A stretch of 34,648 nucleotides of DNA. Origin: Thermoplasmata archaeon. GTDB taxonomy: Archaea; Thermoplasmatota; DAOVMN01. Both the position numbers and the translations under genes were made by a program. This document shows positions 1-34,648 of this stretch, one piece after another. The stretch lies in NCBI GenBank assembly GCA_030630685.1, contig DAOVMN010000001.1, positions 1 through 34,648 on the forward strand. The letters run 5' to 3'. Within the stretch, counting starts at the first letter, position 1. The number at the start of each line of letters is the position of its first letter. The notes beneath the pieces were generated by a model. That model did not search any database and was not told the DNA's origin. It saw only the letters and a program-made list of their open reading frames with translations.

Positions 1-81
1 ACACGGATGACACGGATTTGGCGGATTCCCGCGGATTTTTCATTGATCCGTGTTTATCTGTGTGATCCGCGTCATCCGCGT
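1..81. repeat. Cluster of seven ACRCGGAT-like octamers: direct copies at 1, 10, 19, 29 and inverted copies at 46, 65, 74. The outer arms 1-17 and 65-81 form a 15/17 inverted repeat.
   Basis: Read directly: acacggat, acacggat, tggcggat, ccgcggat, then atccgtgt, atccgcgt, atccgcgt. Neighbouring copies are 9-10 nt apart. The cluster is truncated by the window edge. Confidence 0.6.
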
Positions 82-141
82 TCCTATTTGCTACCTTACA
101 ACATTGTCCCTTCCACGATTGGGGCAGGGCCGGGTAATGTG

Positions 142-197
142 AAATTTAATAAGAAATAACAAAGTCTGATGCAAACCATCCCCATTTCTCAAGGAGG
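142..197 (+). promoter_or_regulatory. TATA-like box (aaatttaataag, 142-153) plus Shine-Dalgarno AAGGAGG (191-197) for the 206 CDS
   Basis: The AT-rich box lies about 55 nt upstream of the ATG. AAGGAGG lies 8 nt upstream of the ATG at 206. Confidence 0.4.
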
Positions 198-205
198 AAA
201 ACAGA

Positions 206-1939
206 ATGTGGAACAGCGACGACCTCAAACAAACCCTCCGCCGGATCGACGGACTGGGCTACAAGGCCTACAAAGACCTTCGTGGGAGCTACGATTTCGT
301 GGACTACACCCTTATTATCGATCATGTCCAGGGGGACCCCTTTGCCTCCCCAAGCCGGGTGCGTGTGCAGGTACCTCAGAAAGCCGCAGGATTCCCTGAG
401 GATACCTACCGGAACAAGAGCCGTGAGATCGCTTTACGGGATTTCCTCACCCGCTGCTTCAATGCGGCCTGCAGGGGATTCGTTAATGGAAAGCGCGGGA
501 TCGGGAAGAGCGGGATCATTTCCATGGACAGGCCTGGGCAGGAGATTCTAAAGCGCACATCGGTGTTCGTCTCTGCCCAATACCTGGAAGCCCGATTCGT
601 GATGGGGCTACCTGCCTTCGGAAGAAGGATTGCGGGACGACATGCAGAAGACATGTTCTTCGAGGAGCTCCCAAGAATAGTGGAAAGCTCACTCTTTTTC
701 AGAAACCTGAATGAAAAGGAGCTTTACGAGCATATCAAAACTGCGGAGGATGCCGACTTCCTGAGGAATAGATTGCAGGAAATAGGTATAGTGGCCTTCG
801 TTGCAGACGGGGCGGTTCTTCCCCGTGTCACCGGGATCGACCCTCGGCCTTTGAGAGGGGAGAATGTGGTGCCCTTCCGGTCTCCGGAATCGCTCAGGAT
901 CGAAATGGAGCTCCCTAATCGCGGTACCATTACCGGCATGGGGATACCCGAAGGCGTCACCCTCATCGTCGGAGGAGGCTACCACGGCAAATCCACGCTG
1001 CTTTCCGCACTCGAACTCGGGGTGTACAATCACATCCCTAAGGACGGAAGGGAACTGGTGGTATCCGGCCCGAGCACAGTGAAGATCAGGGCAGAGGACG
1101 GCAGAAGGATCGAGAAAGTAGATATTTCTCCCTTTATCACAAACCTGCCTTTCGGACAGGATACCCGGGAGTTCTCGACCGAGGACGCAAGCGGGAGCAC
1201 CTCCCAGGCGGCCAACATCATCGAGGCCCTGGAAGTGGGGGCAAGGGTGCTGCTCATAGACGAGGACACCTCTGCCACAAACTTCATGATCAGGGACCAC
1301 AGAATGCAGGAGCTCGTATCCAAGGAGAGGGAGCCCATAACTCCCTTTATAGACAAGGTACGCCAGCTTTACAGCGATCTTGGCGTCTCCACCATCCTGG
1401 TCATCGGGGGTTCGGGGGACTACTTCGATGTGGCGGATCGCGTGATCTGCATGTTGGAGTACAGACCTATAGATATGACAGGCGAGGCAAGGGCCATTGC
1501 AGAGAAGTACAGGGCGGAGCGCACGTCCGAGGGTGGAGAGCACTTCGGCCACATCACGCGGCGAATCCCCTTGGCACAAAGCTTCGACCCGAGCAGGGGC
1601 AGAAGGGAGGTCAGGATCTCCCCCAAAGGGCTCCAATCCATAGCGTTTGGGACACACAACATCGACCTTGGTGCAGTGGAGCAGCTTGTGGATACGAGCC
1701 AGACAAGGGCCATCGGGGATGCCATCCACTATGCCACAGGATTCATGGACGGCAAAAAAACTTTGAATGAGATCGTGGAGGAAGTAATGAATGCAGTAAA
1801 AGAAAGCGGCCTAAATGTGCTCTCTCCAAGACCTGTGGGGGACTATGCCGTGTTCAGGGCACACGAGCTTGCGGCGGCCATCAACCGCCTCAGGACGTTA
1901 GCAGTGAGGCAGGACAGAGGCAACTCGGGAATGGGGTGA
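206..1939 (+). CDS. Predicted ABC-class ATPase (COG3044 / ABC_ATPase-domain type)
   Basis: 577-aa ORF with Walker A GGGYHGKSTLL and Walker B LLIDEDTSATNF. A strong SD lies upstream. The long antisense ORFs are shadows. Confidence 0.8.
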   Translation: MWNSDDLKQTLRRIDGLGYKAYKDLRGSYDFVDYTLIIDHVQGDPFASPSRVRVQVPQKAAGFPEDTYRNKSREIALRDFLTRCFNAACRGFVNGKRGIGKSGIISMDRPGQEILKRTSVFVSAQYLEARFVMGLPAFGRRIAGRHAEDMFFEELPRIVESSLFFRNLNEKELYEHIKTAEDADFLRNRLQEIGIVAFVADGAVLPRVTGIDPRPLRGENVVPFRSPESLRIEMELPNRGTITGMGIPEGVTLIVGGGYHGKSTLLSALELGVYNHIPKDGRELVVSGPSTVKIRAEDGRRIEKVDISPFITNLPFGQDTREFSTEDASGSTSQAANIIEALEVGARVLLIDEDTSATNFMIRDHRMQELVSKEREPITPFIDKVRQLYSDLGVSTILVIGGSGDYFDVADRVICMLEYRPIDMTGEARAIAEKYRAERTSEGGEHFGHITRRIPLAQSFDPSRGRREVRISPKGLQSIAFGTHNIDLGAVEQLVDTSQTRAIGDAIHYATGFMDGKKTLNEIVEEVMNAVKESGLNVLSPRPVGDYAVFRAHELAAAINRLRTLAVRQDRGNSGMG

Positions 1940-1943
1940 TAGG

Positions 1944-3104
1944 ATCACAAAACACATAATTGCCTTTTTCATCAATCCCATCGCAGGAATGGGCGGAAGG
2001 GTGGGCCTTAAAGGTACCGACAACATGGCAGAGAAAGCACGGGCCCTGGGAGCAGAGGAGGTATCACCTGCCCGTGCGAAGGAGGCTCTTCTCCAGCTTT
2101 TCCGCCTTCTCTCCACGGAACCCGGAATCAAACTGATCGTCCTAACACCGGAATCCCCCATGGGAAGGGAAGTTTGCAAGATGGCCATAAAAGAAGCGGG
2201 GATCAAAGAAGAAAGAGTAGCCATCGAGACCATCTATTCCCCACAGGATCCTACAACCCCGGAGGACACGAAGCGTTTCTGTGCCCTTGCGAAAGCGAGG
2301 AATGCCGAGCTCATCCTCTTTACCGGTGGCGACGGGACCGCTAAGGATGTGGTGAGTGCGGTGGGCGAGAGGTACCCGATCCTTGGGATCCCTTCCGGAG
2401 TGAAGATGCACTCAGGGGTATTCACCTGCACCCCCACCGATGCAGGTAACGCGGTCCTGGAATTCCTGAGCGGCCGGGCAGCCCTGGAAGCCCGCGAGGT
2501 CGTGGACCTGGACGAGGACGCCTACCGAGAAGGGAATATCAGGACCAGGCTCTTCGGTTATGCGGAGGTCCCTGCCACCACCCGCCTTCAGGGATGCAAG
2601 GGCGTTATATTGGGCGTGGATGATAAAGCGGACAGGGAGAGCATTGCCCTTGGACTGAAGGAATTCATGGATGAAAATCCAGGTATCTATATCCTTGGAG
2701 CAGGCTCCACCCTGAAGGACATCGGGGAGTTCCTTGGTCTAAAACTAACCCCTCTGGGATTCGATCTGGTTGCAGTGGATAAGGGAGAACTCGAGCTTCT
2801 TGGGGGGGATGTGAACGAAGAACAAATCCTACAGGTGCTTAAGGATTTCCCAGTGGAAAGAAGGTATCTGGTCATTACCCCGATAGGTGCACAGGGATTC
2901 ATTCTCGGCAGGGGGACCCAGGTCATTTCAGATAAGGTTCTTCGTGGACTTCAAAGGGAGAACCTCATGGTGGTGGCTACCCCGGGAAAGCTCGCGATCA
3001 CCCCAACCCTCAGGGTGGACACAGGAGAATTTGACAGGGATCTGAGAGGCTTCCTCAGGGTTATGACAAGCTACAGAAGGTATGCTCAAAAGAAGGTGGA
3101 ATAG
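1944..3104 (+). CDS. ATP-NAD kinase-like protein (COG3199 type)
   Basis: The first ATG is at 1989 (MGGRVGLKGTD...). The frame is open from 1908 and encodes ITKHIIAFFINPIAG just upstream, which looks like the family's conserved first strand. No ATG/GTG/TTG occurs there. ATC at 1944 follows GGGGTGA by 4 nt. The 5' end is therefore uncertain. Confidence 0.7.
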   Translation: MTKHIIAFFINPIAGMGGRVGLKGTDNMAEKARALGAEEVSPARAKEALLQLFRLLSTEPGIKLIVLTPESPMGREVCKMAIKEAGIKEERVAIETIYSPQDPTTPEDTKRFCALAKARNAELILFTGGDGTAKDVVSAVGERYPILGIPSGVKMHSGVFTCTPTDAGNAVLEFLSGRAALEAREVVDLDEDAYREGNIRTRLFGYAEVPATTRLQGCKGVILGVDDKADRESIALGLKEFMDENPGIYILGAGSTLKDIGEFLGLKLTPLGFDLVAVDKGELELLGGDVNEEQILQVLKDFPVERRYLVITPIGAQGFILGRGTQVISDKVLRGLQRENLMVVATPGKLAITPTLRVDTGEFDRDLRGFLRVMTSYRRYAQKKVE

Positions 3105-3105
3105 A

Positions 3106-3693
3106 TTAGCCCGATCTCTCCCCGATTTCCTTCTTCTCAAGTTCCTTTAGGATCTCGAATGGAGGGTTGACCGGGTCGAGAGATTGGAGGAGCTCGGATG
3201 CCATTTTCTTGCTGATGTTAAGGGTCCTGAGGAGGTAGTAGATGGAGATCGTTGTCACCTTTTTCTTGTGCTCTTCCTCAAGGTCTAACAGCCTCTTTGT
3301 GTTGTAATAGAACTCTATGGCAAACTCGGAATAGTAGAGATAGGCATTCTCGGGGTCGATCTTTGCGGCATTTCTGTAGCATTCCTCTGCCCTCCTGAAG
3401 AGACCGTTATCAAGACAGAACCCCCCATATCTAACGTAATAGAGTGGGTTCTTACCATCAAGTTCGATGACCTTTTCATAGAGTTCACCGATATCCCGGA
3501 CCGTGAGCTTGGGGATGCCTATGGAGGCCTCTGCTTTACTGAAATACCCCCGTGGATCCCCGGGCCTCGCCTTGATGGCCTTATTGAATCTGGATACGGC
3601 ACCTTTGAAGTCAAGGCGATTAAGGAGCTGTTCACCCTGAGCAAGTGTTTTCTCTATCTCGTCATCTTTCTTTTCCACGGTTTTGTCCGCCAT
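3106..3693 (-). CDS. TPR-repeat protein
   Basis: Repeated A/Y/F-spaced 34-aa-like helical units (e.g. AEECYRNAAKIDPENAYLYY). The ORF track starts at TTG 3711. ATG 3693 has GAGGT upstream. Confidence 0.65.
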   Translation of the reverse strand: MADKTVEKKDDEIEKTLAQGEQLLNRLDFKGAVSRFNKAIKARPGDPRGYFSKAEASIGIPKLTVRDIGELYEKVIELDGKNPLYYVRYGGFCLDNGLFRRAEECYRNAAKIDPENAYLYYSEFAIEFYYNTKRLLDLEEEHKKKVTTISIYYLLRTLNISKKMASELLQSLDPVNPPFEILKELEKKEIGERSG

Positions 3694-3931
3694 GCTCATA
3701 CCTCTCAACAAGGATTCTGTTTTTTATAAATAAGCCTTACTGAAAAGGTATAAATAGTGGTTATGGTTAGGCCGCACTGGGATATAAGGAGTCCGGGAGT
3801 GACACAAAAATGTGAGGGGCAATAATGAGCGCCGGTTGCTGAAACGGGGCATTAGAAAGGCTTATATATGAGCTCGACATCTCCTTTTATGGCCTTTGGG
3901 CAATAAGCCCTACACAAAAGGGAGCCAATCT

Positions 3932-4099
3932 ATGGGAAACATCGATAAGATAATGGCACTCTTCAAGCCCAAGAAGACGACTGAGGAAACCTCCGAGGCA
4001 CCTGAGCCCCTCACACCCAAAAAAGAGGAAGAAGAAACCTCTGAAGCACCTGAGGATATCAAGCCAAAAGAAGAGGAAGAAGAGTCCTCTGAGGAATAA
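3932..4099 (+). CDS. Small acidic repeat protein (hypothetical)
   Basis: GGGAG lies 7 nt upstream of ATG 3932 and a TATA-like ttatatat lies at 3862-3869. The protein has internal EETSEAPE repeats. Because it is low-complexity, the antisense frame is also open. Confidence 0.3.
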   Translation: MGNIDKIMALFKPKKTTEETSEAPEPLTPKKEEEETSEAPEDIKPKEEEEESSEE

Positions 4100-4172
4100 A
4101 CCTACTCGCAATTTAGTCTTACGAGGCAGGAAATCAGCACTTCTACGGGATGGGGAAAAGCAACCAAACCCA

Positions 4173-4199
4173 GAAATCCTCCTTCAGGGGATTTCTTTT
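4173..4199 (+). terminator. Stem-loop (GAAATCC / GGATTTC) followed by TTTT
   Basis: 7-bp stem at 4173-4179 and 4189-4195, then cttttc. It lies downstream of the small ORF. Confidence 0.35.
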
Positions 4200-4311
4200 C
4201 ATTCTGGGGCAGAGAGCAATCTTTCCCTTCAGATCATTCTGTTGACATTCAAACGGGCTAAAAATTGAAATATCAAAACTGAGTTCTTCGCATAGTCTAA
4301 TGTCAAGAAGC

Positions 4312-4385
4312 GGGCTTATGGTCTAGCTGGTTATGACGTCGCCCTCACACGGCGAAGATCTCCGGTTCGAATCCGGATAAGCCCA
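4312..4385 (+). tRNA. tRNA-Val (anticodon CAC)
   Basis: Hand-folded cloverleaf. Acceptor GGGCTTA/TAAGCCC, anticodon arm TCGCC-CTCACAC-GGCGA, T arm TCCGG-TTCGAAT-CCGGA, discriminator A. No encoded CCA. Confidence 0.9.
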
Positions 4386-4417
4386 CTCATCCCTATCATC
4401 AAAATGGGGGCACACTA

Positions 4418-5188
4418 TTGAAAGCAAACATATTCCTGTTTTTCATGGGCACCGCAGGCGCAGGCAAATCCACCATGACCAGTGCGTTTCAGAGCTGGAT
4501 GTTCGGCCAGGGCTACGATGCCGTAACCGTCAACCTGGACCCTGGAGCAATCAATCTGCCCTATTCGCCGGATGTGGACATTCGTGACTGGGTAAGGTTG
4601 GAAGAGGTGATGGACGAGTACAGCCTCGGTCCAAACGGTGCGCAGGTCACCTCCTCGGATCTCATGTACCTTTATATCGAGGACATACGCCAGAGCTTGG
4701 AGGGATTCCGGACAGACTATTTCCTTGTGGACACGCCCGGTCAGATCGAGCTTTTTGCCTATCGGGATACCTCAAATGACATGATTCGGTCCATCTCGAT
4801 CGGGGGATCGGCGGCTGTCTATCTCTTCGAACCCCATCTTGCCAGCACCCCTGCCGGTATGGTCTCCCAGCTTGCCTTGGCCTCCTCTGTGAAATACCGG
4901 CTCGGGATGCCATTCATCCAGGTTCTCAATAAGGCGGACATGCTAAAACCCGAGGTAAGGGAGAGGATCATGAGATGGGCGAACCCTGAGGTTCTGTATG
5001 CGGAACTAACCTCAAATGGGGGATCCATGAACAACGAGCTTGGCGTGGGGCTCTTCAGGGCGCTGGAGTGTACCGGAGAGGCTGTTAGGCTCATCCCCTG
5101 CTCTGCTGCCACCATGGAGGGCATAGAGGATATCTACAGTGCTGTGCAGGCGCTCTTCATGGGCGGGGAGGATCTCGATCAGGAGTAA
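4418..5188 (+). CDS. GPN-loop GTPase
   Basis: P-loop GTAGAGKST, GPN motif (LGPNGA) and NKAD. A TTG start at 4418 is needed to keep the strand preceding the P-loop. Confidence 0.85.
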   Translation: MKANIFLFFMGTAGAGKSTMTSAFQSWMFGQGYDAVTVNLDPGAINLPYSPDVDIRDWVRLEEVMDEYSLGPNGAQVTSSDLMYLYIEDIRQSLEGFRTDYFLVDTPGQIELFAYRDTSNDMIRSISIGGSAAVYLFEPHLASTPAGMVSQLALASSVKYRLGMPFIQVLNKADMLKPEVRERIMRWANPEVLYAELTSNGGSMNNELGVGLFRALECTGEAVRLIPCSAATMEGIEDIYSAVQALFMGGEDLDQE

Positions 5189-5618
5189 TTTCATCTTACG
5201 AGCATTAATCTTTTTTACCACCTCTCCCTTGCGAGGCTGATGCGCGTAGAATACTTTTGTCTACTAAGGGCCAACCTCATAATAAGATGGCGATTTCCAA
5301 CTTTTCTGTGGCAGGTAATTAGACCAGTAATTTAAAGAAACACCGCATATTCTCTGTCATTTCAAGCCCTTCACTTTTAAGCCTTTTGAGATACAGATAA
5401 TGAAATTCGATAAGTTACTTTTTGGCAAGTCCTAAGTCAGGATGGTTATCCAAGATAGCCATTCTTGAATTATCGATGGCACTTAGGAGAAAACTTAAAG
5501 ATTTAGAAACAGATAGGCAAGCGATTCCAGAATTTTGAAAGATTTTCATATTCGACGGATATTAATTTAATTCAAAGTAAAAGAAATTCGCGCCCTTTAC
5601 CTTACCCAGGTGTATAAT

Positions 5619-6272
5619 ATGTCAATATTAACCGATGTTGAAATCCTTGAAGCCATTGAGCAAAAAGAAATAAAGATTGAGCCTTTTGATGATCCTGGCA
5701 TGTTAGTAGGTGTTACTTATGACTTAAGAGTCGGAGGAGAATGTTATATTGGAGGCCAAGAGGATAAGATTTATTTATCTGATGATCCCTCAGGCAAACA
5801 TAGTTTGCACATCCCTCCAAGGCAATTCGCAATTCTCGAAACCTATGAATCCATAACATTTGGACCCTCGATAGCAGGGAGATTTGGTTTAATCTCTAAG
5901 TATTCAAAAAAAGGGTTAGTTTTCCTCAGTGGCCCAGTTGTTGATCCCACATTTTCAGGCTCTATTAAAATTGGTATATATAATACTAGTTCCCATGACA
6001 TATATCTCTCATTTAAGGAACCTATTTGTACAATCGTTTTCTATAAAGTTGGTCAAATTAAAAATCTGCCAAAAAATCTAGATAATTTAGGTCGAGGAAT
6101 AAAAAGTGATGATGTGGATTATCTTAAAACAAATTATGGGTTGAGTGAATTTGAGAAAAGGCTATCAAAGATTGAAAATAACTTTATACTAATGAAAAAG
6201 ATTGGATGGATAGTATTAGCAGCTCTTATAAGTGGATTTATTGGTTTTCTTTTTGGGATGTTCAGTTGGTGA
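5619..6272 (+). CDS. dCTP deaminase/dUTPase-fold (Dcd-like) protein with a C-terminal transmembrane helix
   Basis: N-terminus MSILTDVEILEAIEQKEIKIEPF and VVDPTFSGSIKIGIYN align by eye to Dcd IDPGWSGCIVLEFYN. The C-terminal IGWIVLAALISGFIGFLFGMFSW is hydrophobic. The stop lies 4 nt before the thyX ATG. Confidence 0.6.
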   Translation: MSILTDVEILEAIEQKEIKIEPFDDPGMLVGVTYDLRVGGECYIGGQEDKIYLSDDPSGKHSLHIPPRQFAILETYESITFGPSIAGRFGLISKYSKKGLVFLSGPVVDPTFSGSIKIGIYNTSSHDIYLSFKEPICTIVFYKVGQIKNLPKNLDNLGRGIKSDDVDYLKTNYGLSEFEKRLSKIENNFILMKKIGWIVLAALISGFIGFLFGMFSW

Positions 6273-6276
6273 TATC

Positions 6277-7146
6277 ATGAAAGTTGCTTTAATTAAATAT
6301 ACGCCAGATCCTGAGATATTATGTGCATTGGCTGCAAAATCATGCCACACGAAAGCCTTTCCAAAGGTTACAAAAAAAGAGTCTACTGACCTTTTAACGC
6401 AGATTATTAATCCAAAATCGATTTATATTGTTGATGAAAATCAGTCATCTCTTTATGATTTTTATGAGAATGGTGGAAGGGAGAAAATTAGTGAGGAATC
6501 GAGTGAAGAGATTATTCGCTTTGTAAGCACCGCAGGGCACCATAGCGTGTTAGAACATAGTTCATTCACGTTTGTAATTGAAGGCATTTCAAGAGCATGT
6601 AGCCACCAAATGGTTAGGCACAGAATTGCCTCTTTTACACAACAAAGTCAGAGATATGTAAATTTAAAAACCTTTGATTACATAATTCCCCCGAAAATAG
6701 CTAATAACACTGAGGCTATGACTGAGTATAAAAAAATTATTAAGAAGATAAAAGGGGGGTATAAAGATCTATTAAAGTTAGGAATTCCAAAAGAGGACAT
6801 TCGTTATCTTTTACCTAATGCCACTTCAACAAACCTCATTATGACTATGAACGCTCGTTCTTTACTTCATTTTTTTAGTTTGAGATGCTGTATGAGGGCT
6901 CAGTGGGAGGTTAGAGAGGTTGCTAACAAGATGCTCCAACAAGTGAAAAATGTTTCTCCAATCATATTTGCTAATGCTGGGGCTCCATGTGAAAGAGGCT
7001 TCTGCCCAGAGGGCGATCTAACGTGCGGGCGTTTAGAAAAAATAAAAAGAAAAGAAAAGCTCAGGTTAGACGAGATAAAGGACGAGGAATCTTACAGTAG
7101 TCCCACAGAAAGTCAAGGAAAAAACCAAGCTGAAGTCCAAGTTTGA
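6277..7146 (+). CDS. thyX: Flavin-dependent thymidylate synthase ThyX (cassette copy, full length)
   Basis: ThyX signature RHRIASFTQQSQRY, plus GHHSVLEH and [20 protein letters not shown]. Confidence 0.85.
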   Translation: MKVALIKYTPDPEILCALAAKSCHTKAFPKVTKKESTDLLTQIINPKSIYIVDENQSSLYDFYENGGREKISEESSEEIIRFVSTAGHHSVLEHSSFTFVIEGISRACSHQMVRHRIASFTQQSQRYVNLKTFDYIIPPKIANNTEAMTEYKKIIKKIKGGYKDLLKLGIPKEDIRYLLPNATSTNLIMTMNARSLLHFFSLRCCMRAQWEVREVANKMLQQVKNVSPIIFANAGAPCERGFCPEGDLTCGRLEKIKRKEKLRLDEIKDEESYSSPTESQGKNQAEVQV

Positions 7147-7192
7147 GTGTTAATAGTCGAGATATTGGTCTTATACAGTAATCAACCGAACA

Positions 7193-7519
7193 TTACTCGA
7201 GGCTGGGGTAGTCAATGAGGACGCCAGGTACGTTCTCCCGAATGCGGCCAAGAACAACATCACCATCACCATGAACGCGCGGGAGCTATTGCACTTCTTT
7301 TCCCTACGCTGCTGCAATAGGGCACAGTGGGAGATCCGGGAGCTCGCCCTGAAGATGCTTGAGAAGGTAAAGAAGGTGGCCCCAAAGATCTTCGAGAAGG
7401 CCGGTGCGGCGTGTGTGGTCCTGGGTTATTGTCCGGAAACAGAAAGCTGCGGTAGAGCCCCTCCGCTGAAGGAGATTATAGGGACGCACAGGAAAGGCAA
7501 GGCCAAGAGAGAGGATTAA
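7193..7519 (+). pseudogene. thyX: 3' fragment of a second, normal-GC thyX (lacks the N-terminal two thirds including the RHR motif)
   Basis: The frame reads [50 protein letters not shown]... This parallels residues [50 protein letters not shown] of the cassette ThyX. An in-frame stop lies at 7154-7156. Confidence 0.75.
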
Positions 7520-7527
7520 TTGGAGGG

Positions 7528-8022
7528 CTATCCTATCTTTAGTTCCACCATCTCCTCCTGTGCAGCGAAATCCATGATTCTTACCCTGGAGATTACCTCC
7601 ACTATCACAGGGGAATGAGCCGTTTTCTCAGGGAAAAATAGGAGGCCATTGATCTCTTCTTTCCCTATCAGAAGCGTGCATGGGAGAGAGATTCCGGGAT
7701 AGTACTCTTTTCCATCCTTCTCGAAACCATTGATCAGGATGCCTTTATGTTCCTTCAGCTTCTCGATATCTTCAAGTTCCGCACTGCCAATCCCCTCGAG
7801 GCGGATGTTGAGGGTGCCTGGAAAAGGGGGGGTGTGGAGCAGTCTTGTGAACTGTTCCGTGTATTCGGGGATGGAGAGGTATTCCTTACCCTCCCCTACC
7901 CCTGGGACGATTTTACCCCTAAGTTTGAGGGCTAACTGGTGGCCTGATGGGCTCATCACCTTCGACACACCCGGCCGGATTAATACATTTTTCCCAGAAT
8001 CTCCCTTGAGGCTGCAGGTCAT
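7528..8022 (-). CDS. ribK: CTP-dependent (archaeal-type) riboflavin kinase
   Basis: GKIVPGVGEGKEY...PGTLNI motifs resemble MJ0056-type kinases. The start could be ATG 8022 or ATG 7956. Confidence 0.75.
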   Translation of the reverse strand: MTCSLKGDSGKNVLIRPGVSKVMSPSGHQLALKLRGKIVPGVGEGKEYLSIPEYTEQFTRLLHTPPFPGTLNIRLEGIGSAELEDIEKLKEHKGILINGFEKDGKEYYPGISLPCTLLIGKEEINGLLFFPEKTAHSPVIVEVISRVRIMDFAAQEEMVELKIG

Positions 8023-8127
8023 CTCCTCGGAAAAAAACGCATAGCCGCTGCAGTGAGCTCAGGACGGAGCGAAGCTAGGATCTGGGTCGGAGAGACCGAA
8101 GGGAGCGAAGCGTTTTCCAGAAGGAGC

Positions 8128-8480
8128 TTATCGTTTTCTGTAACCAAATTTCTTATCATATTTCTTATGGCCAACTATGTCTAACACAAAGGCGATGATC
8201 TCCACTGTTGATTCTCCATCGGTAAGTGTGTAAAGCATCCGCCAATAACGAGCCAATTCAACTCGAAACAGGTTTTGACCCCAAAGTTTTCAATATATTC
8301 TCTTGGGATCAATGACTTTGAAATTGGTTTTCCATAATGTGGATTTGCCTTGATCAATTCCACCTTTGTATTTATTGAGTTAAGTATTGATCTGTCTATC
8401 TTGGATTCGGAAGCATGTTCGTTCAGATATCTATAGGCTTCTTCTGCATCCACTGAGAGAATCACTCGTACCTCTCTCAT
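8128..8480 (-). pseudogene. RelE/ParE-superfamily-like toxin, interrupted by a 1-nt frameshift near 8273-8276
   Basis: The ORF 8181-8480 ends in an odd tail. Shifting frame at the A4 run restores NLFRVELARYWRMLYTLTDGESTVEIIAFVLDIVGHKKYDKKFGYRKR, with a stop at 8128-8130. It overlaps the upstream gene by 4 nt. Confidence 0.6.
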
Positions 8481-8755
8481 AACTCGAGCCCCTTTGAGAT
8501 TGCTTCTCTTAGTTTGGGATTTGGATTAAAAACCCAGGTTATCCCATCTATGGTGAAGAGTATCTTATTACTCTCTTCGAGATATCTGAGAATTGTTTTT
8601 AGCCTATTATGGTTGACTTTTTTTGGAAGCATTCTTTTCAGTTCTGCGATTGTGATTACACTCTCATCCATATTTCGTAATGTCTCTTCCACCATAATGA
8701 CCGTATTGAGTGTCGGTGAGTGCTCGTATCTGTGTATGGCTTTTGTAGATGTCAT
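8477..8755 (-). CDS. Putative antitoxin / small DNA-binding partner of the toxin
   Basis: 92 aa. The 4-nt overlap with the toxin start matches TA operon architecture. No family was recognised by eye. Confidence 0.45.
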   Translation of the reverse strand: MTSTKAIHRYEHSPTLNTVIMVEETLRNMDESVITIAELKRMLPKKVNHNRLKTILRYLEESNKILFTIDGITWVFNPNPKLREAISKGLEL

Positions 8756-8855
8756 TCTATCACTCTTTGATATTAGTTAGTAATCATTATGTATCAAACA
8801 GTATAAATAGTTATCTTTTATGAGCCCCTTATGGAAAATTGCGTATAACTCAGTT

Positions 8856-8921
8856 ATATCCGACATCGATGTCGGATATCCTTCTGATTTGGTGGTATAT
8901 CCAAAGTCCATGTCGGATATA
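8856..8921. promoter_or_regulatory. Two operator-like palindromes sharing TATATCC...GGATAT arms
   Basis: 8856-8879 ATATCCGACATCGATGTCGGATAT is a perfect 24-nt palindrome. 8895-8921 repeats TATATCC-N12-GGATATA and contains a second ATGTCGGATAT (8910-8920), 41 nt from the first. Confidence 0.4.
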
Positions 8922-9004
8922 CCTACCTTTATCTGAAGATTTTTTCTCATGTTTGGCCTCTCTTTTATTCACCATTATTCCATTTAGCTCCCGCTCGTCT
9001 TTAG

Positions 9005-9206
9005 ACATCGAAGATTTCTGAGGACCGGCTGAGTGCGAAGCCATGAGGAAGCGAAGCTTCCGATTGCCGGTTGACGCAAAGCGTCGATAAGCCATGAGGA
9101 ACGAAGTTCTGAGTGGCGGTTGAGTATGCAATACTCGATAAGCACTCGGCAAGGCGTGAAGTGCGAAGCACAGAGCACCGGTTGAGCCTGAAGGGCTCGA
9201 CAAGGC
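9005..9206 (+). repeat. Tandem short-hairpin array B (about 8 hairpins)
   Basis: Stems and loops read directly: GGAAGC-gaa-GCTTCC (9047-9061), GACGC-aaa-GCGTC (9073-9085), GAAC-gaa-GTTC (9099-9109), GAGTAT-gca-ATACTC (9122-9136), GTGC-gaa-GCAC (9161-9171), GAGCCT-gaa-GGGCTC (9184-9198). Linkers are conserved: catgag, ccgg(t/a)tga, tcga(t/c)aagg. Confidence 0.75.
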
Positions 9207-9573
9207 CCACCACGGTTCCCCTATCACGGATCATCAGTTCAAGGCCGCGGTGCGAACAGGTGTAACATTGGATTCTTAAGAGGTATTGAATAACAAATAT
9301 TTAATCTTTCTCTCTGCTTGCCCAAAACACCCAACCCAATCCCTCTTGGAGCCCCCTCTCCATGCTTTGTTCCCGCTCCCCTCGTGGGACCCTTCGCCGC
9401 ACCTTTCACTAAAATAGATACCAATCACACTCATGAGAGGCATGAAACATCACTCAGAGCCCTCGGTACGACCGCAAAGAGTACGCAAAGAAAACGACGA
9501 AATTGTGATCCTTATTCACTACATTACAGCTTTGTCCCAAAATAAACGAGGAAAAATAGAATACAGGATTAAT

Positions 9574-9612
9574 AAAAAAAAGGAGAGAGGCCGAACGGGG
9601 ATCCGAACGGCC
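9574..9612 (-). terminator. Stem-loop plus T8 run downstream of the HU gene
   Basis: On the minus strand, GGCCGTTCGGATCCCCGTTCGGCC (9612-9589) is followed by tctctcc and then TTTTTTTT (9581-9574). Confidence 0.5.
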
Positions 9613-9632
9613 TTAACGAGAGTGCAGTGATC

Positions 9633-9947
9633 CTAGCGCTTCTTGTCTACTGCGGCCTTGAAGGCGGCTGCGGGTCTGAATCCCGGAACCTTCTTCTTCG
9701 GGATCGTAATCTTCTGTTTGGTCTGTGGGTTGATCCCCATGCGCCTCTTTCTTTGCTTCACCACGAAGCTTCCGAAACCGGCAATTCGGACGTTCTTGCC
9801 CTTGGCCACGGTAGCGGAGATGACAGTGAATGCTGCATCTACTGCTGCCTTTGCCTGCCTCTTCGAAAGTGAGGGTGTGGCTATCTCTGCAACCTCAGTA
9901 ATGAGTTCAGTTTTGTTCAGGTCTTTTTTTGCCTTTCTTGGAGCCAT
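9633..9947 (-). CDS. Bacterial-type HU/IHF family DNA-binding protein with a short basic N-terminal extension
   Basis: NKTELITEVA...RIAGFGSFVVKQRKRRMGINPQTKQKITIPKKKVPGFRPAAAFKAAV matches the HU fold signature (GFG..., RNPQT-like arm). GGAGGT lies 7 nt upstream of ATG 9947. Confidence 0.85.
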   Translation of the reverse strand: MAPRKAKKDLNKTELITEVAEIATPSLSKRQAKAAVDAAFTVISATVAKGKNVRIAGFGSFVVKQRKRRMGINPQTKQKITIPKKKVPGFRPAAAFKAAVDKKR

Positions 9948-10209
9948 TTTTGTTACCTCCAGGCACATAAAACCGCTTAGGGTTTAATAGTTTTGTGGTT
10001 AATCATGGCAAATCCCTTATCTGGAAAGGACATTCCCCTTATTATCGAGCTTTTATCCAGTAAATTCAATATGTTTTTTTTGAAATTAAAAAAAACACAT
10101 CTTAAATAAAGGATATTCTTAAGAATCCGATCAGAGAATCCCCAATATCATTGAGAATCTTGGAAATATCAATCATAATTCTTTCTAGTGTATTCTCTCA
10201 GAAGGGATT

Positions 10210-11046
10210 TCAAAAGATTACACGGCTTTGGAACCTTTTGTCAAACAGGTATAGTGAGAAGATAATAAAACCGTATCCAAAGAAAAACTCCTCATACTCA
10301 TTGGTGACAAAACGCTCTCCCGCGACAAAAAGGGTAAGGTAGTCGAGAACAATGCAGAGGATTCCCGCACCGAAAACAATGGCCGCCGGGACGGGTGGAT
10401 AGAGTATTCTGATCCCAAGAATCTCCCTGAACCGATTGAAACGGTTTTGATAGTAATGCAGACCAAACGGGACAACAACACCATAAAGGACAAGGCAGGC
10501 TGCCAATATCCCAAAGACCACGCTGATGGCCGGGAAATTGTGGAAGTCCGTTTCCTTCTGTGTGCTGTGCTCCTCGAAATACTCAGGGGAATCCCAGCCG
10601 ATGAGCCTCTGACCGAAGCTGATTTCCTCGAGAGCGGCAAAGATGCAAAGGACTCCAAGAAGAATGATCACCAGGCGATAATCCCTCAGTTTTTCCTTTA
10701 CCCCGGCATGGGTCGAGACCATGGCATAGATGAACATCACACCCGCTCCGCCAAAGAATAATACGGTAAGGTTTTCTATGATACCGTCTTCTTTCTGGAT
10801 GTTTGTATTGATATCCTTTGAACTCAGGGTATAGTGGAGCCCTCCTGCAGCAATAATAAGCACCACAATCAGGGTAAGTACGAGAACAATTCGATCCATC
10901 CATCTTAGGTTCGAGGGAGCGAACTTCATACTCTTCTCATTCCTTATCTCATTAATGGGTTTTACCTCTTCAGGTGGCACCAGACACTCGAAGCCCTGGA
11001 TTGCAATGCGGGAAATATTTAAATCAGTACCGATTTTCAGGGGCAT
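10210..11046 (-). CDS. Multi-pass membrane protein, function unknown
   Basis: 278-aa ORF with about 6 hydrophobic segments and a conserved-looking EEISFGQRLIGW motif. No family was assigned. Confidence 0.55.
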   Translation of the reverse strand: MPLKIGTDLNISRIAIQGFECLVPPEEVKPINEIRNEKSMKFAPSNLRWMDRIVLVLTLIVVLIIAAGGLHYTLSSKDINTNIQKEDGIIENLTVLFFGGAGVMFIYAMVSTHAGVKEKLRDYRLVIILLGVLCIFAALEEISFGQRLIGWDSPEYFEEHSTQKETDFHNFPAISVVFGILAACLVLYGVVVPFGLHYYQNRFNRFREILGIRILYPPVPAAIVFGAGILCIVLDYLTLFVAGERFVTNEYEEFFFGYGFIIFSLYLFDKRFQSRVIF

Positions 11047-11058
11047 TGAGGTGATAGA

Positions 11059-12054
11059 TTGAAGGCGATGCTACTGGAATCCCATGCACCCATGGAGGAA
11101 CATCCGCTCAGACTTACCGACATCCCGAAACCAGTACCTAAAGTTGGAGAGGTACTCCTGCGGGTGAGCACTTGTGGGATCTGTCACACGGATCTGCACA
11201 TCATCGAAGGGGAGGTCAAGCCCCCATCCCTGCCTTTGGTGGTTGGGCATCAGGTGGTGGGAGAGGTGGAAAAAATTGGAGAAGGGGTGGAGAATCGAAA
11301 GCTCGGGGAAAGGGTGGGAGTGCCCTGGCTCTATTCGACGTGTGGAAGGTGCAGCTTCTGCCAGCGTGGTGAGGAGAATCTTTGCGAGGACATCCGTTTT
11401 ACCGGCTGCCACGAAAATGGAGGACTAACGGAGTACATGGTAGCACCGGCGGAGTTCGTTTATCCCATACCCAGGATATTCAGCGATATTCAGGCTGCCC
11501 CTCTGCTCTGTGCCGGGATCATTGGTTACCGGGCCCTTCGAATATCAGAGATAAAGAAGGGAGAGGTATTGGGGCTCTTTGGTTTTGGTGCCTCTGCTCA
11601 CATAGCGATCCAGGTGGCTATGCACTGGGATACCGAGGTATTCGTGTTCACACGTTCCGAGAATCACCGGGATCTGGCACGGGAATTGGGTGCCGCCTGG
11701 GTCGGGGGTGCCGAGGATCCCCCTCCTAAGGAGCTTGACCGGGCCATCATCTTTGCCCCTGCGGGATACCTGATACCTCTTGCCCTGAAGAATATCAGGA
11801 AAGGCGGCACCCTGGCCCTTGCCGGAATCTACATGGATAGGGTCCCGGAGATGCCCTACGATCTGATCTACGGGGAGAGGAAGCTTGTGAGCGTGGCTAA
11901 CAGTACAAGGGAGGATGCGATTGGATTACTTGAAGCTGCGGCTGAGATACCGATACTGACCGAGGTGGAGGCATTCCGTCTCGAGGAGGCAAACGAGGCC
12001 TATCTCAGGCTCAAGAGAAGCGAGATAAAGGGTGCCGGGGTGATTGTTCTTTAG
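11059..12054 (+). CDS. Zinc-dependent alcohol dehydrogenase (MDR family)
   Basis: GICHTDLH and GHQVVGEV zinc-ligand motifs, a structural-zinc Cys cluster CGRCSFCQRGEENLC, and Rossmann LFGFGASAH. The start is TTG 11059 or ATG 11068. Confidence 0.85.
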   Translation: MKAMLLESHAPMEEHPLRLTDIPKPVPKVGEVLLRVSTCGICHTDLHIIEGEVKPPSLPLVVGHQVVGEVEKIGEGVENRKLGERVGVPWLYSTCGRCSFCQRGEENLCEDIRFTGCHENGGLTEYMVAPAEFVYPIPRIFSDIQAAPLLCAGIIGYRALRISEIKKGEVLGLFGFGASAHIAIQVAMHWDTEVFVFTRSENHRDLARELGAAWVGGAEDPPPKELDRAIIFAPAGYLIPLALKNIRKGGTLALAGIYMDRVPEMPYDLIYGERKLVSVANSTREDAIGLLEAAAEIPILTEVEAFRLEEANEAYLRLKRSEIKGAGVIVL

Positions 12055-12056
12055 GT

Positions 12057-12082
12057 AAAAAAAGGAGCCGCTGGGGGGAATC
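12057..12082. repeat. 26-nt duplicate of the tRNA-Thr 3' end plus flank (att-like direct repeat; partner at 12216-12241)
   Basis: aaaaaaaggagccgctggggggaatc occurs identically at 12057-12082 and 12216-12241. The second copy is part of the intact tRNA-Thr. Confidence 0.8.
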
Positions 12083-12105
12083 AGAACGCATCTTTTTGGG
12101 AAAAA

Positions 12106-12156
12106 CCTTGACGAGTGCTTCGCACTCATCCGGCTCTCAGAATTTCATTCTTCATG
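12106..12156 (-). repeat. Single two-hairpin unit of the hairpin-array family, inverted orientation
   Basis: The reverse complement reads catgaa-GAAT-gaa-ATTC-tgagagccggatga-GTGC-gaa-GCAC-tcgtcaagg. This is the same linker grammar as arrays B, C and D. Confidence 0.65.
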
Positions 12157-12224
12157 CCTGCACCAAAAACCTGTGCGACCTCGCTCCACTCTGTTCCGCT
12201 CGGTCCCACTTTATTAAAAAAAGG

Positions 12225-12296
12225 AGCCGCTGGGGGGAATCGAACCCCCGACCTACGCCTTACCAAGGCGTCGCTATACCGCTAAGCCACAGCGGC
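12225..12296 (-). tRNA. tRNA-Thr (anticodon GGU)
   Basis: Hand-folded. Acceptor GCCGCTG/CAGCGGC, anticodon arm ACGCC-TTGGTAA-GGCGT, T arm GGGGG-TTCGATT-CCCCC, discriminator T. A T7 run follows on the minus strand. Confidence 0.9.
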
Positions 12297-12367
12297 TTTT
12301 GGCAGTTACCGGAAGCCCGCAAACTATGGATTGTATAAAATTGTTTTGATGGACGGAATCGAGACAT

Positions 12368-12755
12368 GGGACTATGTTATAATTTAGCGAATAAGGCACC
12401 ACCCCTTCCTTATGTGGGATAGTTTATCTCCATAAATAGAATCCTAATCAGGCGGGTCGGAACCACACGGGGGGGGGCACCGGGGAGGCATGAGGAAGCG
12501 AAGTTCCGATTGCCGGCTAAACACGAAGTGTTCGTCAAGGAAGTACTCGGCAAGGCGTGCAAACTTATTTGCGCACCGATTGAATCCGCAGGATTCGATA
12601 AGGCATTCGGAAAGCAGTTCCGAATTCCGATTGAGGGCAAAGCCCTCGATAAGGCGGTGAGAAAAAATTCAGCCAGATTGGCATATAGAATCTTGTGAGT
12701 TTCTTATTCACTATGTCACTGACCTCCTTAATCACTGACTTACAACATAGTACCC
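12368..12755. mobile_element. MITE-like non-coding element: ~29-30-nt inverted terminal repeats bracketing hairpin array C
   Basis: gggactatgttataatttagcgaataagg (12368-12396) matches the reverse complement of 12726-12755 (gggtactatgttgtaagtcagtgattaagg). No ORF lies inside. Confidence 0.45.
12489..12654 (+). repeat. Tandem short-hairpin array C (6 hairpins)
   Basis: GGAA..TTCC (12494-12507), AACAC-gaa-GTGTT (12520-12532), GCAAA-ctta-TTTGC (12559-12572), GAATCC-gca-GGATTC (12582-12596), TTCGGAA-agcag-TTCCGAA (12606-12624), GAGGGC-aaa-GCCCTC (12633-12647). It shares 30+ nt blocks with array B. Confidence 0.75.
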
Positions 12756-12824
12756 GATTTTACAGAATCCGGGGATGCAAACATTTAAGTAATTTAGAAA
12801 TCTTTTGGAGATTAAGTGATTTGA

Positions 12825-13061
12825 ATGAGAGCTAAAAATTTAATGGATAGAATCACCATCAATCCTGAGGTAATGATTGGTAAACCAACCATCAGAGGGA
12901 TGAGAATCACGGTAGAGCAGATTCTGAAGGCTCTTGCCAATGGTGTAACAACCAAGGAGCTGCTCGATGATTACCCGGAACTCGAACCGGAAGATATTCA
13001 AGCGGCCCTTCTTTATGCGACCGAGTTGGTAAGTGAAGAACAGGTTTTTGCGGTAGCGTAG
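12825..13061 (+). CDS. DUF433-type small protein (putative antitoxin)
   Basis: ITINPEVMIGKPTIRGMRITVEQIL is the DUF433 signature. It is paired with a DUF5615/PIN-like gene 10 nt downstream. Confidence 0.7.
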   Translation: MRAKNLMDRITINPEVMIGKPTIRGMRITVEQILKALANGVTTKELLDDYPELEPEDIQAALLYATELVSEEQVFAVA

Positions 13062-13071
13062 GTGTCTCAGA

Positions 13072-13434
13072 ATGACTCATGGTAAGCCAAGATTTTTAGT
13101 CGATGTTTGTGTTGGCAGAAAAGTAGAAGATTGGCTTGTGAAAAACGGGTATGATATTAGAACTGTAAGGGAGATCAATCCTCGAATGAATGATAGGGAA
13201 GTATTGAAAATAGCAGTGATTGAGGGCAGAATGGTTGTAACAATGGATAAAGATTTTGGAGAACTTGTCTACAATTCTGGAATGGCCCACTCCGGAGTGT
13301 TACTTTTGAGGATCGAAGATGCCAATGCTAATGAAAAAGTAAAAACCATAGAAAAGATACTAACAGAGTATCAAGATATGTTGTCAAACAATTTTTGCAT
13401 ATTTCAAAACGAGAAACTTAGAATAAGAAAATAA
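13072..13434 (+). CDS. DUF5615 / Mut7-C PIN-like protein (putative toxin)
   Basis: FLVDVCVGRKV...VVTMDKDFGEL has the acidic-residue pattern of PIN-like nucleases. It has the conserved pairing with DUF433. Confidence 0.65.
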   Translation: MTHGKPRFLVDVCVGRKVEDWLVKNGYDIRTVREINPRMNDREVLKIAVIEGRMVVTMDKDFGELVYNSGMAHSGVLLLRIEDANANEKVKTIEKILTEYQDMLSNNFCIFQNEKLRIRK

Positions 13435-13504
13435 TGATAAGAGTCCGGGAGCACGAGCCACCGAGGCCCCGGCCCGTCTGGTGGAATCAGTAGCGGCAGT
13501 CTTT

Positions 13505-14863
13505 TTACTCCCTGTTCTTCCACCCGACGCCTTTGTAAACGACTCCGGCCTTTTTCAGCCTCTCCGGGTCGTAGCTCCTTCGGCCGTCAATTACGATCGG
13601 CTTCTTCAGGAGCCTTTTTAACGTCTCCGGTTCTATCTCCCGTATCTCCTGCCAGTCGGACTGCACAACCGCAAAGTCCGCATCCTTTAGAGCCTCTTCA
13701 ATCGTGTCCATGTATCCGATGGGCAGGTCTGTTAGCGGCTTGAACTTGTAGTACGCTTTTGGATCGTAGGCCTTGACCATGGCACCTTCCTCGTAGAGCT
13801 TTTCGATAATGGGTAGGGCTCTGGTAGCTCTGGTGTCATCCGTATCCGGCTTGAACGAGAGGCCGAGGAAGGCAACGGTCTTGCCCTTCAGATTGCCAAC
13901 CGTCTCCTTTATGATGTCTATAAAGTGCATGGGTTGTATATCGTTGGTATACAGCACAGCGTCCATGAGCGGTGTTTCCACCCCTATTTTTTTTGCGAGC
14001 GCCACGATCGCATTCACGTCCTTGGGGAAGCACGAACCGCCGAAGCCGCAGCCCGCATTGAGGAACATCGGATTGATCCTGAAATCCAACCCCACGCCCT
14101 TCATGACCTCGTAGACGTCGATGTTGAATTCCTCGCATATCCTGGAAAACTCGTTGGCAAAGGTTATCTTTGTGGCCAGGAGCGAGTTGGCGGCATACTT
14201 GATCAGCTCTGCAGCTTTTATCTCCACGTGCAGTATCGGTACGGGCTCTTCTTTGTCGTTCTTGTAGTCCCTGTATATCTTGTGGATAACCTCTCCGGCC
14301 TTAGCATCGTGCTCACCTATCACGATCCTGTCCGGATAAAGGCTGTCATGCACCGCCTGCCCCTGCCGCAAGAACTCCGGGTTCATGACCAGGCCGAAGT
14401 CCTTACCTGCCTTCTTTCCGGAGTATTTCTCAACAATTGGTAAAACCAGGTTTTCAGTAGTTCCGGGAACAACTGTGCTCTTGGTTGCCACAACATGGTA
14501 GCCGTCTTTATCCCTGATTGCGATGCCGATGTCCTTTGCCACGGCCTCCACTGCACCGAGGTCTGCGGAGCCGTCCGGAAGCGATGGGGTGCCGACACAG
14601 ATGAAGGTGACGTTAGACTGCCTGATGGCCTCGAGATTGTTTAGCGTGGCGGAGAGCATCCCCCGGTTCACTTCCGTCCTCACAAGTCCTTCGAGCTCAG
14701 GCTCGTAGAACGGTGGTATCCCCTTGTTCAGGTTCTCTACCTTGGATGGGGTTGTGGCTGTCACGATTGTCTTGAAGCCGTGCTTCGCATATCCCATGCC
14801 GCCGGCCAGGCCCACATAGCCCATGCCTAATACGGATATCCTGATACCGTCCATTGTAATCAC
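13505..14863 (-). CDS. UDP-glucose/GDP-mannose-family 6-dehydrogenase (Ugd-like)
   Basis: N-terminal Rossmann VLGMGYVGL and catalytic GFGGSCFPKD. The start is GTG 14863 or ATG 14854. Confidence 0.9.
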   Translation of the reverse strand: MITMDGIRISVLGMGYVGLAGGMGYAKHGFKTIVTATTPSKVENLNKGIPPFYEPELEGLVRTEVNRGMLSATLNNLEAIRQSNVTFICVGTPSLPDGSADLGAVEAVAKDIGIAIRDKDGYHVVATKSTVVPGTTENLVLPIVEKYSGKKAGKDFGLVMNPEFLRQGQAVHDSLYPDRIVIGEHDAKAGEVIHKIYRDYKNDKEEPVPILHVEIKAAELIKYAANSLLATKITFANEFSRICEEFNIDVYEVMKGVGLDFRINPMFLNAGCGFGGSCFPKDVNAIVALAKKIGVETPLMDAVLYTNDIQPMHFIDIIKETVGNLKGKTVAFLGLSFKPDTDDTRATRALPIIEKLYEEGAMVKAYDPKAYYKFKPLTDLPIGYMDTIEEALKDADFAVVQSDWQEIREIEPETLKRLLKKPIVIDGRRSYDPERLKKAGVVYKGVGWKNRE

Positions 14864-14919
14864 TGCGTAGGCATCCGATTTTGATAAAATAAGGTTACGG
14901 AAGAATCCACAACGCTAAA

Positions 14920-15924
14920 TCACCCCAGGTTTATGTCGGAGTTCTGCCCTGCATTTATGGTGTAGGGTTTCCCGCGGGCTGTCACCTCATCATCGATGAT
15001 GCTCTTCTTCAGGAATAGGCCCTTCAGCCTGCAGTGGGCCCCGACAATGGAATCCGAGATGTGAACATCCTCGAGCACCGTATTCTTGTCCACCGACACA
15101 TAGGGGCCGATGATGGAATTCCTGATCCTGCACCCCTCGCCGATGATGGTGGGCTCGATTATTACAGAGTTCTCATACTCTGACCTTACTTCCGTTCCGA
15201 TCCTCTCCAATATGGTGCGGTTCACGTTCAGGAGCATTTCTGGCCTCCCGCAGTCATACCACTCCTTTATCTCAAAGGTGGCGAACCTCTCTCCCTCTTC
15301 GATCATCTCCTGAAGGGCATCGGTCAACTGATATTCCCCTCCTTTGCCCGTTCTGCCGTTCTCTACCATGTCCTCGAGGACATCAAAAAGAAGGGGTGTG
15401 TTCCTGATGAGATATACCCCGGCCAGGGCGGTATCGGATGTGGGGTGGGTGGGCTTTTCCACTAACTTGGAGATGTTCCCGTTCATCTTTTCCACGATCC
15501 CGTAGTTCTGGGGCCTATCCACCTGTTTCACGCCCAACACGCCAGCCAGATCCGGCGATTTCCGGTAGATATCTATCATCTCACCGTAATCCATGCCAAA
15601 AATCTCGTCTCCCAGGTTGATCAGTACCTCCGAGTCCCCTACGGCCTCTTTTGCAATATAGATGGCATGGCCAAGGCCCATTTTCTCCTCCTGCTCCACG
15701 AATGTAATGTTAAAATCATCTGAAAAGTTCTCTGTGACGGATTCGATGAGCTTTTCCTTCTGGTAGCCCACGATAAGGATCACGTCTTTTATGTGACCCT
15801 TGAGGGCCTCCATGATGTGGCCTATTATGGTTTTTCCTGCCACGTTGACCATGGGCTTGGGCTTGGTGTGGGTCTGAGGGCGGAGTCTTTTCCCCATTCC
15901 TGCCGCCGGGATGATCACCTTCAT
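14920..15924 (-). CDS. Sugar-1-phosphate nucleotidyltransferase with a C-terminal left-handed beta-helix domain
   Basis: MKVIIPAAGMGKRLRP signature and hexapeptide-like repeats in the C-terminal third. Confidence 0.8.
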   Translation of the reverse strand: MKVIIPAAGMGKRLRPQTHTKPKPMVNVAGKTIIGHIMEALKGHIKDVILIVGYQKEKLIESVTENFSDDFNITFVEQEEKMGLGHAIYIAKEAVGDSEVLINLGDEIFGMDYGEMIDIYRKSPDLAGVLGVKQVDRPQNYGIVEKMNGNISKLVEKPTHPTSDTALAGVYLIRNTPLLFDVLEDMVENGRTGKGGEYQLTDALQEMIEEGERFATFEIKEWYDCGRPEMLLNVNRTILERIGTEVRSEYENSVIIEPTIIGEGCRIRNSIIGPYVSVDKNTVLEDVHISDSIVGAHCRLKGLFLKKSIIDDEVTARGKPYTINAGQNSDINLG

Positions 15925-16239
15925 GCCTGTGCCCTTCTCTCAATAGTTTAATATCTTTTTGTTTTAGTCGACCGGAAGGGGAGTGAATTGTTCAAACATC
16001 TCCTTCTATACCAAATTTGACAGTAACAGCTCCAATCCCGTCATCAGCCAACTCCACGCTGGTGCCTTCCGGACCTCCGGGTCAGGCCAACTGGCTTTGT
16101 CCCAGGTGCTGGAACAGGGTTGAGCAGAGGTTCATATTTTGCACTGAATGCGGGTTCAAGCGGACGCAATAACAAAGAAAACAATTGGACGGACAATATG
16201 CTCCAAGCCCGATCTTAGTTCTTTATGTCCATTCTATGC

Positions 16240-17424
16240 TCAGATAATGCCGAGCTCCTTGCCGCCTTTCTCGAAGGCATTCAAAGCGGTATCAAGGTCC
16301 TCGCGTGTGAGCCCGGTATTCATCTGGCACCGGATCCTTGCCTTGTCCCTTGCCACCATTGGGAAGACTATGGGCAGCGCGAAGATACCCATGTTGTAGA
16401 GCCTCTTGGATAAGGCCCTGGCTTTATGGGATTCTCCGCACATGGCCGGGATGATCGGTGTCTGTGAATTCCCGGTATCAAAGCCCAGGGAGATCAGTTC
16501 CTTCTTGAAGTAGTTGGTGTTCTCCCAGAGCTTCAGGACGTGTTCGGGCTCGGTCTCCAGGACCTCTAAGGCGGCCTTGCATGCTGCCACGGTCGGGGGC
16601 GGTGCAGAGCCCGAGAGCAGCCAGGTCCTGGATTTGTTAAAGGCAAATCTAACAAGGTCCTTGCTCCCTGCGGCTAATCCCCCGACCACACCGTATGCCT
16701 TGGAGAAGGTGCCCATCTCCACATCGATCTTCCCCTCGATACCGAAGTGTGCCCCTATGCCGCGTCCATCCGGTCCGATTGTCCCTTCTCCATGGGCATC
16801 GTCGATATAGGTCATGGCACCGTATTCCGCGGCCAGCTTCACGATCACGTCAGCATGGGCAATGTCACCATCCATCGAGAAAACGCCGTCCGTGATCACA
16901 AGGATGCGCCTCGCTCCCTTGCTATCTGCCTCCTTGATGACCTTTTCCAGTTCTCCCATGTCGTTGTGAGCATACACATACCTCTCTGTCCTGGTAAGAC
17001 GTACACCATCGATTATGGAGCCGTGGTTCAGCTCGTCAGAGATCACGGCATCCTCCTTGCCGATGAGCTGTGGAATGAGGCCGGCATTGACCGCAAATCC
17101 GGTCTGGTAGTAGAGGGCTGCCTCTGTGCGCTTGAATCTGGCAATGGTCTTTTCAAGCTCGAAGTGGAGGTCCATACTTCCCGCAATAGCTCTAACAGAT
17201 CCCGATCCTGCACCATGCGTTTTTAACGCATTGATAGCGGCTTCAATGACCTTCGGGTGGTTGCTCAGGTTCAGGTAGTTGTTGGAGCAGAGCATGATGA
17301 CCTTCTTGCCCCCGATGTTACAGTGGGACTTGGAAGCTCCGATAAGGACCCAAAGCTCCCAGTCGATCCCTTTATCTTTCAATTCTTTGTATTCTTTCTT
17401 AAGGAATGCTGTCGGATTTCTCAT
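16240..17424 (-). CDS. Alpha-oxoamine synthase (2-amino-3-ketobutyrate CoA ligase / 8-amino-7-oxononanoate synthase family)
   Basis: PLP-lysine motif GTFSKAYGVVGG and DDAHG. AGGAGG lies 7 nt upstream of ATG 17424, so the ORF-track start at 17544 is probably an over-extension. Confidence 0.85.
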   Translation of the reverse strand: MRNPTAFLKKEYKELKDKGIDWELWVLIGASKSHCNIGGKKVIMLCSNNYLNLSNHPKVIEAAINALKTHGAGSGSVRAIAGSMDLHFELEKTIARFKRTEAALYYQTGFAVNAGLIPQLIGKEDAVISDELNHGSIIDGVRLTRTERYVYAHNDMGELEKVIKEADSKGARRILVITDGVFSMDGDIAHADVIVKLAAEYGAMTYIDDAHGEGTIGPDGRGIGAHFGIEGKIDVEMGTFSKAYGVVGGLAAGSKDLVRFAFNKSRTWLLSGSAPPPTVAACKAALEVLETEPEHVLKLWENTNYFKKELISLGFDTGNSQTPIIPAMCGESHKARALSKRLYNMGIFALPIVFPMVARDKARIRCQMNTGLTREDLDTALNAFEKGGKELGII

Positions 17425-17575
17425 GGTCTTCCTCCTGATATCGTGCATCAAAATTTGTAATTGAGTATTTAATCTTAGTGGATTGGGTTCAGAGAATTGT
17501 GGATAGGGGAAACCCGGATGAGGTGATCCATCCGGAGCTTTCAATAACCGAATGAATGCTGTATGATAAGTGGGA

Positions 17576-18697
17576 TTAGACGTTATCTATCCCGTGGAAA
17601 GGAGGTGCTCTTCCGTTATCGAATTCTCCGGTACTCGGTCCAATGATCTGCGGAGAGTCCACACCCGTGAGGATGAGCATTACCTTTATGTAGCCTGCAA
17701 GCTCAGGTTCGATCCTTGCGGCCCAGATTATTTTTGCATTCCTGTTAATCCTGGTCCTGATCTCCTCCACCGCCATCTGAGCCTCTGAGACCGTCATATC
17801 CGGTCCGCCGCTCACACTTACCAGAGCGCCCCTTGCATTGGTAATATCCACATCGAGGAGCGGGGAATTAATGGCATTCTCCACTGCGGTCATGGCTCGA
17901 TTGTCCTTGTCGCCCTCCCCGATACCGATCATCGATACCCCGCCATCCTTCATTATGGTGTGCAGGTCTGAGAAGTCGACGGTCACAATCCCCTTCCCAT
18001 CAATAGTTTCCGTGATCCCTTTGATCGTCCTCATGAGGACCTCATCGGCAAGTCTGAAGGCGTCCCTCAGGGGCAGGCGCGGGGCAGTCTCGATGAGCTT
18101 ATCATTCGGAACAACAATAACGGTATCTGAAACCTTCTTTAGCTTATGCAATCCCATCTTGGCGTTCTCGGCCCTTTGCCTTCCTTCGGCCTTGAATGGA
18201 TAGGTCACAATCGACAGGGTAAGACCTCCCGCGTTCCTGGAGAGGTTTGCAATCACAGGGGCGCTTCCCGTTCCTGTTCCACCGCCTAATCCTGCGGTTA
18301 TTATCACGATATTGGAGGAATCCACCAGATTCTTGAGCTGGGTCTCGTTCTCATGGGCGGCCTCCTCACCTATCTCCGGCCTCGACCCTGCACCCAAACC
18401 CCGGGTCCTCTTCTTTCCAATAAGAACCTTTTTGTCCGCCTTGGTGCTGAGAAGTTGCTGGGCATCTGTATTAATGGCCACAAGCCCCACATCTTTTATG
18501 CCTTCGTCCTTGCATCTCCGGATGGTATTGTTCCCTCCACCACCGGTTCCCAACACGGTTATCCGGATCTTCGTCTTCTTAACGAGTTCCTCGAGCTCCC
18601 TGTCATTGATGCCGGGCTCCTTGAGGTCGATAATACTTCTCTTTTTTCTTTCCTTCTCTTCATCGGCTCTGAGTGCTTTTTTTACCAGTGATTTCAT
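17576..18697 (-). CDS. ftsZ: Cell division GTPase FtsZ
   Basis: Tubulin signature GLGGGTGTGSAPV and VLGTGGGGNN. GGGAGG lies upstream of ATG 18697. Confidence 0.9.
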   Translation of the reverse strand: MKSLVKKALRADEEKERKKRSIIDLKEPGINDRELEELVKKTKIRITVLGTGGGGNNTIRRCKDEGIKDVGLVAINTDAQQLLSTKADKKVLIGKKRTRGLGAGSRPEIGEEAAHENETQLKNLVDSSNIVIITAGLGGGTGTGSAPVIANLSRNAGGLTLSIVTYPFKAEGRQRAENAKMGLHKLKKVSDTVIVVPNDKLIETAPRLPLRDAFRLADEVLMRTIKGITETIDGKGIVTVDFSDLHTIMKDGGVSMIGIGEGDKDNRAMTAVENAINSPLLDVDITNARGALVSVSGGPDMTVSEAQMAVEEIRTRINRNAKIIWAARIEPELAGYIKVMLILTGVDSPQIIGPSTGEFDNGRAPPFHGIDNV

Positions 18698-18881
18698 CTT
18701 CGGGCCTCCCTTACAACGCCTTGATTCGATATATCCTGTGAACACATAAAATATCTCTTGTTAACGCTCAATATGAGATGATTGTGCGGTTTGGTTGTGG
18801 AAGCACATTACAAGAATCATTAATATAGTTTTCCTTCTGCCCGGCCATCCTCTTTTGGTTTAGATCAACAGGCAACAAATC

Positions 18882-19445
18882 TCATCTTGCCACGAAAAGA
18901 CGATATTTCAGATTGCGCTCCTTTATCTCATATTCTATCCTTCGTGCAATGATCCGCTCTGGATGATGAAGTATCTGTATCCTATCCTCCATTTCCTTTA
19001 AGCTCTTATAGGACCCATTGGTCTTCATTTCATTGACAACGGCCCACATCATCTTCTTTCCCATTCCTGGAAAGAGTTCGAGCATGTGGTATCTGGTATT
19101 GATTGGATGTGCCTTGTTTATGAAATCCACGAACCTTTCTTCCTGGGATTTGACGATATCCTCCAAAATGAAAGGAAGCTCTGCAGCAGCGGTGTTGGTG
19201 AGCTTATGGTAGCCTATTCTGCATCTCACACTATGTATCTTATCCCTCATAGATATGTCCTTGCCTATGTAAACACGGTCTCCGATGGAGAGGGTCACAT
19301 CCTTTAACGGCAAAAGTTCGAAGAGCTTGAATTGGTCTTCCCCAACCCCAAGCACTATCGGTTCCCTCCTCATGGGCCTGCGGGGATTGGTTGGGTCGGT
19401 TCTTCCCTGAGAAAGGTAATCAAGGACATAGGCATATTCTTCCAT
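18882..19445 (-). CDS. DUF655 (COG1491) predicted nucleic-acid-binding protein
   Basis: EEYAYVLDYL...VLGVGEDQFKLFELLP matches the family N-terminus. It has the usual archaeal position next to rpo4/rpl21e. Confidence 0.7.
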   Translation of the reverse strand: MEEYAYVLDYLSQGRTDPTNPRRPMRREPIVLGVGEDQFKLFELLPLKDVTLSIGDRVYIGKDISMRDKIHSVRCRIGYHKLTNTAAAELPFILEDIVKSQEERFVDFINKAHPINTRYHMLELFPGMGKKMMWAVVNEMKTNGSYKSLKEMEDRIQILHHPERIIARRIEYEIKERNLKYRLFVAR

Positions 19446-19485
19446 AGCTACACATCCATAAATTCGACGCTAATTCTATGCCTAT

Positions 19486-19827
19486 TCACTCCTTTGGGAG
19501 ATATTCTGAAACAATCCCCAGTATTTGTTCGATCTCTTTGTCATTGAGCGTGTACCTTTCCCGAGAAAAGATGACCCTCACATCGTCCGTGTGTTCGGGC
19601 AGGAAATCTACGAGTTTGTAGGCAAGATGTTCTCTTACCCTTGGAACATTCTCGATAAGTTCATCCACAAGTTTTTCCGCATTCCCTCTTTTGATTTTAG
19701 CGAATCTGTCGGCATGCTCCTTTGCATACTTTTGCTCATTCGTAGGCTCCTCTCTCTCCTTCATCTCCCTCTCAAGGATTTCTTTAACCTCTGCGGTGGT
19801 AACCAGTCTTAATTTTCTTCCGTTCAT
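19486..19827 (-). CDS. rpo4: DNA-directed RNA polymerase subunit Rpo4 (F)
   Basis: 113 aa and a helical HRDC-like sequence. It has conserved synteny with L21e and DUF655. Confidence 0.75.
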   Translation of the reverse strand: MNGRKLRLVTTAEVKEILEREMKEREEPTNEQKYAKEHADRFAKIKRGNAEKLVDELIENVPRVREHLAYKLVDFLPEHTDDVRVIFSRERYTLNDKEIEQILGIVSEYLPKE

Positions 19828-19846
19828 AACCTGCCTCCATAACCCA

Positions 19847-20140
19847 TTAATTCGCTTTTCTCAGATGCTCGGAAGAGATGATGGGGTGCTTGAACTTGTT
19901 ACCCACCTTCACCTCGATAATATAGGCATCCCCCTGCATACTGCTTACCATACCCGTGAGCCCATGGAACCTCTTGTGCGGCATCCCTTTGTGTATGCTG
20001 GGGTCGATGACTATGTTGACACGATTGCCCACCTCAAAACTCTGAAGTGAGTTGGTGATGCGAGATAGCCCCCGCTCCCTTGGTTTACGAGCGATAATCT
20101 TTCGTGTTCCGGCTCTCACGCCTTTTGACATTCTTACCAT
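19847..20140 (-). CDS. rpl21e: Large-subunit ribosomal protein L21e
   Basis: SKGVRAGTRK...DPSIHKGMPHKRFHGLTGMV matches the L21e signature. GAGGTG lies 6 nt upstream of ATG 20140. Confidence 0.9.
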   Translation of the reverse strand: MVRMSKGVRAGTRKIIARKPRERGLSRITNSLQSFEVGNRVNIVIDPSIHKGMPHKRFHGLTGMVSSMQGDAYIIEVKVGNKFKHPIISSEHLRKAN

Positions 20141-20211
20141 GTTGCTCACCTCATGAAGAGGTCTTCATCCTTATCGACCCCTGCGGGGTCAATCGGAGTA
20201 AGAACAAGTTC

Positions 20212-21468
20212 TTACTCGTAATGAACCGCCAGGACATCAAGGGAGGCCACTTTGCATCCGGTTCCAAGGAAGTCGGAGATGCTCGGCTGGGTTCTTCCTT
20301 CGTCTCCGTGGATCAGCTCTTTAATATATAGGCCACTCTCACCCCTAATGGTGAACGCAGCTCGCTTACCCTTCTGCAGTTCACAGTTGATATTTATAAC
20401 TTTCTTCTCTCTGATAAGGTCGCTCCTTCTGTGGGAAACCCTTGCAGGGGTACGCTGATGGATCAATGTTCCAGAGAACTTCCTTATGAGTTCATCTATT
20501 TTTTCGGGTCCTACATCATCCTCGAATTCCACCTCTGCTCTATAGGTCTTCTCCGCTTTCTCATTCTTGATGCGACTTACATTATCGCGATTGGTGTACC
20601 TCAAATTATAGATCTCCACTCTACCCGACGCAGATGTATTCACCATCTCCCGCATCCTCTCAAGGTCTAACAGGCGTCTCTTTGGGTTGGAGATCTCGAG
20701 TATAAAGGGCCTTCCGTTTCCAAGCATCCGGGCATCGATATCCTCCCTGCCCATGCCGTGAAAGAGATGCCGTGTCCCCCCTGTTTCCTTGAGAAAGGCA
20801 TCACCAATAAGCTCCTGAACACTTGTCTGGTATATCTTGCCTGTGTGGTTGCAGTATTCACATCCCCTCCCCCTGCACCTCTTACAGTTCCAGATGGTCT
20901 GGGGGATAGTTCTGTCGAACTTCAGATACCTGCCGTAGATAAAGATCGGTGCAACCTGAAGAGTGACCGTGTCAAATCGCGTATCCACCACCGCAACGAT
21001 ATCGGGCCTCTCGAAGGATGCCTCTTTCTCGAGCCTTTCGAAAACCCTGATCCCTATCTCACGGTTGAGCTCGTTCTTTATGCCTTCGGCATGACTGGCG
21101 AGTGCGAATTCCTTCTGAAGTCCGGATTCTCTTTCAAGGATCTCCTCATCAACCACACTTCCGATAAGGAACGTTTCGAATTCATGGTCGGAAAGCGCAT
21201 CCACGACAAGGTCCACGAATTTGTTCAGCTCATTAAAGAGCCCTTTGCATAAGGCGCAATCCTTCTCCTCACCGCCCGCATGAAGGAACCTTGATTGTAC
21301 ACCCTCCACCTCTCCGTATTCTTCCGTCATTGCCAGGAAGAGTTTTATCGTTCTCCCCCTCTCCTCGTCCGTGGTGCCTGTCCCAAGCCTGCCAAACTGC
21401 CTACCGAGACATCGGTCGCAGAGCTGGCGCTTGGAAAGAGCATTCACCGTATCAAACAGGGATTTCAT
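20212..21468 (-). CDS. pus10: tRNA pseudouridine synthase Pus10
   Basis: N-terminal Cys pairs (CDRCLGRQ, CALCKG) and catalytic block HGMGREDIDARMLGNGRPF. Confidence 0.85.
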   Translation of the reverse strand: MKSLFDTVNALSKRQLCDRCLGRQFGRLGTGTTDEERGRTIKLFLAMTEEYGEVEGVQSRFLHAGGEEKDCALCKGLFNELNKFVDLVVDALSDHEFETFLIGSVVDEEILERESGLQKEFALASHAEGIKNELNREIGIRVFERLEKEASFERPDIVAVVDTRFDTVTLQVAPIFIYGRYLKFDRTIPQTIWNCKRCRGRGCEYCNHTGKIYQTSVQELIGDAFLKETGGTRHLFHGMGREDIDARMLGNGRPFILEISNPKRRLLDLERMREMVNTSASGRVEIYNLRYTNRDNVSRIKNEKAEKTYRAEVEFEDDVGPEKIDELIRKFSGTLIHQRTPARVSHRRSDLIREKKVININCELQKGKRAAFTIRGESGLYIKELIHGDEGRTQPSISDFLGTGCKVASLDVLAVHYE

Positions 21469-21503
21469 GGTTTCCCGGGCCTTGGACAGTTTTGAAATGA
21501 TTC

Positions 21504-21782
21504 TCAGGATTTCATTATGGATATCAAGAAGATACCGAGTCCAAGGAGTACGCCTATCAGGGCCCCTATGCCAGCAACTATGGAGAAGTAGAATACCTCA
21601 AGGGCCTCCTCCTGGATGGCGACATAGCCCCCCAACGCTATCAGTCCGATCAATGCAGTGACTATACCAATGGTCCTGCTGACACCCGATCCGAACTTTG
21701 CCGTAATAGCACCAATCACCAGCGCGAAGATGCCAAAGGACAAAAGGAAAACATAACCCAATAGTTCTGCTCCACCGATCAT
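21504..21782 (-). CDS. Small membrane protein, paralogous to the N-terminus of the upstream gene
   Basis: FGIFALVIGAITAKFGSGVSRTIGIVTALIGLIAL parallels FGLTGLGLGLFTAYFGAGKSRIIGVILALIGIVVL. ATG 21782 lies 1 nt after the upstream stop. Confidence 0.5.
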   Translation of the reverse strand: MIGGAELLGYVFLLSFGIFALVIGAITAKFGSGVSRTIGIVTALIGLIALGGYVAIQEEALEVFYFSIVAGIGALIGVLLGLGIFLISIMKS

Positions 21783-21783
21783 C

Positions 21784-22722
21784 CTAATCACCCCCCTTCT
21801 TTTCTTCCGACTTTTCAGGCTTCTCGGGCCCGGCCTCCTTCTCGACGGTGATGGTCGTGGTCTCTTCGATTTCCGTCTGCTCGTCATCCTCGATGCAGTT
21901 GCACGGTACCTTTCCGAGCTTCTCCATTTCCTCTCTATTCTTGATTATCCTCTTTGCCTTTGGTATGTTCATCGCGAATGGGCAGTGCTCTCGGTGGTAT
22001 CTCTTGGCGTGCTCGGACGTGACGTACTCATGCTTCATACTCACAATCTCCCGTTTGGTGGTAACCTCGCTGATTATCTCGGTTTCGGTTTCACCCGGTG
22101 CGGGCTCCTCGGGCGCTTCCTCTTTCTCCTCTTCAGGGGCAGGAGGCTCTTCCGGGGCTTCCTCTTTTTCTTCCTCCTTCACCTTCTCCCAATCCTCCAC
22201 TACCGTCTTTTCTTCCTTCATCCTGAGGTATTCTTCCATTTCATCCTCCGGAACCTCCTCAGGGACGGGTTCTTCCTCCTTCTCCTCTAGTTCCTTCTCT
22301 TCTTCTGGAGCCGGGGCGGCCCCGGGGACTTCCTCGGAGGGGGCCTCCTCGGGCTTTTCCTCTTCGACCTTGGGTTCCTCGAGCCCCTTCTCCCAATCCT
22401 CCATACCCGGGAGTTCGGCTTCCTTCTCCTTGATGACCATCATCAGCCCTACAATCAGGCCAATGGCAACCAATCCACCAAGGATGATCCCGATAAGCCC
22501 GAGGAAGGAGTCGGTTACGTCTTCGGTCCCCCAATCGTAGCCAAAGTAGTCCACGGTCATGAGATAGAAGAGCGCCAGTACAACTATTCCGATCAGTGCA
22601 AGGATTACACCGATTATCCTGCTCTTGCCAGCGCCGAAATAGGCGGTGAACAAGCCCAATCCCAGGCCGGTCAGGCCGAATGCAAGTAGAAACATGCTTT
22701 CAAATGCTACCGCAAGATCCAT
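21784..22722 (-). CDS. Membrane protein with a long acidic E/P/K linker and a C-terminal His/Cys putative metal-binding module
   Basis: 4 N-terminal hydrophobic helices, EDWEK repeats, and C-terminal YHREHCPF...VPCNC. The 230-aa antisense ORF is a low-complexity mirror. Confidence 0.6.
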   Translation of the reverse strand: MDLAVAFESMFLLAFGLTGLGLGLFTAYFGAGKSRIIGVILALIGIVVLALFYLMTVDYFGYDWGTEDVTDSFLGLIGIILGGLVAIGLIVGLMMVIKEKEAELPGMEDWEKGLEEPKVEEEKPEEAPSEEVPGAAPAPEEEKELEEKEEEPVPEEVPEDEMEEYLRMKEEKTVVEDWEKVKEEEKEEAPEEPPAPEEEKEEAPEEPAPGETETEIISEVTTKREIVSMKHEYVTSEHAKRYHREHCPFAMNIPKAKRIIKNREEMEKLGKVPCNCIEDDEQTEIEETTTITVEKEAGPEKPEKSEEKKGGD

Positions 22723-22761
22723 GATTTCACCTCATCCTCTATTTTGTGATCTTAATTCGAA

Positions 22762-22995
22762 TCAGAAGTTTATTCCTGTCAGGGTCTTGGTATCGATTAC
22801 TCCATCGATCCCCCTGATGACCTCCACCACAATCTGCCCAAGCTTATTATAGTCATCGGTCTCCAGCTTGGCTATCAGGTCGTAATCCCCGAATAGCGGG
22901 TAGAGTTCTGTTATCTCTGATATTTTCAGGAGTTTGGAATAGACATCATGCTCCTTTGTAGGGGCTGTACTGATCAATACGAATCCTATGGCCAT
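22762..22995 (-). CDS. Stand-alone Lrp/AsnC ligand-binding (RAM) domain protein
   Basis: About 77 aa. AIGFVLISTAP...VYSKL...ITELYPLFGDYDLIAKLE...IDGVIDTKTL shows the typical RAM-domain pattern. Confidence 0.65.
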   Translation of the reverse strand: MAIGFVLISTAPTKEHDVYSKLLKISEITELYPLFGDYDLIAKLETDDYNKLGQIVVEVIRGIDGVIDTKTLTGINF

Positions 22996-23096
22996 ATTAT
23001 CACATGCACGCAATCCAACTGATGGTTTAAAATATTTTCCTTTTGCTTTCCCTGTGACCAAAAATTATTTATCCCTTAGAAAACAATCATGGTACC

Positions 23097-24389
23097 ATGT
23101 CAAAGAAGCTGGGCATTCTCATACCCCTTATCCTATTAATCGCCTCACTAAGTGCTTACACATTGATTTCAGAGGATTCTGACGACCCGGATGAGATCAA
23201 GAATAAAGACCGGGTAAAATGGACCCTTATGGTATACCTGGATGCTGATAACAACCTCGAGGGTGCCGGGATAGAGGATTTTAACGAGATGGAGGAAGCC
23301 GGGTCCACCGATGATGTGAACATCGTGGTTCTATTCGACCGGGCGGAAGGACACGACAGCTCCAACGGCGATTGGACCGACTGGCGGTACTACTATGTGG
23401 AGAGGGACCCGAATGGTGCGAATAATGAGATCATATCCAGAGAACTGGACTATCCCCGCCTTGAAGAAGGGGAAGAACCAAACATGGGTGACCCGAAGAC
23501 GCTCATCGATTTCGCTGTATGGAGCATGGTGACGTTCCCTGCCGAGCATTACCTCCTTTCCCTGTGGGACCACGGGGGCGGCATTAGAGGCGTATGCTGG
23601 GATGATTCCACCCCGGACCACGACAATTTAGACCTTATCGAACTGAGGGACGCCTTTGCCGAGGTCGAGAACACAACAGGAGAGAAAATCGACATAATCG
23701 GATTCGATGCCTGCCTCATGGGCGGCGTATCTATACACTACCAGCTCAATCCCTACTGCGACATCATCGTGGCATCCGAGGCCACGGAATCGAATGACGG
23801 CTGGCCCTACGAACTCCTGTGCCGCGATGTCGTGGAGAACCCGAATATCGAACCGGAGGACGTTGCAGAACTCCTAATAGAGCATTATGTTGCCAGTTAC
23901 GGCGTCATCGAGCCCTGGGTGACCATGGCTGCCTTCAGGACGATAGAGATGAACCAGGTCTTCGAGGACCTCGATGCCGTGGCAGAGATACTGATGGATA
24001 ACCTCCCACTTTATGAAGCCTCCATAGCGGATTCAAGGGAGAACGCGGAGAGCTACGACATGACAAAAGAAGGACCCTACATGCCTGAGATGAGCGGCTA
24101 TCCCATGAGCGACCTCTGGGATTTCCTTGAAGAGCTGGAACGGATAGAACACGGAACCGGCCTGGATGAGGAACTCATGGACGCCATTACCGTGCTGAAG
24201 AATTCCATCAGCCAGGCAAGGATCGCCTATGGTTCCGGGACAGACATGCCCGACAGTCATGGCCTTTCCATCTATTTCCCGCAGACCGAAAACACGGGCA
24301 CCTCTACCTACAGCGAGCGTTACGATACCCTGGACTTTGCCGGGGACCATCTCTGGGACGACTTCCTGAAGGAATATTATCTCGACTGA
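23097..24389 (+). CDS. Clostripain-family (C11) cysteine peptidase with an N-terminal signal/anchor
   Basis: Hydrophobic N-terminus, catalytic His in LWDHGGG and Cys in GFDACLMG. TATA-like aaaaattatttatc lies about 30 nt upstream of the ATG, suggesting a leaderless mRNA. Confidence 0.8.
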   Translation: MSKKLGILIPLILLIASLSAYTLISEDSDDPDEIKNKDRVKWTLMVYLDADNNLEGAGIEDFNEMEEAGSTDDVNIVVLFDRAEGHDSSNGDWTDWRYYYVERDPNGANNEIISRELDYPRLEEGEEPNMGDPKTLIDFAVWSMVTFPAEHYLLSLWDHGGGIRGVCWDDSTPDHDNLDLIELRDAFAEVENTTGEKIDIIGFDACLMGGVSIHYQLNPYCDIIVASEATESNDGWPYELLCRDVVENPNIEPEDVAELLIEHYVASYGVIEPWVTMAAFRTIEMNQVFEDLDAVAEILMDNLPLYEASIADSRENAESYDMTKEGPYMPEMSGYPMSDLWDFLEELERIEHGTGLDEELMDAITVLKNSISQARIAYGSGTDMPDSHGLSIYFPQTENTGTSTYSERYDTLDFAGDHLWDDFLKEYYLD

Positions 24390-24450
24390 CATCCCGCACA
24401 CATAAGGATAGAGAAAAGCGTAAAAGCAGGTATGAAATCGAGGGGTTCGG

Positions 24451-26067
24451 ATGAGATTCAAAAGACTCTACGGGTACAATCCAAAAACCCTTGAACGGAT
24501 TGAAAACAGCATTATCATTCCCCTCAATGACGGGGGATTCGATGCCCTTTCCCCGGGATACTTGTTCTTCGGTCCGCCGGGAACCGGGAAGACCGCGGTG
24601 ATAGAATCCATCGCAACAGAGGCCAGGGGAAAAATGAGGTTCATCAGGGTAAAGATCGTGGATATGATGATGTCCTCTTCCACCCCTGAACGGTTCAAGG
24701 AATCGATGGACAAGATATTCGAAAGGGCGAAGAAGGCGATGCCATCCTTTATTTATCTGGATAAACCCGAGCGGATCGAGAGTTCGGGTGTGATGGATGA
24801 GATGCCTGTACGTTCGGTTCCCCAGGCGTATGTCGCAGAGAAGATGCGGGAGATCCGCGGCAAGGGCATCTGCCTCCTGTTGGAGGTGCAGGATCCTCAC
24901 GATCTCGACACTGCGCTCTTTGGTCCGGGACGGGTTGAGGACATGTTTTATTTCGACTATCCCAACGAGGAGCGCCTAAGGACCATCATCTCACGACACC
25001 TTTCTAACAAGCTCAAGCGAACTGACCTTCATGCGGCAGTCTCCATACTCCGGGGACTTTCTCCGGCTGACGTTGAAACAATGATCAGAAAAGGGAATGC
25101 CAGAGCTGGATTAGAGGGAAGAGGCATCAGCTTGGATGATCTCGAGTGGGTACGACGCTCGACCTCGCTCTTTGTGAATGACAGGCTCGCGGGAAATGTA
25201 AGCCGATTCTGGAGAAGCTACGGTGCAATTTCCCCGCCCGAGCGCTTGAGCTGGGACATAGTGATAGGTCTCGAGACCGTGAAAAGAGAGTTTACCCGCA
25301 TCGAAAGGATACTCAAGGACAAGAAGTTTGCGGATAAATTCGGTCTCGAGCTTCCTAAGGGCCTGCTTCTCTACGGCCCACCCGGGTGTGGAAAGACCAT
25401 GATCACCAGAATAATGGGTGCACGACTTGGAATCCATTTCATCCACCAGAGCGCCTCTGAACTCCACTCCACCTACTGGGGAGAGGCAAAGAACAAGGTG
25501 AAGGGGCTGTTCAGTGAGGCAGAGAGGAAGTCCCCGTCTCTCATATTCCTTGACGATATCGATACCCTGAAATCACGGCACATCCCCGGGGAATCAGGTG
25601 CAGCTCTATCCGAGATAATCACCCAGATACTCTATGAGCTGGACAGCATCAGAGCACGACGCAGCATCCTTTTCATCAGTGCAACTAATCTTCCCTGGGA
25701 GATGGACGAGGCGCTCATGAGACCGGGGAGGATCGATAAGAAGCTCTATGTTCCCCCGCCTGATGCGTATGCGAGAAAGAGGCTCTTCGAGATGTACCTT
25801 TCAGGAAAGCCCTACGGAAAGATCGATCTCAACCACCTCCCTGCCTTAACAGAGAACTATTCGGGTGCGGACATCAGGGAAGTGTGCAGCATGGCTGCCG
25901 AGGAGTTGGCGGACATCTATATCGAGAAAGGGAGATCCGAACGAATCACCATGGACAGGATGCTGAAGATCATCAGGAACTACAAGCCATCCATCAATCC
26001 ATCGTTCATCCGGGCCTATGACCAGTTTTCCAGGAAGACGGCAGAACCTGGTCGGTACATCGGATGA
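24451..26067 (+). CDS. Tandem AAA+ ATPase (CDC48-like D1-D2 without a recognisable N-domain)
   Basis: D1 has GPPGTGKT but a degenerate Walker B (FIYLDKPE). D2 has GPPGCGKT, Walker B LIFLDDID and SRH ATNLPWEMDEALMRPGRID. Confidence 0.85.
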   Translation: MRFKRLYGYNPKTLERIENSIIIPLNDGGFDALSPGYLFFGPPGTGKTAVIESIATEARGKMRFIRVKIVDMMMSSSTPERFKESMDKIFERAKKAMPSFIYLDKPERIESSGVMDEMPVRSVPQAYVAEKMREIRGKGICLLLEVQDPHDLDTALFGPGRVEDMFYFDYPNEERLRTIISRHLSNKLKRTDLHAAVSILRGLSPADVETMIRKGNARAGLEGRGISLDDLEWVRRSTSLFVNDRLAGNVSRFWRSYGAISPPERLSWDIVIGLETVKREFTRIERILKDKKFADKFGLELPKGLLLYGPPGCGKTMITRIMGARLGIHFIHQSASELHSTYWGEAKNKVKGLFSEAERKSPSLIFLDDIDTLKSRHIPGESGAALSEIITQILYELDSIRARRSILFISATNLPWEMDEALMRPGRIDKKLYVPPPDAYARKRLFEMYLSGKPYGKIDLNHLPALTENYSGADIREVCSMAAEELADIYIEKGRSERITMDRMLKIIRNYKPSINPSFIRAYDQFSRKTAEPGRYIG

Positions 26068-26108
26068 TGATTCACGGAACTCATAGGCAAGAGCTCAGAT
26101 CTTGAGAC

Positions 26109-27443
26109 CTATGGGAAGATGCCGCGGTGCATGATTGCATCTGCGACCCGTTTTACTGCTACTATGTATGCACCGGTCCTGTTGTCAACGCCGTGCCTCT
26201 TGCTCATTTCCAATACATTTTCAAAGGCCTTTACCATTATCTCTTTTAGCCTAACGTTCACGTCCCTCTCTGACCAGAAGAACGACTGCAGACCCTGCAC
26301 CCACTCGAAATACGAGACTGTTACACCGCCGGCATTAGCCAAAATATCGGGTAACACCATTATCTTTTTGTCAGATAGGATCTGGTCTGCCTCCGGCGTA
26401 GTAGGCCCGTTTGCGGCCTCCGCCACGATCTTCGCCTTAACGTTATCTACATTGTCGTTTGTTATCTGGTTCTCCAGTGCGGCCGGGACCAGGACATCGC
26501 ACTCCACCTCCAGAACCTGTTTGTGGCCAAGAAGTTCGGTGCCCTCGAAACCGATCACACTGCCGGTCTTGGCCTTGTGTTCGATCACCTTCTCGATGTC
26601 CAGGCCGTCCTTGTTCAGGATACCGCCCCTCGTGTCGCTTACGGCGATCACTTTTGCGCCTTTCCCACTCAACAGTTTGGCAGCAATGGAACCGGCGTTC
26701 CCGAATCCCTGGATGGCAACTTTTGCGCCGTCGATTCTGTACCCTGTGCCTTCGTCTCCATCGCAGATAGAACTTCCATCGTCCTCGCACTCCTTTCGCC
26801 ATACCTCCGGCGGGATGACCTTGTAGTCCAGATGCTTTAGTGCCTCTCGAATAACAAACATACATCCTCTTGCAGTGGCCTCGTTTCTTCCCAGAGACCC
26901 ACCGATGCTGATTGGTTTGCCTGTTACCACTCCGGGCACGGAATAGCCCTTTATCATGCTGTAGGTGTCCATGATCCAGGCCATGGTCTGTGCATTAGTG
27001 TATACATCCGGCGCAGGTATATCCTTCTCCGGCCCGATTATTATCGATATCTCGGAGGTGAACCTCCTCGTCAGGCGCTCAAGCTCGTTTTGTGACATCT
27101 CCTTTGGGTTGCAGACCACACCGCCCTTTGCACCGCCATACGGTATGCCCACGACAGCACTCTTCCATGTCATCCAGGCTGCCAGGGCCCTCACCTCATC
27201 CAGAGTTACATCCGGATGGTACCTGATGCCGCCCTTGCAGGGACCTCTTACATTATTATATTGTATCCGGTAGCCTGTGAATATCTTTATATCGCCGTTG
27301 TCCATCTTGACCGGAAAATTCACGGTCAACTCCCTCTGGGTGTGTCTAAGGTACTCGTGCACGCCCTTCTTCAGGTCCAACAACTTCGCTACATTATCCA
27401 ACTGCTGCTGTGCGATCTTGAACGGATTCAATTCTTCACTCAT
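26109..27443 (-). CDS. gdhA: Glutamate dehydrogenase
   Basis: PYGGAKGGV catalytic-Lys motif and QGFGNAGS Rossmann, with family-wide similarity. It carries a roughly 30-aa Cys/Asp-rich insert. Confidence 0.9.
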   Translation of the reverse strand: MSEELNPFKIAQQQLDNVAKLLDLKKGVHEYLRHTQRELTVNFPVKMDNGDIKIFTGYRIQYNNVRGPCKGGIRYHPDVTLDEVRALAAWMTWKSAVVGIPYGGAKGGVVCNPKEMSQNELERLTRRFTSEISIIIGPEKDIPAPDVYTNAQTMAWIMDTYSMIKGYSVPGVVTGKPISIGGSLGRNEATARGCMFVIREALKHLDYKVIPPEVWRKECEDDGSSICDGDEGTGYRIDGAKVAIQGFGNAGSIAAKLLSGKGAKVIAVSDTRGGILNKDGLDIEKVIEHKAKTGSVIGFEGTELLGHKQVLEVECDVLVPAALENQITNDNVDNVKAKIVAEAANGPTTPEADQILSDKKIMVLPDILANAGGVTVSYFEWVQGLQSFFWSERDVNVRLKEIMVKAFENVLEMSKRHGVDNRTGAYIVAVKRVADAIMHRGIFP

Positions 27444-27543
27444 TGTAAATCACCTCGTGAGGAGGACGCTCTTCTTTCGGTCGCTTCATTTGAATTTGGT
27501 CGTCTCGGATTCATCGAAGTTCCTCCGTTTGTTGGTTGAATTT

Positions 27544-27559
27544 ACCGTGTTAACACGGT
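27544..27559. promoter_or_regulatory. Perfect 16-nt palindrome ACCGTGTTAACACGGT in the gdhA / glycosyltransferase divergent intergenic region
   Basis: Read directly. It lies about 100 nt upstream of the gdhA ATG. Confidence 0.35.
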
Positions 27560-27607
27560 GATTTACATTTTGCTTAAAAGAGTTTCGCCCGAGGCCTTCG
27601 GGCATTC

Positions 27608-27636
27608 GGGACTATGTTGAAAGTTAGCGATTAAAG
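27608..27636 (+). repeat. Third copy of the 29-nt GGGACTATGTT... motif
   Basis: gggactatgttgaaagttagcgattaaag is 24/29 identical to 12368-12396. It is 25/29 identical (plus a 1-nt indel) to the reverse complement of 12726-12755. Confidence 0.6.
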
Positions 27637-27650
27637 CTAAAAATTACCAG

Positions 27651-27670
27651 GGTTCCGGAACCTTTAAATC
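27651..27670 (+). promoter_or_regulatory. Perfect 12-nt palindrome GGTTCCGGAACC abutting a TATA-like tttaaatc
   Basis: Read directly. The TATA-like box lies about 28 nt upstream of ATG 27694. Confidence 0.35.
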
Positions 27671-27693
27671 ATTGCACTGTCCTCGCTTCATGA

Positions 27694-28833
27694 ATGCCCA
27701 CTACAAACCGGATCCGCCCATTCCTAAGGGTCATCAAGAAATCAGGAGGAATTGACCTGAAGGTTGCTTTTGTTGTGAAAGGCTTCCCACCCTCCACGAT
27801 CGGGGGAACGGAATTGGCTACAGAGAAGATGGCCCATTATCTCACTCGAGCGGGAATAGGGGTACATGTTGTCACTGGTAGGATGGCCGAAGAGCCCGTA
27901 ATGGAGGAGCGGGATGGCATCAAGATCCACAGAATCGAGGCCCCAAATGGGATGTTTGGCCCATTCCGGTATTACTACTCATTGCAAAGGGTCTTGAAGG
28001 AAATCGATCCCGACATCATTCATGCCCAGGGGCTGTATTTAGAGGCGGTGATGGCGGTCAGGTGTGCGCGGAAGTGGAAGAAGAAAGTGGTGGTATCTCC
28101 CAGAGGAAGCGATATCCTGAGGGCCTCCCCGGCAGTGAAATGGATCATTGGAGGCCTTGTCTTGAAACACGCCGATCTCGTGCTCGTGCAGAACGAGTAC
28201 ATGAGAAAGGAAAGCGAGAAGCTCGCAGGGGGACTTAACACAGCAGTACTTCCCAACGGCGTGGATTCCATCCCTCCTATCATGGAGAAGAAAGGATTCA
28301 TCCTGTTCGTAGGCCGACTTCACAGGGTCAAGGGTGTGGATGTCCTTATTGAAGCCATGGGCAAGGTGGTCGAAAGCGAAGCGGTAGAACTCAGGGTCGT
28401 GGGCACAGGAGATGAGGAGGAAAAACTGAAGAGGATGGTGGCGGATAAAGAAATAGAAGACCGGGTGAGTTTCCTTGGAAAGAAAACCGGTATGGAACTC
28501 CAGGGATTAATGGGGCAGGCTGAGATTCTCATTCTTCCGAGCCGTTCCGAGGCATTCCCCATGACCATCGTGGAATCCCTCGCGGCGGGCACGCCTGTGA
28601 TTGCCTCCAATGTAGGCGGGATACCAGAGGTGATACGGAACGGAAAAGAGGGGATTCTTGTAGAACCCAGGGATCCGGATGGATTGGCAGACGCAATAAT
28701 CGAGCTTATGCAGAATCCTGGAAAAAGAAAGAAGATGGCTGAGAACGCCAGAAAAAGGGCCGAGAATTATCTCTGGGAGAATATTGTTGCGGGGTTAGTG
28801 CAGTATTATGAAGAGATGCTCTCCAAGATGTGA
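27694..28833 (+). CDS. GT4-family glycosyltransferase
   Basis: C-terminal EAFPMTIVESLAAGTPVIAS motif. The N-terminus is uncertain: the family-like LKVAFVVKG begins at CTG 27757, 7 nt after AGGAGG. Confidence 0.85.
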   Translation: MPTTNRIRPFLRVIKKSGGIDLKVAFVVKGFPPSTIGGTELATEKMAHYLTRAGIGVHVVTGRMAEEPVMEERDGIKIHRIEAPNGMFGPFRYYYSLQRVLKEIDPDIIHAQGLYLEAVMAVRCARKWKKKVVVSPRGSDILRASPAVKWIIGGLVLKHADLVLVQNEYMRKESEKLAGGLNTAVLPNGVDSIPPIMEKKGFILFVGRLHRVKGVDVLIEAMGKVVESEAVELRVVGTGDEEEKLKRMVADKEIEDRVSFLGKKTGMELQGLMGQAEILILPSRSEAFPMTIVESLAAGTPVIASNVGGIPEVIRNGKEGILVEPRDPDGLADAIIELMQNPGKRKKMAENARKRAENYLWENIVAGLVQYYEEMLSKM

Positions 28834-28845
28834 TAAATTAAGACA

Positions 28846-29811
28846 TTATCCCTCCTCTAAAACCCGTAAATCCAGCCTCTCCTCCATCTCCCTGTACCTG
28901 TTCCTGATGGAAACCTCGGTGATTCCTATCACCCTTACGATATCATGCTGGCGCTTCCTTTTTCCGCATACCTTCCCCGCAAGATAGATGGCCCCTGCAA
29001 CCATGCTCAGTGGGCTCTTCCCTACCGAGATCCCCTTCTCCGACGCCATTCTCAATATCTCCACCGTCTTCTGCCGGACCTCTGGATCCAGCTCAAGCTC
29101 ATTAGAATACCGCAGGATGTAGTCGAATGGAGAGGGGGGTGCGGTCTGGAGGTTCATCACCCGAAGAAGAAATCTATAGGACTTTGCAACCTTTCGCTTG
29201 GCGTCCTTCTCTGGAAGGGAGGTCTGGTCGGCGATCTCCTGAAGTGTTCGTGGTATCCAGGCTTTTCTGCAGGTAGCATAAAGCGAGGCTGCCACAAGGC
29301 TTTCTGTGTTCCGGCCTCGGATGAGATTCTTTTCCACAGCCTTCCGGTAGATAACGGCAGCATCATCCCTCACATTTCTTGGAAGGCCGAGGCGTGAGGC
29401 TATGGTGGAGAGCTGTTTCAGAGCCGCCATCAGGTTCCTTTCTGCCGTATTCTTTGCTCTCGTACGGTACTGCCACTTTCGCATTCTCAGGACGACCAAT
29501 CTGTTCTTCCGTGAGATTGTATTGCCGTTATAATCCCTGAAGCCATAGGAGATCTCGGTGCTCAGGCCTTTATCATGGAGCAAAGGAGTCATTGGTGCAC
29601 CGGCATGGGCTCTTTTCTCCTCCTGGATCGAATCGAAGGCTCTCCAGTCCTTGGACTCGTCGATGATGTTCTCCCGTAACACTAGACCGCAGTCTGCACA
29701 TACCTGCTCCCCATGATCTTCATCCATGATGATATGGGTGCTGTGGCATTCCGGACATGATGTGGTGTAATCAACCAGGCTCTTTGAAATTCCTGAATCT
29801 CTCATGAACAT
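28846..29811 (-). CDS. tfb: Transcription initiation factor IIB (TFB)
   Basis: Zinc ribbon CPECHS...CADCG, B-reader region and two cyclin-like repeats. Confidence 0.9.
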   Translation of the reverse strand: MFMRDSGISKSLVDYTTSCPECHSTHIIMDEDHGEQVCADCGLVLRENIIDESKDWRAFDSIQEEKRAHAGAPMTPLLHDKGLSTEISYGFRDYNGNTISRKNRLVVLRMRKWQYRTRAKNTAERNLMAALKQLSTIASRLGLPRNVRDDAAVIYRKAVEKNLIRGRNTESLVAASLYATCRKAWIPRTLQEIADQTSLPEKDAKRKVAKSYRFLLRVMNLQTAPPSPFDYILRYSNELELDPEVRQKTVEILRMASEKGISVGKSPLSMVAGAIYLAGKVCGKRKRQHDIVRVIGITEVSIRNRYREMEERLDLRVLEEG

Positions 29812-29985
29812 CCCTCCTGCTCCTCATCCCCGGATGTTCAATAATGCCCGCACACCAAAAAATGTTAGAAAAATTTATAGCGCTTACTAATGATAAACTG
29901 TGATGGCCGTTTGGCCCAGAAAATGCGTCCTGAGTTTCTATCACGTACACCATTATAAGTGCCTCAACTACGGGATTTGCTAAAG

Positions 29986-31179
29986 CTATTTATTGTTTTC
30001 TGATTCCTTCCTTAGCGGGAGATCGAGTTCCTCTACGGCCTTCTTGAGCCTGCAGATTCCTTCCTTTATCTTTTCCATTGAGGCGGCATAGGAAAGCCTC
30101 AGGTGGTGTTCCCCGAACCTCCCGAATGCACTTCCCGGGGTAAGGGCAATTCCATGGTCGAGGAGCTTCATGGCAAAAGGCAGCGAGGCGATATCATAAT
30201 CATAGGCAGGGAATGCGTAGAATGCACCTTTTGGTTTATTGATGTGGAAGCCCTCGATCCTGTTCAGCTCCTTAACAATCAGGTCCCTTCTTTTCTTGAA
30301 TATCCGAACAAACTCGTGAATGGGTTCCATTGGTCCCACAAGTGCCTCGAGCGCTGCCTTTTGAACAAATGAAGTAACGCATGTGATGGAATGCTGCTGT
30401 ATCCTCTCCAAGGGTCTGAGTAATTCCTTGGATGCCGTCACCCAGCCAACCCTCCAGCCGGTCATGGCATAGGCCTTTGAGAAGCCGTTGATAGTATAGG
30501 TACGATCGAACATCCCGTCTATGGCTGCAATGGAATGATGCTTTCCCTCGTAAATGACCTTCTCATATATCTCATCTGAGATAACAGTGAGGTTGTGGTC
30601 CATTGCTATCTCGGCAATACCCTTCAGATCCTGCTTGGTAGCAACTCCTCCAGTGGGGTTGGATGGGGAATTGAGGATGATCACCCGGCTTTTCAGGGAT
30701 AACTTCTCCATGATGTCCTCAGGTTTCATGCGGAAATCGTTATCCCTATTAACCTCGACGGAAACAGGTCTTCCCTTGGCGATATTGATGAGAGCATGAT
30801 ACGATGTCCAGCAGGGATTGGGGATGATGACCTCCTCCCCTATATCCACACTCGAGAGGATCGCAATCGATATTGCATGCTTGGCAATGGTGACCATGAC
30901 CTCATTGCAGGTGGCGGGTATCCCGTTCTCTTCCCTGCATTTCTTTGCGATGGCCTCCCTGAGACATTTTATCCCATTGCTTGCCGTATAGTGGGTGAAC
31001 CCCTCATCCAATGCCCTTTTCGCTGCATCGATAATATGCTGTGGGGTAGTAAAATCGGGCTCCCCCATAGAAAAAGAGATAATGTCCTTTCCTTCTTCGA
31101 TCAAGTCATCGGCCTTGTTGGCCATCCCGAGGGTTCCGGATTCACGCATCCTTTCCACACGTTGTGCAAAGCTTACCAT
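29986..31179 (-). CDS. Class I/II PLP-dependent aminotransferase (aspartate aminotransferase-like)
   Basis: GEPDFTTP, NPSNPTG and PLP-lysine SFSKAYAMTGWRVGW. The likely start is ATG 31179; the ORF track extends to 31251. Confidence 0.85.
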   Translation of the reverse strand: MVSFAQRVERMRESGTLGMANKADDLIEEGKDIISFSMGEPDFTTPQHIIDAAKRALDEGFTHYTASNGIKCLREAIAKKCREENGIPATCNEVMVTIAKHAISIAILSSVDIGEEVIIPNPCWTSYHALINIAKGRPVSVEVNRDNDFRMKPEDIMEKLSLKSRVIILNSPSNPTGGVATKQDLKGIAEIAMDHNLTVISDEIYEKVIYEGKHHSIAAIDGMFDRTYTINGFSKAYAMTGWRVGWVTASKELLRPLERIQQHSITCVTSFVQKAALEALVGPMEPIHEFVRIFKKRRDLIVKELNRIEGFHINKPKGAFYAFPAYDYDIASLPFAMKLLDHGIALTPGSAFGRFGEHHLRLSYAASMEKIKEGICRLKKAVEELDLPLRKESENNK

Positions 31180-31251
31180 GGTAACTTGCCTCGTAAGGAA
31201 TGGGCGGGGGAATCTTAGACCCCTTTTTATAATTTGTCCTCCTCTTACCAC

Positions 31252-31272
31252 AATTGATTTAAATAATCAATT
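31252..31272. promoter_or_regulatory. Inverted repeat AATTGATT-taaat-AATCAATT in the divergent promoter region
   Basis: 8-nt perfect arms overlap a TATA-like tttaaata. They lie between the aminotransferase and tldD starts. Confidence 0.35.
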
Positions 31273-31297
31273 AATCCGTCCCGTCCGGAGGTAGAGA

Positions 31298-32683
31298 ATG
31301 TACGAAACCATCCTTTCCTTGGAAGATCGAATCATCGAGGAGACCCTGAGTGCCGGGGCAGAATACTGTGACATTCGATACGAGTCCGTGCTCGGAACGG
31401 GCCTTGAGATGAAGAACAATGAGCTCAGGGAAGTGGTCCCTGGAAGGTCGGAAGGAGCGATCCTCAGGGCGCTTTACAAGGGCTCCTGGGGTATCTATTC
31501 GTTTAATGACGAAGAGGGCCTGGGGAAGGCTCCGGAAATGGTCATTCGGTTTGCCAGGGCCGCGGGATCAGGTGACTCTGTTATTGCATCGGTGGAGGTT
31601 CTCAAGAAAAATGTCGTTTGGAGACCCAAAGTAAAGCCCGAGGATATCCCGCTTGAAGAGAAGTATTCCCTTGTGAAGGAAGTGAACAAAAGGGTCATGG
31701 AAAAGGATGGGATCGTCGGGATCACCTCTGTTTACAGTGATTCAAGGATACGCAAGCGCATCGTGACCTCCGAGGGAACCGAGGCGGGGTACGAGTTGTG
31801 CAGAGGCCATGTCCAATCCCGGATCACGGCAAAGAGGGATGGACGTATCCTTGGGTATCGCACCCGTGTGGGAGCTACCGGAGGATTCGAGATCTTTTCG
31901 AACGAGGACCCTGTGGAAAAGGCCGTGAAAGGAGCGGAAGCCGCTCTGATAATCCTTGGAGCCAAAGTTTCACCATCCGGAAGGATGACGGTGATCGCTG
32001 ACCACGACCTGACCGGAGTGTTTGCACATGAGGCCGTTGGCCATACCACAGAAGCGGATCTTGTGGTATCCGGGGAATCTGTTCTGGAGGGTAGACTGGG
32101 AGAGGTTGTTGCCTCGGAACTCGTAACCCTTGTGGACGACCCGACAATTCCTAAAGGATTCGGTTCGTTTCCGATAGATGATGAAGGCATCGAAGCCAGA
32201 AGGAAGACCCTTATCGAGAAGGGAGTGCTGAAGGATTATATCCTGGACAGGGAGACGGCTGCCAAGCTTGGACTTGTGCCCAACGGAGGGGCACGAGCAC
32301 AATCCTATGCAAACCGTCCACTGGTCCGTATGTCGAACACCATGATCGAGGGCGGGGACCTGTCCCTCGAGGAGCTGATCGAGGACATGGATTACGGGGT
32401 CTATGCCAAGGGCACCCGCGGCGGACAGGTGGACACGGTTCGGGGTTCGTTCCAGTTCAGTGCCCAGCAGGCCTTCCTCATCGAGAAAGGGGAGATAACC
32501 ATACCTCTGAGGGATGTCTCACTCTCGGGTATGACATTGGAGACCCTGAGGAACATCGATGGTGTCGGGAACGATCCTAGACTCGGGGACCCGGGATTCT
32601 GCGGTAAGGGCCAGATGGTCCCTGTCGGGGACGGTGGACCGCATATCAGGATCCGCAATGCTGTGGTTGGGGGTGGTGTATGA
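31298..32683 (+). CDS. tldD: Metalloprotease TldD
   Basis: HEAVGH metal site, with family-wide similarity. GGAGGT lies 5 nt upstream of the ATG. Confidence 0.9.
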   Translation: MYETILSLEDRIIEETLSAGAEYCDIRYESVLGTGLEMKNNELREVVPGRSEGAILRALYKGSWGIYSFNDEEGLGKAPEMVIRFARAAGSGDSVIASVEVLKKNVVWRPKVKPEDIPLEEKYSLVKEVNKRVMEKDGIVGITSVYSDSRIRKRIVTSEGTEAGYELCRGHVQSRITAKRDGRILGYRTRVGATGGFEIFSNEDPVEKAVKGAEAALIILGAKVSPSGRMTVIADHDLTGVFAHEAVGHTTEADLVVSGESVLEGRLGEVVASELVTLVDDPTIPKGFGSFPIDDEGIEARRKTLIEKGVLKDYILDRETAAKLGLVPNGGARAQSYANRPLVRMSNTMIEGGDLSLEELIEDMDYGVYAKGTRGGQVDTVRGSFQFSAQQAFLIEKGEITIPLRDVSLSGMTLETLRNIDGVGNDPRLGDPGFCGKGQMVPVGDGGPHIRIRNAVVGGGV

Positions 32684-32688
32684 AAAAA

Positions 32689-32832
32689 CATGAGGATTTA
32701 TCCGAGTGCCGGATGAACACGCATGAGGCACAAAGTGCTGAACACCGATTGAATCCGAAGGATTCGACAAGGTCGTCAAGGCCTGAAGCACGAAGTGCTG
32801 ATGGCCGGATGACCTCGAAGAGGTCGTCAAGG
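32689..32832 (+). repeat. Tandem short-hairpin array D (5 hairpins) between the tldD stop and the conserved pmbA N-terminus
   Basis: GGA-ttta-TCC (32694-32703), GCAC-aaa-GTGC (32728-32738), GAATCC-gaa-GGATTC (32751-32765), AGCAC-gaa-GTGCT (32787-32799), GACCTC-gaa-GAGGTC (32811-32825). The linkers are the same as in arrays B and C. Confidence 0.75.
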
Positions 32833-32850
32833 ACAGATGACCTCCTTGCT

Positions 32851-34179
32851 ATGGGTAAGAGTGTCCTGAGGATCGCGGAAAAGGAGGTAGATGAGGCAGA
32901 GGTGTTCATCATCTCCAGTTCTGGAACCTCGCTTTCGATCGAGAAGAATAGAATAAAATCCGTTTCCGGGGCCGGCGGAACCGGCATCGCAATACGGATC
33001 CTGAAAGACAAGAAGATGGGATTTGCATACTGTACAGCTCTCGAGGGGGTCGTGCGGGCACTTAACCTCGCGATCCAGGGTGCCTCCATAGTACCTGAGA
33101 GGCCCTTCGAGTTCCCTGCCGATGAAAACTACTACACCATCCCGGACCTTCTTGACAGAAGAGTACTGGAGCTCTCCCCGGAAGACGGAATGGAGTTCGC
33201 CTCCCGGATGATCGACTCTGCCAGGGATGCCCACAAGGATATCGATGTCACGGGCGGAGGGGTCTCCTTCGGGGAGGAGGAGGTCGTCATAATGAACACA
33301 CGCGGGCTTGAGGTTTCGGAACACCTGTCCGGTATGAGTGCATCGGTGTACACGGTTTTCAACTCGGATCACCCCACCCCTGGTTTTGAATATGACTCCT
33401 CACATCTTATCCTCAAGGATTATGACGAAATCGGCAGGAAGGCGGCAGAATTGGCTGCAAAAGGACAGAACCCGGTGAAGATCGGGAGCAAAAAGATGCC
33501 GGTCGTGCTCAGGCCGGATGCGATCTCCAGCCTTTTTGAATTCATCCTCGTGCCCGCACTTTACGGGATCAATGTGGGTAAAGGGGAATCTGTCTACACA
33601 GGGAAACTCGGCACCGAGATAGCCAGCCCGGACCTCTCGCTTGTGGATGATCCAACCATGCCGGACGGGGAGAATGCCATGAAGATGGATGATGAGGGCG
33701 TCCCATCCAGGCGCATCGAACTCATCAGGAACGGCGTGCTCAAGGACTTTCTCTACACGATAAAAACAGGTGTAGAGTTCGATCACCCTTCCACTTCCAG
33801 CGGCCTCAGGGGTGGCTACACCTCTCCGGTATCCACCTCTGGCAGGAACATCATTCTAAAAGGGGACACCGAGGAGGAGGACACCCTCATTTCCGAGATC
33901 AAGGAAGGGCTTCTCATCCACGAGCTCATGGGAGCGCATACCTCCAACCCTGCTTCCGGGGATTTCTCTGTTACCGGCTCCATCCTTTTCAGGATCGAGA
34001 ATGGTGAGGTCACCGGTCCGGTCTCGCAGGCGATGCTCAGCGGTAATCTTCCCGAGTACCTGAAGAATGTTTCGGGGTTGGGGAATAATTATCGCAATCT
34101 CTCTGGAGGGCTCACCGCTGTTGGGTTCTACATGCCTTCGGTCAGGATAGAGGGGGTTCGGGTTACCGGGGAGAAGTAG
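32851..34179 (+). CDS. pmbA: TldE/PmbA metalloprotease partner
   Basis: Family similarity begins around LLAMGKSVLRIAEKEVDEAEVFI. The open frame extends to ATG 32680 through the hairpin array, so the true start is unresolved. Confidence 0.85.
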   Translation: MGKSVLRIAEKEVDEAEVFIISSSGTSLSIEKNRIKSVSGAGGTGIAIRILKDKKMGFAYCTALEGVVRALNLAIQGASIVPERPFEFPADENYYTIPDLLDRRVLELSPEDGMEFASRMIDSARDAHKDIDVTGGGVSFGEEEVVIMNTRGLEVSEHLSGMSASVYTVFNSDHPTPGFEYDSSHLILKDYDEIGRKAAELAAKGQNPVKIGSKKMPVVLRPDAISSLFEFILVPALYGINVGKGESVYTGKLGTEIASPDLSLVDDPTMPDGENAMKMDDEGVPSRRIELIRNGVLKDFLYTIKTGVEFDHPSTSSGLRGGYTSPVSTSGRNIILKGDTEEEDTLISEIKEGLLIHELMGAHTSNPASGDFSVTGSILFRIENGEVTGPVSQAMLSGNLPEYLKNVSGLGNNYRNLSGGLTAVGFYMPSVRIEGVRVTGEK

Positions 34180-34424
34180 AGGTGCATCCCGCAGGAGCGG
34201 TTATTGGAGGTGATGATATTAGGTTGAGTTTGTTGCAGGAACACACATTCCCATCAGAAAGCTGCCGCTAACATAACGCCACCACCGCTCCCCACCCCCT
34301 GCCCACAAACGGCGGAAACAAGGAGCACCTGAAACAGAAGTTAGGAACACCCTAACCCGGACAAGCCGGAACCAAATAAGGAATTAAACCGCAGGGACAC
34401 CACGACGACGACCACGACGATTTA

Positions 34425-34507
34425 ACCGCAGAGGTCGCTGAGCGTCGCAGAGTTTTACCAAAGTGTCGTAGTAGTTGTCCTCTGCGTTACTCTGCGCTCT
34501 CTGCGGT
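34425..34507. repeat. Imperfect 28-nt inverted repeat built from three CGCAGAG-type units per arm at 9-10 nt spacing
   Basis: The left arm ACCGCAGAGGTCGCTGAGCGTCGCAGAG (34425-34452) matches the reverse complement of CTCTGCGTTACTCTGCGCTCTCTGCGGT (34480-34507) at 22/28. The outer 9 nt are perfect. Confidence 0.6.
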
Positions 34508-34648
34508 AGAAACAGTGTCCGCAAGCTTACCCCCTCCCTTTAGTCCTGAAACTGGATTTTCAAGACCGTTCTCCGCGGTAAAGTTTCTGCCAAAAAAGCA
34601 CGAATTTCATTGATAAGGAACTAAAGCGTGAGACTACGGTACAGGGAT

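Follow-up and report, generated by a model that had tools for sequence, protein, structure and literature searches.

Why does a Thermoplasmata archaeon of roughly 52% GC carry a complete, AT-rich thyX gene directly upstream of a fragment of another thyX with normal composition? The locus lies within a window of 34,648 nucleotides (the whole stretch of DNA analyzed; contig DAOVMN010000001.1 of assembly GCA_030630685.1), for which a sequence-only reading had proposed that a foreign Dcd-like/thyX module displaced the resident thyX in place. In the windowed profile, GC content dropped from 0.55-0.57 at positions 4500-5200 to 0.27-0.40 across about 5250-7100 and returned to 0.55-0.57 at 7200-7500. 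The low-GC foreign block, which comprises the displacing cassette and a non-coding left arm, was delimited to positions 5252-7156 (plus strand) by its GC content of 0.27-0.40, compared with 0.52-0.57 in the flanks, and by its identity to a second allele of the locus on contig L007. GC3 was 0.257 in the Dcd-like gene and 0.324 in the complete thyX, 0.690 in the downstream fragment, and 0.58-0.71 in 20 other large ORFs of the window. Both measures bear out the AT-rich block of about 1.9 kb that had been described with its complete thyX. On the left, it is flanked by the host gene of a GPN-loop GTPase (4418-5188, plus strand; Pfam ATP_bind_1, 1.4e-56; GC3 0.689), and on the right by that of a CTP-dependent riboflavin kinase (RFK; 7528-8022, minus strand; Pfam CTP-dep_RFKase, 2.6e-23); both served as synteny anchors. 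A tRNA-Val gene is located 870 nt upstream.

The integrity of the assembly was assessed with independent assemblies that cross both junctions. Logan contigs L011 and L002 matched the window at 100% over 4328-5402 and 7080-8116, respectively, ENA scaffold L001 was identical across 1921-9472, and NCBI MAG contig L006 was identical across the right junction. Together with the same architecture in L007, these matches exclude the chimeric assembly that had been named as a possible source of the pattern.

The complete thyX of the cassette (6277-7146, plus strand) encodes an FAD-dependent thymidylate synthase. Its product matched Pfam Thy1 (PF02511) with 232.8 bits (3.7e-69; cut-off 24.8 bits) over profile positions 2-190 of 191 and NCBIfam TIGR02170 with 186 bits (cut-off 87.9), and solved ThyX structures were matched down to E 2e-26. 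The ThyX motif is defined as RHRxxSxxxxSxR. The cassette protein contains the RHRIASFTQQSQRY motif, which reads VRHRIASFTQQSQRY and agrees with this definition; the motif residues were invariant in the family alignment and aligned with the same motif in 3gwc. The gene starts 4 nt after the stop codon of the Dcd-like gene in the window, and in L007 the two genes overlap as ATGA.

The first gene of the cassette (5619-6272, plus strand) has an AGGTG 7 nt upstream of its ATG and encodes a tail-anchored protein of the dUTPase superfamily. Matches were obtained to Pfam DCD (PF22769; 62.7 bits, 5.6e-17, cut-off 27) and dUTPase (PF00692; 27.1 bits, cut-off 22), and these domain scores, combined with the conserved Asp in a (V/I)DPxF motif, assign the protein to the superfamily fold. 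Residues D109, P110, G114, and N122 were invariant across 22 members of the Dcd-like family. The earlier name "Dcd-like" holds for the Pfam DCD match but does not extend to a dCTP deaminase identity: the score for the dCTP deaminase equivalog TIGR02274 was 79.5 bits, below the cut-off of 92.8, with the match ending at profile position 156 of 180, and the protein has Gly at the site of the deaminase Glu in the TLE motif (it reads IKIGIYN). The Glu of the ITLEL.N motif is catalytic in Dcd enzymes; when aligned to the profile, the solved Dcd chains 4xjc, 4a6a, and 2qxx have ITLEL at the site that is vvGl in the family of the cassette protein. If active, the protein is more likely to be a dUTPase-type enzyme than a dCTP deaminase, and as such it may supply dUMP. 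The family profile matched the 155/156-residue chains 8y1w and 9ln0 at E 4e-43; these are archaeal Dcd-like dUTPases, and they likewise have a non-acidic residue at the site of the catalytic Glu in the TLE motif of true dCTP deaminases. Another archaeal Dcd-like dUTPase is reported from Pyrococcus furiosus (Hogrefe et al. 2002). Both 8y1w and 9ln0 were termed "dCTP deaminase" by their depositors, and a literature search on the two PDB entries returned only unrelated papers.

In contrast to these chains, the cassette protein and about 390 distant relatives carry an added coiled-coil-like linker and a C-terminal transmembrane helix (hydrophobic helix IGWIVLAALISGFIGFLFGMFSW in the cassette protein), and the family has no known activity. 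Close relatives of the cassette protein were restricted to two among 5.8 billion proteins. A ThyX within 3 kb of a gene of the tail-anchored family was found in none of 80 JGI loci, and the same loci revealed no conserved neighbor either; by this comparison, the Dcd-like/ThyX pairing is specific to the present cassette. A search of JGI metagenomes with the alignment of the Dcd-like pair gave no match. An assignment of the cassette to anti-phage defense was rejected, since PADLOC-DB 2.0 contained no defense-system match for the Dcd-like protein, ThyX, or the 44-residue ORF of the left arm. The tail-anchored Dcd-like family constitutes a separate small lead.

The 44-residue ORF (5415-5549, minus strand) was taken from the ORF list and had no match in Pfam, NCBIfam, PADLOC, or PHROG. 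A 77-nt stretch within it (5441-5517) was 75% identical to L007 positions 497-573, where the corresponding frame reads LSVSESLSFLRNARDKLRISILNDH and the start codon is absent. The ORF is probably the 5' fragment of a donor gene that once adjoined the Dcd-like/thyX pair in divergent orientation. Neither terminal direct or inverted repeats nor att-type border repeats of 11 nt or more were detected at block 5252-7156. The ORF list and Pfam revealed no endonuclease, integrase, transposase, or recombinase-sized ORF in or beside the block (5189-7527), and the roughly 1.9 kb of the block held no structural or replication genes. The earlier statement that no recombinase or obvious att repeat is present was confirmed by these searches.

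To reconstruct the resident gene, the locus was compared with its counterparts in related genomes, as the sequence-only reading had suggested. L004 and L005 carry the GPN-loop GTPase gene, a single intact thyX rather than two copies, and then the RFK gene on the minus strand, i.e. the same neighbors as in the window. The intact native gene of L004 has 235 codons and begins with GCTG ATG CGC GTA GAA (followed by CTC), which is identical to window positions 5236-5251 over 16 nt. The 12 nt at 5240-5251 (plus strand; GCTGATGCGCGTAGAA, encoding MRVE) are identical to the start of the L004 gene and to L007. Because of this identity, the MRVE stub is assigned to codons 1-4 of the resident gene, whose 5' end it represents as an orphan, a previously tentative proposal that is further substantiated by the spacing of an upstream element. 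This TATA-like ATTAATCTTTT box (5204-5214, plus strand) lies 21 nt upstream of the GCTG-ATG, with sequence and spacing identical in the window, L007, and L004, and it would act as a promoter element of the native thyX. Beyond the stub, the frame continues into the foreign sequence and stops at 5333-5335.

On the right side, the remnant of the resident gene extends from 7157 to 7519 (plus strand) and is preceded immediately by an in-frame TAA TAG at 7151-7156. When translated from 7172, it matched positions 126-190 of the 191 in the Thy1 profile (E 1.2e-29), and when translated from 7157, positions 125-190. The RHR motif is absent from 7157-7519. With neither the full catalytic domain nor the RHR motif of a complete ThyX, the remnant is a gene fragment and not an enzyme. 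The profile match and the GC3 of 0.690 confirm the earlier description of a C-terminal ThyX frame at normal GC, behind an in-frame stop and without an RHR motif. The remnant corresponds approximately to native codons 121/122-235. Judged from the 235-codon gene of L004, about 117 codons were replaced, and not about 190 as had been estimated.

The remnant and the cassette copy were then compared for their ancestry. The remnant was 72% identical to the native ThyX of L004 and 58-59% identical to the adjoining cassette copy (58% over 96 residues), while the cassette ThyX shared 47% of its residues with L004 ThyX. A Cys-rich C-terminal extension is common to both ThyX-derived sequences, whereas their indel signatures differ (VxLGYCPE against CER-GFCPE), and the cassette copy has an insertion of about 30 residues that is common to low-GC Thermoplasmatota ThyX and absent from the native type. 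The ThyX proteins with the N-terminal insertion that were closest to the cassette copy were P0123 (54%), encoded on a contig of 36.6% GC beside EF-1alpha and S10, and P0124 (50%), from a Thermoplasmatota MAG of 31% GC. In a neighbor-joining tree of about 100 shared residues, the remnants grouped with L004 and the two cassette copies grouped together with 100% bootstrap; this is the expected grouping, with low bootstrap at the deep nodes. For the ancestry of the copies, the main weight is placed on the identities, the indel signatures, synteny, and composition, and not on this tree. As judged from these features, the remnant and the cassette copy are not recent paralogs.

Viral and plasmid sequences, which had been put forward as a common source of such cargo, were searched for relatives of both proteins. 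IMG/VR scans yielded no relative with the Dcd-like alignment and a best match of 48% with the alignment of cassette-type ThyX. In tblastn searches against INPHARED phages and PLSDB plasmids, ThyX identities did not exceed 40-42%, and the Dcd-like protein reached no more than 28%. A viral or plasmid origin is not supported by these searches, given a best ThyX match of at most 48% compared with 50-54% on low-GC Thermoplasmatota contigs. The donor was most likely a low-GC archaeon of the same phylum, to judge from these similarities. No genome was found to contain the Dcd-like/thyX pair in its original donor context, or, within the window's species, to have kept the native thyX intact. A scan of GTDB representatives with the GPN-loop GTPase gave only a 38% match in Promethearchaeota. 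Recurrence of the arrangement was sought via short ThyX C-terminal proteins on long contigs; the candidates for a complete thyX plus remnant, P0010, P0016, and P0030 (on L014, L025, and L026), were rejected as split or mis-called genes.

A second allele of the composite locus was identified in a sister population from a different sample. This allele, on the 2.5-kb contig L007, has the same architecture and a different sequence, and the comparison is one of only two alleles. Identity to the window was 96.6% in the left flank (4777-5251) and 94.7% in a stretch of 150 nt that begins at 7217; in the center it was 70% (Dcd-like gene) to 81% (thyX) at the nucleotide level, with dS values of 0.8-1.26 (about 1.3 at most). 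The boundaries are abrupt and lie within the stub, where identity collapses after 5251, and within the remnant. Between the alleles, the Dcd-like gene had an omega of 0.20; that of ThyX was 0.15, by which measure the cassette ThyX is under purifying selection. On the basis of the full-domain matches, these omega values (0.15-0.2), and the tight linkage of the pair, both cassette genes are predicted to be functional, and the cassette ThyX would now make the dTMP of the cell.

The left ends of the two alleles coincide within about 10 nt, and both contain homologous non-coding/pseudogene sequence. The right junctions differ, with the L007 remnant beginning at Thy1 profile position 106 or earlier and that of the window at about 125. 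The junction-adjacent segments showed no detectable DNA homology, with ungapped identity at chance level. The two remnants differ mainly by synonymous changes and retain host GC3 and an open frame, which fits a recent descent from an intact gene. Both cassette alleles keep a very low GC3 (0.26-0.32) despite a dS of about 1. Since a deeply diverged cassette is set in flanks of 95-97% identity, the composite locus is older than the lineage of the window, and the displacement probably did not take place as one recent insertion event in the genome at hand. From this one pairwise mosaic, we infer that the composite locus was exchanged by homologous recombination via the stub and the remnant. Given the differing right junctions, two independent insertions could have taken place; given the retained low GC3, the alleles could also have diverged in low-GC genomes and then entered the clade separately.

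We consider the xenologous displacement of an essential gene in situ to be the best explanation of the locus, with a probability of about 0.8. The flanking gene order is conserved with L004 and L005, which carry the original gene, and the incoming homolog is of different ancestry (47% amino acid identity, GC3 of 0.32 compared with 0.62-0.69, indels, and tree). The proposal that a foreign Dcd-like/thyX module displaced the resident gene in place is accordingly upheld by synteny, start context, identities, GC3, and the assemblies. The lineage originally had a single thyX between the GPN-loop GTPase and riboflavin kinase genes. A low-GC fragment of about 1.9 kb has taken the place of native codons 5 to approximately 121. 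It consists of what is probably a 5' piece of a divergently oriented gene, an intergenic stretch, the tail-anchored Dcd-like gene, and, tightly linked to the latter, a complete thyX. Of the native gene, the left side retains the promoter region, the start codon, and the first four codons, and the right side the last 115 or so codons as a dead fragment. Transcription could start at the retained native thyX promoter, as suggested by the sequence. The stub and the remnant may have served as homology arms, by which homologous recombination would bring the block into related genomes at the site of a still intact thyX; each such transfer would generate a fresh, still host-like 3' remnant. Dedicated mobility machinery is not involved.

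An extension of this mechanism is that the block is a selfish "essential-gene replacement" cassette without mobility genes, which spreads by recombination through the thyX arms it carries. We regard this as unlikely. If it were true, the recipient's own thyX would be destroyed at each transfer, leading to dependence on the cassette and fixation of the hitch-hiking Dcd-like gene. The diverged alleles in near-identical backgrounds, the boundaries within stub and remnant, and the fresh 3' remnants are compatible with such a cassette but do not prove it.

Rather unlikely, in our estimate, is a selfish cassette that targets thyX and was inserted twice independently, from related low-GC donors through viral, plasmid, or homing-like delivery, with the destruction of the essential resident gene enforcing its retention. 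Two independent events would account for two deeply diverged alleles (dS 0.8-1.26) in nearly identical backgrounds, for the donor-like GC3 of 0.26-0.32 in both, for right junctions at different native positions (profile 106 compared with about 125), and for 3' remnants that look newly derived from functional genes. However, no endonuclease, integrase, transposase, or repeat lies in or beside the block, and the viral and plasmid relatives come no closer than the cellular ones. The common left end (within about 10 nt) and the homologous 77 nt at 75% identity would not be reproduced by independent illegitimate events. Moreover, insertions into genes of 97% identity should leave about 97% identity next to the cassette, but the cassette-adjacent thyX segments are diverged.

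It is improbable that the block was brought in as cargo by a conventional integrative mobile element or provirus with thyX as its attachment site. The genes thyX and dcd/dut are common viral cargo and have PHROGs families, the virus-like contigs L014 and L025 carry ThyX close to the remnant type, and the upstream tRNA-Val could be seen in the same light. Yet the block spans only about 1.9 kb and has no integrase, att-like direct repeats, or structural or replication genes, site-specific integration would not delete about 117 target codons, and the best viral relatives reach at most 48% for ThyX and not above 28% for the Dcd-like protein.

We give very little credence to an old tandem duplication of thyX followed by truncation of one copy and compositional drift of the other. 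Two ThyX-derived sequences are indeed arranged head to tail and share the Cys-rich C-terminal extension, but GC3 changes from 0.32 to 0.69 within 50 nt, the remnant is closer to the L004 ortholog (72%) than to the adjoining copy (59%), and only one gene occupies the locus in L004 and L005. Furthermore, the insertion of about 30 residues in the cassette copy is absent from the native type, and the low-GC block also brought in the unrelated Dcd-like gene; none of the relatives was found to carry, at this locus, two full-length thyX copies of uniform composition that group together in a tree. Practically negligible is an assembly artifact joining the contig of a low-GC organism to the host genome inside thyX: conserved thyX stretches could mislead a metagenome assembler, but the joints lie outside conserved thyX sequence (after codon 4 and about 10 nt past the cassette stop), the four assemblies from different pipelines (L001, L002, L006, and L011) agree at 100% across the junctions, and the architecture recurs, with diverged sequence, in a fifth assembly of separate sample origin (L007).

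The displacement seen here resembles the xenologous gene displacement in situ that Omelchenko, Koonin and colleagues reportedly described together with the mosaic-operon concept: a distant foreign homolog occupies the original position, the neighbors are kept, and the function is taken over. As a rule, displacements of this kind are recognized only by phylogeny, when all traces have disappeared. At the present locus, in contrast, the promoter as well as the first four and the last 115 or so codons of the displaced gene persist, a second gene was co-transferred, and two diverged composite alleles occur in sister populations. The whole scene can still be read at the locus: the promoter and start codon of the native gene, exactly how far the deletion reached, the foreign block together with a scrap of the donor neighborhood, and the dead 3' end. 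The diverged allele in the sister population suggests that composite loci of this kind can be maintained and exchanged.

A second likeness is to toxin loci. Displacement of C-terminal modules with orphan fragments left behind is known from Rhs/CDI toxin loci. The same is described for T6SS effector/immunity loci of Vibrio cholerae (Kirchberger et al. 2017, PMC5361080). The shared features are that a complete module enters upstream, the old 3' piece is orphaned downstream, and recombination draws on homology at one side at least; the toxin loci differ in encoding polymorphic toxins under diversifying selection, with an orphan that is often functional as an immunity gene. At the present locus, the affected gene encodes a housekeeping enzyme and the leftover is without evident function.

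For thymidylate synthases, thyA and thyX were counted among the most often transferred or displaced essential genes, and a transitional state with two thy genes was postulated (Stern et al. 2010, Syst Biol, PMC2826268). That study modeled the non-homologous displacement between thyA and thyX, explicitly left homologous (xenologous) replacement uncounted, and found no pseudogenized thy gene in genomes with both types. The present locus differs from those cases in being a thyX-by-thyX displacement with a pseudogene remnant. The displacement is clear, but its concept is known, and it does not represent a new kind of system; the locus offers a worked example of the mechanism of homologous gene displacement in archaea and a possible test case for the recombination-driven spread of cassettes.

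Across 5252 to about 7156 of this archaeal contig, which has an overall GC of roughly 52%, GC fell to 0.27-0.40, and it returned to 0.55-0.57 beyond. The contrast between foreign and host sequence was sharper in GC3 than in overall GC. When GC and codon usage were checked over the locus, GC3 was 0.257 for the Dcd-like gene (5619-6272) and 0.324 for the complete thyX (6277-7146), compared with 0.58-0.71 for 20 further large ORFs in the window. The first gene was assigned to the DCD/dUTPase superfamily (Pfam, 5.6e-17), and the second encodes a full-length ThyX (Thy1 in Pfam, 3.7e-69; TIGR02170 in NCBIfam, 186 bits versus a cut-off of 87.9). Downstream, the frame 7172-7519 matched only positions 126-190 of 191 in the Thy1 profile (Pfam, E 1.2e-29). 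This ThyX remnant (7157-7519) had a GC3 of 0.690, was 58-59% identical to the cassette ThyX, and is preceded by an in-frame TAA TAG at 7151-7156. Thus, the profile matches and composition bear out the sequence-only reading, which had described a complete thyX in an AT-rich block and, behind an in-frame stop, a normal-GC frame that encodes only the C-terminal part of ThyX and lacks the RHR motif.

Related genomes were searched for an intact native thyX. The nearest full-length relative of the remnant, the protein P0002 (72% identity), is encoded on a 92.8-kb JGI contig, L004, and also on the contig L005. In both, a single intact thyX is flanked by a GPN-loop GTPase gene on one side and a convergent gene for CTP-dependent riboflavin kinase on the other, and both neighbors match those flanking the window locus. 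The true ORF of the L004 thyX begins with ATG CGC GTA GAA CTC (MRVEL...), and 16 nt around the start codon, GCTGATGCGCGTAGAA, are identical to 5236-5251 of the window. In both sequences a ATTAATCTTTT box is located 21 nt upstream. Because start context and upstream box are shared with the intact gene, the MRVE stub at 5240-5251, until now a tentative assignment, is the authentic 5' end of the thyX that was displaced. When the window is aligned to the native protein (235 codons), codons 1-4 and about 121/122-235 remain. The loss amounts to about 117 codons and not to about 190 as estimated at first.

A sister sample yielded a second allele of the locus, on the 2.5-kb contig L007. Its architecture is the same: the GPN GTPase C-terminus, an identical intergenic region with an identical ATG CGC GTA GAA, a low-GC block in which the Dcd-like gene (213 aa) and thyX (272 aa) overlap as ATGA, and a ThyX remnant at host GC. 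Nucleotide identity to the window was 96.6% in the left flank (4777-5251), 70% for the Dcd-like gene and 81% for thyX in the center, and 94.7% in the right flank (150 nt from 7217), with abrupt boundaries within the stub and within the remnant. In the GPN flank, 10 of 136 codons differed synonymously and 2 non-synonymously. For the cassette genes dS was 0.80-1.26 with an omega of 0.15-0.20, so both are maintained by selection. The L007 remnant is longer than that of the window (from Thy1 position 106 or earlier versus about 125) and has a 6-nt in-frame deletion within the NITITMNAR segment, which is gap-free otherwise, a sign of relaxed constraint. The remnant is likely non-functional: it lacks the RHR motif and a convincing start signal, and its L007 copy carries the in-frame deletion in a conserved segment.

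The split between the cassette alleles lies much further back than that between their flanks. In its 3' part, the remnant has host GC3, an open frame, and alleles differing mostly at synonymous sites, and it looks like a recent derivative of a functional gene. The most economical explanation is an ancestral composite locus that is now exchanged by homologous recombination. This locus (stub, cassette, and partial remnant) would have arisen earlier, in this or a neighboring clade, and then diverged. It would now be moved between related genomes through crossovers located on one side in the stub or farther upstream and on the other in the conserved thyX 3' part, a fresh remnant being recreated at each transfer into an intact thyX. 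Two independent illegitimate insertions are a possible source of the two alleles, and the differing native break points on the right and the low GC3 of both alleles would fit. However, had near-identical genes been hit independently, the cassette-adjacent thyX segments should be about 97% identical, which was not observed, and the left arms share homology (77 nt at 75%) and start at virtually one position. The age of the alleles excludes plain vertical descent of both from a single insertion in an ancestor common to the two populations. A thyX duplication was rejected, since the remnant is 72% identical to the L004 ortholog versus 59% to the neighboring cassette copy; it is also countered by the different indel signatures of cassette-type and native-type ThyX and by a roughly 30-aa N-terminal insertion that the cassette copy has in common with ThyX of low-GC Thermoplasmatota contigs. 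An assembly chimera was rejected, as two Logan contigs from a single run (100% identical to 4328-5402 and 7080-8116), the ENA scaffold L001 (identical over 1921-9472), and the NCBI MAG contig L006 (identical across the right junction) agree with the window, and the joints fall outside conserved thyX sequence.

The native gene was thus physically replaced and truncated, and the ThyX of the cassette is complete and selectively maintained. dTMP synthesis would be supplied by this ThyX, and the native promoter box and start region that remain could drive transcription into the block. AGGTG is located 7 nt upstream of the Dcd-like ATG, and thyX starts 4 nt after the Dcd-like stop. That a cassette without mobility genes spreads via its own homology arms, with retention enforced by destruction of the resident essential gene, is an idea resting on two alleles and was considered improbable.

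The first gene of the cassette does not encode a canonical dCTP deaminase. Its product scored 79.5 bits against TIGR02274, below the cut-off of 92.8, and has IKIGI where solved Dcd enzymes have ITLEL. The family consensus at that site is Gly; 8y1w and 9ln0, the top PDB matches (E 4e-43 to the family profile), have Met there. The C-terminus is a hydrophobic helix, and an exhaustive profile search yielded about 390 representatives (E below 1e-10) of the same design, a Dcd-like domain, a linker, and a C-terminal transmembrane helix. The (V/I)DPxF Asp and an RSxxARxGL-type nucleotide-binding segment are kept in this tail-anchored family, the latter as the variant LISKYSKKGL in the window protein. 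Because the TIGR02274 cut-off is missed, the deaminase Glu is absent, and the Asp and nucleotide-binding segment are retained, a dUTPase-type activity giving dUMP to ThyX is plausible. ThyX was present within 3 kb in 0 of 80 JGI loci of the family (L027-L106), which had no conserved neighbor; the pairing with thyX is therefore particular to this cassette. PADLOC gave no match for the protein or the family. The family is widespread as standalone genes and apparently undescribed.

No integrase, transposase, or border repeat was detected among the ORFs or by repeat search in the block and its borders, in line with the sequence-only reading, which had seen no recombinase or att repeat. A 44-aa ORF on the minus strand of the left arm (5415-5549), with a frame recognizable in L007 without a start codon, shows the pattern expected for a scrap of a neighboring donor gene. 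The ThyX proteins nearest to the cassette copy were P0123 (54%), encoded on a 36.6% GC contig beside EF-1alpha and S10, and P0124 (50%), from a Thermoplasmatota MAG of 31% GC, whereas viral and plasmid collections gave at most 48% identity for ThyX and 28% for the Dcd-like protein. The earlier suggestion of virus or plasmid cargo is not supported by these values. Because cellular low-GC ThyX proteins are nearer, a low-GC archaeal chromosome is the best-supported type of donor; the actual donor was not found in the protein, viral, and plasmid collections searched. In two virus-like contigs and one bacterial contig, thyX may represent split genes, frameshifts, or recoding: it was present as adjacent ORFs of 124 and 96 aa (NCBI, L025:4572-5291) and of 125 and 92 aa (bacterial, ENA, L026:1817-2502), and as a C-terminal ORF of 140 aa preceded by 600 uncalled bases (L014:4400-5423). 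A tRNA-Val (CAC) at 4312-4386 precedes the GPN GTPase ORF by 32 nt and the left junction by about 870 nt; it does not adjoin the cassette and showed no sign of use as an integration site.

Further features were observed elsewhere in the window. A second AT-rich islet (8100-9000, GC 0.36-0.40) adjoins the riboflavin kinase gene and contains three small ORFs on the minus strand: one of 99 aa (8181-8480), one of 92 aa (8477-8755) whose N-terminus weakly resembles AbiEi (PADLOC E 0.005), and one of 57 aa (8777-8950). The islet is missing in L004, where riboflavin kinase is followed by rps12-rps7-EF2-EF1A-rps10, and may be a toxin-antitoxin-like insertion. At its edge, eleven mismatches to the otherwise identical L006 cluster at 8109-8125 (AGCGTTTTCCAGAAGGA versus TAAGGAATGAGGGAGGG); comparison of the two led to rejection of an inversion, and the site looks like a small replaced segment. 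The GC-rich stretch 9010-9235 lacks a convincing ORF, contains three similar hairpins (CGGTTGA-stem-loop-stem-GAYAAG), and gave no hit in Rfam up to E 1; it may represent a structured RNA or a repeat not yet described. Close by, at 9473-9483, the window and L001 differ by an 11-nt indel. Over 16.2 kb, L001 differed from the window by 28 substitutions (99.76% identity), 22 of them at 1493-1920, the 3' end of ORF 206-1939, which points to a recombination tract or to variability of the C-terminus. After a tRNA-Thr (12223-12296) come two small genes that form an AT-rich pair, DUF433 and DUF5615/Mut7-C (PIN-like; 13072-13434, GC3 0.32); 12223-13434 is a typical toxin-antitoxin islet beside a tRNA.

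Frequent transfer and displacement are known for thymidylate synthase genes, and the locus is a well preserved new case of xenologous gene displacement in situ. In a study of thy genes, homologous displacements were left uncounted, and no thy pseudogene was reported in genomes with two thy genes (PMC2826268). Module displacement in polymorphic toxin loci has a similar geometry, with a new complete module upstream and a 3' piece of the old gene downstream (PMC5361080).

What the first reader, a model, noticed from the sequence alone, without database searches (positions are those of the whole stretch)
9005..9206. Family of tandem mini-hairpin arrays with conserved linkers and co-varying stems
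Four loci carry about 20 short hairpins in total: 9005-9206, 12489-12654, 32689-32832, and the inverted unit at 12106-12156. The hairpins follow one grammar with two alternating classes. Class I is CATGAG-[4-5 bp stem]-GAA-[stem]-(T/C)GA. Class II is CCGG(T/A)TGA-[4-5 bp stem]-GAA/GCA/AAA-[stem]-TCGA(T/C)AAGG. The linkers are nearly invariant. The stems differ from copy to copy yet stay perfectly complementary: CGC/GCG, GTAT/ATAC, ATCC/GGAT, GGGC/GCCC, CCTC/GAGG, GTGC/GCAC, ACAC/GTGT, GAAC/GTTC, GAAGC/GCTTC. That is the signature of selection for structure, or of a mechanism that generates palindromes. When class I units are folded by hand, the conserved GA dinucleotides on each side oppose each other as tandem G.A/A.G pairs, closed by outer CC/GG pairs. 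The loops are mainly GNA triloops, and several cores are GCGAAGC, a heptamer known to form an exceptionally stable DNA mini-hairpin. The structures could therefore act as ssDNA as well as RNA. Arrays B and C also share longer blocks (catgaggaagcgaag(c)ttccgattgccgg; actcggcaaggcgtg). The reading frame is not conserved between copies, so the arrays are not protein-coding. I do not recognise this as a described archaeal repeat or ncRNA family.
Basis: partly seen in the sequence, partly recalled or inferred. Interest (0 to 1): 0.8.

Follow-up and report, generated by a model that had tools for sequence, protein, structure and literature searches.

The report
Double-hairpin repeat arrays in an archaeon
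An uncultured deep-sea archaeon carries a previously undescribed family of short DNA repeats, built from two alternating hairpin types strung into arrays at gene borders, that look like an archaeal counterpart of bacterial REP/BIME elements and mitochondrial double-hairpin elements; how they spread and what they do are unknown.

Summary
The window, from a Thermoplasmata MAG of a South China Sea cold seep, holds 10 class II and at least 7 class I hairpins. Both classes covary strongly. In class II, 97% of cells pair and 8 of 11 pairs show double changes. A U.G wobble (class II) and a tandem G.A/A.G (class I) are invariant. About 89% of loops are closed by C-G and about 77% are GNA. The fold is strand-specific: z is -3.6 to -8.2 on the given strand and about 0 on the complement. 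Rfam has no match even at E<=10.

Six relatives with the same synteny lack the elements. In them tldD and pmbA overlap by 4 bases in five and by 1 in the sixth; here a stop-free 144-nt array follows pmbA codon 2, so the arrays are insertions. The same family occurs on two Loki's Castle sediment contigs and shares derived junctions.

Best reading: a lineage-specific, REP/BIME-like or double-hairpin-element-like interspersed repeat, constrained as a folded single strand and carried in sense orientation in transcripts. RNA versus ssDNA action, and the mobilising enzyme, are unresolved.

The parts
9003..9205 (+). Array A. It starts with a degenerate class I remnant (9003-9025) and a truncated class II (9026-9042). 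Then come class I 9040-9068, class II 9067-9092, class I 9091-9117 and class II 9116-9143. A linker block ACTCGGCAAGG follows, then class I 9153-9179 and class II 9178-9205.
   Evidence: Sequence, hairpins, CM hits. RNA MFE z = -6.2 on this strand against -0.7 on the reverse complement. Identical in a second assembly.
12472..12654 (+). Array B. It starts with CCGGGGAGG, then class I 12487-12514 and a degenerate class II 12513-12540. A block AAGTACTCGGCAAGG follows, then a variant hairpin 12557-12574 and class II 12576-12603. It ends with a variant 8-bp hairpin 12605-12625 and class II 12627-12654.
   Evidence: Blocks shared with array A: families D5 and D20.
12106..12158 (-). A single class I + class II dimer on the minus strand. 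It lies 65-117 nt downstream of tRNA-Thr and in the same orientation, and is followed directly by TTTTT.
   Evidence: (terminator-like hit). Its 3' class I part and class II 5' half are 88% identical to the start of array A (I3).
20169..20196 (-). A solitary class II hairpin in the 62-nt spacer between pus10 (20212-21468, -) and rpl21e (19847-20149, -).
   Evidence: 42 bits. Gene identities.
32687..32832 (+). Array C. It contains a class I-like hairpin at about 32689-32712, a truncated class II at about 32708-32721, class I 32720-32746 and class II 32745-32772. These are followed by a stray TCGTCAAGG, class I 32780-32806 and class II 32805-32832.
   Evidence: It is a 144-nt insertion relative to the relatives aligned.
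31298..32683 (+). tldD. Its stop codon overlaps the ATG at 32680 (ATGA).
   Evidence: Pfam families listed. Five relatives keep the same 4-base overlap with pmbA and the sixth (L125) overlaps by 1 base; none has any insert.
32680..34179 (+). pmbA reading frame. It keeps the ancestral ATG and codon 2, then 48 array-derived codons, then ...TDDLLAMGK, which is homologous to the relatives' N-termini. An alternative in-frame ATG lies at about 32809, inside the last class II hairpin.
12223..12296 (-). tRNA-Thr(GGT). The minus-strand dimer lies downstream of it.
12056..12082 (.). A second copy of a 27-nt exact direct repeat; the other copy is at 12215-12241 and covers the tRNA 3' end plus the T-run. 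The two copies bracket the 132-nt segment that holds the minus-strand dimer.
   Evidence: family D9.

Best explanation
The hairpins are a lineage-specific family of non-autonomous, hairpin-forming interspersed repeats. The basic module is a double hairpin of about 51 nt.
- Class I: an outer helix of 4-5 bp, a tandem G.A/A.G, and a 4-6-bp variable helix capped by C(GNA)G.
- Class II: CC/GG, a G/AA internal loop, and a 9-bp helix with an invariant U.G and a 3-bp variable core capped by C(GNA)G.

Shown:
- Modules have been inserted at gene borders and, once, into the 5' end of a gene.
- Different arrays share modules and derived junctions.
- Sequence constraint acts on the fold of one strand only.

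Inferred:
- Modules are multiplied locally into direct tandem arrays.
- A trans-acting protein recognises the conserved foot and cap of each hairpin on a folded single strand. That recognition drives spread or retention, while the core only has to pair.
- Because the elements sit in sense orientation within transcription units, they are co-transcribed. They then form very stable stem-loops at cistron borders, with REP-like side effects on mRNA 3'-end stability or translational coupling.
- Whether the strand recognised for propagation is ssDNA (favoured by the C(GNA)G caps) or RNA (favoured by the sense orientation) is not decided.
For: Insertion. Six relatives with the same TFB-aminotransferase-tldD-pmbA synteny have tldD and pmbA overlapping, by 4 bases in five and by 1 base in L125. 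They show no class I or class II hit in about 97 kb. The window instead has a 144-nt array after pmbA codon 2.

Dispersed family with shared descent:
- There are five loci in 34.6 kb.
- A further array is joined to array C in one assembly.
- Two independent assemblies break inside array C.
- The same family sits on two Loki's Castle sediment contigs.
- Array A and the L182 array share the same truncated junction CCGGMTGAGTGCGRAGC|CATGA. Array B and L160 share the start CCGGGRAGG|CATGAGG. L160 and L182 share 35 identical nt.

Structural constraint. Covariation is shown. The invariant features are U.G in 16/16 class II units and G.A/A.G in class I.

Strand specificity. RNA-parameter z-scores are -3.6 to -8.2 on the given strand and +1.4 to -2.3 on the complement. 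G.U pairs (41 counted) far outnumber A.C oppositions (2 in the 16-sequence class II alignment).

Sense orientation holds in every context that can be read:
- array C inside the tldD-pmbA operon;
- the 20169 unit between pus10 and rpl21e;
- the dimer after tRNA-Thr;
- the L160 array starting at the stop codon of the upstream gene;
- array B downstream of a promoter-like block that also precedes a glycosyltransferase gene.

Caps. About 33 of 37 apical pairs are C-G and about 28 of 37 loops are GNA (plus hand correction). This is the unusually stable DNA mini-hairpin motif, whose RNA version is much weaker (PMC13037366).
Against: - No transposase or other dedicated protein was found next to any array. 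The only one nearby is a truncated HTH/DDE gene on L160.
- The pmbA insertion has no terminal inverted repeats and no target-site duplication.
- There is no within-population presence/absence polymorphism. Two assemblies of arrays A and B are identical.
- Genome-wide copy number is unknown, because only about 50 kb of element-bearing sequence could be obtained.
- Core stems differ in nearly every copy. That is unlike recently amplified REP or MITE families and fits long-term functional constraint at least as well.
- The orientation argument rests on five loci. Arrays A and L182 have no co-oriented gene.
Confidence: 0.5

Rival explanations
1. The hairpins are purely functional cis-acting RNA modules that are not mobile. 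In this reading they are protein-binding or nuclease-blocking stem-loops, selected at cistron borders to set mRNA stability, processing or translational coupling. They would have arisen by local duplication and been recruited at each locus.
For: - Sense orientation holds in all readable contexts.
- An invariant U.G wobble and tandem G.A are classic RNA recognition features.
- The fold is far better than shuffles with RNA parameters on the sense strand only.
- The units sit at stop and start codons.
Against: - The elements are absent from six syntenic relatives, so they are not conserved regulators.
- Unrelated loci, and two distant sites, share derived junctions and near-identical modules, which implies copying between loci.
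- The flanking genes have no common function: tldD/pmbA, rpl21e, tRNA-Thr and a DUF433/PIN pair.
- C(GNA)G triloops are not the caps usually selected in stable RNA hairpins (PMC13037366).
Confidence: 0.22
2. The long arrays at 9005 and 12489, and the one on L182, are stand-alone non-coding RNA genes. They would act as multivalent scaffolds or sponges that titrate an RNA-binding protein, by analogy with CsrB/RsmZ. The short units elsewhere would be that protein's regulatory targets.
For: - Arrays A and L182 have no co-oriented gene.
- TATA-like boxes lie 30-90 nt upstream of arrays A and B, and a conserved promoter-like block precedes array B.
- The arrays offer many repeated, identical recognition features.
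Against: - There is no conserved promoter or terminator across arrays. L182 has a GC-rich upstream region, and most arrays have no T-run after them.
- No expression data are available.
- No Rfam-like conservation exists outside this lineage.
- Array C lies inside an ORF.
Confidence: 0.12
3. The elements are double-stranded DNA sites: palindromic operators, origin or partition repeats, or nucleoid-protein binding arrays.
For: - The units are palindromic with conserved outer half-sites (TTGA...TCGA).
- An HU gene lies 430 nt from array A.
Against: - The half-sites are invariantly asymmetric: T.G in class II and G.A/A.G in class I.
- The central bases vary yet stay complementary, which a duplex site would not require.
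- There is a strong strand asymmetry in foldability.
- Both orientations occur within 34 kb and follow gene direction.
- No origin-associated genes are nearby.
Confidence: 0.04
4. The arrays are translated peptide repeats: 17-residue units such as RDARSAERRLNSKDSTR, or remnants of a coding repeat.
For: - One + frame of the canonical 51-nt dimer is stop-free.
- Array C is open and in frame with pmbA for 48 codons.
- Two of the three + frames of array B are open.
Against: - Array A has stops in all + frames, and unit lengths shift the frame between copies.
- Substitutions are compensatory for base pairing, not synonymous.
- A search of 5.8 billion proteins with all open translations found nothing.
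Confidence: 0.03

Closest known systems
REP sequences and BIMEs of bacteria (repetitive extragenic palindromes; GTAG- and CGTC-tagged superfamilies; mobilised by RAYT transposases)
   Same: Both are extragenic imperfect palindromes of 25-30 nt that cluster into composite arrays of two alternating hairpin types with short conserved linkers. Both sit between cistrons and after genes, are co-transcribed, and carry conserved mismatches that mark one strand (PMC2817692, PMC3733652, PMC3479197).
   Different: - Units here are all in direct (head-to-tail) orientation, not alternating.
- There is no unpaired GTAG or CGTC tag.
- The core stem sequence differs in almost every copy, whereas REP stems are conserved within a genome.
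- Class I has an invariant tandem G.A.
- The host is an archaeon, and no RAYT has been found.
Mitochondrial double-hairpin elements and repetitive hairpin-forming elements (Allomyces and other fungi, sponges; yeast GC clusters)
   Same: Both are short mobile elements made of two adjacent hairpins. Both occur singly or in tandem as multi-hairpin structures, in intergenic regions and occasionally inside genes without being removed from the transcript (PMC2800124 and references therein; Paquin et al. 2000 cited from memory).
   Different: Those elements are organellar and have no sequence similarity to this family. Their stems are conserved while the loops vary, which is the reverse of the pattern here.
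Rickettsia palindromic elements (RPE) and mycobacterial MIRUs
   Same: RPEs insert in frame into protein-coding genes. MIRUs are 46-100-nt tandem units between operon genes whose small ORFs overlap the neighbouring stop and start codons. Array C is a 144-nt, stop-free, in-frame insert placed exactly at an ATGA stop/start overlap. The comparison with RPE and MIRU rests on my own knowledge; RPEs are also mentioned in PMC3733652.
   Different: There is no sequence relation. MIRUs are not defined by covarying hairpins. Only one of the five loci here is in a gene.
DNA mini-hairpins d(GCGNAGC) / d(cGNAg) at single-strand initiation sites and phage N4 virion RNA polymerase promoters
   Same: Both have a C-G-closed GNA triloop cap on a short stem. 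In those systems the cap is read by a primase or polymerase on extruded single-stranded DNA (PMC13037366, PMC3201870).
   Different: Those are single sites with defined enzymes. Here there are tandem arrays of 2-12 hairpins with additional conserved feet, and no priming or promoter role has been shown.
Integron attC sites
   Same: Both keep structure rather than sequence: a conserved foot, a variable but paired centre, and irregularities that define the active strand of a folded single strand (own knowledge).
   Different: There are no R/L boxes, no cassettes between sites and no integrase nearby. The units are also much shorter.

Membership tests
REP/BIME | Imperfect palindromes of 20-40 nt, extragenic and repeated | tested here: met
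   The hairpins are 27-28 nt. There are 17 CM-supported units in 34.6 kb. All lie outside annotated genes except array C.
REP/BIME | Stem sequence conserved among copies in one genome | tested here: not met
   Core pairs take 3-5 different pair types across copies.
REP/BIME | Unpaired GTAG or CGTC tag at one end (PMC3733652) | tested here: not met
   There is no GTAG. CGTC occurs only in the ATGA...TCGTC variant, and there it is base-paired.
REP/BIME | Alternating orientation of successive REPs in a BIME | tested here: not met
   All units of an array hit the models on the same strand.
REP/BIME | Cognate RAYT (Y1 HUH) transposase in the genome | not testable with these tools
   Only the window and short contigs of this organism could be read. 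The window has no such gene.
MITE | Terminal inverted repeats and target-site duplication | tested here: not met
   No TIR flanks any array. The pmbA insertion has no duplicated flank. The only flanking direct repeat is the 27-nt tRNA-derived one around the minus-strand dimer (D9).
Any Rfam 15 family | Covariance-model match | tested here: not met
   Only two tRNAs reach gathering score. No array hit appears even at E<=10.
Box C/D sRNA / kink-turn | RUGAUGA and CUGA boxes forming tandem G.A next to a 3-nt bulge, with 10-12-nt guides | tested here: not met
   Class I has GUGAUG...CUGA-like boxes and an invariant tandem G.A. However, the flanking strands pair symmetrically (columns 1-5 with 23-27 covary), so there is no bulge. 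The 'guide' is a self-paired 4-6-bp stem.
CRISPR array | Identical repeats separated by unique spacers of similar length | tested here: not met
   The hairpins abut and overlap by 2 nt, there are no spacers, and TRF reports no array there.
Double-hairpin / repetitive hairpin-forming elements (organellar) | Two adjacent hairpins as the repeated unit, dispersed and in tandem, tolerated in transcripts | tested here: inconclusive
   The architecture matches, and insertion in a gene is seen. But that family is defined descriptively, is organellar, and has conserved stems (PMC2800124).

The most novel reading that the evidence does not exclude
This may be a new kind of archaeal element in which only the fold and a few non-canonical contacts are inherited: an invariant U.G, a tandem G.A and a C(GNA)G cap. 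In that reading a dedicated, still unknown protein reads these features on a folded single strand. That protein would be either a new hairpin-specific ssDNA transposition or priming system acting on the non-template strand, or a multivalent RNA scaffold or sponge system. The variable but paired cores would be kept different so that neighbouring hairpins in an array do not mispair or recombine.
Probability: 0.3. Interest if true: 0.75.

Novelty: new variant of a known kind. Interest (0 to 1): 0.55.

Why it matters
Interspersed hairpin repeats are well studied in bacteria and organelles, but hardly any family has been characterised in archaea, and none, to my knowledge, in uncultured Thermoplasmata.

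This family is unusually informative. Its conserved and free positions separate cleanly, so it predicts exactly what a partner protein must read. It shows a dated insertion into an operon junction that preserved translational coupling. It also breaks short-read assemblies, which matters for the quality of MAGs from sediments.

If a dedicated enzyme or binding protein exists, the elements would open a route to a new single-strand nucleic-acid recognition system in archaea.

Tried and rejected
- **Genome-collection scan.** The Methanosphaerula, Acidobacteriia and Thermoplasmata hits were read and are coding sequence without hairpins. That scan was wasted.
- **Viral contigs.** There were three hits, all chance and all in coding sequence.
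- **Spurious-ORF search.** I queried the protein collection with all open translations of the arrays, hoping for wrongly called ORFs over other arrays. Nothing was found.
- **L182 neighbour search.** I looked for the TPR protein next to the L182 array to obtain a longer contig. Nothing was found.
- **Wasted look-ups.** Exact look-ups of the first gene of the window and of the 499-aa pmbA ORF returned nothing on record.
- **Restriction-site idea.** The linkers contain CCGG, TCGA and CATG, but these tetranucleotides are not avoided elsewhere in the window (observed/expected 1.01, 1.28 and 0.94). Rejected.
- **Kink-turn or box C/D, hammerhead core and SECIS-like AUGA/GA readings.** The symmetric covarying outer helix, the wrong spacing and the absence of Rfam hits argue against all three.
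- **Assembly artefact.** Two assemblies agree on arrays A and B. Rejected.
- **Significance of the open frame in array C.** The significance is weak on its own, because one frame of the canonical unit is intrinsically stop-free.

Full report
**Source and context**

Exact-protein look-ups place the window in a Thermoplasmata archaeon MAG, GCA_023132975.1 (sample SAMN18200500), from the Site-F cold seep in the South China Sea (PMC9357000). The genes are ordinary archaeal housekeeping genes. They include TFB, Pus10, L21e, Rpo4, FtsZ, ThyX, an HU-type protein, TldD/PmbA, tRNA-Val and tRNA-Thr.

I ran a test that does not presuppose pairing. The linker-only pattern CCTTRTCGA-N(9-15)-TCAANCGG occurs 5 times in the window against 0.00 expected from shuffles. 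All five centres are perfectly self-complementary. In contrast, 54 of the 56 metagenome contigs that match a flanks-plus-GNA-loop pattern have non-complementary centres. In the model search, such pattern-only matches score 20-30 bits, against 35-45 bits for most real units.

**Anatomy of the two hairpin classes**

Class II is 28 nt: CC-G-[R U U G A N N N C]-GNA-[G N N N U C G A Y]-AA-GG.
- On 16 units, 97.2% of cells pair, against 78.3% after shuffling (0/500 shuffles reach it).
- 8 of 11 pairs show changes on both sides.
- Sliding the partner by one column drops pairing to 40-44%.
- The U.G at columns 6-22 is present in 16 of 16 units.
- The two foot variants GA...TC and AT...AT covary.

Class I is 27 nt: GG-C-R-U-[G A]-N-[4-6 bp]-GNA-[..]-N-[G A]-R-Y-G-CC.
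- G6A7 and G21A22 are invariant and face each other.
- The outer helix covaries, with A-U, G-C and C-G at columns 4-24.
- 87% of cells pair, against 73.5% shuffled, and 6 of 10 pairs show double changes.

RNAalifold recovers both structures without being given them. Neighbouring units overlap by the two G or C residues, so the GG of ...AAGG can close either the preceding class II or the following class I (coordinates).

About 33 of 37 apical pairs are C-G and about 28 of 37 loops are GNA, mostly GAA and GCA (with six mis-registered class I units corrected by hand). Only three base pairs per hairpin are therefore really free.

One caveat applies to these statistics. The units are related and were partly chosen because they fold, so the shuffle statistics overstate independence. 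The linker-only test does not have this problem.

**Inventory**

Covariance models with filters off find 10 class II and 7 class I units in the window and nothing else at E<0.01. The window also has two variant hairpins in array B, one class I-like unit, and truncated class II units at the starts of arrays A and C.

**Strand specificity**

With RNA parameters the arrays fold far better than dinucleotide shuffles on the given strand (z = -3.6 to -8.2). On the complement they do not (z = +1.4 to -2.3). With DNA parameters the difference is smaller but points the same way. G.U pairs are common, whereas A.C oppositions are rare. This rules out a duplex-DNA palindrome as the selected object.

**Not a known RNA family**

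Rfam 15 gives only the two tRNAs at gathering score. On the arrays it gives nothing even at E<=10, in the window or in the related contigs. The class I motif resembles box C/D (GUGAUG...CUGA). But the flanks pair symmetrically, so there is no kink-turn bulge, and the would-be guide is a self-paired stem.

**The arrays are insertions**

I compared six relatives with PmbA 59-69% identical and the same TFB-aminotransferase-tldD-pmbA order. In them the two genes overlap by ATGA, or by one base in L125. They have no class I or class II hit in about 97 kb.

In the window, ATGAA is followed by exactly 144 nt of array and then by ACAGATGAC..., whose translation (TDDLLAMGK) aligns with the relatives' N-termini. 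The insert is 48 codons long and stop-free, so the ancestral coupled start can still be used. An in-frame ATG also lies within the last hairpin. Because one frame of the canonical 51-nt dimer is intrinsically stop-free, I treat this as compatible with purifying selection on an insertion. It is not evidence that the arrays are coding.

**Dispersal and shared descent**

Two independent assemblies end inside array C. A third continues from it into a different array with an unrelated AT-rich flank. Repeats do this to short-read assemblers.

A metagenome scan found two contigs of the Loki's Castle sediment data set SDBU01 that carry arrays of 9 and 12 hairpins of the same two classes.
- Array A and the L182 array begin with the same truncated class II fused to class I (CCGGMTGAGTGCGRAGC|CATGA).
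- Array B and the L160 array begin with CCGGGRAGG|CATGAGG.
- The last dimer of A and of L160 differ by a few bases.
- A variant hairpin (GYGTGCAAACTTRTTTGCGC) is shared by B and L182.
- L160 and L182 share 35 identical bases.
- The two data sets prefer different but compensated foot pairs: A-U against G-C in both classes.

This is the pattern of a repeat family copied between loci under a structural constraint.

**Position and orientation**

- The 20169 unit lies between pus10 and rpl21e.
- Array C lies in the tldD-pmbA operon.
- The minus-strand dimer follows tRNA-Thr and is followed by TTTTT.
- The L160 array starts at the stop codon of a zinc-ribbon gene.
- All of the above are in sense orientation.
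- Array B lies about 90 nt downstream of a 70-nt block that recurs in front of a glycosyltransferase gene and looks like a bidirectional promoter.
- Arrays A and L182 have no co-oriented gene. The HU transcript next to A probably ends at its own hairpin and T-run near 9570-9620.

Five of five readable contexts are in sense orientation, which is suggestive (about 3% by chance) but rests on a small sample.

**Interpretation**

The best-supported reading is a lineage-specific interspersed hairpin repeat. It is functionally closest to REP/BIME elements, and architecturally closest to mitochondrial double-hairpin elements. It fails the REP membership tests I could run: there is no GTAG or CGTC tag, the units are in direct rather than alternating orientation, and the stems are variable. 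I therefore file it as a new variant of that kind, not as a member.

The clean split between conserved foot and cap and a free, paired core argues that a protein reads the folded single strand.
- The C(GNA)G caps favour ssDNA. This motif gives exceptionally stable DNA mini-hairpins, and its RNA form is much weaker. Known natural readers are primases and the N4 polymerase (PMC13037366).
- The sense orientation, the U.G and the tandem G.A favour RNA.

I cannot decide between them with sequence alone. No transposase was found.

**Rivals**

The rivals, in order of weight, are non-mobile cis-acting RNA modules, stand-alone scaffold RNAs, duplex-DNA sites and peptide repeats. They are weighed in the rival-explanations section of this report.

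**Limits**

Only about 50 kb of element-bearing sequence could be obtained. All protein-based routes to more contigs of these organisms failed. Copy number, genome-wide orientation and any associated gene therefore remain unknown.

Noticed in passing
window 12056-12082 and 12215-12241: An exact 27-nt direct repeat, made of the 3' end of tRNA-Thr plus the following T-run, brackets a 132-nt segment containing the minus-strand double-hairpin unit. It looks like the att duplication left by an integrative element, now almost entirely deleted, or like a 159-nt duplication.
   Followed up: partly
window 6232-7146 and 7271-7519: The ThyX gene is followed by a second short ORF that matches only the C-terminal 38 positions of the Thy1 domain. 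This is a duplicated gene tail or the remnant of a rearrangement.
   Followed up: no
window 12331-12400 and 27570-27640: A block of about 70 nt is repeated in two divergent intergenic regions: tRNA-Thr / array B, and glutamate dehydrogenase / glycosyltransferase. It has TATA-like boxes facing both ways and is probably a shared bidirectional promoter.
   Followed up: partly
window 8852-8924: Three copies of ATATCCGACAT / ATGTCGGATAT, one forming a perfect 10-bp palindrome, lie upstream of two small unknown minus-strand genes (8181-8755). The arrangement looks like an operator.
   Followed up: no
window 3971-4094: A 48-nt tandem repeat (2.6 copies, 77% matches) lies in the spacer upstream of tRNA-Val.
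   Followed up: no
window 9473-9483: An 11-nt tandem duplication (CGCAAAGAGTA) is present in the window but absent from the ENA assembly of the same sample. It is the only indel in 16 kb between the two assemblies, and the hairpin arrays themselves are identical.
   Followed up: yes
whole window: CTAG is strongly under-represented: 9 observed against 47 expected. CCGG, TCGA and CATG are not.
   Followed up: yes
L120 11640-12129: The AT-rich flank of the extra array carries several copies of a motif of about 25 nt, TGTAGCCyATAyAACCC...CAGGTTA. It is another repeat of unknown nature.
   Followed up: no
L160 1088-1765 and 367-999: A truncated HTH/DDE-type transposase ORF and an unknown 210-aa ORF lie next to the Loki's Castle array, in the opposite orientation. 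Nothing shows a link to the hairpins.
   Followed up: partly
L182 180-240: A GC-rich run of GTTCGTAG-like short repeats lies immediately upstream of the L182 array.
   Followed up: no

Follow-up and report, generated by a model that had tools for sequence, protein, structure and literature searches.

The tRNA-Thr(GGT) gene of this Thermoplasmata archaeon is followed by a second, partial copy of its own 3' end, and the two copies, which form an exact 27-nt direct repeat, enclose a short stretch of gene-less DNA. The explanation that is tentatively preferred here is that a small, non-autonomous and gene-less module was placed by recombination at the T-loop of the tRNA gene, the two 27-mers being the junction repeats of a 159-nt insertion. 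The sequence of the module is common to different tRNA loci and to two genera, and each unit has one novel junction, which lies in the T-loop and has a left half that is derived from the module.

In the window (i.e. the whole stretch of 34,648 nt that was analysed, contig C314 of a genome of 2.67 Mb in 519 contigs) the 26-mer AAAAAAAGGAGCCGCTGGGGGGAATC is present exactly twice, at 12057-12082 and 12216-12241, both on the plus strand, and the genome-wide count is likewise two, both at the tRNA-Thr locus. Such a 26-mer match was found in 0 of 100 dinucleotide-preserving shuffles, which rules out a chance origin of the pair. The full exact repeat is 27 nt, with a T at both 12056 and 12215, and is weakly extended by a gapped GAAC. 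On the tRNA strand it reads GATTCCCCCCAGCGGCTCC-TTTTTTT-A and, starting at the fourth T-loop base, spans the 3' strand of the acceptor stem, the discriminator and CC and enters the oligo-T tract, thereby reaching 10 nt beyond the discriminator. The initial annotation had described an exact 26-nt direct duplication, with a first copy that follows the adh stop and a second copy made up of 17 nt of tRNA and 9 nt of 3' flank, around a 133-nt insert (12083-12215) with one hairpin-family unit. All of this was confirmed: the distal 27-mer lies 1 nt from the adh stop (TAG, 12052-12054), the second copy can also be read as 19 + 7 nt if the encoded CC is counted, the insert becomes 132 nt if the 27-nt repeat is taken, and the hairpin unit lies on the minus strand at 12106-12155. 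An artefact of this particular assembly, also considered in the annotation, is ruled out by an independent one of identical structure, in which the duplication is reproduced: across 6363 nt, ENA scaffold ERZ23498665:scaffold_2366 differs by four SNPs (99.94% identity), all of them outside 12057-12241, and it has both 26-mers, 159 nt apart. A contig from a third assembly of the same species (L121, from a 99.3%-identical strain) stops within the first 27-mer, short of the informative base. The perfect identity of the two copies (27/27) could reflect gene conversion or selection, rather than recency.

Direct repeats that are built from the 3' part of a tRNA gene, one of them inside the intact tRNA, characterise a tRNA-integrated element, and this is the arrangement at the locus, whereas the two complete copies of a tandem duplication are not found (27 nt occur twice, 132 nt once). 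The features are listed in Table 1. Read on the tRNA strand, the tRNA-Thr trailer is followed in order by H1, AGGTTTTTGGTGCAGGC, the REP-like unit, TTTTTCCCAAAAAGATGCG, TTCT and the second 27-mer. The stretch 12087-12105 was matched to TTTTGTAAAAAGGCTCCG by inspection, from its position and its T5-N3-A5 palindrome. In the 133-nt insert no ORF or ORF remnant was found, and no integrase or remnant of one; its termini (AATAAAGTGG / GATGCGTTCT) are not the inverted repeats of a MITE. The tRNA was the sole known RNA family matched in an Rfam scan, permissive threshold included. ARAGORN calls tRNA-Thr(GGT) at 12223-12296, with the encoded CC included. In general, the tRNA genes of this genome lack an encoded CCA and have oligo-T ends, and one tRNA-Met has an A1:U72 pair, as in archaeal initiators; SSU rRNA is absent from the MAG. 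The window further contains an HU gene (9633-9968), which on its own would suggest a bacterial origin; this was rejected in view of the tRNA features just named and of a Pus10 tRNA pseudouridine synthase of archaeal type (509 bits) that is also encoded in the window.

Table 1. Features of the adh/tRNA-Thr locus (window coordinates)
Feature	Position	Strand	Basis or remark
adh, Zn-dependent alcohol dehydrogenase	11059..12054	+	Pfam ADH_N 7e-31, ADH_zinc_N; syntenic with G001 adh, 70% nt identity
Distal 27-nt copy, attR-like: partial tRNA-Thr from T-loop position 57 to the end, plus CC-T7-A	12056..12082	-	
T-loop-like junction nucleotides, module-derived	12083..12086	-	Junction alignment
Right arm of degenerate H2, TTTTTCCCAAAAAGATGCG on the tRNA strand	12087..12105	-	Counterpart of TTTTGTAAAAAGGCTCCG elsewhere
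REP-like double-hairpin unit (ATGAAG..CCGGATGAGTGCGAAGCACTCGTCAAGG), passenger in the H2 loop	12106..12155	-	Motif scan, BLAST
H2 left arm or 'leader', AGGTTTTTGGTGCAGGC, counterpart of GTTTTCCCTGGAGGC	12156..12172	-	Alignments to C78 and C448
H1, GA-motif hairpin, GTGGGACC-GAGCGGAACAGAGTGGAGCGA-GGTCGCAC	12173..12209	-	Stem paired in minus-strand fold
Proximal 27-nt copy: 3' part of intact tRNA-Thr plus CC-T7-A trailer (oligo-T terminator)	12215..12241	-	
tRNA-Thr(GGT), intact	12225..12296	-	Infernal 71.8 bits; 97% identical to G001 orthologue
Conserved tRNA upstream region with A/T box TTTATACAAT on the tRNA strand, probably an archaeal promoter	12297..12350	-	83% vs G001 (tRNA plus upstream)

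The sole other genome of the same class and family in the collection (G001) belongs to a different genus. There, adh (70% nucleotide identity) is followed by a 57-nt spacer of unrelated sequence and then by the orthologous tRNA-Thr (97%), with the upstream A/T box conserved; a second copy of the tRNA-Thr 3' end is absent, both at the locus and genome-wide. By this comparison the 159 extra bases lie outside the conserved adh/tRNA-Thr locus, with gain here and loss there being inseparable from the two genomes of the class. Among adh homologues in the genome and metagenome collections, tRNA-Thr lies downstream in none but G001, and no additional occupied or empty site was obtained from them. The 26-mer, for which the annotation had suggested a search as an attP, has no further copy in the rest of the genome and no exact match in public metagenome contigs, and its 19-mer has none in viral contigs.

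What the insert consists of becomes apparent from the other tRNA genes of the genome. A BLAST search of the 133 nt against the genome left no unique DNA in the insert: positions 1-129 align to the module behind tRNA-Lys(ctt) on C448 (67%, E 1e-8), positions 47-116 to C78 (83%) and positions 7-68 to the trailer of tRNA-Pro(tgg), with partial alignments also to the trailers of tRNA-Asp/Leu and Met, while positions 57-110 (a 54-nt unit) give dozens of REP-like matches. The 30 detected tRNAs were also searched with 30-nt flanks against the genome for partial copies. Direct 3' copies were found for tRNA-Lys(ttt) (22 nt, 105 nt away), Leu(gag) (23 nt, 111 nt away) and Lys(ctt) (at least 52 nt, 284 nt away), as well as a direct partial 3' copy near Leu(tag), two successive units of ~110 nt each at Met, and a 25-nt copy 1.86 kb from Arg(gcg), where the bracket ends in H2 and the partial copy. 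The repeat of tRNA-Gly(ccc) is of another kind: it is 47 nt long and 0.94 kb away, has its start at the anticodon loop and encloses an AbrB/PIN toxin-antitoxin pair.

With the exception of Gly(ccc), these loci share one layout, in which the tRNA is followed by H1, a spacer, GTTTTCCCTGGAGGC-TTTTGTAAAAA-GGCTCC(G) (H2), a T-loop-like sequence and the remainder of the cognate tRNA 3' end. The layout occurs at a minimum of seven tRNA genes here (Lys(ttt), Lys(ctt), Leu(gag), Leu(tag), Met, Arg(gcg) and Thr) and at a minimum of six in G001, and the module core measures 82-90 nt (REP passengers excluded) at many tRNAs in the two genera. In addition, an orphan H2 with a tRNA tail is present at the contig ends of C403 and C334. 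Hairpins of the H1 type also follow tRNA-Lys, Leu, Met, Arg and Pro, the GA-motif type being common behind tRNA 3' ends. Within arrays the tRNA-proximal copy is intact, decay being greatest in the most distant one, and the left module ends show no conservation at the junction.

The junction-adjacent hairpin H2 (CCCTGGAGGC-TTTTGTAAAAA-GGCTCCG) is identical over ~34 nt at four to five loci, and one locus in G001 matches it with two mismatches in 20 nt, even though adh is only 70% identical between the genera. In a search for the H2 core among 401 genomes of the phylum, nine copies were found in this genome and one in G001, and none in the other 399. In G001 the single copy is located 172 nt past tRNA-Arg(cct) and precedes a partial repeat of the tail of that tRNA. 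With the H2 left arm, G001 yielded 23 matches (versus 3 for a reversed control), 7 of which adjoin tRNA genes; behind tRNA-Gly(tcc), Leu(gag), iMet (with two units), Arg(gcg) and Glu(ttc) of G001, H2 precedes a T-loop-like sequence that is joined to the rest of the cognate 3' end. When 15 H2 copies from the two genera are aligned, 95% of the pairs are standard, with compensatory change in 6 of 10 pairs (e.g. GGAG/CTCC versus GCAG/CTGC), a level of pairing that was reached in 0 of 500 shuffles and compares with 41-73% in slid controls. H2 is a T4-N3-A4 palindrome and may, judging from this sequence, act as a two-way oligo-T terminator. In the tRNA-Thr module H2 is degenerate.

Each tRNA was then aligned with its own partial copy. 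The 5' flank of the partial copies is the right arm of H2 and not a T-stem. Identity with the tRNA starts inside or just past the T-loop (within it at all H2-type modules, i.e. a T-loop sublocation of the crossover), and the T-loop register is kept apart from small slips. At tRNA-Thr the slip is 1 nt, TTCT being followed by the GATTCC of the partial copy, compared to TTC-GATTCC in the tRNA itself; the corresponding junctions at other tRNAs read GGCTCC(G)TTCG(A/G)AT. In three cases (Leu(gag) and Leu(tag) of this genome, Glu(ttc) of G001) the loop of the tRNA is TTCAAAT and that of the partial copy TTCGAAT, which means that the novel junction is inside the T-loop and that its left half is module-derived. 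Furthermore, a variant that reads TTCGGATACC or CGAATACC recurs at Met, at Arg(gcg) and in the distal Glu unit, and an ATACC variant is found at unrelated tRNAs of both genera. The partial copies follow lineage-specific differences of the tRNAs, as in Arg(gcg) with CCCGG versus CCCAG. Beyond the tRNA end, the duplicated part extends 1-2 nt at Lys(ttt) and Leu(gag), 10 nt at Thr, 13 nt at Arg(gcg) and more than 50 nt at Lys(ctt) and at Glu and iMet of G001.

Following these results, the preferred explanation can be worded as a series of steps. The module begins right after the complete tRNA 3' end, with H1, H2, a T-loop-like core (TTCG(A/G)AT(A/C)CC) and a second tRNA 3' remainder in register, and recombination would have occurred between the T-loop of the tRNA and the module-borne core next to H2. 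This would be a T-loop type of tRNA integration, as for tyrosine integrases. An incoming unit that brings a tRNA 3' remainder with it would leave the gene intact and displace the old 3' end downstream, in the case of tRNA-Thr against the adh stop. Integration in fact predicts a single unit with a displaced tail abutting adh, an arrangement that would not follow from a simple tandem duplication. The recombinase would be supplied in trans, and the REP-like double hairpin at 12106-12155 would have entered the H2 loop later. A circular form, an empty-site allele or a donor copy was not observed.

As for the enzyme, XerA-like integrases behind other tRNAs are candidates only. The genome (81% complete) has one tyrosine recombinase, a XerA-like protein on C411 that scores 170 bits, i.e. 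below the XerA equivalog cut-off of 220 bits. Together with a 187-aa ORF it lies in A/T-rich DNA directly behind tRNA-Leu(caa) (0.5-1 kb), and by its sequence context this region looks like an integrated element with its far end beyond the contig. G001 has about eight XerA-like genes, three of which are equal in size and situated 0.5-1 kb behind tRNA-Gly(gcc), Leu(cag) and Ser(gga). No relatives of the integrase were found among viral contigs, and H1 was not seen next to the tRNA in the integrase-bearing elements, the far ends of which lie outside the contigs in both genomes.

These integrase genes would also be in keeping with another origin, already put forward in the initial annotation, in which the insert is the remnant of a larger, gene-carrying element (a virus, plasmid or island) at tRNA-Thr that was internally deleted to its two ends and the att repeats. 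Partial tRNA copies in archaea are well known as integration scars (PMC9897764, PMC3293823), and larger brackets do exist in this genome, namely the 0.94-kb AbrB/PIN islet behind Gly(ccc) and the 1.86 kb behind Arg(gcg). However, independent deletions would not be expected to arrive at one 82-90-nt H1/H2 layout (without REP passengers) at many tRNAs in two genera, the elements that bear an integrase have no H1 by the tRNA, and the insert lacks any ORF remnant. A heavily deleted island is therefore not well supported and seems unlikely. The more general part of the earlier proposal, a footprint of integration at the tRNA gene, does agree with a direct repeat that runs from the T-loop to the tRNA end and with the lack of the duplication in G001.

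Mobility may also not be needed at all. Slippage or unequal exchange between the T-loop and a T-loop-like trailer sequence (a decayed older copy), with subsequent gene conversion, would be a purely local way to duplicate the tRNA 3' end. The T-loop register at the junctions, the greater decay of distal copies and the way in which partial copies track lineage-specific tRNA differences are all in line with this. At Glu and iMet of G001, whole units are tandemly duplicated with their trailers, for which local unequal exchange is an equally good explanation, and Met and Lys(ctt) of this genome likewise duplicate the trailer and the whole module in a tandem-like manner; unequal exchange with gene conversion is able to explain such multi-unit arrays. 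On the other hand, a tandem event would give two modules, whereas tRNA-Thr has one, with the second 27-mer abutting adh, and a near-identical H2 at different tRNA loci in two genera requires transfer between loci. Local duplication is considered unlikely, to about the same degree as a deleted island.

A further possibility is insertion by a transposase that reads the T-loop and leaves a long target-site duplication, in the manner of a casposase or Cas1-like enzyme. A precedent comes from Aciduliprofundum boonei, a member of the same phylum. In its tRNA-Pro gene the casposase reads TCAAATC in the T-loop as its recognition motif, and 14-15 bp of the 3' end of the gene become duplicated (PMC6614799). 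In the present case, however, the duplicated 3' part ranges from 18 to more than 55 nt and has no fixed length, and this variability, together with a join that is registered by homology, makes a transposase-style target duplication unlikely; the variable lengths fit blocks of identity that were carried along, and not a fixed staggered cut. The module-derived half of the T-loop likewise indicates a junction guided by homology. Since, moreover, the left ends of the modules are unconserved at the junction, terminal inverted repeats are lacking and no Cas1 homologue (PF01867) was matched in this genome (81% complete), a casposase-like origin must be seen as very unlikely.

The REP-like unit, finally, is a later secondary insertion into the H2 loop and not the cause of the duplication. 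It conforms to a REP/BIME-like element, with the flanks CCGRWTGA and TCGWYAAGG, a covarying stem and many dispersed copies (125 strict matches to the motif, with covarying positions, were counted across the genome). Its relatives in C78 and C448, like the unit in the window, sit exactly between the left arm (..GGC) and the loop TTTT, and the units start with ATGA(A/G)G and finish with AA(G/C)G(C). An IS200/IS605-type TnpA gene adjoins REP-like arrays on C36, and from this position its product could plausibly mobilise the REP-like family, a role that does not extend to the tRNA duplication. The idea, raised in the annotation, that the hairpin elements themselves insert and duplicate their (27-nt) target has in its favour the presence of a unit inside the bracket and the TnpA beside the C36 arrays, but it is hardly credible given that the modules at Lys(ttt), Leu(gag) and Met carry the tRNA duplication and no REP-like unit, that a tRNA-type flanking repeat was found in just one of 73 testable arrays (that of the window), the distribution of longest flank repeats being similar to that of 365 random controls, and that HUH/Y1 transposition is not known to yield a target duplication.

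The preferred explanation, integration of a gene-less module at the T-loop, can be set beside several known systems. With tRNA-gene integrases of the T-loop sublocation (archaeal SSV-, pNOB8-, pTN3- and XerA-like) the modules share a repeat of the attL/attR type that extends from the T-loop past the 3' terminus of the tRNA and flanks the unit, with the intact tRNA at one end and a displaced fragment of it at the other. Arrays that grow in tandem, with the older copies distal, are likewise common to both, and the locus of G001 may correspond to an empty site. The modules differ in that the bracket contains neither an integrase nor any other gene and is only about 85-160 bp long, and in that one conserved end (H2 and core) is joined to the 3' ends of at least 12 tRNAs. 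A CIME is a cis-mobilisable derivative, kilobases in size, of a single known element at a single site. Derivatives of that type resemble the modules in being non-autonomous, in their att-type repeats and in the need for an integrase in trans, whereas the modules are far smaller and occur at many tRNAs, and no parent element was identified for them. The casposon at the tRNA-Pro of A. boonei has the T-loop as a landmark and the duplication of a tRNA 3' end in common with the modules, but a casposon is bounded by terminal inverted repeats, comes with a Cas1-type casposase and leaves a duplication of constant length (14-15 bp) that starts ~8 bp past the T-loop motif (PMC6614799), while the modules have no inverted repeats or Cas1, a duplication of variable length and a junction within the T-loop. 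The REP/BIME elements that go with RAYT or IS200-type Y1 transposases are similar in their abundant, covarying, extragenic hairpins in arrays and in the TnpA beside arrays (C36); this likeness covers the 50-nt passenger only, not the tRNA duplication, and the family here is archaeal, with a putative link to TnpA. A search of the literature gave no description of gene-less units of 85-160 bp with a conserved hairpin and a T-loop-like end at many tRNAs.

In a wider sense, the modules might be gene-less mobile units of this deep-branching archaeal class that target tRNA T-loops generally, with each insertion restoring or creating anew the 3' end and thereby building time-ordered arrays of modules and displaced tails; this generalisation is conceivable, but it should be regarded as doubtful for now. 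More speculative still is a variant in which the partial copies are retro-copies of modified pre-tRNA, given the recurrent differences of A57 to G and A58 to G in the copied T-loops; positions 57 and 58 of archaeal tRNAs are commonly modified (m1I57, m1A58).

Partial tRNA copies are usually taken as the scars of viruses or plasmids, whereas here a tiny module recurs behind at least 13 tRNA genes, across the only two known genera of the archaeal class. Should the modules be mobile, no smaller integrative units that target tRNAs would be known, their arrays would record the history of insertion, and they would provide a natural substrate with which to identify a recombinase able to recognise the universal T-loop. 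Immobile modules would mean that tRNA trailers can grow by T-loop-anchored duplication, with the copies in concerted evolution, which would have a bearing on the annotation of tRNA genes and on models of split and intron-bearing archaeal tRNAs.

Besides the direct repeat at tRNA-Thr, direct partial copies of tRNA 3' ends recur elsewhere in the genome behind six other tRNAs, and there are two orphan copies (table). The conserved hairpin TTTTGTAAAAAGGCTCC precedes all but one of the six partial copies. When the copied T-loops are compared with those of their parent tRNAs, the same positions are found to be changed in this genome (contigs C106, C78, C448, C451, C82 and C403) and in the sister genus (loci L160 and L138): A57 is replaced by G in the copies of three TTCAAAT tRNAs, and A58 by G in about six copies, giving TTCGGAT. 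These recurrent differences could either reflect a core variant carried by the module itself or, more speculatively, copying from modified RNA.

Both complete and partial tRNA 3' ends are followed by a recurrent type of hairpin, stem-GA-NN(N)-GNA-N'N'(N')-GA-stem, whose inner stem covaries and whose G.A motifs are arranged in tandem. One such hairpin lies behind tRNA-Thr and others are in the trailers of many tRNAs; they gave no match in Rfam. A longer bracket is found at tRNA-Gly(ccc), where a 47-nt copy of the tRNA, from the anticodon loop onward, lies 940 nt behind it. The bracketed DNA encodes a PIN toxin together with an AbrB-type antitoxin, but lacks an integrase gene.

Coordinates of the features discussed (C, contigs of this genome; L, loci of the sister genus)
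Feature	Location	Remarks
Alcohol dehydrogenase gene (adh)	window 11059-12054	
GA-motif hairpin	window 12173-12209	
Hairpin array	window 12480-12660	upstream of tRNA-Thr
DUF433/DUF5615 (PIN-like) toxin-antitoxin pair	window 12825-13434	upstream of tRNA-Thr
tRNA-Lys(ttt) 3' end, direct partial copy	C158:11784-11963	
tRNA-Leu(gag) 3' end, direct partial copy	C106:7341-7656	
tRNA-Met 3' end, direct partial copy	C451:1473-1775	
tRNA-Lys(ctt) 3' end, direct partial copy	C448:5-393	
tRNA-Leu(tag) 3' end, direct partial copy	C78:11792-12090	
tRNA-Arg(gcg) 3' end, direct partial copy	C82:4472-6422	
Orphan copies	C403:28; C334:6983	
tRNA-Gly(ccc) bracket	C295:3006-4026	
IS200/IS605-family Y1 transposase gene	C36:32-481	minus strand; intact; 143 bits
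REP-like hairpin arrays	C36:1321-1424; 2046-2073	
XerA-like tyrosine recombinase	C411:3406-5038	behind tRNA-Leu(caa)
XerA-like tyrosine recombinases	L161; L162; L164	behind tRNA-Gly(gcc), Leu(cag), Ser(gga)

At tRNA-Thr itself, the contig of a 99.3%-identical strain (GCA_023132975.1, JAGLXJ010000332) terminates within the first 27-mer, just short of the base that distinguishes a filled from an empty site, perhaps because the assembly graph branches at the repeat. Upstream of tRNA-Thr, homology with the sister genus stops after ~55 nt, with other genes beyond. Since the nearest homologues of adh beyond the family are from Anaerolineae/Chloroflexota (~60% amino-acid identity), its sequence suggests a horizontal acquisition long ago, which the sister genus would share.

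Two types of enzyme come into view for mobilisation. The REP-like hairpin arrays on C36 adjoin the IS200/IS605-family Y1 transposase gene (match cut-off 55 bits), making its product a candidate mobiliser of this hairpin family. XerA-like tyrosine recombinase genes, encoding 316-321 aa, lie 0.5-1 kb behind a tRNA at one locus in this genome (preceded by a 187-aa ORF) and three in the sister genus; these tRNA-proximal loci look like integrated elements whose far ends lie off the contigs.

Follow-up and report, generated by a model that had tools for sequence, protein, structure and literature searches.

A mosaic 388-nt sequence bounded by the terminal inverted repeats of an IS and MITE family in a Thermoplasmata archaeon

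In the genome of a Thermoplasmata archaeon, two inverted repeats of 29-30 nt face each other across 329 nt in the 529-nt divergent spacer between a tRNA-Thr gene and a DUF433/DUF5615 gene pair. The question raised by this locus is whether the repeats are the ends of a non-autonomous transposable element built around a structured core of hairpins, as originally predicted from the DNA alone, or whether they are copies of a regulatory motif. The stretch analysed, hereafter called the window, is 34,648 nt long and is contig C314 of a 2.67-Mb archaeal MAG of 519 contigs, whose GTDB class contains only two genomes.

A genome-wide family of 29-nt terminal repeats

The arms at 12368-12396 and 12726-12754 were recovered by a repeat finder as 29-nt sequences with 79 % complementarity, a spacer of 329 nt and an ungapped match of 23/29, which becomes 24/29 when base 12755 and a 1-nt gap are included in the right arm (GGG-ACTATG vs GGGTACTATG). 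By calculation, 0.02 inverted repeats that match at 23/29 or better across a spacer of up to 500 nt are expected by chance in the window. No ORF of at least 80 amino acids occurs in the 388-nt span, those present having 56-76 amino acids and running through hairpin repeats. The facing arms and the lack of an ORF between them were thus as predicted, and in having terminal inverted repeats (TIRs), small size and no coding capacity the window copy resembles a MITE.

A substitution-tolerant search of the MAG found 103 copies of the 29-mer. A weight matrix (PWM) built from these found 118 copies at 14 bits or more, compared with none in 1.5 Mb of shuffled sequence, both strands being searched. The further inverted pairs that had been proposed as a check on the element were found: 17-19 pairs face inward at lengths of 173-530 nt, and alignment of 15 of them resolved a canonical 173-nt MITE and discrete blocks inserted in the longer versions. 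Six copies are exactly 173 nt long, with a mutual identity of 80-94 %, and together with the variants they give the family the copy number of a MITE. Three kinds of block are involved: in the first, 24 nt from the inner half of the TIR at one end are duplicated; the second is a double hairpin of 44-48 nt at three different central positions; and the third, of 48 nt, lies near the other end. The arm identity of the window copy, 23/29, lies inside the range of the canonical MITEs (18-26/29).

Target-site duplications (TSDs) of 8-9 bp were found around several of the pairs. The flanks match in at least seven of eight positions in 6/19 pairs, where 0.37 were expected with permuted flanks (P < 0.0005); examples are the perfect TSD ATGATGGG of the MITE in C349 and AAAACCTG[C/G] of the MITE in C347. 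The 173-nt family is a genuine MITE family. With its 118 copies, inverted pairs, TSDs and the transposase described below, the 29-mer proved to be, as predicted, the terminal inverted repeat of a transposable element (IS) family. The solo TIR copies of the MAG have ordinary genes as neighbours, with no transposase gene beside them.

Five copies of the 29-mer are present in the window (Table 1), two of which, at 82-110 and 9510-9538, had been missed in the original prediction. The copy at 27608, said there to stand alone, does so; no partner was found within 1.4 kb, the best local alignment score being 9, in the chance range of 8-13. Similarly, no partner above chance was found for the 9510-9538 end in 8500-9505. 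The first 110 nt of the window match MITE interiors at 96 % identity. Their central segment has the opposite orientation to that in the canonical 173-nt MITE and is flanked by short inverted repeats, ACGCGGATGAC on one side and GTCATCCGTGT on the other.

Table 1 Features of the window, the related IS relic, the contig pairs joined by 9-bp repeats and the end-to-end junctions
Feature	Position	Strand	Remarks
MITE end of canonical type, truncated by the contig start	1-110	minus	TIR 82-110; PWM 43.0 bits
Solo family end, more degenerate	9510-9538	minus	Points to hairpin array A; PWM 34.6 bits
tRNA-Thr	12223-12296	minus	
Left TIR, IRR type (GGGACTATGT...TAGCGAATAAGG)	12368-12396	plus	PWM 44.3 bits; identical 29-mer at C2:1585
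Unique core beside the left TIR	12397-12485		12386-12516 matches C2:1691-1822 only, 86 %; no match to IS copies; no Rfam match
Nested hairpin array C	12486-12660	plus	Strict type-1 units 12576-12603 and 12627-12654; dozens of scattered BLAST matches genome-wide
Right-end module, subterminal inner-motif repeat (12703-12717) and TIR	12654-12755	minus	100 % over 102 nt to C235:679-780
Right TIR, IRL type (GGGTACTATGTTGTAAGTCAGTGATTAAGG)	12726-12755	minus	1-nt insertion after GGG; PWM 37.4 bits; variant also at C235:780 and C347:2275
DUF433/DUF5615 gene pair	12825-13434		
Solo family end	27608-27636	plus	PWM 38.0 bits; 5/29 differences from left arm (24/29 match)
IS relic in the MAG	C492:230-493		Transposase C-terminal fragment 230-400 (E = 1e-16 to family profile, one TGA stop), then TIR 465-493
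9-bp repeat AAGATTGAC	Y contig C105, X contig C221		
9-bp repeat CACGTTGGG	Y contig C141, X contig C176		
9-bp repeat ATTCAGCAC	Y contig C164, X contig C17		
9-bp repeat CAGGATTGT	Y contig C199, X contig C76		
9-bp repeat CAAAACCTG	Y contig C347, X contig C15		
9-bp repeat ATTGGCCGT	Y contig C397, X contig C300		
Junction IRR-ATTAGACATA-IRL	L031:88-125		Terminal overlap of contig 101 nt
Junction IRR-TATTTCTCG-IRL	L032:102-140		Terminal overlap of contig 30 nt

The parent IS and its transposase

Two types of end occur in the MAG in identical form, X (GGGACTATGTCGCAACATAGTGAATAAGA, n = 14) and Y (GGGAGTATGTCGTAAGTCTGTGATTAAGA, n = 13), these 27 copies having 100 % identity over up to 140 nt. All are situated no more than 140 nt from the end of their contig and are directed towards the break, the sole exception being the Y copy in C199, which is about 170 nt from the contig end and has only the 30-nt TIR in common with the other Y ends. 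Comparison of the outer flanks joined six pairs of Y and X contigs by perfect 9-bp direct repeats (Table 1), and in a seventh pair, C217/C210, the repeat matches with a 2-nt offset. Since these 9-bp repeats join the contigs in pairs, X and Y must be the two ends (IRR and IRL) of one IS, present in approximately 14 identical copies with 9-bp TSDs. The interior of the IS is absent from the MAG bin, having collapsed in the assembly.

The Y end holds the start of an ORF, the 24 residues MQTPNANIFDSNLGGLDGNTSIYA, which are identical to the N-terminus of 604-amino-acid proteins encoded between the same TIRs in the metagenome contigs L030, L031 and L033; they are also the N-terminus of the closest-relative proteins P0005-P0007. 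Metagenome contigs containing the IS were found with a degenerate TIR pattern (four contigs) and by exact-protein look-up (five more). The complete copies, in L021, L022, L024, L030, L031 and L033, are 1952-2196 nt long; each is bounded by the same ends and contains one ORF, of 601-604 amino acids. The Y end is 91-95 % identical to the left ends of L030, L031 and L033 and to L023 (95 % for L023 and L033), and the X end is 80-81 % identical to the right ends of L023 and L033. In the MAG, the relic in C492 consists of a C-terminal transposase fragment followed after 65 nt by a TIR, in a right end where the inner motif is doubled. Since this relic joins the two, the 29-mer is tied to a transposase gene in the MAG organism itself. 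At the level of sequence, the 24-amino-acid ORF start, the 91-95 % identical ends elsewhere and this one relic link the TIRs to the transposase, and an autonomous partner with the same ends, as predicted for a MITE, is thus represented by the X and Y ends with their TSDs, by the relic and by the complete metagenome elements. A 35-amino-acid 'C-terminal' ORF in the X end was rejected as spurious, the ORF of the complete copies stopping about 300 nt before the IRR.

No TSDs were found around the IS in the metagenome contigs, probably because the flanks of these contigs are chimeric. The X and Y ends had no match in 60 relatives beyond the MAG itself, the exact IS subterminal sequence had no match in the metagenome contigs, and the degenerate TIR pattern had none in 185,579 species genomes.

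Two other arrangements of family ends were observed in the MAG. The segment C455:4956-7138 has the full IS length (2183 nt) and degenerate inward TIRs (25.8 and 32.6 bits), and contains no transposase and two passenger ORFs, one of 242 amino acids with no assigned function and a PIN-like one of 168 amino acids; it has no TSD. In the sequence C199:4380-4520, which continues in C36:1-141 and C402:3744-3884, a solo Y-type TIR is followed by a GC-rich hairpin and by a putative IS200/IS605-type TnpA C-terminus (...IRNYIERQ...) recognised by eye; the family end appears, on the same visual reading, to be abutted by a second kind of mobile element.

The transposase had no Pfam match at threshold, including Transposase_mut, and no NCBIfam match at threshold; the IS1249 model scored 35 bits, its cut-off being 300, and in 3/19 members the match to IS256 reached E = 2.5e-5. 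Further matches below the NCBIfam thresholds were to IS256, ISL3, IS256_N_4Cys, IS1/IS1595 Zn and IS6, each in a few members. The 19-member alignment shows no variation in the Cys/His clusters at 78-136 or at D205 and D257, and at least 90 % of the members have E471. The best Foldseek match of the AlphaFold model (pLDDT 71) was ISCth4 (6xg8/6xgw/6xgx; E = 7e-5, probability 1.0, TM-score only 0.24-0.38), a member of the IS256 family, followed by retroviral integrases. The predicted structure thus resembles a DDE (RNase H-like) fold as in a solved IS256 member, at a low TM-score. Residues ~525-585 of P0001 and P0002 (from L022 and L021) form a predicted C-terminal WYL-like beta-barrel, which was matched by Foldseek to the WYL domains of PafBC and BrxR. 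Distant full-length homologues exceed the Pfam WYL threshold and contain no Pfam DDE domain; a search of the family profile against PDB sequences gave only a marginal match to PafBC.

The transposase is read as a putative DDE enzyme of a new family, or of a deep branch near IS256/IS1249, rather than as an established member of IS256 proper. The family is rare: it accounts for 20 clusters, all unnamed, in a set of 5.8 billion proteins and, at E ≤ 1e-3, for 158 of 1.84 billion representatives, and it was essentially absent from 400 genomes of the phylum. No description of a fusion between a transposase and a WYL domain was found in the literature. The IS family appears to be undescribed; the MITE itself is an ordinary, known kind of element.

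Mosaic structure of the window copy

The two arms of the window copy correspond to different ends of the IS. The inner motif of the left arm, TAGYGAATAAG (TAGCGAATAAG), is that of the right ends of the full IS copies in L021, L022 and L024 and of the X end of the MAG, and the inner motif of the right arm, GTCAGTGATTAAG, is that of the transposase-proximal left ends in L022, L023 and L024 and of the Y end. The window copy accordingly has one IRR-type and one IRL-type end, both facing inward.

Each half of the unit has one other copy in the MAG, and no second copy of the whole was found in it by BLAST. The left TIR, the adjacent core and the first hairpin recur in C2 only, the TIR itself being identical there, and the right 102 nt recur in C235 only, as a solo end for which no partner above chance was found. 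Since the right half is 100 % identical to one locus and the left half 86 % to another, two histories are suggested. In both C2 and C235 the similarity breaks off precisely where the TIR ends, with different flanks beyond it, which indicates that the termini of the window copy have acted as transposon ends. As originally noted, no TSD surrounds 12368-12755, the best flank matches being 3/8 and 4/9.

The right end has a double inner motif, as in the C492 relic and in the 'duplicated' W ends of the MITEs in C82, C92, C135, C167, C266, C331 and C347, to which the right-end module is 77-85 % identical. Within it, 20-25 nt of a 25-nt stretch (GGAGGTCAGTGACATAGTGAATAAG) align at 92-100 % identity with a conserved part of the transposase gene in three IS relatives. 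This conserved stretch of the ORF (GTCAGTGAYRTAGTGAATAAG, ...VSDVVNKYPF...; L021:2185-2209, L022:1433-1457, L024:792-811) unites the IRL and IRR inner motifs and is almost identical to 12703-12727 of the window. It could be an internal binding site for the transposase.

The core at 12397-12485 matches none of the IS copies. Array C, which had been predicted to be the structured core of the element, belongs instead to a separate repeat family. The strict type-1 hairpin pattern occurs 94 times in the genome and never in a shuffled version. TIR pairs enclose only 6/94 of these units, and 14 are found up to 400 nt inward of some TIR, an overlap close to that expected if intergenic DNA is the sole location of both repeat classes. 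Alignment of the MITEs showed hairpin doublets cleanly inserted into the 173-nt form at three positions, one insert being common to the MITEs in C402, C349, C82 and C92:443 and another to those in C196 and C19, all at different loci. Because the hairpins are mostly independent of TIRs and form clean inserts shared across loci, they are an independent repeat family that invaded MITEs and was then copied along with them. The predicted link between hairpin arrays and mobility therefore holds only for hairpins carried as passengers nested in MITEs.

Two further observations concern the hairpins. At C2:1603-1702, a hairpin unit of ~77 nt lies within the inner edge of a TIR, with AGCGAATAAGG as an 11-nt direct repeat on both sides. 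The linker of the hairpins, CGATAAGG, is similar to the inner motif of the TIR, GCGAATAAGG, which may be the site into which the hairpin family inserts. In the window, a perfect 27-nt direct repeat (12056-12082 and 12215-12241), comprising the tRNA-Thr 3' end and its flank, brackets 132 nt with a hairpin unit at 12106-12133 on the minus strand, and looks like an att-type or a hairpin-associated duplication. L025, a contig of another MAG, terminates inside this repeat region, at 12080.

Other assemblies of the locus were sought by exact-protein look-ups with four neighbour genes. L026 is near-identical (99.94 %), and L025 and L027 end before the element; these assemblies, which either repeat the scaffold of the window or are interrupted contigs, revealed neither an empty site nor a variant of the window copy in another strain.

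Origin and significance of the window copy

The 388-nt sequence can be taken with good confidence to be a decayed, non-autonomous derivative of the ~2.0-2.2-kb IS, presumably mobilised in trans and filled with an unrelated core and hairpins. The original reading of the pair as a non-autonomous element is upheld in so far as the TIR family is real; the copy itself has no TSD and no second whole unit, is decayed or recombinant and is not demonstrably mobile. The 1-nt indel in its right TIR likewise speaks against an intact element. It is best described as a MITE-like derivative that is degenerate or recombinant, most likely an old or recombinant copy that presumably no longer moves.

The rival reading with the greatest weight, although unlikely, is that the window contains two independent solo ends, or a recombinant of two elements, that face each other by chance in a repeat-prone spacer beside the tRNA-Thr gene. 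The missing TSD would be explained, as would the separate recurrence of the two modules, the left one only in C2, at 86 % and with another right partner, and the right 102 nt as an identical solo end in C235. Solo ends are indeed common (9538, 27608, C235) and family members insert side by side (C266, C347). However, with ~1 copy per 22 kb, a partner within 400 nt and in the right orientation is estimated to occur in only ~1 % of cases, and the window pair combines an IRR-type with an IRL-type end, correctly facing inward at a MITE-like distance and with an arm identity typical of paired MITEs.

It is very improbable that the span is a structured non-coding RNA gene with the arms as a long terminal stem. 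Its fold is far more stable than those of shuffled sequences (z = -5.1), and the hairpin stems contain T-G (G-U) pairs that speak for one strand, but the opposite strand is equally stable (z = -5.1), as expected for DNA palindromes. Moreover, no Rfam match was found in 12290-12830 at E ≤ 1, the arms belong to a family of 118 transposon ends, and the interior combines repeats that differ in their history. The alternative offered in the original prediction, a shared promoter or regulatory motif (archaeal TATA/BRE-like or a repressor operator) upstream of genes, has the least to recommend it and can hardly be credited. The 12368 copy does contain TTATAATTTA, copies are intergenic, and that at 27608 is ~60-130 nt upstream of the glycosyltransferase gene. 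The TATA-like 'ttataattta' is, however, present in only 2/103 copies (the window and C2:1585), 17-19 inverted pairs with TSDs exist, where single copies at fixed distances from gene starts would have been expected of a promoter motif, 27 copies are IS ends with 9-bp TSDs across contig breaks, and full elements have a transposase between the same ends.

On the preferred reading, that of a decayed IS derivative, the autonomous IS would encode a transposase of ~600 amino acids with an N-terminal zinc finger, a DDE core distantly like IS256/IS1249 and a C-terminal WYL-like domain, and generates 9-bp target duplications, its ~14 identical copies having collapsed and broken the assembly. The transposase would recognise a bipartite end, consisting of the terminal GGGAC(T/A)ATGT and the inner (T/C)AG(C/T)GA(A/T)TAAG, and would mobilise in trans short non-coding derivatives, namely the 173-nt canonical MITE and its longer variants. 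The 388-nt copy, IRR-type at the left and IRL-type at the right, with an interior of a ~90-nt unrelated core and a nested hairpin array, would have lost, or never had, matching target duplications.

Transposition may follow a copy-out/paste-in route through an IRR-N9-10-IRL junction. Circularly permuted contigs consisting of the IS and a short spacer were present in two independent assemblies (L031 and L032, Table 1), which shows that there are molecules whose ends abut at a distance of 9-10 nt. Such junctions might stem from circles of an element of the copy-out/paste-in kind, as in IS256 and IS3, which transpose by this route with circle junctions, or from tandem insertions. Two of the ~14 IS copies (C266:88-154 and C347:2443-2508) lie back-to-back with a MITE end and exactly 8-9 nt outside it, far above chance, suggesting that IS insertion is targeted next to resident family ends, one TSD length outside.

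Prokaryotic MITEs include the Sulfolobus SM1-SM4 elements, the Neisseria Correia elements and pneumococcal RUP. Like these, the present family is non-coding and small (173-530 nt), shares its TIRs with a resident IS, has TSDs of 8-9 bp and is dispersed in many intergenic copies, the interior being unrelated to the parent IS beyond the ends. It differs in its nested inserts of a second repeat family and in the 24-nt duplication of the inner TIR motif, and the window copy differs in being a single-copy mosaic without TSD. The IS256 family has elements of 1.2-1.5 kb, transposases of ~400 amino acids and circle junctions. The partner IS is similar in its TIRs of ~30 bp, its 8-9-bp TSDs, the best structural match to ISCth4, the weak matches to the IS1249, IS256 and IS256_N_4Cys HMMs and the permuted contigs with an IRR-9/10 nt-IRL junction. 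Unlike IS256, it is ~2.2 kb long and its transposase has ~600 amino acids, an extra C-terminal WYL-like domain and no Pfam Transposase_mut domain, and falls below the curated HMM threshold. The nested interior, and only this, resembles REP/BIME sequences, its short hairpins, conserved at the base and variable at the top, being arranged in series between genes independently of TIRs, but here hairpin units were inserted in MITEs at three positions and then spread with the MITE.

For the MAG, these findings explain much of the fragmentation of the assembly, in which no fewer than 27 contig ends are due to the IS and many of the others to MITE ends. The intergenic 29-mers are selfish DNA and not regulatory signals, and two repeat systems can be separated, TIR MITEs, presumably moved by a DDE transposase, and hairpin arrays as independent riders. 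A broader proposal is possible but still tentative, and somewhat more likely to fail than to hold, namely that the partner is a new IS family in which the WYL domain, of a kind that senses ligands or nucleic acids, makes transposition signal-dependent and which preferentially inserts exactly one TSD length (8-10 nt) outside the resident ends of its own family, at the top of a hierarchy of IS, MITEs and MITE-parasitising hairpins. The IS family to which the results point is archaeal, rare and unclassified, its transposase is fused to a WYL-like domain and its insertion may be end-targeted; it merits description and an entry in ISfinder.

Follow-up and report, generated by a model that had tools for sequence, protein, structure and literature searches.

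Palindromic repeats that lie in frame inside genes are already known from the Rickettsia palindromic elements (RPEs) and from the MJRE of Methanocaldococcus jannaschii. The latter, attributed to Suyama, Lathe and Bork (2005, FEBS Lett 579:5281), are reportedly mostly extragenic palindromic repeats, a few of which lie in frame inside coding regions; to our knowledge, neither an array architecture nor a placement at coupled junctions has been described for them. In bacteria, the REP and BIME sequences comprise many small, G+C-rich hairpins with compensatory changes in their stems, arranged as mosaics within operons and at the borders of genes. Overlap of REPs with coding regions is rare (PMC12306157). 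Bacterial MITEs (ERIC, BOX and cyanobacterial elements) occasionally fuse in frame with the open reading frames of their hosts (PMC10969869, PMC2229807). The RPEs (Ogata et al. 2000), as they are introduced in PMC10969869 and PMC2229807, are hairpin repeats found both between and inside conserved genes, and the product of an RPE-bearing gmk gene is stated in the second of these papers to be translated and active.

The window analysed here is a stretch of 34,648 nt from a Thermoplasmata archaeon (contig DAOVMN010000001.1 of GCA_030630685.1, positions 1 to 34,648, forward strand). The source genome is a fragmented metagenome assembly of 519 contigs, 82% complete. In this window a modular hairpin array lies just inside pmbA, directly after the junction with tldD.

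Results

The tldD-pmbA junction

TldD and PmbA (TldE) form a metalloprotease pair; the two genes are adjacent, and both carry the Pfam domains PF01523, PF19290 and PF19289. The features of the junction are listed below.

31298-32683, + strand: tldD, 461 aa, upstream member of the pair; Pfam PmbA_TldD_1st/2nd/3rd
32680-32683, + strand: ATGA junction, in which the tldD TGA (32681-32683) overlaps the ancestral pmbA ATG (32680-32682)
32680-32688, + strand: pmbA codons 1-3 (MKK), the native 5' end to the left of the insertion, from the junction DNA alignment
32689-32832, + strand: hairpin array, 144 nt (48 codons) in sense orientation, nhmmer family match
32689-32721, + strand: unit 1, 33 nt, a first-type hairpin and the 5' half of a second-type hairpin
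32722-32772, + strand: unit 2, 51 nt, hairpin GCAC-AAA-GTGC, then hairpin TTGAATCC-GAA-GGATTCGA
32773-32781, + strand: orphan 9-nt TCGTCAAGG, the 3' linker motif without its hairpin, from direct reading
32782-32832, + strand: unit 3, 51 nt, hairpin GCAC-GAA-GTGC, then hairpin ATGACCTC-GAA-GAGGTCGT
32833-32850, + strand: pmbA codons T52-A57 (TDDLLA), native, conserved start of helix 1
32851-32853, + strand: ATG of M58, candidate alternative start, in frame and 167 nt past the tldD stop
32833-34179, + strand: remainder of pmbA, conserved body and stop; Pfam PmbA_TldD_1st/2nd/3rd, 58-70% identity to the homologues P0002-P0011

The preliminary description had noted that the tldD stop overlaps an ATG and that the frame runs open from 32680 through the array into PmbA at M58; both points are borne out, the latter by reading of the pmbA ORF (32680-34179, 499 aa), which has no stop across the array. 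Directly 5' of 32680 lies a G-rich, SD-like sequence, GGGGGTGGTG, with GGTGGTG preceding the ATG; SD motifs are enriched 4-5 fold 5' of long ORFs in the source genome. No in-frame ATG, GTG or TTG occurs 5' of 32680 in the pmbA frame.

Each of the array's four pieces, of 33, 51, 9 and 51 nt, is a multiple of three in length, and the array is stop-free in the pmbA frame only, one of its three sense frames. Read against the family alignment, unit 1 is without 15 nt of the common unit. The array is strongly structured, with a folding z-score of -6.0 against shuffles (0/200 of which fold equally well) and a predicted fold of -81 kcal/mol for the 201-nt stretch 32670-32870 that contains it. In the pmbA frame it is predicted to encode a hydrophilic peptide (e.g. 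MNTHEAQSAEHR), whose 48 residues include 9 Ser and 8 Arg (pI 9.3, GRAVY -1.74); the Ser/Arg-rich basic peptide quoted previously was correct. Neither terminal inverted repeats nor a target-site duplication are seen at the pmbA borders (ATGAAAAAA / CATGAGG ... GTCAAGG / ACAGATGAC). A scan of the whole window with Rfam at the gathering threshold gave two tRNAs elsewhere and no match on the array, and no match was obtained at E <= 1 over 32600-32900.

Comparison with array-free relatives

In the ten relatives listed above, PmbA starts with M-x-x-[I/T]-[D/E]-[D/E]-L-L-x-x-G, and the 48 residues are absent from all ten; the P0010 protein, for example, begins MNDTDDLLAMGESVLR, as compared with MKK, 48 aa and then TDDLLAMGKSVLR in the window. 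Three junctions of relatives were read. Those of G001 and of the P0010 contig are ATGA (-4) overlaps, while the P0002 contig has an overlap of 1 nt (-1), and its adjoining tldD is of the same size as that of the window. In the junction alignment the window reads ATG AAA AAA followed by the insert, P0010 reads ATG AAC GAC followed by ACA, and G001 reads ATG AAG GAT followed by ATC. The window has exactly 144 nt (48 codons) extra between codons 3 and 4, and both flanks of the array match the orthologous junction to the base. It is this exact difference that makes the insertion reading right: the alignment shows an insertion into the extreme 5' end of pmbA, with exact borders and the frame kept. 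A translated insertion at this place was one of two options put forward in the preliminary description, the other being a split operon with PmbA starting at 32851; the insertion is supported by the homologues, which lack the 48 residues and have the same start. The junction comparison with array-free relatives that it proposed was run, and revealed no unrelated sequence of similar size; the orthologues start at the overlap, simply without the insert.

The residues TDDLLAMG that follow the array are identical in P0010, with three DNA differences, all synonymous; should the insertion be recent, the preservation of the TDDLLA codons carries little weight. An exact-match scan of metagenome and genome contigs for the locus, with or without the insert, using 31 nt from the native 5' part of pmbA, gave 0 matches in each. 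Just one record was near-identical, P0001 (1633 nt, from GCA_023132975.1), and this contig begins 3' of the array.

The repeat family

The array belongs to a two-hairpin repeat family, of which 212 units in about 136 arrays were found in the source genome with nhmmer, a few arrays in one sister genome, and no array in a further 39 genomes of the phylum; the family is lineage-specific. The motif CCGRWTGA-N11-TCGWYAAGG has 94 exact matches in the genome, as against 0 for the reversed control. The modal unit, of 51 nt (17 codons), is free of stops in exactly one of its sense frames and mostly open in the antisense frames. Within an array the units all share one orientation (0 mixed-strand arrays), unit number is variable and the linkers are conserved. 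The hairpin stems co-vary across copies, indicating that the structure is maintained at the nucleic-acid level. Arrays of either orientation are found, in many contexts unrelated to one another; 51/136 are spanned by open frames of at least 150 codons, and coding sequence contains at least six validated arrays (pmbA, Hel308 with two, a MiaB-like gene, idsA and korB). The repeat disturbs assembly, as 52/136 arrays are no more than 300 nt from the end of a contig.

No target-site duplication or common target motif is evident across about 100 array flanks, a survey in which many nhmmer borders fall within larger mosaics. One full Y1_Tnp gene (C36:86-454) is present in this 82% complete genome, flanked by its own palindrome, CCCCGCAGCAAGCTGCGGGG, with arrays about 900 nt off. 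No link to a RAYT-type transposase was found: the gene resembles that of an ordinary IS200, its terminal palindromes differing from the array modules.

Other in-frame copies

The fni-idsA pair (contig C365) has the same ATGA overlap; idsA reads MTVKSTRNGR, about 51 array-coded residues (three 51-nt units), and then TELETFIGNTAEEIR. There is no in-frame start after this array until codon 98, and the idsA orthologue in G001 (77% identical) is without the array. In korA-korB (C338) an ATGA overlap is followed by an array of about 252 nt in frame with the native MSTKFLNTTGLPYCKGCGHH; a search of G001 for a korB orthologue to fix the insert borders gave only paralogue-level matches (39% identical). 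Hel308 (C239) carries two in-frame arrays between helicase domains, both lacking from the Hel308 of the sister genome and absent from G001 and from PDB Hel308 structures, and the MiaB-like gene has one array between its UPF0004 and Radical_SAM domains. A peptide deep inside an 843-codon ORF (C62), RMSHDAQSAEWRLNPKDS, matches RMNTHEAQSAEHRLNPKDS of pmbA. At least one long array, that at C280, lies between two genes, the downstream one having its own SD and start. Three overlapping gene pairs bear arrays, and two of them encode partners of heteromeric enzymes (TldD/PmbA and KorA/KorB).

How far the open frame is surprising depends on the comparison chosen. In the 21 other long arrays (at least 130 nt) of the family, 5/63 sense frames are stop-free (7.9%); of random 144-nt segments of the genome 30% are open, and (61/64)^48 gives 10%. 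An array of modal 51-nt units in random phase is open one time in three, since the modal unit has one open frame and keeps phase. An honest range for the chance openness of the pmbA array is therefore about 0.08-0.33. The preliminary figure of a few percent was roughly right but needs qualifying in this sense; by itself, the open frame is weak evidence for translation. The null model considers openness only, which is conservative; a separate factor of 1/3 for in-frame size was dropped because 51-nt units keep phase by construction. Among long sense arrays between same-strand long ORFs, three of four are open throughout; the corresponding P(>=3 of 4) of 1.9e-3 is approximate, as the junction cases were found post hoc.

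Discussion

A three-unit array was inserted in pmbA, and we consider it probable that the ancestral start was kept and a 48-residue hydrophilic tail is translated and tolerated. The 144-nt array landed between codons 3 and 4, 9 nt 3' of the conserved ATGA at which ribosomes finishing tldD would restart on pmbA. As the length of the array is divisible by three and the pmbA frame meets no stop in it, the ancestral coupled start would still be usable; the ribosome would read through the hairpins, and PmbA would gain, in front of helix 1, a Ser/Arg-rich insert predicted to be disordered and would otherwise be unchanged. Such an insert may be tolerated as the Rickettsia elements are.

The main alternative is that the array is a structured intercistronic spacer, that the ATG at 32680 is unproductive, and that PmbA starts from M58 without its first 9 native residues, the open frame being coincidental. 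M58 shares the pmbA frame, and P0010 and P0002 natively have a Met there as well; the phase-keeping 51-nt units with their one open frame allow chance openness up to a third, and the array at C280 precedes a gene with its own signals. The hairpins begin 9 nt after the start codon at 32680, and structures of this strength could hamper initiation there, which counts against read-through, as does the consideration that an M58-started protein, 9 native residues shorter, might still work. However, no SD motif is present in the 25 nt 5' of M58 (GTCAAGGACAGATGACCTCCTTGCT) and no A/T-rich promoter-like box near it, the array containing only an ATTTAT about 150 nt upstream; and termination-reinitiation coupling is almost lost once the gap reaches about 20 nt (Huber et al. 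2023, PMC10666635), M58 lying 167 nt beyond the tldD stop. In an AlphaFold2 model of PmbA (mean pLDDT 90) residues 1-45 have a pLDDT below 50, while helix 1 comprises residues 50-66, with a pLDDT of 96 from residue 51. As the predicted helix spans 50-66, M58 would lie in the middle of it, and a start there would lose the conserved TDDLLA ([DE][DE]LL motif). Judged from these signals and the model, M58 would be a poor start. Moreover, idsA, arranged in the same way, offers no start farther downstream, and the 3/4 open junction arrays stand against a baseline of 8%. A start at M58 thus seems unlikely to us, and the array is probably translated rather than bypassed.

It is also conceivable, though very unlikely, that both starts are used, or that the array acts mainly at the RNA level with the extra peptide as a by-product; in the latter form, the hairpins would make pmbA depend on the ribosome translating tldD, or would tune the PmbA:TldD ratio. 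The strong structure of the array (z = -6), the co-variation of its stems and the position of family arrays directly after three overlapping start/stop junctions are in keeping with such a role. On the other hand, the relatives manage without the array, and a passively tolerated selfish repeat fits better with the many unrelated contexts and both orientations of the family. That the array is an assembly artefact, or is excised from the mRNA like an intron so that its frame is irrelevant, we regard as hardly credible. The fragmented assembly and the number of arrays near contig ends favour an artefact, but each flank agrees base for base with the orthologous junction, and the insert amounts to 48 codons exactly. 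There is no evident bulge-helix-bulge-like motif and no Rfam match, and the copies in Hel308, the MiaB-like gene, idsA and korB are all stop-free and in frame, which excision would not need. Intron-like excision was rejected, since this holds for every validated in-gene copy.

The case illustrates how a spreading hairpin repeat is taken up by a compact archaeal genome, even at places where genes overlap. An array just inside the downstream gene, with the frame kept, at three overlapping pairs is what would be expected if coupled translation must be preserved. It might further be supposed that the 51-nt unit is an adaptation, by which arrays settle in the first codons after -4 overlaps, the sole 'border' in packed operons, and are translated to preserve coupling, with disordered N-terminal tails or coupling-dependent RNA gates as a by-product; we think this quite unlikely. 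When such genomes are annotated, automatic trimming of start codons and N-terminal extensions should be avoided; repeats of this family also break assemblies.

Among the known systems, MITEs resemble the present family as small, non-autonomous repeats with occasional in-frame fusions to host ORFs, whereas the pmbA insert is without terminal inverted repeats or a target-site duplication and is an array of modules with no fixed ends. The many hairpin copies, conserved flanks, compensatory stem changes and mosaics recall REP/BIME sequences; however, the present family has at least six validated arrays within coding sequence, at variance with the extragenic criterion, and the units are co-oriented, while the REPs of BIMEs alternate in orientation. 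The MJRE, likened by description, are also archaeal palindromic repeats with some frame-keeping in-gene copies, but belong to Methanococci rather than Thermoplasmatota. The likeness to RPEs is one of behaviour, a sequence relation not being expected in another domain of life: in-gene copies of both leave the frame intact and contribute a hydrophilic peptide, insert-free orthologues exist, and the repeat seems tolerated rather than required. RPEs are single, long-stem elements of 105-146 bp, whereas here two small hairpins with co-varying stems and conserved linkers alternate in a modular array, three copies of which lie directly after overlapping start/stop junctions. With RPE-like 'coding' repeats taken as a behavioural class and not a sequence family, the array family would probably belong among them, being multi-copy, with stop-free in-gene copies and insert-free orthologues. 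Selfish DNA that is read as protein, established in Rickettsia and the subject of one methanogen report, would thereby extend to Thermoplasmatota and to a modular, array-type element.

The array at the tldD–pmbA junction

The window is one entire contig (C314) of a metagenomic, fragmented assembly that is 82% complete. All features of the junction and array given in the preliminary description are present in it, and the in-frame position of the array is confirmed: the TGA stop of tldD, ending at 32683, overlaps ATG 32680, from which the frame runs open through the array into PmbA. The main elements are:

31298–32683, plus strand: tldD, its TGA stop overlapping ATG 32680
32680–34179, plus strand: pmbA open reading frame, 499 codons
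32689–32832, plus strand: hairpin array inserted in pmbA
about 9016–9206: other copy of the repeat
12106–12159, minus strand: other copy of the repeat
12499–12655: other copy of the repeat
20169–20233, minus strand: other copy of the repeat

An ORF scan of the window found no in-frame start for pmbA 5' of 32680. The ORF contains three PmbA/TldD Pfam domains, beginning at residue 73; the 499-aa form was also picked by the automatic gene caller, which is not counted as evidence.

Comparison with relatives

The nearest homologues of PmbA are encoded in Thermoplasmatota metagenomes. Ten of these proteins share 58–70% identity with it and measure 452–457 aa, and all ten begin with M-x-x-[I/T]-[D/E]-[D/E]-L-L-x-x-G. 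The N-terminus is MKDIEELLALGESALR in G001, a sister genome of the same family, and MNDTDDLLAMGESVLR in the homologue P0010; in the window it is MKK, 48 residues and then TDDLLAMGKSVLR. Three native junctions were read, and in all three the genes overlap (4 nt, ATGA, in G001 and on the P0010 contig; 1 nt on the contig of a second homologue, P0002), pmbA starts at the overlap and the insert is absent. Alignment of the window junction (GT ATG AAA AAA / 144 nt / ACA GAT GAC CTC CTT GCT ATG GGT) with that of P0010 (GC ATG AAC GAC / ACA GAC GAC CTT CTT GCC ATG GGT) places the insert borders exactly at 32689–32832, 48 codons between pmbA codons 3 and 4, with no target-site duplication seen at these borders. 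The earlier proposal of an insertion into the extreme 5' end of pmbA is supported by this sequence comparison, the homologues beginning alike without the 48 residues. The methionine at position 58 (M58, ATG 32851) is not new, since P0010 and P0002 also have Met there. The insertion may have been guided by short similarity between target and element.

The 9-mer GATGACCTC occurs twice, once within the array's final hairpin (32808–32816) and once in the native pmbA codons that directly follow the array (32836–32844). Native junctions of relatives (GGGGCATGAAGG and GGAGCATGAACG, in sequences L002 and L031) resemble the start of the repeat unit, AAGGCATGAGG, as does the korA–korB junction of the window genome (C338:5200–5220, GGGGGCATGAGG).

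Architecture and distribution of the repeat

The repeat unit consists of two small hairpins with conserved linkers between them, with the consensus (AA)GGCATGAGG - stem/loop/stem - YGAGTGCCGG - [A/T]TGA - stem/loop/stem - TCG[T/A]YAAGG. The stems vary in sequence among copies with complementarity kept, and the A/T directly before TGA co-varies with the T/A directly after TCG. The 201-nt stretch containing the array (32670–32870) folds at −81 kcal/mol (z = −6.0 against shuffles); the array has no Rfam match. A profile search of the window genome (G000) returned 212 units in 136 arrays, co-oriented within every array. A scan for the exact pattern CCGRWTGA-N11-TCGWYAAGG gave 94 matches in G000, 6 in G001 and 0 in 39 other genomes of the phylum (reversed control 0). 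For 52 of the 136 arrays a contig end is no more than 300 nt away, so the fragmentation of the assembly (519 contigs) is probably due in large part to this family.

In the family alignment the first hairpin type is often GGCAT-GA-stem-loop-stem-GA-GTGCC (for example window 9092–9120), with an outer and an inner helix separated by a symmetric GA/GA internal loop in which tandem G.A pairs may form. Contig C36 carries an A/T-rich IS200-like Y1 transposase gene (within 1–600; 158 aa) with its own flanking palindrome, CCCCGCAGCAAGCTGCGGGG, and hairpin arrays about 900 nt from it (1319–2073). The palindrome and a common hairpin variant, GACCCCGCAGGGGTC, have CCCCGCAG in common, which may be coincidence.

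Copies inside other genes

An open frame of 150 codons or longer runs through the whole array in 51 cases, in 17 of them with at least 60 codons on either side; five in-gene cases were validated (Hel308, MiaB-like, C62 ORF, idsA and korB). The Hel308 helicase on C239 has arrays at residues 224–262 and 315–333. These segments are absent from solved Hel308 structures, PDB Hel308 aligning to residues 12–220 and 346–791, and from the G001 orthologue, where the alignment gaps are 33, 10 and 16 residues. Both arrays (C239:5684–6011, minus strand) are in frame between the two RecA-like domains of this Hel308/Ski2-type helicase. The MiaB-like radical-SAM gene (C168) has an antisense copy between its UPF0004 and Radical_SAM domains, and an 843-codon membrane-protein ORF (C62) contains RMSHDAQSAEWRLNPKDS, the RMNTHEAQSAEHRLNPKDS module of pmbA in the identical frame.

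Two further copies lie at overlapping gene pairs. The fni–idsA overlap (C365) is ATGA, and the 153-nt array (C365:3078–3234, minus strand) is in frame in the sense orientation; IdsA begins MTVKSTRNGR, followed by three 51-nt units and TELETFIGNTAEEIR, with no in-frame ATG, GTG or TTG 3' of the array before codon 98. The G001 IdsA (77% identical) reads MTSNTVENDNLSELEEFIKHSAEEIR and has no array. The korA–korB overlap (C338) is also ATGA, followed by an array of about 252 nt (C338:5212–5470, plus strand) whose open frame continues into the native MSTKFLNTTGLPYCKGCGHH.

Arrays at C62:2903–2987, C118:886–941 and C84:619–677 are in frame directly after a transmembrane segment and Arg/Lys stop-transfer residues, a position presumed to be the cytoplasmic tail of a surface protein, where insertions may be tolerated. 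Very long GNGLTN-repeat proteins have copies within their repeat regions (C360:4528–4591, C415:57–111, C288:2–52 and C363:8784–8845).

Probability of the open frame

Among 21 other arrays of at least 130 nt, 5 of 63 sense frames (7.9%) and 43% of antisense frames are stop-free. Two sense frames out of three receive a TGA from the conserved CATGAGG and GG[A/T]TGA motifs; a canonical unit can be read without a stop in exactly one sense frame, with a product of roughly HE-RS-E-RM-SK-SSR. The most frequent unit spacing in G000 is 51 nt (17 codons), seen in 11 of 28 cases. An array of 51-nt units only therefore leaves one frame open and stays in phase; 15 of the 28 spacings are divisible by three (p = 0.02), as is each piece of the pmbA array (33, 51, 9 and 51 nt). 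An open frame had been expected by chance a few percent of the time; for a single array the range is about 0.08–0.33, which by itself is weak evidence. There are four long sense arrays between two same-strand long ORFs, and three (pmbA, idsA, korB) are open right through; in the fourth (C280) the gene after the array has its own SD and start. At the empirical rate the probability of at least three of four being open is 1.9e-3, a post hoc and approximate figure.

The start of PmbA

Judged from sequence and a structural model, PmbA is probably translated through the array from ATG 32680, the ancestral, conserved coupling site, which has GGGGGTGGTG directly upstream. A start at M58 is an available alternative: it is usable as an in-frame start, the hairpins begin 9 nt after ATG 32680, and the insertion in pmbA may be young. 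However, the 25 nt before ATG 32851 lack an SD motif, a type of motif that is enriched 4–5 fold ahead of long ORFs in this genome; they include ACCTCC, which corresponds to the rRNA 3' end itself and not to its complement. There is no T-run longer than 3 in the array and no A/T-rich box near M58. For termination–reinitiation the two genes must overlap or be separated by well under about 20 nt (PMC10666635), whereas M58 lies 167 nt downstream of the tldD stop.

A start at M58 would also cut into the predicted fold. The AlphaFold2 model of PmbA (mean pLDDT 90.3) has residues 1–45 disordered and helix 1 predicted at residues 50–66, so that M58 would be mid-helix. The conserved TDDLLA, identical in residues between the window and P0010 with all DNA differences synonymous, would drop out. 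The arrangement of idsA matches that of pmbA and offers no second start. Translation from ATG 32680 is thus preferred over a start at M58.

Comparison with known repeat systems

The behaviour of the window family is reportedly matched by the MJRE repeats of M. jannaschii, described by Suyama et al. in 2005. It also matches that of the Rickettsia palindromic elements in having in-frame copies in conserved genes. The latter elements enter conserved genes without shifting the frame, and the product of a gmk gene carrying one is demonstrably translated and active (PMC10969869, PMC2229807). However, the Rickettsia elements are one long palindrome, whereas the window family forms arrays of two alternating mini-hairpins. 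It differs from REP/BIME (PMC12306157) in that its units are co-oriented and its copies lie also within genes. The hallmarks of a MITE are missing. In-frame palindromic repeats within genes are known already, from Rickettsia and reportedly from M. jannaschii; what this case adds is a new lineage, a modular repeat family and a frame-preserving position that recurs at overlapping gene pairs, shortly after the start of the second gene.
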